Assembly: GCA_964493715.1 (NCBI GenBank)
Contig: CAZBPC010000083.1
Coordinates: 4,269-15,089 of the forward strand
Reading direction: 5' to 3'
Length of the DNA: 10,821 nt
Origin: an uncultured archaeon
Lineage (GTDB): Archaea > Asgardarchaeota > Lokiarchaeia > Sigyniarchaeales > SOKP01
Shown here: positions 1 through 10,821 of the stretch, piece by piece
Position numbering within the stretch: the first letter of the stretch is position 1
Layout of the letters: each line of letters opens with the position of its first letter
Made by a program: the position numbers and the translations under genes
The notes under the pieces: generated by a model
Databases searched by the model: none
Told to the model about the DNA's origin: nothing
The model's input: the letters and a program-made list of their open reading frames with translations, nothing else

Positions 1-180
1 GCAGATGTTCCAGGATATGGACAATCAATTATCGATGTTGAAAGGAAATTTAATAAAGCTGCTGGATTTACTAAATTAGATGACAGATTACCAGAATTTT
101 TCTTGAAGGAAAAGTTAGCACCACATAACACTGTTTTCGAAGTAACTGATGCAGAGTTAGATAAAGTTTGGGGATCCTAA
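1..180 (+). CDS. aor: C-terminal fragment of aldehyde:ferredoxin oxidoreductase (tungstopterin AOR family), 5'-truncated by window
   Basis: My frame +1 translation: ADVPGYGQSIIDVERKFNKAAGFTKLDDRLPEFFLKEKLAPHNTVFEVTDAELDKVWGS* (TAA 178-180). ERxFN..AG....DDRLP..F is the typical AOR C-terminus, and moaD-like genes follow as usual. Not in ORF track. Confidence 0.88.
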   Translation, partial: ADVPGYGQSIIDVERKFNKAAGFTKLDDRLPEFFLKEKLAPHNTVFEVTDAELDKVWGS

Positions 181-190
181 ACATTTAAAC

Positions 191-478
191 ATGACAATAC
201 TAGTTAAAATCTTTGGAAATTTGCGAAACAAAATTAAGGATGTGGAATCCGATGGGGCTCTACCACTCACTTTACAGGTCAATTCTGAAAAGATTGAACG
301 TATCTCTGATATACTACAAAAGTTTTCAATTGAAAAAAACGAAACAAGCCATATTTTTGTGAATGGAGTTTATGCGGGATTCAATAAAAAAGTAAAAGAT
401 GGAGATAGAGTGGGATTATTTTCTAAAAATCAAGCTCTTTTATATAAATGGTATTTCAAGAGAGAAGAAGATGACTGA
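191..478 (+). CDS. MoaD/ThiS-like beta-grasp protein lacking the C-terminal Gly-Gly
   Basis: I.VK.FGNLR start, IFVNG and K.K.GDRVGLF match the MoaD/SAMP fold. It ends SKNQALLYKWYFKREEDD instead of PPxxGG. Confidence 0.8.
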   Translation: MTILVKIFGNLRNKIKDVESDGALPLTLQVNSEKIERISDILQKFSIEKNETSHIFVNGVYAGFNKKVKDGDRVGLFSKNQALLYKWYFKREEDD

Positions 479-719
479 AAATAATTCAATCACAGTAACA
501 ATAAAACTATTCGCAAATTTAAGGGAACTGGGTCCAGCCAAGTCTATCGAAAAATTTCAAAAAGATACGAAAGTTCAAGTTATACTAGATAAATATCACT
601 TACCGTTCAATGAAATGAAATTAATCATTCTCATCAATGGTAAACCGCACATTACTCCCGATCACATCCTAAATGATGGAGATGTTCTAGCGATATTCCC
701 TCCTATGGCAGGAGGATAA
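471..719 (+). CDS. moaD: MoaD/SAMP-type ubiquitin-like sulfur carrier (82 aa)
   Basis: VTIKLFANLRE...ILING...LNDGDVLAIFPPMAGG*. Start reassigned from 399 to ATG 471, which overlaps the upstream stop (ATGACTGA). Confidence 0.92.
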   Translation: MTENNSITVTIKLFANLRELGPAKSIEKFQKDTKVQVILDKYHLPFNEMKLIILINGKPHITPDHILNDGDVLAIFPPMAGG

Positions 720-729
720 TTATATAAAC

Positions 730-740
730 TTTTTTTTTTT
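730..740 (+). terminator. Oligo-T (T11) archaeal-type terminator of aor-moaD operon
   Basis: T11 run beginning 11 nt after the moaD stop, in the gap between convergent genes. Confidence 0.6.
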
Positions 741-748
741 ATTATTGG

Positions 749-1684
749 CTAATTTTTTAATTTCCAAAAGGTTTGGTTATTGTAAATTACTTTTTTAATC
801 TTGTTTTGTGATACTAGGATGTTCAATTGAAGTAATATATCTTGTTCATTTAAGTTCTCAGAACAAAATGTTTCAAAAATTTGTTTTTGATTCATTGGAT
901 GTCTTTCAATTAAGTTTTTTAATTCCGTTTCAAAGTTTGAACTAAAAACACTAAAAATTCCTTGCTCAGGAAAATTAATATTATTAAATTCTTCGAAAAC
1001 ATCATTTAAGATCGGAAGAACGTTTTTATCCGGAATTTGTACCCAACTTTCAGTAGGAGGTCTTATTGGAACGTTAATGTCAATTCTATCAGGATTGATT
1101 AAATCGAGCTTATCTTTTATTTTTAATAATTCTTCTTTAGAATCATTAATTCCCTTCATTAACATTATTTCTATCCAGAATTTTCCTTTGAATTCTTTCC
1201 TAAAATCAATATATCCTTGAATCATCGTTTCAAACTTTATGGAGGGATGAGGACGATTTATTTTTATGAATAATTTTTCATCGCCCGCATCTAAAGTAGG
1301 TAATACAACATCACAAATCATTAATGCTTGTTGAACTTCCTTATTGTATAATAAACTTCCATTAGTGATTACACAAATTGGTTTTTTAGAGATATTTTTA
1401 GCAGAGTTTATTAAATCTTTAATGCTTTTATAAAGAGTTGGTTCTCCACTACCAACAAATGTTATGTAATCAGTTTTTTCTTCATTTAATTGGATAAATT
1501 TTTTCATCTCATTTATGATATCAGCTTTTGGAAAAAAATTTTGCCTTGTATTATTAAAATGAGTTGTTTTCCCTAATTGACAATATATACATTGATAATT
1601 ACATGTTTTTGAAGGTAATATATCTATTCCTATTGATCGTCCTAATCTTCTGCTTGGAACGGGGCCATAACAAAATTTCGACAT
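749..1684 (-). CDS. Radical SAM Fe-S protein (GPVPSRRLG family, COG0731-like, function unknown)
   Basis: YGPVPSRRLGRSIGID, CNYQCIYC (CxxxCxxC), TFVGSGEPTL, ITNGSLL. ATG at 1684 or GTG at 1687. Confidence 0.9.
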   Translation of the reverse strand: MSKFCYGPVPSRRLGRSIGIDILPSKTCNYQCIYCQLGKTTHFNNTRQNFFPKADIINEMKKFIQLNEEKTDYITFVGSGEPTLYKSIKDLINSAKNISKKPICVITNGSLLYNKEVQQALMICDVVLPTLDAGDEKLFIKINRPHPSIKFETMIQGYIDFRKEFKGKFWIEIMLMKGINDSKEELLKIKDKLDLINPDRIDINVPIRPPTESWVQIPDKNVLPILNDVFEEFNNINFPEQGIFSVFSSNFETELKNLIERHPMNQKQIFETFCSENLNEQDILLQLNILVSQNKIKKVIYNNQTFWKLKN

Positions 1685-1700
1685 CACATTTTCACTGTTG

Positions 1701-1708
1701 AAAAAAAA
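1701..1708 (-). terminator. T8 tract directly after thioredoxin stop
   Basis: A8 on + strand (T8 on -) abutting the stop at 1709. The gap to the next gene is very short, so read-through is possible. Confidence 0.35.
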
Positions 1709-2113
1709 TTATACTAAATTTATGATTTCCTTTAGTACGTCTTCACTAGTAATCCCTACCATTATCCCTTTTTTTATAAAGGGAAACTCATAAATTTCAA
1801 TATCTTTATTTAGAAGAGAGCCATCTTTAAAAAAAAATAAGGCGGGAATTGTTCTGATATCTAAAATTTGGCTGATTGAGGGATTTTCATCGATGTTAAT
1901 CTTAAAAAAATTTATTAATCCCTCATCTCTGAATTTTTGGAGAATGAGAGTTAATTCTTTGCAAGAATTACACCATTTTGACGTAATAACTACGATCGAA
2001 ATACCTTCTTCTGAATTGTCAATTCCAAAGTTCTTTAAAAGTTCAATATTCGTAAAATCACCATTTTGCACTAAAGAATTATAGTCTATCACATTATATG
2101 AATAATTATTCAT
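1709..2113 (-). CDS. Thioredoxin-family protein (WCNSC)
   Basis: SKWCNSCK CxxC motif, KINIDEN, IRTIPALFFFKDG cis-Pro loop. Confidence 0.9.
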   Translation of the reverse strand: MNNYSYNVIDYNSLVQNGDFTNIELLKNFGIDNSEEGISIVVITSKWCNSCKELTLILQKFRDEGLINFFKINIDENPSISQILDIRTIPALFFFKDGSLLNKDIEIYEFPFIKKGIMVGITSEDVLKEIINLV

Positions 2114-2115
2114 AT
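2096..2115. promoter_or_regulatory. Perfect 20-bp palindrome ATATGAATAATTATTCATAT, candidate repressor operator
   Basis: Self-complementary. Overlaps the trx start codon at a divergent gene pair, and its 16-bp core recurs at 2942-2957. Confidence 0.65.
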
Positions 2116-2152
2116 TAAAATTTTAATTATTACTAATATTATTATTCATATT

Positions 2153-2305
2153 ATGGCAGATGTTAAAATAGAAGTGAATGATAAAGAAATTAAATTAAAC
2201 GAAATAATGAGTAAAGTAATAGTTAACATCGTTGATGGTTTTCTTGACGCATTACACGACATACCAGAAGTAAGGAAAAAGATAAATTTAGAAATAACGG
2301 ATTAA
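2153..2305 (+). CDS. 50-aa small protein resembling the MobB C-terminal extension domain
   Basis: MADVKIEVNDKEIKLNEIMSKVIVNIVDGFLDALHDIPEVRKKINLEITD*. The pattern (I.VN.K.I.LN...K...N...G...L......I.L.I) resembles, from memory, the C-terminal domain of many MobB proteins. Not in the ORF track. Confidence 0.7.
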   Translation: MADVKIEVNDKEIKLNEIMSKVIVNIVDGFLDALHDIPEVRKKINLEITD

Positions 2306-2426
2306 TGATTCGTAGGATTTTAGAGGATAGAATTTTCCATAAAGAAGTTACTGGATATGAAAAATATGCACAGTAAATTAAAAAGTGGTTAATTCCAATA
2401 ATTTGGTAGATGGTAATTTATAGCCC

Positions 2427-2867
2427 TTAATGTTTTTGGTGTTTATATTTTTTAATAGCTTTCCTTAGAGTCCTGACAGATAATTCTGCGCAATGTTTAT
2501 GATTATCGGGTAATCCTCTTAAGGCTTTATCCACTTCTTCAGGGCTCAAGTTCTCAGCATATTTCAAAGTTTTTCCTTCAATTAACATCGTTGTTTGACT
2601 GGCAGTTGCAACAGAAGCACCACATCCATCGGTAATAAATTTTGCATTAGTAATGATATCATTTTCGATTTTTAAAAAAAAATTCATTGTATCACCACAA
2701 GATCCAGTGTAAGTCTGCGAAACAGTTATATCATTTTCAGATGGTTTTCCCCAATTTTTAGGATTATGGAATAATTCAACAATATATTCATTATATTCTT
2801 CCTTTTCTTTCTCAATTATTTCTTTTTGGAGATTTTCTACAAAATCATCAAAATTATCTGAAGGCAT
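2427..2867 (-). CDS. iscU: IscU/NifU N-terminal-domain Fe-S cluster scaffold protein
   Basis: FHNPKNWG, GSCGDTM, TDGCGAS, HKHCAEL: the three conserved Cys and the Asp of U-type scaffolds. Confidence 0.92.
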   Translation of the reverse strand: MPSDNFDDFVENLQKEIIEKEKEEYNEYIVELFHNPKNWGKPSENDITVSQTYTGSCGDTMNFFLKIENDIITNAKFITDGCGASVATASQTTMLIEGKTLKYAENLSPEEVDKALRGLPDNHKHCAELSVRTLRKAIKKYKHQKH

Positions 2868-2941
2868 GGTAGGTTCAGAACTTAATTATTAGTAAAGAAT
2901 AATGTTTAACACATATTATAAAGAATATAATTCACTTTTTA

Positions 2942-2957
2942 ATGAATAATTATTCAT
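2942..2957. promoter_or_regulatory. Perfect 16-bp palindrome ATGAATAATTATTCAT in the iscU / nifX-like divergent promoter
   Basis: Identical to the core of 2096-2115 and about 20 nt from a TATA-like TTATAAAG at 2916-2923. Confidence 0.65.
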
Positions 2958-3025
2958 AATATTTATATTTTACAACTGATTACTATTCTTCAATAGAAAA
3001 ATAAGATAAATAGGTTAAAGAAAAA

Positions 3026-3427
3026 TTGAAAATTGCAATAAGTACAGATTCGGGTCAAGTATGTCCTCATTTTGGTCGTGCGCCAGAATTTACCTTCATA
3101 ACTATTGAGAATAGTGAAATAATTGGGAAAGAAGTTCTCCCAAATCCCGGGCATACAGTAGGAAGCATTCCAAAATTCTTGAGCGAACAGGGAGCTAACT
3201 ACATCATTTCGGGTGGAATGGGTAGTAGAGCAGTCCAATTCTTCAATCAGTATAACATAGAAGTTATAACGGGGGTTGAAGGTAGTATTGATAGTGTAAT
3301 AAAAGAATTCATAAATGGAACATTAGAAGGTACAGATGGTATTTGCACTCCTGGAGCGGGTAAAGGATATGGAATCGAAAAAATCCATACTGAAGCTGAT
3401 GATGATCAAGAACAACACCATCATTAA
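3026..3427 (+). CDS. NifB/NifX-family (Nitro_FeMo-Co, COG1433) metal-cluster-binding protein
   Basis: KIAI...VCPHFGRAPEF, IISGGMGSRA, IEVITGVEG. C-terminal Cys plus acidic/His tail. TTG start. Confidence 0.9.
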   Translation: MKIAISTDSGQVCPHFGRAPEFTFITIENSEIIGKEVLPNPGHTVGSIPKFLSEQGANYIISGGMGSRAVQFFNQYNIEVITGVEGSIDSVIKEFINGTLEGTDGICTPGAGKGYGIEKIHTEADDDQEQHHH

Positions 3428-3482
3428 ATACAACTTTAATGAGTATTATTAAATTATTATTATTATTAATACACTTGAAATC

Positions 3483-4727
3483 TTGACAGATACTGGTAAA
3501 GACGGGATTAGATTGAAGTTTTATGAAAATTTATTATTTATCAACATAATTCTTTTAATCATAAGTATTTCTCTATTCGTCTTTAAACTCGTGTTTAGTA
3601 TGCTTACTAATAGCATAGCACTCCAAGCGGATGCTTTTGATAGCATGACTGATATCGTTATCTATCTATCTGGTATAATTGGGTTTGTTTTTGCTAATAA
3701 GAAACCAAATGAAAAATTTCCATATGGGTATTATAAAATAGAGAACATAATAAGTCTCATTATCTCTCTATTCATTTTTTTGACAGCTTATAACATTATA
3801 GTTCAAGGATTTAAAGATATAATCAATTATTTCAATGGAATTCCAAAATTAACTTTTTTTTTAAATGATGTGTTTATTTTCTTAGTGATCTCATTAACTT
3901 TATCACTATCAATAACAATTTACTTGAAATACGTGTCCAAGAGAACTAATTCACCAATTCTTAAATCTGAAGCAAATGAAAAAATGTCGGATATATTTAT
4001 TTCTTTATCAGTTTTAATAGGTTTTATTGGAATTTTGTTTAATTTCAACCTTTTAGATTCCATTTTTGGTTTAATCATTGTTATTTTCATCATCAAGGCT
4101 GGATACGATATTTTTATCGTGTCCATAAGAACATTACTCGATGCAGTCATAGACTTTGAAAATCGGTCAGAACTCTATAAAATGATCGAAAACGCTCCAA
4201 AAATTAAAAAAATTAAAAAGTTAGATGTTAGAGCTTATGGTAGGTTTATATTTTTAGAATTAGAGCTCATTCTAAATAAAAATTTTCCATTATCTCAAAT
4301 CAATTCTCTAAAAAACAAGTTAAGAATGGAGATCACACAAAAATTCCCCCTAATTCTCAAAATTATAATCATCATTGATAATGCTGAAAAATATGAAACG
4401 AAAATTGCTGTGCCTTTAAGAGATTCGCAAGGGTTAAATTCAAAAATCTCTGATCATTTTGGAGAAAGTCCATTTTTTGGATTTTTGGAATTTCAAGAAG
4501 GTAATTTTTTAAAATTAGAGATTGTGAAAAATGAATTTATCAATCAAGCAAAAAGAAAAGGAATTCTAATATCAGATTGGCTCAGTACACAAAAAGTTGA
4601 TAAAGTATATGTTAAAAATGAATTAAAAAAAGGACCTTCTCTAATATTTGAAAATAATTTTGTAGAAATAATAATAATTGATTTTGAAACATTAAACAAC
4701 ATATTACAAATCGAAAAGGACAAATAA
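3483..4727 (+). CDS. Cation diffusion facilitator (FieF-like) fused to C-terminal NifB/NifX domain
   Basis: SIALQADAFDSMTD, KPNEKFPYGYYKIEN, hydrophobic TM segments. From about aa 307, KIAVPL...ISDHFGESPFF marks a NifX-like domain. TTG start is uncertain. Confidence 0.9.
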   Translation: MTDTGKDGIRLKFYENLLFINIILLIISISLFVFKLVFSMLTNSIALQADAFDSMTDIVIYLSGIIGFVFANKKPNEKFPYGYYKIENIISLIISLFIFLTAYNIIVQGFKDIINYFNGIPKLTFFLNDVFIFLVISLTLSLSITIYLKYVSKRTNSPILKSEANEKMSDIFISLSVLIGFIGILFNFNLLDSIFGLIIVIFIIKAGYDIFIVSIRTLLDAVIDFENRSELYKMIENAPKIKKIKKLDVRAYGRFIFLELELILNKNFPLSQINSLKNKLRMEITQKFPLILKIIIIIDNAEKYETKIAVPLRDSQGLNSKISDHFGESPFFGFLEFQEGNFLKLEIVKNEFINQAKRKGILISDWLSTQKVDKVYVKNELKKGPSLIFENNFVEIIIIDFETLNNILQIEKDK

Positions 4728-4768
4728 ACAATTGATTTTAGCTTCCCAAAAATTTAATGATTAATACC

Positions 4769-4776
4769 AAAAAAAA
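4769..4776 (-). terminator. T8 tract downstream of cdc48
   Basis: A8 on + strand, 14 nt past the cdc48 stop, in the convergent intergenic gap. Confidence 0.45.
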
Positions 4777-4789
4777 GAATTGATTTAAA

Positions 4790-7072
4790 TTATCTATAAA
4801 AGTCACTTGGTGTGTCTTTAATCTGATCTTTATAAGACTTTTTAGCCTTATCAGCGCCTAGCTTGATCTTATCGATCGCTACTTCGAATTCATCTTGGGA
4901 AATAAAAACAGTTTTATAAGATTCAGGATCTAAGATGTTGATATTTTTATCTTTAACGGCTCTTCGAATTGCTAATAATGTTGCTTCTTCACATATTGCT
5001 TTGATGTCAGCACCCGTATAGCCTTCTAATAATTCTGCAAGTTTTTCAACATCAATATTTTGATTTACAGGTCGATTCGAAAGATGGATTTTGAAGATTT
5101 CAATTCTTGATGTCTTATTTGGCAATGGAACCTCTATATGTCTTCCAAAACGTCCTGAGCGCAGTAACGCAGGATCTAATAAATCAGGTCGGTTTGTTGC
5201 AGCAATGAGTACAACATTGTGTAATTCTTCTAAACCATCCATTTCTGTTAATAATTGTGCAACTACTTGTTCAACAACATGAGAGCCAGATCCTTCTGAT
5301 CTTTTTACCGCAATAGCATCAATCTCATCAAAAAAAATGATACAAGGTGCTGCAGCTCGTGCTTTTCTAAATGTTTCTCTTACGGCTTTTGCACTATCTC
5401 CAACCCATTTTGATAAAAATTCCGGACCCTTAATCGAGATGAAATTTATTTCTGTTTCATGAGCGAGTGCTTTAACCATCAATGTTTTTCCCGCCCCTGG
5501 AACTCCAAATAGCAAAATTCCATTAGGTGGTTTGGATTTCATATGATCATAAAATCCCGGATAGATAAATGGCCATTCAATAGTTTCTCTTAATTGTTGC
5601 TTGGCTTCTTCTAATCCTCCAATTTCATCCCATGTTTCGTTTGGTTGAGTAATCATTACTTCTCTTAATGCTGAGGGCTCAATTGAATTTAGAGCTTCAA
5701 TTAGATGATTCATTTTGATATTAAGTTTATTTAAGATTGTCTCAGGTATTGGTTTATCCAAATCAATTTCGGGAATTATTTCTCGAATTGCTAATAAAGC
5801 AGCTTCTTTACATAAAGATTTGATATCAGCACCAACAAATCCATGAGTTTTTTCAGCGATTATTTTTAAATCGACGTCATTTTTTAAAGGCATTCCGCGA
5901 GTATGAATCTGCAAAATTTCATAACGTCCTTTCGTATCCGGGACTTTTATTTCAATTTCTCTATCGAATCGACCAGGTCTTCTTAGGGCAACATCAATGT
6001 TATTGATTTTATTTGTGGCAGCTATGACGATGATTTCACCTCTATTATTTAACCCATCCATAAGAGAAAGTAATTGAGCTACAACTCGAGATTCTACTTG
6101 ATTTTTTCCATCTTCCCTTTTTGGAGCAATTGAATCGAGTTCATCAAGAAAAATTATGGAGGGCGCGTTCATTATCCCCTCTTCAAAAATTCTTCTTAAA
6201 TTTTCTTCACTCTGTCCAAAAAACTTACTCATAATTTCAGGTCCGCTAATACTGATGAAATGGGCATCAGTTTCATAAGCAACTGCTTTTGCTAATAATG
6301 TTTTCCCCGTACCTGGTGGTCCATGAAGCAAAACTCCTTTAGGAGCTTCGATTCCAATTCTTTCAAATAATTCAGGATGACGAAGAGGTAATTCAATTAT
6401 CTCGCGAATTTTTTGAATTGAAAGTGCTAATCCTCCAATATCTTCATAAGTAATATCTTCATAATTAATTTTTTGTAGTTTTTCTTCCAATACACCTCTC
6501 CCAGCTGTTCTGATAGATGGACGTCTTAACTCAGTATAAGCTACATTAGATTTTTCACTAAATAATATTTTAGTGTTAAAATTTATTTTCACAGCGTCTA
6601 ATTCTGGTTTAAAATCTAAAACAACCAAATCAATCCTACGTGCCATTGCATAAAAGCTTAAAATGTCCCCTTTAGTGACAACCCTTTTCTCAAGTTTTCG
6701 TGCTAATGCTTGGGGATCTCTTGGTATTAACGAAAGTCCACTAAAAGTTATACTTTCAGCTTCACTTGCTTCAATTTTCTTAATTTCAACAAGATCATCA
6801 ATTGAAGCTCCCAGATTCTTACGTAACGATGGATCCAATCTAACTATATTCGTTTCTTTATCTTCATTTTTTCCTGTATGTAGTACTGCTACTGTATTTT
6901 TATTAGTAAAAGGATGCACGATTTTAATTATATCCCCAACTTTAAAATTCAGTTCATTGGTTACATGCGGATCAATTCGGATTATACCTCTTCCTGCATC
7001 TTCTTTAAAAGCATCTTTTATTCGTACTTTTCTAGGATTTTCTTGATACAATTTAATCCCAACCATTCTCAT
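4790..7072 (-). CDS. cdc48: Cdc48/p97/VAT type II AAA+ ATPase
   Basis: N-domain ([10 protein letters not shown]), D1 GPPGTGKT / IIFLDELD / RRPGRFDR, D2 GVPGAGKT / IIFFDEID / LLRSGRFG, C-terminal FYR. GAGGG spacing favours the second ATG at 7066. Confidence 0.97.
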
Positions 7073-7080
7073 CCCTCTAT

Positions 7081-7110
7081 TTTGTAATAATTTGTAATAA
7101 TTTGTAATAA
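7081..7110. repeat. Perfect 10-bp tandem repeat (TTTGTAATAA)x3
   Basis: Directly visible in the mtd-cdc48 intergenic gap, just upstream of the cdc48 RBS. Confidence 0.95.
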
Positions 7111-7136
7111 AAAATAAAAAAATTAAAAGTAATGAG

Positions 7137-8156
7137 TTACTCTCTTTCTAATAACGTTTTGGCTACATTAAAAGCGTAATTATAGTCATATATTTTTAAA
7201 CCCTTGGACTCGACAGCTTCTTTAAGAATTTGTCCTTCTACATTGGCTTTAAGGCGTCCTAACGCTAAAGCTCCAATTCCAAAAATTCCTGGATAAATCT
7301 CATCATTATCGTGCTTTGGTTTTATTCCTTCAATACCATATGGTGGGACTAAATTAATATCAACCACAATTTTCTTTTGATCATTTGAGATTCTTTCCAT
7401 TAAGTCCCTAGATAAAATCTCTACACCAGCTGCAGCTAATGACCAGATTACATCAGCATCTTTAGCTATTTGATATCTTTCTTCTGGATCTGGAGCAAAT
7501 ATTCCCTTAATTTGAATTGCTTCCTCTCCTGCCTCTTCATTTAATTCCTCTATAAATTTCTTTAAAAATTCTTTATTTGATTTATCCCATGTTTCGACTA
7601 AGAAAACTTGACCTCCAATTTTAGCTCCCAATATTGCTGCTATTCTTGCTACTGGCCCTGCTCCAAATATGACAATTTTTTTGTTTTTGATCGATTCATT
7701 TCCATATTTCTCTTGCATATCATGATTAGTTTTCGCTACAACAGCAGATGCCGTTGTATGTGAACCCCGTGGATCAATAATTACAGGACATTCAAAGGGA
7801 GGAACTAATGATTTTATTACTTCTTTGGCAATTTTTTCTCCTTCCTTTACATTTGAACCACCTATAAAAAAGGTTGTTGGTGCTTTTGGTTTACGGGAGA
7901 AAATTGCATCCTGAACCAGTTTAGGAACTTGATCAACTGTCATTTTACTTATAGGAACTACAATATCAAATCCAGCATCATATGCCATATTAATATCGAA
8001 AGGTGAAGCAATGTCGTCCGTGTCAAAGAAGAAACAAATCTTATCCGATAAATCTGCTTTTTTAATTTTAATTGGTGTCAATTCCAATATGGTTTTTTTT
8101 CCCAAAATACTCTCTATTTGACGATTTAACTCTTTTTCTTGTGTAATTTTACTCAT
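7137..8156 (-). CDS. mtdB: NAD(P)-dependent methylene-tetrahydromethanopterin dehydrogenase (MtdA/MtdB family)
   Basis: FDTD..ASPFDINMAYDAGFD, LVQDAIFSR, FIGG, VPPF, DPRGSHTTASA, Rossmann GAGPVA, DINLVPPYGIEG, GIGALALG.LK: a full set of Mtd family motifs. The A/B/C subtype is not resolved. Confidence 0.88.
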   Translation of the reverse strand: MSKITQEKELNRQIESILGKKTILELTPIKIKKADLSDKICFFFDTDDIASPFDINMAYDAGFDIVVPISKMTVDQVPKLVQDAIFSRKPKAPTTFFIGGSNVKEGEKIAKEVIKSLVPPFECPVIIDPRGSHTTASAVVAKTNHDMQEKYGNESIKNKKIVIFGAGPVARIAAILGAKIGGQVFLVETWDKSNKEFLKKFIEELNEEAGEEAIQIKGIFAPDPEERYQIAKDADVIWSLAAAGVEILSRDLMERISNDQKKIVVDINLVPPYGIEGIKPKHDNDEIYPGIFGIGALALGRLKANVEGQILKEAVESKGLKIYDYNYAFNVAKTLLERE

Positions 8157-8202
8157 CTCCTACATATTTTATAAGTTTAATATGGTAAATTAAAAAAATT
8201 AA

Positions 8203-8931
8203 TTATTTTGAAATTTCGATTTCCTCTTCTATCACTTCATCAATCTCTTCAGTCTTAATGGATCTTTTTATTTGAATTTGTTCAGTTTCAATTCCTAAAT
8301 CTGAAGCAAGTTTCTCCAATCCATTAAAGTGCCTTAAATCGCAAAGGAACAACCCTTTTAGTTTTTTGCCATCAATTGTTTTAGCGGTATTTAATACATT
8401 CATCATCATCCAAGCTTCTCTTACCTTGTATCTTATTTCATCTTCTTGTGAATTATAATCAGTTTGCAAATACTCTTTCCACATGATTAAGCGTTGAAAA
8501 AGTTCATCTTTTTCAGGGATCCCTCCACTTTTTTCAATAATTTCTTTAATTTTTGTTTCAAGAGATTTAAGCATATTTCTGTGCTCATCTAAGGATGCTG
8601 ACAAATAGAATTCAGCATTTTCAGAGATATCAGCATGTTTGAAAGGAATATTTTTCTGTTCAAATAGATTTTTTAGAGGATCTTCACCTGAATTTAAAGG
8701 ACCAACCCAGAAATTTGGTTTTTCCTCTAAAGCCATATCCGGTTTATATTTTTCTATCAATGATTCAATTAATTCTAAATATTCCTTGCTAATTAGATGC
8801 AAATTCCAAATAAGATCCTCCTTCTTCTCTGCAGGCACCTCAAACCACCAATCAATTGGAAATTCTGACTCGATCATTATGAGTTTAAGATGTTTTTCTT
8901 TTAAAGGTTTTAATTCTAATACTTCTGGCAT
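8203..8931 (-). CDS. Hypothetical protein, paralog of 8953-9573, possible TraB/GumN/TIKI (EreA/ChaN-like) fold with helical insert
   Basis: 242-aa ORF with RBS GAGGGA. YKPDMALEE, VREAWM and LFLCDLRHFNGL echo TraB-like motifs. The fold call is tentative. Confidence 0.75.
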   Translation of the reverse strand: MPEVLELKPLKEKHLKLIMIESEFPIDWWFEVPAEKKEDLIWNLHLISKEYLELIESLIEKYKPDMALEEKPNFWVGPLNSGEDPLKNLFEQKNIPFKHADISENAEFYLSASLDEHRNMLKSLETKIKEIIEKSGGIPEKDELFQRLIMWKEYLQTDYNSQEDEIRYKVREAWMMMNVLNTAKTIDGKKLKGLFLCDLRHFNGLEKLASDLGIETEQIQIKRSIKTEEIDEVIEEEIEISK

Positions 8932-8952
8932 TTTTTTTATCCCTCTTTTTTT

Positions 8953-9573
8953 TTAAAAAATTACATTTTGAATTAGATGTTTTTTGTTATAAGAAATTAC
9001 TTTTGTATTTAATTCTCTTAAAAGTTGCACGACTTGTGGACAGATATCTTCACAAATATCTTCCTGTACAAAATGTACGAAAGAAATTGTGTTTGTATCA
9101 ACTTTTCTAGCCAAGTCTAGCATCTTTTTTACAATCCATTGTGGTCTTAACTTCAAACTCAAAAAATTCTCTCGATCCTGGATTTCTTCGCGAAGCATAT
9201 CTATCCAATTTTTTAGACTCTGCCCTTTATATGACTCCTTATCGTCCATTTTCTCAAATTCTTCAAATAACTCATTTAAAAACTCTTGTTTTGATGAGAT
9301 TTCTTCATATAAATATCCCATTGCATATTCAGGGATATCTAATTGATAATATGGTATTTCCAATTTATCTAATGTTTTAGCAAAAGGAGTCTTACTAAAT
9401 TCTTCCATATCCACCTGAAAGTCAACAGTAACAAAATTGATCTCTTTCTTTTTTAGAAATTCTTCGAGTTTGGATTTATCCTCACTTTGAAAATATTCTG
9501 CATCTTCTTTAGAGGACATATATGAGATTACTTTCTTATTTTTTTTTACCGGTTTTAATTCTAATACTTCCAC
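8953..9573 (-). CDS. Hypothetical protein, paralog of 8203-8931
   Basis: 206-aa ORF, GTG start with RBS GAGGTG. Shares EVLELKPxK, IP[FY]xxxDIxExAxxYL, LxxW and K[VL]RxxW motifs with its neighbour. Confidence 0.8.
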   Translation of the reverse strand: MEVLELKPVKKNKKVISYMSSKEDAEYFQSEDKSKLEEFLKKKEINFVTVDFQVDMEEFSKTPFAKTLDKLEIPYYQLDIPEYAMGYLYEEISSKQEFLNELFEEFEKMDDKESYKGQSLKNWIDMLREEIQDRENFLSLKLRPQWIVKKMLDLARKVDTNTISFVHFVQEDICEDICPQVVQLLRELNTKVISYNKKHLIQNVIF

Positions 9574-9654
9574 TTTAAGCTACACCTCTTAATTCTTTAC
9601 TTGAAATGATATTTTATTTCTAAGTAAAAAATCATTTAACTCTAATTTAAAAGA

Positions 9655-9839
9655 TTTGACAAGAAGAATTTTATTCTGTTTGATAATTTAGTTTGTCAAT
9701 TGTTTAAAGTTAATAAATCGCATAATCATGAGAAATCGTCAATCAAATGTTGAAAGTCAACATATAGATGATCGAATTCTTACATAGATTTATAAATTTA
9801 GATCACTTCTAATGTCATGATGAAAAATTTATTTGTCAA
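9655..9839. promoter_or_regulatory. Divergent promoter with palindromic TATA (TTTATAAA 9789-9796) and repeated TTGAC/GTCAA sites
   Basis: TTGAC 9656-9660, GTCAA at 9695, 9738, 9756 and 9835. Inverted repeat ATGTTGA-AAG-TCAACAT at 9747-9763. Related 20-mers at 9680-9699 and 9820-9839. Confidence 0.55.
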
Positions 9840-9881
9840 AAAATAATAATAAACAAAAAAAAAAAATTGGGTGAATGTAGT

Positions 9882-10821
9882 ATGGACGCTTATTCCATTT
9901 TATCTCATCCATTTAGGCGTAAAATTTTATATCTCTTAGAAAGAGAGGGTTATATTCAATATTCAGAAATAATGGAAAGACTTGGTTTAGAATTAACCGG
10001 GCAACTAAATTTTCATTTAAAAAAACTTGGTTCATTAATTGGAAAAGAAAGAAAATCGTATTATTTAACTGAGGATGGTAAAAGAATCCTTAATATGATG
10101 AATTTAAATAAACGCATCTTAGATGGAGAAGAAATTGAACATTTAATCTCAAAAGGTAGTAACTTAAACAGAATTGGTATTATCGTGTGTAATTGCAATG
10201 GGGAAATCTCAAATAATATAAACGTGAATAATCTTATAAATGAACTAAATAATTTGAAAAACGTTGTTTCAATAAGAGTTTTTGAAAACTTATGCCAAGA
10301 AATAAATTTAGAAAAAGTTACAAATTGGGTCAAAGAAAACTTCTTAAATAAAATTGTAATCGCTGCTTGTTCTCCAAAGAGTCATAAACATATAATTGAA
10401 CAGATGTTTGAAGATATTATTGATTATGCAAACATCGAATTTGCTAATATTAGGGAACAATGTTGTTGGGCGCATCAAAACCACAAAAGCCAGATAAGTC
10501 CTCTAATTATCTCTCGAAAAGCATTTTTAATAATAGAAGCAGCAGTAGAAAGAGTGATTCTTCAAGGACCCATTAAAATTAAAAAGGTAGAAGTCGAGAA
10601 TTCCTGTGCTATCTTTGGTGGAGGCATAGCAGGAATGAATTTAGCATTAAATTTAGCACGTGCAGGAATTAAAGTGTACTTAATTGAAAAATCACCCACA
10701 CTTGGGGGAAAAATAGCTCGTTGGCATCGTATATCCAATATGGGGGATTGTTCGATTTGTTTCGTATCTGAATTAATTGGAGAAATTGTCAAACGTGATG
10801 AGATCGAAATTCATACAAATA
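9882..10821 (+). CDS. Winged-helix (ArsR-like) DNA-binding domain fused to heterodisulfide reductase A (HdrA)-like protein, 3'-truncated by window
   Basis: My translation is open for 313 codons from ATG 9882 (RBS GGTGA). aa 1-70: LSHPFRRKILYLL...YSEIMERLGL..TGQLNFHLKKLGSLI....YYLTEDGK. From aa 97: RIGIIVCNCNGEI, LC, VIAACSPKSH, ANIREQCCWAH, GGGIAG, VYLIEKSPTLGG, DCSIC. Absent from ORF track because there is no stop in the window. Confidence 0.92.
   Translation, partial: MDAYSILSHPFRRKILYLLEREGYIQYSEIMERLGLELTGQLNFHLKKLGSLIGKERKSYYLTEDGKRILNMMNLNKRILDGEEIEHLISKGSNLNRIGIIVCNCNGEISNNINVNNLINELNNLKNVVSIRVFENLCQEINLEKVTNWVKENFLNKIVIAACSPKSHKHIIEQMFEDIIDYANIEFANIREQCCWAHQNHKSQISPLIISRKAFLIIEAAVERVILQGPIKIKKVEVENSCAIFGGGIAGMNLALNLARAGIKVYLIEKSPTLGGKIARWHRISNMGDCSICFVSELIGEIVKRDEIEIHTN

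Follow-up and report, generated by a model that had tools for sequence, protein, structure and literature searches.

The short peptide h-L-E-h-x-P-h-K recurs in three consecutive genes of the window (the whole stretch of 10,821 nucleotides analysed here) and is, on balance, probably a module-boundary element that holds the domain X, the dehydrogenase Mtd and perhaps the small protein hypA together. The motif is carried by an Asgard-specific protein system, made up of hypA and an X-Mtd fusion, the latter being present in the window as two genes, hypB and mtd. The three genes and their copies of the motif are as follows:

8953..9573, reverse strand: hypA, 206 aa, GTG start at 9573; X-domain paralogue
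9544..9567, reverse strand: motif copy 1, VLELKPVK, hypA residues 3-10; the gene reads MEVLELKPVKK
8203..8931, reverse strand: hypB, 242 aa, ATG start at 8931, reads MPEVLELKPLKE; lone X domain, assigned as the N-terminal half of a split X-Mtd fusion
8899..8922, reverse strand: motif copy 2, VLELKPLK, hypB residues 4-11
7137..8156, reverse strand: mtd, 339 aa, ATG at 8156; predicted MtdA/MtdB-type NAD(P)-dependent methylene-tetrahydromethanopterin dehydrogenase, assigned as the C-terminal half of the split fusion
8067..8090, reverse strand: motif copy 3, ILELTPIK, Mtd residues 23-30

Occurrence and conservation of the motif

The strict pattern [VI]LEL[KT]P[VLI]K was searched in a six-frame scan of the 3,678,230-base assembly and occurred at three sites, all in the adjacent genes hypA, hypB and mtd, against 0.0125 hits expected by chance (3,542 ORFs of at least 100 aa; 1,097,602 residues). 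With the looser family pattern [VILM]L[ED][LIVF].P[VLI]K, 0.93 hits were expected in the same ORF set and three were seen, again those in hypA, hypB and mtd. The peptide that the first-pass annotation had noticed on three consecutive genes is therefore real and above chance, with all its positions confirmed, and the proteome scan proposed there placed it in these genes and not at random positions elsewhere.

The motif was kept in orthologues of hypA, hypB and mtd alike. For copy 1, the loose pattern was found in the first 25 aa of 102/120 hypA homologues (among the matches listed), and four had truncated start calls. In alignment A1, the motif residue E5 was invariant, and L4, L6, P8 and K10 were each at least 90% conserved. 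For copy 2 (alignment A2, 92 sequences), E6 was invariant and L5, L7, P9, L10 and K11 were at least 90% conserved. For copy 3, the family pattern was present ahead of Mtd strand 1 in 68/80 species loci; in Mtd orthologues of the split clade described below, the final K is frequently replaced by I, V or F, so that the copy reads [ST]I[IL]EL[TSA]PI[KIVF]IKK. When the profile of the N-terminal motif was run on 80 fused homologues, the linker window came top (score 11.5; next window 2.1). In distant fused forms the linker copy decays to a plain alternating strand (e.g. IEIKVK or IKVKP), so convergence may account for part of the resemblance between the two copies. The first-pass annotation had also considered that the true starts might lie downstream of the motif; start codons were upstream of it in 16/16 split loci of one set and in 40/41 split loci of the 80-locus set, in which the exception, L096, looks frameshifted.

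At the DNA level, positions 8906-8925 and 9551-9570 were identical over 20 nt, and the mtd copy carries TTG where the hypA and hypB copies carry TTA, both as first described. The 20-nt identity would suit a cis-acting nucleic-acid element at the gene starts, as would the identical EVLELK codons in 3/19 loci (L001, L004 and L017), for which codon usage alone predicts 0.008. However, the hypA and hypB copies differ at synonymous positions in 16/19 loci, and do so already in L002 and L003, the nearest relatives. The whole peptide is recoded in relatives of higher GC content, and the mtd copy, with a different set of codons, lies inside the gene in fused forms. A cis-acting element is thus extremely improbable, and the free synonymous variation in orthologues of all three genes, together with the recoding, points firmly to selection on the peptide and not on the DNA, in agreement with the first-pass annotation.

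One metatranscriptome run contained contigs that resemble segments of hypA, hypB and mtd at 90-99%; they derive from a relative and are silent on starts and operon structure, and uncovered regions are uninformative. Neither the motif nor the N-terminal domain of Asgard Mtd was described in the literature at abstract level or in the part of PMC12533140 that was covered.

hypA, hypB and the X-Mtd fusion

By sequence comparison, hypA and hypB were identified as distant paralogues of one unnamed Asgard-archaeal alpha/beta domain, X. The two proteins were 22% identical over 116 aa (BLASTP, E 1e-5), the X profile search brought up both size classes, and nearly every X member begins with the motif; the two hypothetical proteins, first taken as separate motif carriers, have thus both inherited it. 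An Atlas query with the fused homologue P0022 (residues 1-235, standing in for hypB, which is absent from the Atlas) gave nearest clusters of hypB size (243 aa) and of hypA size (205-206 aa), at 0.93-0.94. Among the X positions conserved at 90% or above, several of them invariant, acidic residues and His predominate (E21, E23, E69, D101, D198 and H201), and hypA is without most of the residues that are invariant in hypB-type X (alignment A3).

Homologues of hypA numbered 258, every one named 'hypothetical protein' and drawn from Asgard or Promethearchaeota records. Pfam and NCBIfam searches returned no family for hypA or hypB (Pfam threshold for hypB, E 0.01); SNaCT13 (Pfam) reached 20.7 bits on hypA, below its cut-off of 27, and was set aside. 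Sequence and profile searches of PDB sequences with hypB and X gave no match below E 0.2, and Foldseek gave no match of the hypB model to the PDB at E 0.001 or below. X was also considered as a stand-in for a missing Mch cyclohydrolase, an idea that was rejected because Mch (PF02289), which acts after Mtd in the pathway, is encoded elsewhere in G000.

The window Mtd is a predicted MtdA/MtdB-type dehydrogenase by its Pfam score (Mpt_N, PF09176; E 8e-26, 90.4 bits against a cut-off of 27, residues 52-129), by full-length homology to solved MtdA (phmmer; 6tge, 6tlk and 1lu9; E ~5e-29; 5.4e-29 over Mtd residues 37-333) and by the fold of a fused relative, the Mtd half of whose model superposed on 6tlk_A with a target-normalised TM-score of 0.92 and rmsd of 2.0. 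When genome contigs were scanned for Mtd relatives, the best 80 loci were all Asgard-type, with one record labelled bacterium. With the NADP-dependent MtdA of Methylorubrum extorquens (1lu9, 6tlk, 6tge) the window Mtd shares homology over residues 37-334, the Mpt_N domain and the fold. MtdA itself starts at strand 1, whereas the window Mtd has a 36-residue leader (helix and motif strand) before strand 1 and most relatives have the whole 230-residue X domain fused ahead of Mtd.

In 116 of the best 120 database hits, hypB was fused to Mtd in one protein of about 560 aa (540-600 aa across the 116), with both motifs present, and open frames of 559-595 aa (X-Mtd) were found in relatives. The source names of fused homologues (among the matches listed) refer to the Mtd part or read 'hypothetical protein' only, and the N-terminal domain is never mentioned. 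The 80 species loci comprised 39 fused and 41 split forms. In the fused form, the third motif copy is inside the inter-domain linker, just before Mtd strand 1, and the motif was retained in 40/41 split Mtd genes. The split halves, hypB and mtd, are adjacent, collinear and on the same strand, with fused orthologues in relatives. A FastTree phylogeny was built from 92 X-domain sequences, with the distant fused forms L028 and L029 assumed as root. In it the 12 split tips make up one clade (support 0.999), which branches from within the fused forms at a distance of four nodes from the root. The tree places the fused form, which is widespread, as ancestral and the split form as derived, and the window's lineage as one nested clade in which the fusion split once, inside the linker. 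The remains of the linker were located as follows:

8206..8256, reverse strand: acidic tail of hypB with alternating hydrophobic residues, TEEIDEVIEEEIEISK; only in split forms (alignment A5)
8157..8202, intergenic: hypB-mtd spacer, 46 nt; gene-fission site within the former linker
8049..8156, reverse strand: Mtd residues 1-36, leftover inter-domain linker (helix ESILGKK and motif strand), outside the known Mtd fold

Fission left the linker helix and motif on Mtd as its 36-residue leader, and hypB gained the acidic tail. This tail was found on hypB in 38/39 split loci (mean net charge -4.7 across the last 18 aa), and the spacers between hypB and mtd measured 14-67 nt in 38/39 split loci, L096 having a 47-nt overlap instead. 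The N-terminal extension of about 35 aa that the first-pass annotation assigned to Mtd is therefore present, at 36 residues, but it is a linker remnant of the fusion and not an extension of Mtd's own; likewise, the 'unrelated enzyme' listed as third carrier is the C-terminal half of the split hypB-Mtd fusion. Paralogy and gene fission together can produce what looks like a conspicuous 'shared tag on unrelated genes'.

As in other split 'Rosetta-stone' pairs (gene fission), the halves are adjacent in the same strand and order, fused orthologues are widespread and there is a single nested split clade. The present case differs in that a conserved linker strand was left on the downstream half, an acidic tail has arisen upstream and a reversed Mtd-X fusion exists. 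In this reversed fusion (P0285), the Mtd part opens at strand 1 without the motif and the motif of the X part is internal; the standalone Mtd in L028 opens at strand 1 without the motif as well. An H4MPT-dependent Wood-Ljungdahl pathway is generally ascribed to Asgard archaea. The enzyme at its Mtd step is no plain MtdA/B here: it is nearly always joined to the unnamed 230-residue domain, with the paralogous small protein alongside.

The motif was first read as an N-terminal tag on three independent proteins, with the neighbouring Cdc48 as a candidate common partner. A short linear docking or targeting tag to an outside partner (Cdc48, a scaffold or a compartment) would suit a peptide that is conserved and confined to the hypA, hypB and Mtd proteins, and Cdc48 does come after mtd, in the same orientation, both in the window and in 15/31 loci, all from a single genus. 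However, it is adjacent in none of L021-L031, though the motif is present there; adjacency is limited to one genus, with the motif far wider spread, so the link to Cdc48 is without support. Moreover, two of the carriers are paralogues, and in the fused form, the common one, copy 3 sits inside the chain. Linear motifs are recognised by a disordered region and unrelated carriers; here the carriers are paralogues and a split partner, the linker copy is modelled as a strand, and pLDDT is 67-80. A tag for an outside partner is, on these grounds, very improbable.

Fold of X and a possible link to peptide-binding modules

The fold of X bears on a different reading, in which X is a divergent module of the TraB/PrgY/Tiki/ChaN/erythromycin-esterase class that binds or cuts short peptides, and the motif is its substrate or pseudo-substrate, self-processing or autoinhibitory at the linker and N-termini. 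Members of the TraB/ChaN/EreA-like fold class act on short peptides. X has some likeness to TraB/PrgY/GumN, ChaN and erythromycin esterase in its alpha/beta layout, and hhalign pairs an R..M helix, the strand after it and an H..G motif. Among named Atlas clusters, TraB/GumN was the nearest to X (0.83), and the VIA-align top 40 included ChaN 2g5g (Z 8.4, 146 residues, model range 13-226), HopBA1 (Z 7.8) and EreC (Z 6.8). When alignment A5 was compared by hhalign with six TraB proteins from relatives, REAWMM...CDxxHFxG of X was paired with RNxxM...GxxHVxG of TraB (E 0.006, probability 6.2%, 46 columns). The mostly acidic or His character of the conserved X residues would also suit a module that cleaves or binds peptides, as would the N-terminal peptide, which has pLDDT ~80 yet no regular strand.

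These links of fold and sequence are nevertheless all compatible with chance by the tools' own measures (hhalign 6%, Atlas below 0.9), and in VIA-align, where Z 7-8 is typical of chance, the unrelated methylase CbiL (Z 8.8) outscored ChaN. Pfam TraB (PF01963) had no match in the window genes or G000, and the first-strand motif of X reads IESEF as against G..H in the TraB proteins of relatives. In addition, hypA has the motif without the acidic and His residues, and the motif persists in all but one of the split Mtd genes though cleavage is needless there. Membership of X in this class, with the motif as its substrate, is thus quite unlikely. A more specific version is decidedly doubtful: X would be a TraB/Tiki-like peptide-binding or peptidase module with hLEhxPhK as its own cognate peptide, the linker copy would be self-processing or autoinhibitory, and hypB and its inactive paralogue hypA would compete for the groove with their N-terminal copies. 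If true, the methylene-H4MPT dehydrogenase step in the Wood-Ljungdahl pathway of Asgard archaea would be gated by this linker site.

A proposed boundary strand and assembly

In the AF2 model of the fused protein (pLDDT 87.4), the linker motif was a beta-strand (242-250) preceded by a helix (234-240), the linker region having pLDDT 61-72. The last X strand spanned 213-224 in this model versus only 215-219 in hypB modelled alone (pLDDT 87.9, pTM 0.83). In the hypB model, the N-terminal motif had pLDDT ~80 versus 34-51 for the C-terminal tail; the N-terminal motif was not assigned as a strand in either AF2 model. As read from the DSSP strings only, strand 242-250 probably pairs with strand 213-224.

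The motif peptide is followed by a Lys-rich loop and then by the first strand of the next domain. This arrangement might reflect a purely intradomain element, each copy capping or packing on its own following domain, with the likeness of linker and N-terminal copies due to convergence on an amphipathic strand and a Lys-rich loop. Each copy does lie a few residues ahead of strand 1 and the acidic residues come next, the linker copy decays in distant members, and the model of the monomer shows an ordered N-terminal copy. Mtd domains, however, do without the motif (solved MtdA, P0285 and the standalone Mtd in L028), the last X strand lengthens only with the linker present, and the acidic tail of hypB arose exactly at the cut in the chain. 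A purely intradomain role is accordingly judged unlikely.

In the preferred reading, as a module-boundary element, the linker copy would pair as a beta-strand with the lengthened last strand of X and would clamp Mtd to X, in cis in the fusions and in trans after the split; the new acidic tail of hypB, set against the Lys-rich stretch, may help the trans clamp. The copies at the N-termini of hypB and hypA may, by analogy, dock on the equivalent edge of a neighbouring module, and the three products hypA, hypB and Mtd may form one complex. Since clamping and docking would take place among the products, the motif would be an assembly strand between them and not an address tag for an outside partner. 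That the motif holds the three products together, its partner being the products themselves and not an outside scaffold, is possible and is the mechanism we prefer. A complex prediction of hypB and Mtd with hypA as partner scored 0.00 twice without controls and bears neither way. The repeated boundary motif offers a handle on how the parts assemble, and the natural split clade provides a ready comparison of the system in two pieces versus one.

Motif copies in the window and fission of the X-Mtd gene

The motif [VI]LEL[KT]P[VLI]K was located once each in hypA, hypB and Mtd, which are arranged head-to-tail on the minus strand. Mtd is an MtdA/MtdB-type methylene-tetrahydromethanopterin dehydrogenase, hypB is a stand-alone unnamed Asgard-archaeal alpha/beta domain (X) and hypA is a paralogue of X. 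The features were as follows:

4790-7072: Cdc48-type AAA ATPase gene, after the Mtd gene
7137-8156, minus strand: Mtd gene, 339 aa
8067-8090, minus strand: motif copy in Mtd
8203-8931, minus strand: hypB, 242 aa
8899-8922, minus strand: motif copy in hypB
8953-9573, minus strand: hypA, 206 aa, GTG start
9544-9567, minus strand: motif copy in hypA
from 9867: wHTH-HdrA-like gene, divergent to hypA, hypB and Mtd

The motif positions in the first-pass annotation were correct, as were the 20-nt identity (8906-8925 = 9551-9570) and the Leu codons (TTG in the mtd copy versus TTA in the hypA and hypB copies). When six frames of the 3.68-Mb assembly were scanned, the strict pattern occurred three times, in these genes only (0.0125 expected among 3,542 ORFs of at least 100 aa). 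A looser family pattern was seen three times versus 0.93 expected in the same ORFs, again in hypA, hypB and Mtd.

hypA is a distant paralogue of hypB, with 22% of residues identical over 116 aa (E 1e-5). A search with hypB showed it to be present in 25 of 41 related genomes, and several matches fell within open frames of 559-595 aa that read as one protein, hypB fused to Mtd (X-Mtd), with a hypA homologue directly upstream. The linker of these fused frames holds a second motif copy, about nine residues ahead of the Mtd strand KICYFFDTD. As a database query, fused X-Mtd gave 332 matches at E 1e-5 or better: among the matches listed, 116 of 120 combined a length of 540-600 aa with both motif copies, the record labels were Asgard lineages, and the names were 'Mpt_N domain-containing protein', 'NAD(P)-dependent methylenetetrahydromethanopterin dehydrogenase' or 'hypothetical protein'. 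The best 80 species-level genome loci comprised 39 fused and 41 split arrangements. The motif had been read as a tag on three unrelated genes; paralogy (hypA/hypB) plus gene fission (X-Mtd) replaces that reading.

An X-domain tree of 92 sequences, with the most distant fused forms as root, placed the 12 split sequences in a single clade (support 0.999) that nests within fused forms; therefore the fusion is older and was split once in the window's lineage. The solved MtdA, which lacks the motif, unlike the window's Mtd, could be aligned to the latter from residue 37 only, and the 36-residue Mtd 'extension' is the old X-Mtd linker. The conserved ESILGKK of this leader corresponds to the linker helix IIGKS in fused forms, and the motif comes next. 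An acidic C-terminal tail with alternating hydrophobic residues (e.g. EIEKEYEEEVEVEISK) was present in 38 of 39 split hypB proteins (mean net charge -4.7, last 18 aa) and absent from fused forms, in which the chain runs on into the linker at the same point.

The motif was rejected as an inherent Mtd feature on the basis of MtdA, the database protein P0285 and the standalone Mtd of locus L028. P0285 (496 aa), the single reversed-order fusion seen (Mpt_N, residues 16-95, first; X, residues 317-487, last), begins straight at Mtd strand 1 with no motif ahead of it, and carries KLEVLDFNKLEGKK internally, ahead of the X part. L028 (3316-6978; genome G030), and partly also L029, contains a row of three Mtd-type genes: a fused X-Mtd (565 aa), a second Mtd whose short leader (TILKIKDKRKK) resembles the linker, and the convergent standalone Mtd, which likewise begins at strand 1. 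At L096, the Mtd frame has an odd start (LILMEVLIFLRKPKKKK), and the X frame upstream shares 47 nt with it and terminates in fused-type linker sequence; a frameshifted fused gene or a faulty assembly is the probable cause. The record title of L037 gives a bacterial family, yet its Mtd is 76% identical to that of the window and the arrangement is the split Asgard one; this contig is likely mis-binned or mislabelled.

Conservation of the peptide

The motif represents a conserved strand at module boundaries in a hypA/X-Mtd system specific to Asgard archaea. Across 80 fused proteins, the N-terminal motif had an invariant Glu, and L4, L6, P8 and K10 were kept in at least 90%. The linker copy of fused proteins had the consensus [IVL][LI]E[LI][TSM]PIK (K 95%, P 82%), and a profile of the N-terminal motif, run along the whole protein, ranked the linker window top with a large lead (11.5 versus 2.1 for the runner-up). 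The start M-E-V-L-[ED]-[LFI]-K was near-universal in hypA homologues (258 in total): among the matches listed, 102 of 120 carried it by a loose pattern and four had truncated start calls. The split-clade Mtd copy read [ST]I[IL]EL[TSA]PI[KIVF]IKK in 40 of 41 loci, the exception being the apparently frameshifted L096. Conservation in orthologues of the three genes, a question raised by the first-pass annotation, was thus borne out. An X-only profile retrieved just 111 cluster representatives out of 1.84 billion proteins, and most members (hypB-like, fused and hypA-like) had the motif at their start.

A cis-acting nucleic-acid element at the gene starts had been offered as an alternative to a peptide. 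In 3/19 loci, hypA and hypB share identical EVLELK codons, where codon usage would predict 0.008; shared descent or occasional gene conversion may have acted on top of codon bias. Against such an element, whose probability we regard as negligible, the copies differed in codons in 16 of the 19 loci, closest relatives included, and the synonymous variation sought in orthologues was found: relatives with GC-richer coding sequence write the same peptide with CTC, CTG, GAG and AAG codons. No conserved nucleotide element was found at the motif in the codon comparison of these 19 loci.

Domain X and the predicted structure

X was without a match in Pfam, NCBIfam, PDB sequences and Foldseek. VIA-align scores were middling (CbiL 8.8; ChaN 8.4, 146 residues; HopBA1 7.8; EreC 6.8), and the alignments began at residues 11-15, beyond the motif, in almost all cases. 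The nearest named Atlas cluster was TraB/GumN (0.83). With six TraB proteins from relatives, hhalign gave a probability of only 6%, pairing the REAWMM helix and CDxxHFxG strand of X with the TraB stretch RNxxM...GxxHVxG. A TraB/ChaN-like fold is therefore a lead, not a finding. In hypB-type X, E21, E23, E69, D101, R171, D198 and H201 were invariant or nearly so. The Atlas neighbour would suit a motif acting as the cognate peptide of a TraB-like X, a reading that we hold to be distinctly unlikely: hypA lacks most of these conserved residues yet keeps the motif, whose role is therefore separate from that putative site.

The AF2 model of the fused protein had a mean pLDDT of 87.4, and for its Mtd half the target-normalised TM-score to MtdA was 0.92. 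The linker motif was modelled as a nine-residue strand (242-250) after a helix (234-240), and the last X strand spanned 213-224 versus only 215-219 when hypB was modelled by itself (pLDDT 87.9, pTM 0.83). From the DSSP strings, we infer pairing of the linker strand with the last X strand in its lengthened form. The N-terminal motif had no strand assignment in either model; in the hypB model its pLDDT was about 80, compared with a much lower 34-51 in the C-terminal tail, suggesting that this segment is ordered and packed. A purely intradomain cap is an unlikely role, and we lean towards the motif keeping the modules together. A Lys-rich stretch follows each motif copy and, with the acidic hypB tail, might form a non-covalent clamp standing in for the lost covalent link.

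Neighbouring genes

The adjacent Cdc48 had been suggested as a partner of the motif. Across 31 loci, no link between the two was found: Cdc48 was adjacent in 15, all of one genus, and was not adjacent in the relatives' loci L021-L031, where the motifs were still present. A docking tag for any outside partner is very improbable. In 18 loci, two of them (L020, L025) from another family, the DUF7347/HdrA-like gene lay divergently next to hypA; its position beside hypA is thus conserved more broadly than the adjacency of Cdc48. In the window (9867-10820), its product joins a winged-helix DUF7347 domain to a Cys-rich, HdrA-like FAD/NAD oxidoreductase.

Within the 64-nt spacer from the mtd stop to the Cdc48 start, a 10-nt unit (ATTTGTAATA) is present in three tandem copies (7081-7110). 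At 3026-4727, a CDF (cation-efflux) transporter with a C-terminal domain like the dinitrogenase FeMo-cofactor-binding domain (PF02579) is encoded, preceded by a standalone PF02579 gene. Two small overlapping ORFs (191-719), both with ThiS/MoaD-like (ubiquitin-fold) matches and the second with a Gly-Gly end, adjoin a radical-SAM gene (749-1687).

Follow-up and report, generated by a model that had tools for sequence, protein, structure and literature searches.

The 3' end of the window (the whole stretch of DNA that was analysed, 10,821 nt) carries the first part of a gene that joins a winged helix-turn-helix (wHTH) domain to HdrA. From the ATG at 9882 to position 10820 the sequence reads as a single open frame of 313 codons with zero stops, which confirms the preliminary description of an uninterrupted frame linking an ArsR-like winged helix to the N-terminal Cys domain and the start of the FAD domain of HdrA. 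The gene is incomplete here because contig C83 (15089 nt) stops where the window does. Its orthologues have approximately 848 codons, and one of them, the full-length protein P0002 (847 aa), is 93% identical. A tblastn search of the own assembly with P0002 did not recover the remainder of the gene; beyond aa313 it yielded just paralogues of 26–37% identity, and therefore the window copy cannot be completed there. The mvhG and mvhA genes that would follow were likewise not found in the own assembly, and the operon context described below is that of orthologues with 36–93% identity. The features of the locus, in window coordinates, are as follows.

7137..8156, minus strand: homologue of the Mtd-like NAD(P)-type methylene-tetrahydromethanopterin dehydrogenase (Pfam Mpt_N, E 8e-26)
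8203..8931, minus strand: up242, a 242-aa gene (BLASTP E 5e-47 to L034:1834-3516)
8953..9573, minus strand: up206, a 206-aa gene of an orphan family (Pfam/NCBIfam) and a distant paralogue of up242 (E 1e-4)
9680..9699, unstranded: distal dyad TTGATAA-tttagt-TTGTCAA, 13/14, candidate operator (motif scan)
9789..9797, plus strand: putative TATA-like box TTTATAAAT (sequence read)
9820..9839, unstranded: proximal dyad ATGAAAA-atttat-TTGTCAA, 12/14, candidate operator (motif scan)
9870-9874, plus strand: putative ribosome-binding-like site GGTGA (sequence read)
9882..10820, plus strand: wHTH-hdrA-mvhD gene, 5' 313 codons (open frame, contig end, 93%-identical orthologue)
9882..10070, plus strand: wHTH core, aa1-63 (Pfam DUF7347, AF2 model, Foldseek, invariant columns)
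10071..10172, plus strand: helix alpha5 (aa64-80) and linker helix (aa85-97) into HdrA (AF2 secondary structure, homodimer model)
10170..10586, plus strand: HdrA N-terminal domain with the HA3 Cys ligands C103, C105, C138, C163 and C194/195 (alignment of P0002 to 5odc_A and 8rvu_a)
10587..10820, plus strand: start of the FAD domain with GGGIAG (10617-10634), EKSPTLGG, the ARWHRI segment and the DCSIC pair (10746-10760) (Pfam Rossmann matches at aa242-283, alignments)

The architecture that the preliminary description had noticed in one sequence is conserved among Asgard archaea. A survey of 199 Asgard genomes located the fusion in 44 of them, from five families and at 45 places in all, with wHTH matches of E ≤ 1.5e-36; these loci are related by kinship, and counts across them overstate their independence. 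Two frames are shorter, one with 389 aa and one with 336 aa (the window's own, truncated at the contig end); all others have 699–896 aa. The next-best wHTH match in the 199 genomes has an E value of 1.8e-19, and from this gap it follows that no close stand-alone copy of the wHTH exists among them. In agreement with this, neither a stand-alone nor a split form was found in the 199 genomes or among the database proteins of 465–1483 aa, and 142 database proteins found by a match to just the wHTH have the same architecture. In a tree computed after removal of the wHTH, 13 fusion proteins fall on one side of a 100/100 branch and 7 paralogues on the other. A gene at a contig end, in a genome with at least nine HdrA paralogues, is a setting that invites misassembly, but contigs from all four other sequencing runs span the junction at 10090-10170, where read support had been a concern, without indels, joints or other differences; together with the identical architecture in the 44 genomes and the 142 database proteins this rules out an assembly chimera, a missed stop or a frameshift, the chance of which we regard as practically nil.

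The N-terminus of the fusion protein, which the preliminary description had taken for an HTH, is supported as such at the levels of family and fold. Pfam DUF7347 covers aa2-72 with an E value of 6.3e-12 (46 bits, cut-off 27.6), HTH_24 scored 21.8 against a cut-off of 21.9, and the NCBIfam ArsR/SmtB family (HTH_metalloreg) scored 25.3 bits, which is under its cut-off of 55 and does not reach family level. The best sequence match in the PDB was a putative ArsR (1y0u, E 0.007). The AF2 model of the wHTH (pLDDT 85.6) has the fold order a1-a2-b-a3-aR-b-b-a5, in which the recognition helix comprises aa39-52 (9996-10037) with the conserved TGQLNFHLKKL and the wing comprises aa53-62. The matches listed by Foldseek for this model are all wHTH regulators or related DNA-binding factors, and the top ones are the dimeric regulators YodB, CadC, ArsR, SmtB, CzrA and NolR bound to DNA, with TMq values of up to 0.69 and weak E values (best 1.9e-3). 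The homodimer model, with an interface made of residues 2-13 and 68-82 (alpha1 and alpha5), contact agreement of at least 91% and pLDDT of at least 86, scored 0.42 (best control 0.00), which equals the pass mark. Of 30 proteins with solved structures as one-chain pairs 20 attain this mark, as does 1 of 23 with structures as single chains. With no margin above the mark, and with ArsR dimers among the solved structures, the pass may reflect model memory.

An alignment of 32 wHTH sequences from the five families is nearly gap-free with 14 invariant columns. The identity between proteins in this domain is 36–89%, about equal to that in the enzyme part, and the recognition helix shows an unusual degree of invariance between families that share 36–50% identity. 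To judge from these alignments, the wHTH is under selection. No Cys occurs within aa1-102 and no metal site was recognisable in the wHTH, and any signal would therefore have to come from the HdrA body. Elsewhere in the own genome, wHTH domains occur on membrane proteins and on a protein of 658 aa.

Residues 97-713 of P0002 correspond to a whole HdrA (5odc_A, E 2.5e-99; solved HdrA chains up to E 1.4e-79). Residues 1-96 are extra relative to HdrA, because the solved chains align just from residue 96-97 on. Every Cys and FAD motif named in the preliminary description lies at its HdrA position in the window protein: CNC at aa103-105, NLCQE at 136-140, AACSP at 161-165, REQCCW at 191-196, GGGIAG at 246-251, EKSPTLGG at 269-276 and IARWHRISNMGDCSIC at 278-293, with DCSIC at 289-293. 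The HA3 ligands in the first four of these motifs align to Cys positions of HdrA and are conserved in the five families. In PMC13580544, HA3 is described as the “shuttle” cluster, HA4 as the path of the high-potential electron to HdrBC, and the N-terminal domain as a “mobile arm”. The canonical MAQLDKTFPTNDCSIC stands opposite VARWHRISNMGDCSIC in the alignment of P0002 with HdrA, and the segment before DCSIC reads ARWxRI in the window's clade; the ARW signature is also present in database relatives. The replacement of this FAD-proximal segment with retention of the Cys ligands, pointed out from the window sequence alone, is thus real and a signature of the entire clade.

A further departure from HdrA concerns HA4. 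Its four-Cys motif (CVGSRD...YCSxVCC) is complete in none of 130 database relatives of more than 600 aa from the window's clade; the window copy stops before this site, and the loss is read from these relatives. Families f1 and f19 have lost the motif; members of f16, f12 and f7 keep it and also carry the wHTH. The Cys ligands other than those of HA4 are kept, the N-terminal ones in five families and those of the ferredoxin domains and MvhD in seven aligned class-1 proteins, and the FAD motif is kept in the aligned fusion proteins. P0002 has CxxCxxCxxxC pairs in the inserted and the C-terminal 2x[4Fe-4S] ferredoxin domains, which in the orthologues lie beyond the extent of the window copy. The loss of HA4 in the window's clade implies that the module has left classical heterodisulfide chemistry.

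The C-terminus of P0002 is a fused MvhD (residues 721-840; FlpD/MvhD Pfam match 724-839). Downstream of the fusion gene, mvhG is found in all 44 loci with downstream DNA and mvhA in 43 of them (Oxidored_q6 and NiFeSe_Hases). MvhA of the orthologous loci retains RICGLC and DPCISCATH, which we take to be its [NiFe] ligand motifs. In the orthologues, MvhD, the small subunit and the large subunit are encoded together, as in a group 3c (Mvh-type) module. An adjacent hdrB was not found by tblastn with 13 CCG-domain proteins of the own genome against the 45 stretches, of which 24 loci had 1.5-kb flanks; a CCG-domain gene occurs in three of the 45 stretches (L007, L008 and L041), each time at least 4 kb away and in another gene cluster. 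The gene opens an operon in which mvhG and mvhA come next, and the best explanation of this context is therefore that its product is the subunit routing electrons in a [NiFe] hydrogenase of group-3c type, with no HdrBC encoded next to it. Six loci begin with frhB.

The divergent unit runs from up206 through up242 to the Mtd-like gene, which is its last gene. In the synteny test with mtd that the preliminary description called for, the Mtd-like gene proved to be linked to the hydrogenase operon in four families (f1, f19, f12 and f7). up206, which has no Pfam or NCBIfam family above cut-off, is the conserved divergent neighbour in 19 of 29 f1 loci, and up242 is homologous to the N-terminal domain of 560-aa Mtd fusion proteins in other families. 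Neither up206 nor up242 belongs to an HTH family in Pfam or NCBIfam, and they were set aside as candidate regulators.

A dyad of the form TTGAYAA-N6-TTRTCAA lies upstream of the fusion operon. The distal copy is upstream of both divergent genes, at 202 nt from the hdrA ATG and 107 nt from the start of up206. The proximal copy is located 62-43 nt upstream of the ATG and approximately 27 nt downstream of the TATA-like box, where it would cover the expected transcription start; it is conserved at -50 to -65 in L004, L005, L009, L012, L017, L018 and L020. When the half-sites were scored at different spacings in the 330 nt upstream, matches of at least 12/14 were obtained with N6 in 24 of 45 regions against 0–5 at spacings 2–11, and matches of at least 13/14 in 11 regions against 0–1 at other spacings. 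The frhB-first loci were initially among the misses, and all six bear the dyad upstream of frhB. In families f12 and f7 a further dyad is located approximately 80–100 nt upstream of the mtd-fusion gene (L041 and L045-L048), and where this gene is relocated downstream of mvhA the dyad follows it. The TGAYAA core of the dyad is conserved in those families in which the recognition helix is conserved.

The dyad is also specific to the locus. G000, G028, G047 and G064 each have a single site with the exact pattern, and in all four it precedes the fusion gene; the distal dyad is the sole match to the pattern in the own 3.68-Mb genome. None of five related genomes lacking the fusion gene contains the pattern. 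At the relaxed threshold of at least 12/14, the own genome has a background of 30 matches without spacing preference, which gave no grounds for a wider regulon; the only other 13/14 match (C44:11067) lies inside a 1483-aa frame. The heptamer TTGTCAA alone is not significant as a signal (6 occurrences in the window, 3.1 expected, 6 reached in 22 of 200 shuffles). Exceptions exist on both sides: the exact pattern was not found in one f12 genome (G096), five f16 loci are without a clear dyad (best 10–12/14), and G094 has two 13/14 dyads upstream of up206/up242-mtd while the fusion gene was not found in its 320-contig assembly, so another factor could read the motif. A single dyad motif marks both promoter regions, and the regulatory link to the divergent mtd unit that had been considered plausible gains comparative support.

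We propose that the fusion protein is a trigger enzyme whose dimeric wHTH may autoregulate the hydrogenase and mtd units by binding the dyad, a reading of sequence comparisons and structural models to which we assign a probability of roughly 0.55. The chain of approximately 848 residues, of which the window frame is the first third, is ordered as an ArsR-like wHTH, a helical linker, a complete HdrA and a fused MvhD. Most likely, the wHTH would form an ArsR-style dimer upon the HdrA dimer, and this dimer would bind TTGAYAA-N6-TTRTCAA over or near the promoters of its own operon and of the up206/up242-mtd unit, to which the regulon would be limited. The wHTH of the fusion would then be the factor that reads the dyad. 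The position of the proximal dyad downstream of the TATA-like box fits repression, which we infer to be the sign of regulation. DNA binding would depend on enzyme assembly or redox state, for example with the wHTH riding on the N-terminal mobile arm. Because a DNA-binding domain is built in and the adjacent dyad is found nowhere else in the genome, the fusion protein probably controls its own genes and the neighbouring C1-metabolism gene.

The alternative that deserves the most weight, though we consider it unlikely, is that the wHTH has no specific DNA binding and serves as a docking or dimerisation module on the hydrogenase, the dyad being read by a separate factor encoded elsewhere. The wHTHs on membrane proteins and on the 658-aa protein of the own genome would suit such a role, as would the dyads of G094 without a detectable fusion gene and the f16 fusion genes without a clear dyad; the invariance of the recognition helix across families of 36–50% identity is also what a protein interface might display. 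However, the dyad has a single site per genome, which is always the fusion locus, and no other conserved HTH-bearing gene was found in the fusion-gene neighbourhood; any other factor would thus need to be dedicated to that locus. The predicted fold, the alpha1/alpha5 dimer and a helix of the S/T-x-x-H-L-x-x-L type are moreover those of DNA-binding ArsR-like repressors, and conservation of the TGAYAA core together with that of the helix also argues for DNA recognition.

A further-reaching reading, which can be put forward only tentatively, makes the hydrogenase its own sensor. During turnover the HdrA arm would alternate between two positions, on the side of MvhD and FAD and on that of ferredoxin, and the wHTHs borne on the arms would pair on the dyad in only one redox or assembly state. 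The hydrogenase genes and the gene of the up242-Mtd C1 dehydrogenase would thereby be transcribed in direct response to the poise of H2 and ferredoxin. In f1 and f19, the loss of HA4 and the ARWxRI segment next to the FAD would mean a departure from heterodisulfide chemistry, and the high-potential partner may have become the co-regulated, phyletically linked Mtd-type NAD(P) protein or NAD(P) itself.

It is improbable that the HdrA body has lost its enzyme function and does no more than sense redox state, by its FAD and Fe-S clusters, on behalf of a one-component transcription factor. The absence of the HA4 motif from the window's clade (0/130) points in that direction, HA4 being the route to HdrBC according to PMC13580544, and so do the clade-wide replacement of the FAD-proximal segment and the lack of an adjacent hdrB, with a CCG-domain gene in just 3/45 stretches and at least 4 kb away. 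Nevertheless, the cluster ligands other than HA4 and the FAD motif are kept where aligned, MvhD is fused, and mvhG (44/44) and mvhA (43/44) with intact [NiFe] motifs follow downstream. Members of f16, f12 and f7 retain HA4 and yet bear the wHTH, and the rate of evolution in the enzyme part does not exceed that in the wHTH. The view of the preliminary description that HdrA had been repurposed as the sensor of a one-component factor therefore stands in part: the loss of HA4 in the window's clade favours it, while the orthologues are complete HdrA-MvhD proteins, encoded first in an mvhG-mvhA operon with intact MvhA motifs. An enzyme subunit that may also carry a regulator domain is the better description. 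Finally, the wHTH might bind DNA with little sequence preference and tether the hydrogenase to the nucleoid, the dyad being an unrelated promoter element, and a weak match to the NCBIfam Sso10a chromatin-protein family (E 0.0042, under cut-off) and the net charge of aa1-84, just +2, could be cited for this; we hold it to be very improbable, since a spacing-specific, genome-unique dyad that moves with its associated genes would be left without reason and the fold neighbours are sequence-specific repressors.

The proposed regulator enzyme can be compared with several known systems. Methanogen HdrA of MvhAGD-HdrABC (PDB 5odc, 8rvu and 7bkb) aligns over its whole chain to residues 97-713 of P0002 (E 2.5e-99 to 1.4e-79) and shares the N-terminal Fe-S domain, the FAD site, the DCSIC pair, the inserted and C-terminal ferredoxin domains and the MvhD, MvhG and MvhA partners. 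In contrast to it, the fusion has 96 extra N-terminal residues (the wHTH), MvhD at its C-terminus, ARWxRI before DCSIC and no adjacent hdrB, and HA4 is lost in f1 and f19. Methanosarcina HdrA2 (NCBIfam NF040770) has the same HdrA-MvhD order and is the best NCBIfam match (residues 97-840, E 2.2e-161), but the score of 538.6 bits is far under the cut-off of 1100, so the fusion is not an HdrA2 equivalog, and HdrA2 has no wHTH. HdrA2 works with HdrB2C2, whereas the fusion neighbours mvhG and mvhA. The ArsR/SmtB-type repressors (CadC, SmtB, CzrA, NolR; YodB) have a like fold order, and an a1/a5 dimer and a dyad as candidate operator are predicted for the fusion as well. Unlike them, its wHTH lacks Cys and a metal site, scores under the NCBIfam ArsR cut-off and forms the N-terminus of an 848-aa enzyme subunit instead of a separate small protein.

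Trigger enzymes include PutA of enteric bacteria, BirA and NadR. PutA is a flavoenzyme with a DNA-binding domain in one chain; its operator is found in the shared promoter region of the divergent genes that it serves, its DNA-binding domain is of the ribbon-helix-helix type, and it is switched by membrane association. The fusion resembles it in combining an enzyme and a DNA-binding domain in one chain, and in the working model proposed here it would also have an operator at its own promoter, where the locus-specific candidate dyad lies, but it is an archaeal wHTH on a hydrogenase-linked Fe-S flavoprotein, with putative DNA binding and a putative switch. HoxBC/HupUV are bacterial group 2b H2-sensing [NiFe] hydrogenases that signal via HoxJ/HoxA, a separate kinase and response regulator. 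The likeness would be a hydrogenase module that passes H2 information to hydrogenase-gene transcription; in the fusion, in contrast, the putative DNA-binding domain is on a subunit of the catalytic complex itself.

The preliminary description knew of no characterised regulator with this architecture, and a search of the full-text literature found nothing on an HTH-HdrA fusion or DUF7347. Asgard hydrogen metabolism is central to syntrophy models of eukaryote origin, and to our knowledge almost nothing is known on the regulation of Asgard hydrogenases. MvhADG-HdrABC-type enzymes are named as key hydrogenases of Asgard archaea in Imachi 2020 (PMC7015854). The locus offers a concrete and cheap test system, consisting of a 96-residue domain, a 20-bp once-per-genome dyad and two target units. 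If the binding is true, we know of no earlier regulator-operator pair for an Asgard energy-metabolism operon, nor of another electron-bifurcation-type flavoprotein that doubles as a transcription factor. Pfam DUF7347 would gain a functional assignment if the regulator role is true, and the own-sensor reading, if true, would add, among the archaea most closely related to eukaryotes, a new type of electron-bifurcating hydrogenase that contains its own one-component regulator. The loss of HA4 and the tight link to the Mtd-like protein suggest a different reaction behind the automatic names “heterodisulfide reductase subunit A” and “hydrogenase iron-sulfur subunit”.

Regarding the accompanying proteins of the divergent unit, Foldseek gave no matches with up242 or up206, and VIA-align returned mainly helical-hairpin rows. 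The best whole-domain row was ChaN (2g5g_X; Z 8.3, rmsd 4.4, 151 aligned), which is within the range that the tool calls common. up242 therewith has a weak lead to a ChaN/TraB-like fold, of which the TraB/GumN lead scored 0.84 and is taken as a lead only.

The uninterrupted frame claimed for the fusion gene was confirmed: starting at ATG 9882, the frame encodes 313 residues up to the window's final complete codon and has no stop codon. The window ends where contig C83 ends, so the gene is cut rather than finished. TTG at 9867, upstream of ATG 9882, is likewise in frame; in alignments, the first residue of the orthologues is the one encoded by ATG 9882, and GGTGA lies 8–12 nt before this codon. 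All motifs listed for the frame in the preliminary description are present.

Motifs encoded by the fusion gene (9882–10820, +).
aa 103–105, CNC
aa 136–140, NLCQE
aa 161–165, AACSP
aa 191–196, REQCCW
aa 246–251, GGGIAG
aa 269–276, EKSPTLGG
aa 278–293, IARWHRISNMGDCSIC

A Pfam check of the N-terminus, described earlier as a winged helix (wHTH), assigned aa 2–72 to DUF7347 (E 6.3e-12; 46 bits, cut-off 27.6); HTH_24 scored 0.1 bit under its Pfam cut-off. Contigs of four other public runs span the junction (10090–10170) without difference, indel or joint, and one 2254-nt contig among them extends ~1.3 kb beyond the window end. A protein search with the window frame gave 1463 matches to longer proteins at E ≤ 1e-3. 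The best 120 of these share 64–93% identity across the whole query and nearly all have 831–855 residues; PF24038 is found in all but one, a partial protein (table read by eye). Residues 1–96 scored alone matched 142 database proteins, and the 120 matches listed share the HdrA architecture without exception, each named source being an Asgard lineage. With a profile of residues 1–100, the fusion was recovered at 45 places in 44 of 199 genomes of the phylum (E ≤ 1.5e-36), the next match (1.8e-19) coming from other DUF7347 proteins. The 45 matches sit in frames of 699–896 residues, save two of 336 and 389 aa, the former being the window's own, cut by the contig end. No close stand-alone copy of the wHTH was found by this profile in the 199 genomes.

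Genomes with the fusion gene in five Asgard families.
f1, 28 of 39
f19, 3 of 6
f16, 4 of 5
f12, 6 of 19
f7, 3 of 43

In a tree of wHTH-trimmed sequences, 13 fusion proteins from the five families are split from 7 wHTH-less paralogues by a branch with 100/100 support. A single origin of the fusion is the simplest reading of this tree, not a proven one, because the paralogues all come from one genome, the window's own. Public records name the proteins “hydrogenase iron-sulfur subunit”, “FAD-dependent oxidoreductase” or “heterodisulfide reductase subunit A”. The suggested novelty of the architecture held in a full-text literature search (the Appel et al. 2021 review and supplementary files lay outside it), which found no paper mentioning a wHTH on HdrA; nor did such a search, again excluding supplementary files, find one mentioning DUF7347. 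HdrA–MvhD fusions in Loki- and Thorarchaeota are described, without an HTH, in passages of PMC11237513.

The full-length orthologue P0002 (847 aa, 93% identity to the window's part) aligned over residues 96/97–713/715 with solved HdrA chains end to end (5odc_A, E 2.5e-99, and four further HdrA sequences), and over 721–840 with solved MvhD chains. Pfam placed FlpD/MvhD at 724–839 and two 4Fe-4S motifs at 648–700, and the best NCBIfam model was the HdrA–MvhD fusion HdrA2, with a score far under its cut-off. As read from these matches, the full protein consists of the wHTH, a linker, a complete HdrA and MvhD, in this order. Its regulator belongs to the ArsR-like wHTHs of Pfam DUF7347, and the enzyme part is a divergent HdrA–MvhD of Mvh type.

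In the orthologous loci, the next gene downstream encodes a [NiFe] small subunit (mvhG; Oxidored_q6, VhuG-like), followed by a large-subunit gene (mvhA; NiFeSe_Hases, VhuA/ShyA-like). mvhG is present in all 44 loci having downstream DNA and mvhA in 43, the contig of the lone exception stopping there. MvhA retains RICGLC and the C-terminal DPCISCATH, which are the metal ligands. The rest of the window gene, its mvhG and its mvhA are absent from the window's own assembly. In the closest relatives only, mvhA is followed by a 361-aa gene (L004:14588–15673, also in L005 and L006) with no Pfam family and a weak match (E 1.4e-3) to an ArgR N-terminal region; conservation of this gene does not extend to other families.

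Comparison of 13 CCG-domain proteins of the window's genome with the 45 stretches, 24 of which have flanks of only 1.5 kb, revealed no hdrB adjoining the fusion gene; matches occurred in only 3 stretches, each at least 4 kb off. Many hdrB-like genes lie elsewhere in the window's genome, several adjoining wHTH-less hdrA paralogues. The replaced segment near the FAD site proved to be shared by the entire fusion clade as its signature, GGK(V/I)ARWxRIxxxxDCxxC, at the site where paralogues and solved HdrA have GGxMAQLDKTFPTxDCSIC. The four-Cys motif of cluster HA4 (CVGSRD...YCSxVCC; ~aa 470–500 of P0002, beyond the window, which ends at aa 313) is complete in the fusion proteins of f16, f12 and f7 and lost in f1 and f19, and none of 130 database relatives (>600 aa) has all four Cys. 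As sister groups in the tree (support 89/86), f1 and f19 would need only one loss. Passages of PMC13580544 give HA4 the role of handing the high-potential electron on from FAD in the direction of HdrB; they present HA3, the N-terminal cluster, as a mobile-arm shuttle and the DCSIC pair as lying between the MvhD cluster and FAD. Given that role of HA4, loss of its motif means that the wire to HdrBC is gone in the window's lineage and the remainder kept. Together with the lack of an adjacent hdrB, it suggests a changed high-potential branch.

Residues 1–100 align nearly gap-free across 32 proteins of the five families; 14 columns are invariant and TGxLN(F/Y)HLKKL is nearly so, while wHTH identity to the window is 36–89%, tracking whole-protein identity. 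In the AF2 model (pLDDT 85.6), helices and strands follow one another as in ArsR, and there is a fifth helix (64–80) and a linker helix (85–97). Foldseek returned nothing for this model at E ≤ 1e-3, the best rows (E 1.9e-3 and weaker, TMq ≤0.69) being YodB, CadC, OhrR, ArsR, SmtB, CzrA and NolR on DNA. Two copies of residues 1–84 were predicted to dimerize via residues 2–13 and 68–82 (score 0.42 vs 0.00 for the best of 3 controls; contacts agreeing to at least 91%; pLDDT at least 86), a mark that 20 of 30 proteins solved as pairs of one chain attain, compared with 1 of 23 solved as single chains. This pass may reflect likeness only, because ArsR dimers have already been solved. The wHTH contains no Cys and so is not itself a thiol or metal sensor. 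Elsewhere in the window's genome, DUF7347 wHTHs are N-terminal on apparent multi-pass membrane proteins (by eye) and on a 658-aa protein of unknown type.

Other DUF7347 genes in the window's genome (G000).
C17:41618–42133 (−), tandem copy holding an in-frame TAA
C17:42250–42750 (−)
C1:140374–140979 (+)
C30:14140–15036 (+)
C3:20122–22098 (−)

The following features lie upstream of the fusion gene, the three genes being divergent to it.

Upstream features of the fusion gene.
7137–8156 (−), Mtd-like gene (Mpt_N, E 8e-26)
8203–8931 (−), 242-aa gene (up242)
8953–9573 (−), 206-aa gene (up206)
9680–9699, intergenic, distal dyad TTGATAA-N6-TTGTCAA
9820–9839, intergenic, proximal dyad, a weaker copy

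The 560-aa Mtd fusions of other families have an N-terminal domain homologous to the 242-aa protein (E 5e-47; reference L034:1834–3516), of which the 206-aa protein is a distant paralogue. The 242- and 206-aa proteins are orphans known from Asgard alone, the former being N-terminally fused to the Mtd-like dehydrogenase in f19, f12 and f7; a ChaN/TraB/GumN-like fold is a weak lead (atlas 0.84; VIA Z 8.3 to 2g5g_X), Foldseek having returned no match. The proposed synteny with mtd was recovered: 19 of 29 f1 loci have the up206/up242 pair as divergent neighbour, the other 10 having an frhB-like gene ahead on the same strand (6), other neighbours (3) or no upstream DNA (1). In all 3 f19 loci the wHTH-hdrA gene has up206 and the 560-aa Mtd fusion as divergent neighbours, and in f12 and f7 the mtd-fusion gene comes after mvhA, with the same orientation, in 8 of 8 loci; it was not found in the flanks of the 5 f16 loci. 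The Mtd fusion, too, went unmatched in four of five related genomes that lack the wHTH-hdrA gene. In the frhB-first variant (L007, L008, L013, L021, L023, L030), the frhB-like product has FrhB_FdhB_N/C plus 2x4Fe-4S, and in L007 and L008 its divergent partner encodes a 472-aa polyferredoxin/Pyr_redox protein and is accompanied by a small gene.

At least 12 of the 14 half-site positions of TTGACAA-N6-TTGTCAA are matched in 24 of 45 upstream regions (330 nt each) vs 0–5 at other spacings (2–5, 7–11), and at least 13 in 11 vs 0–1, these being counts over kindred and hence not independent loci. Among the misses are the six frhB-first loci, all of which have the dyad upstream of frhB instead. A further dyad in f12/f7 lies ~80–100 nt upstream of the mtd-fusion gene (L041, L045–L048) or at its annotated start (L042, L044). 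Symmetrised over 56 sites, the half-site reads tTGA(C/T)AA. G000, G028, G047 and G064 each contain exact TTGAYAA-N6-TTRTCAA at a single site, which in every case lies just upstream of the fusion gene; G096 lacks it, and a reversed control pattern gave 0–1 matches. Five related genomes without the fusion gene contain no exact match. Across the 3.68 Mb of the window's genome, 30 sites match at least 12 of 14 positions and spacing 6 is not preferred, so that ~0.1 match is expected across all 45 regions together. The dyad is conserved in sequence, not in base-pairing, as C–A mismatches between the arms show (e.g. L017, L019); this would speak for a site read by a protein rather than for an RNA hairpin.

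The simplest account is a trigger enzyme, a hydrogenase subunit doubling as a putative regulator. The wHTH would be the dyad-binding factor: its ArsR-like dimer would bind an operator of its own, present both at the promoter of its gene and at that of the up206/up242-mtd unit, and regulation may depend on redox or assembly state. The proximal dyad starts ~27 nt past a TATA-like box (9789–9797), a distance that in the usual archaeal promoter geometry lies over the transcription start; this would fit repression at its own promoter, a sign we infer from position. The proposed working mode is that of PutA or BirA, and bacterial regulatory hydrogenases likewise inform transcription. Against the trigger-enzyme account stand the kinship of the loci, the lack of a clear dyad in f16, and the genome G094, in which up206 and the up242–Mtd fusion are preceded by two 13-of-14 dyads (L050, C120 4007–4134) but no wHTH-hdrA gene was found among its 320 contigs. 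The fusion gene falls at contig breaks elsewhere; in G094, either it is unassembled or the dyad is bound by another factor.

The window also encodes a stand-alone Nitro_FeMo-Co (NifX/NifB-like) protein (3026–3427, +), followed by a CDF cation-efflux transporter with a C-terminal Nitro_FeMo-Co domain (3483–4727, +); NifU_N, thioredoxin and radical-SAM genes lie near these two. A 760-aa protein (4790–7072, −) has two Walker A boxes and is CDC48/VCP-like by eye. Two small frames, 191–478 (+) and 399–719 (+), overlap as listed, and the latter ends in ...PPMAGG, resembling by eye the ThiS/MoaD/SAMP ubiquitin-like proteins.
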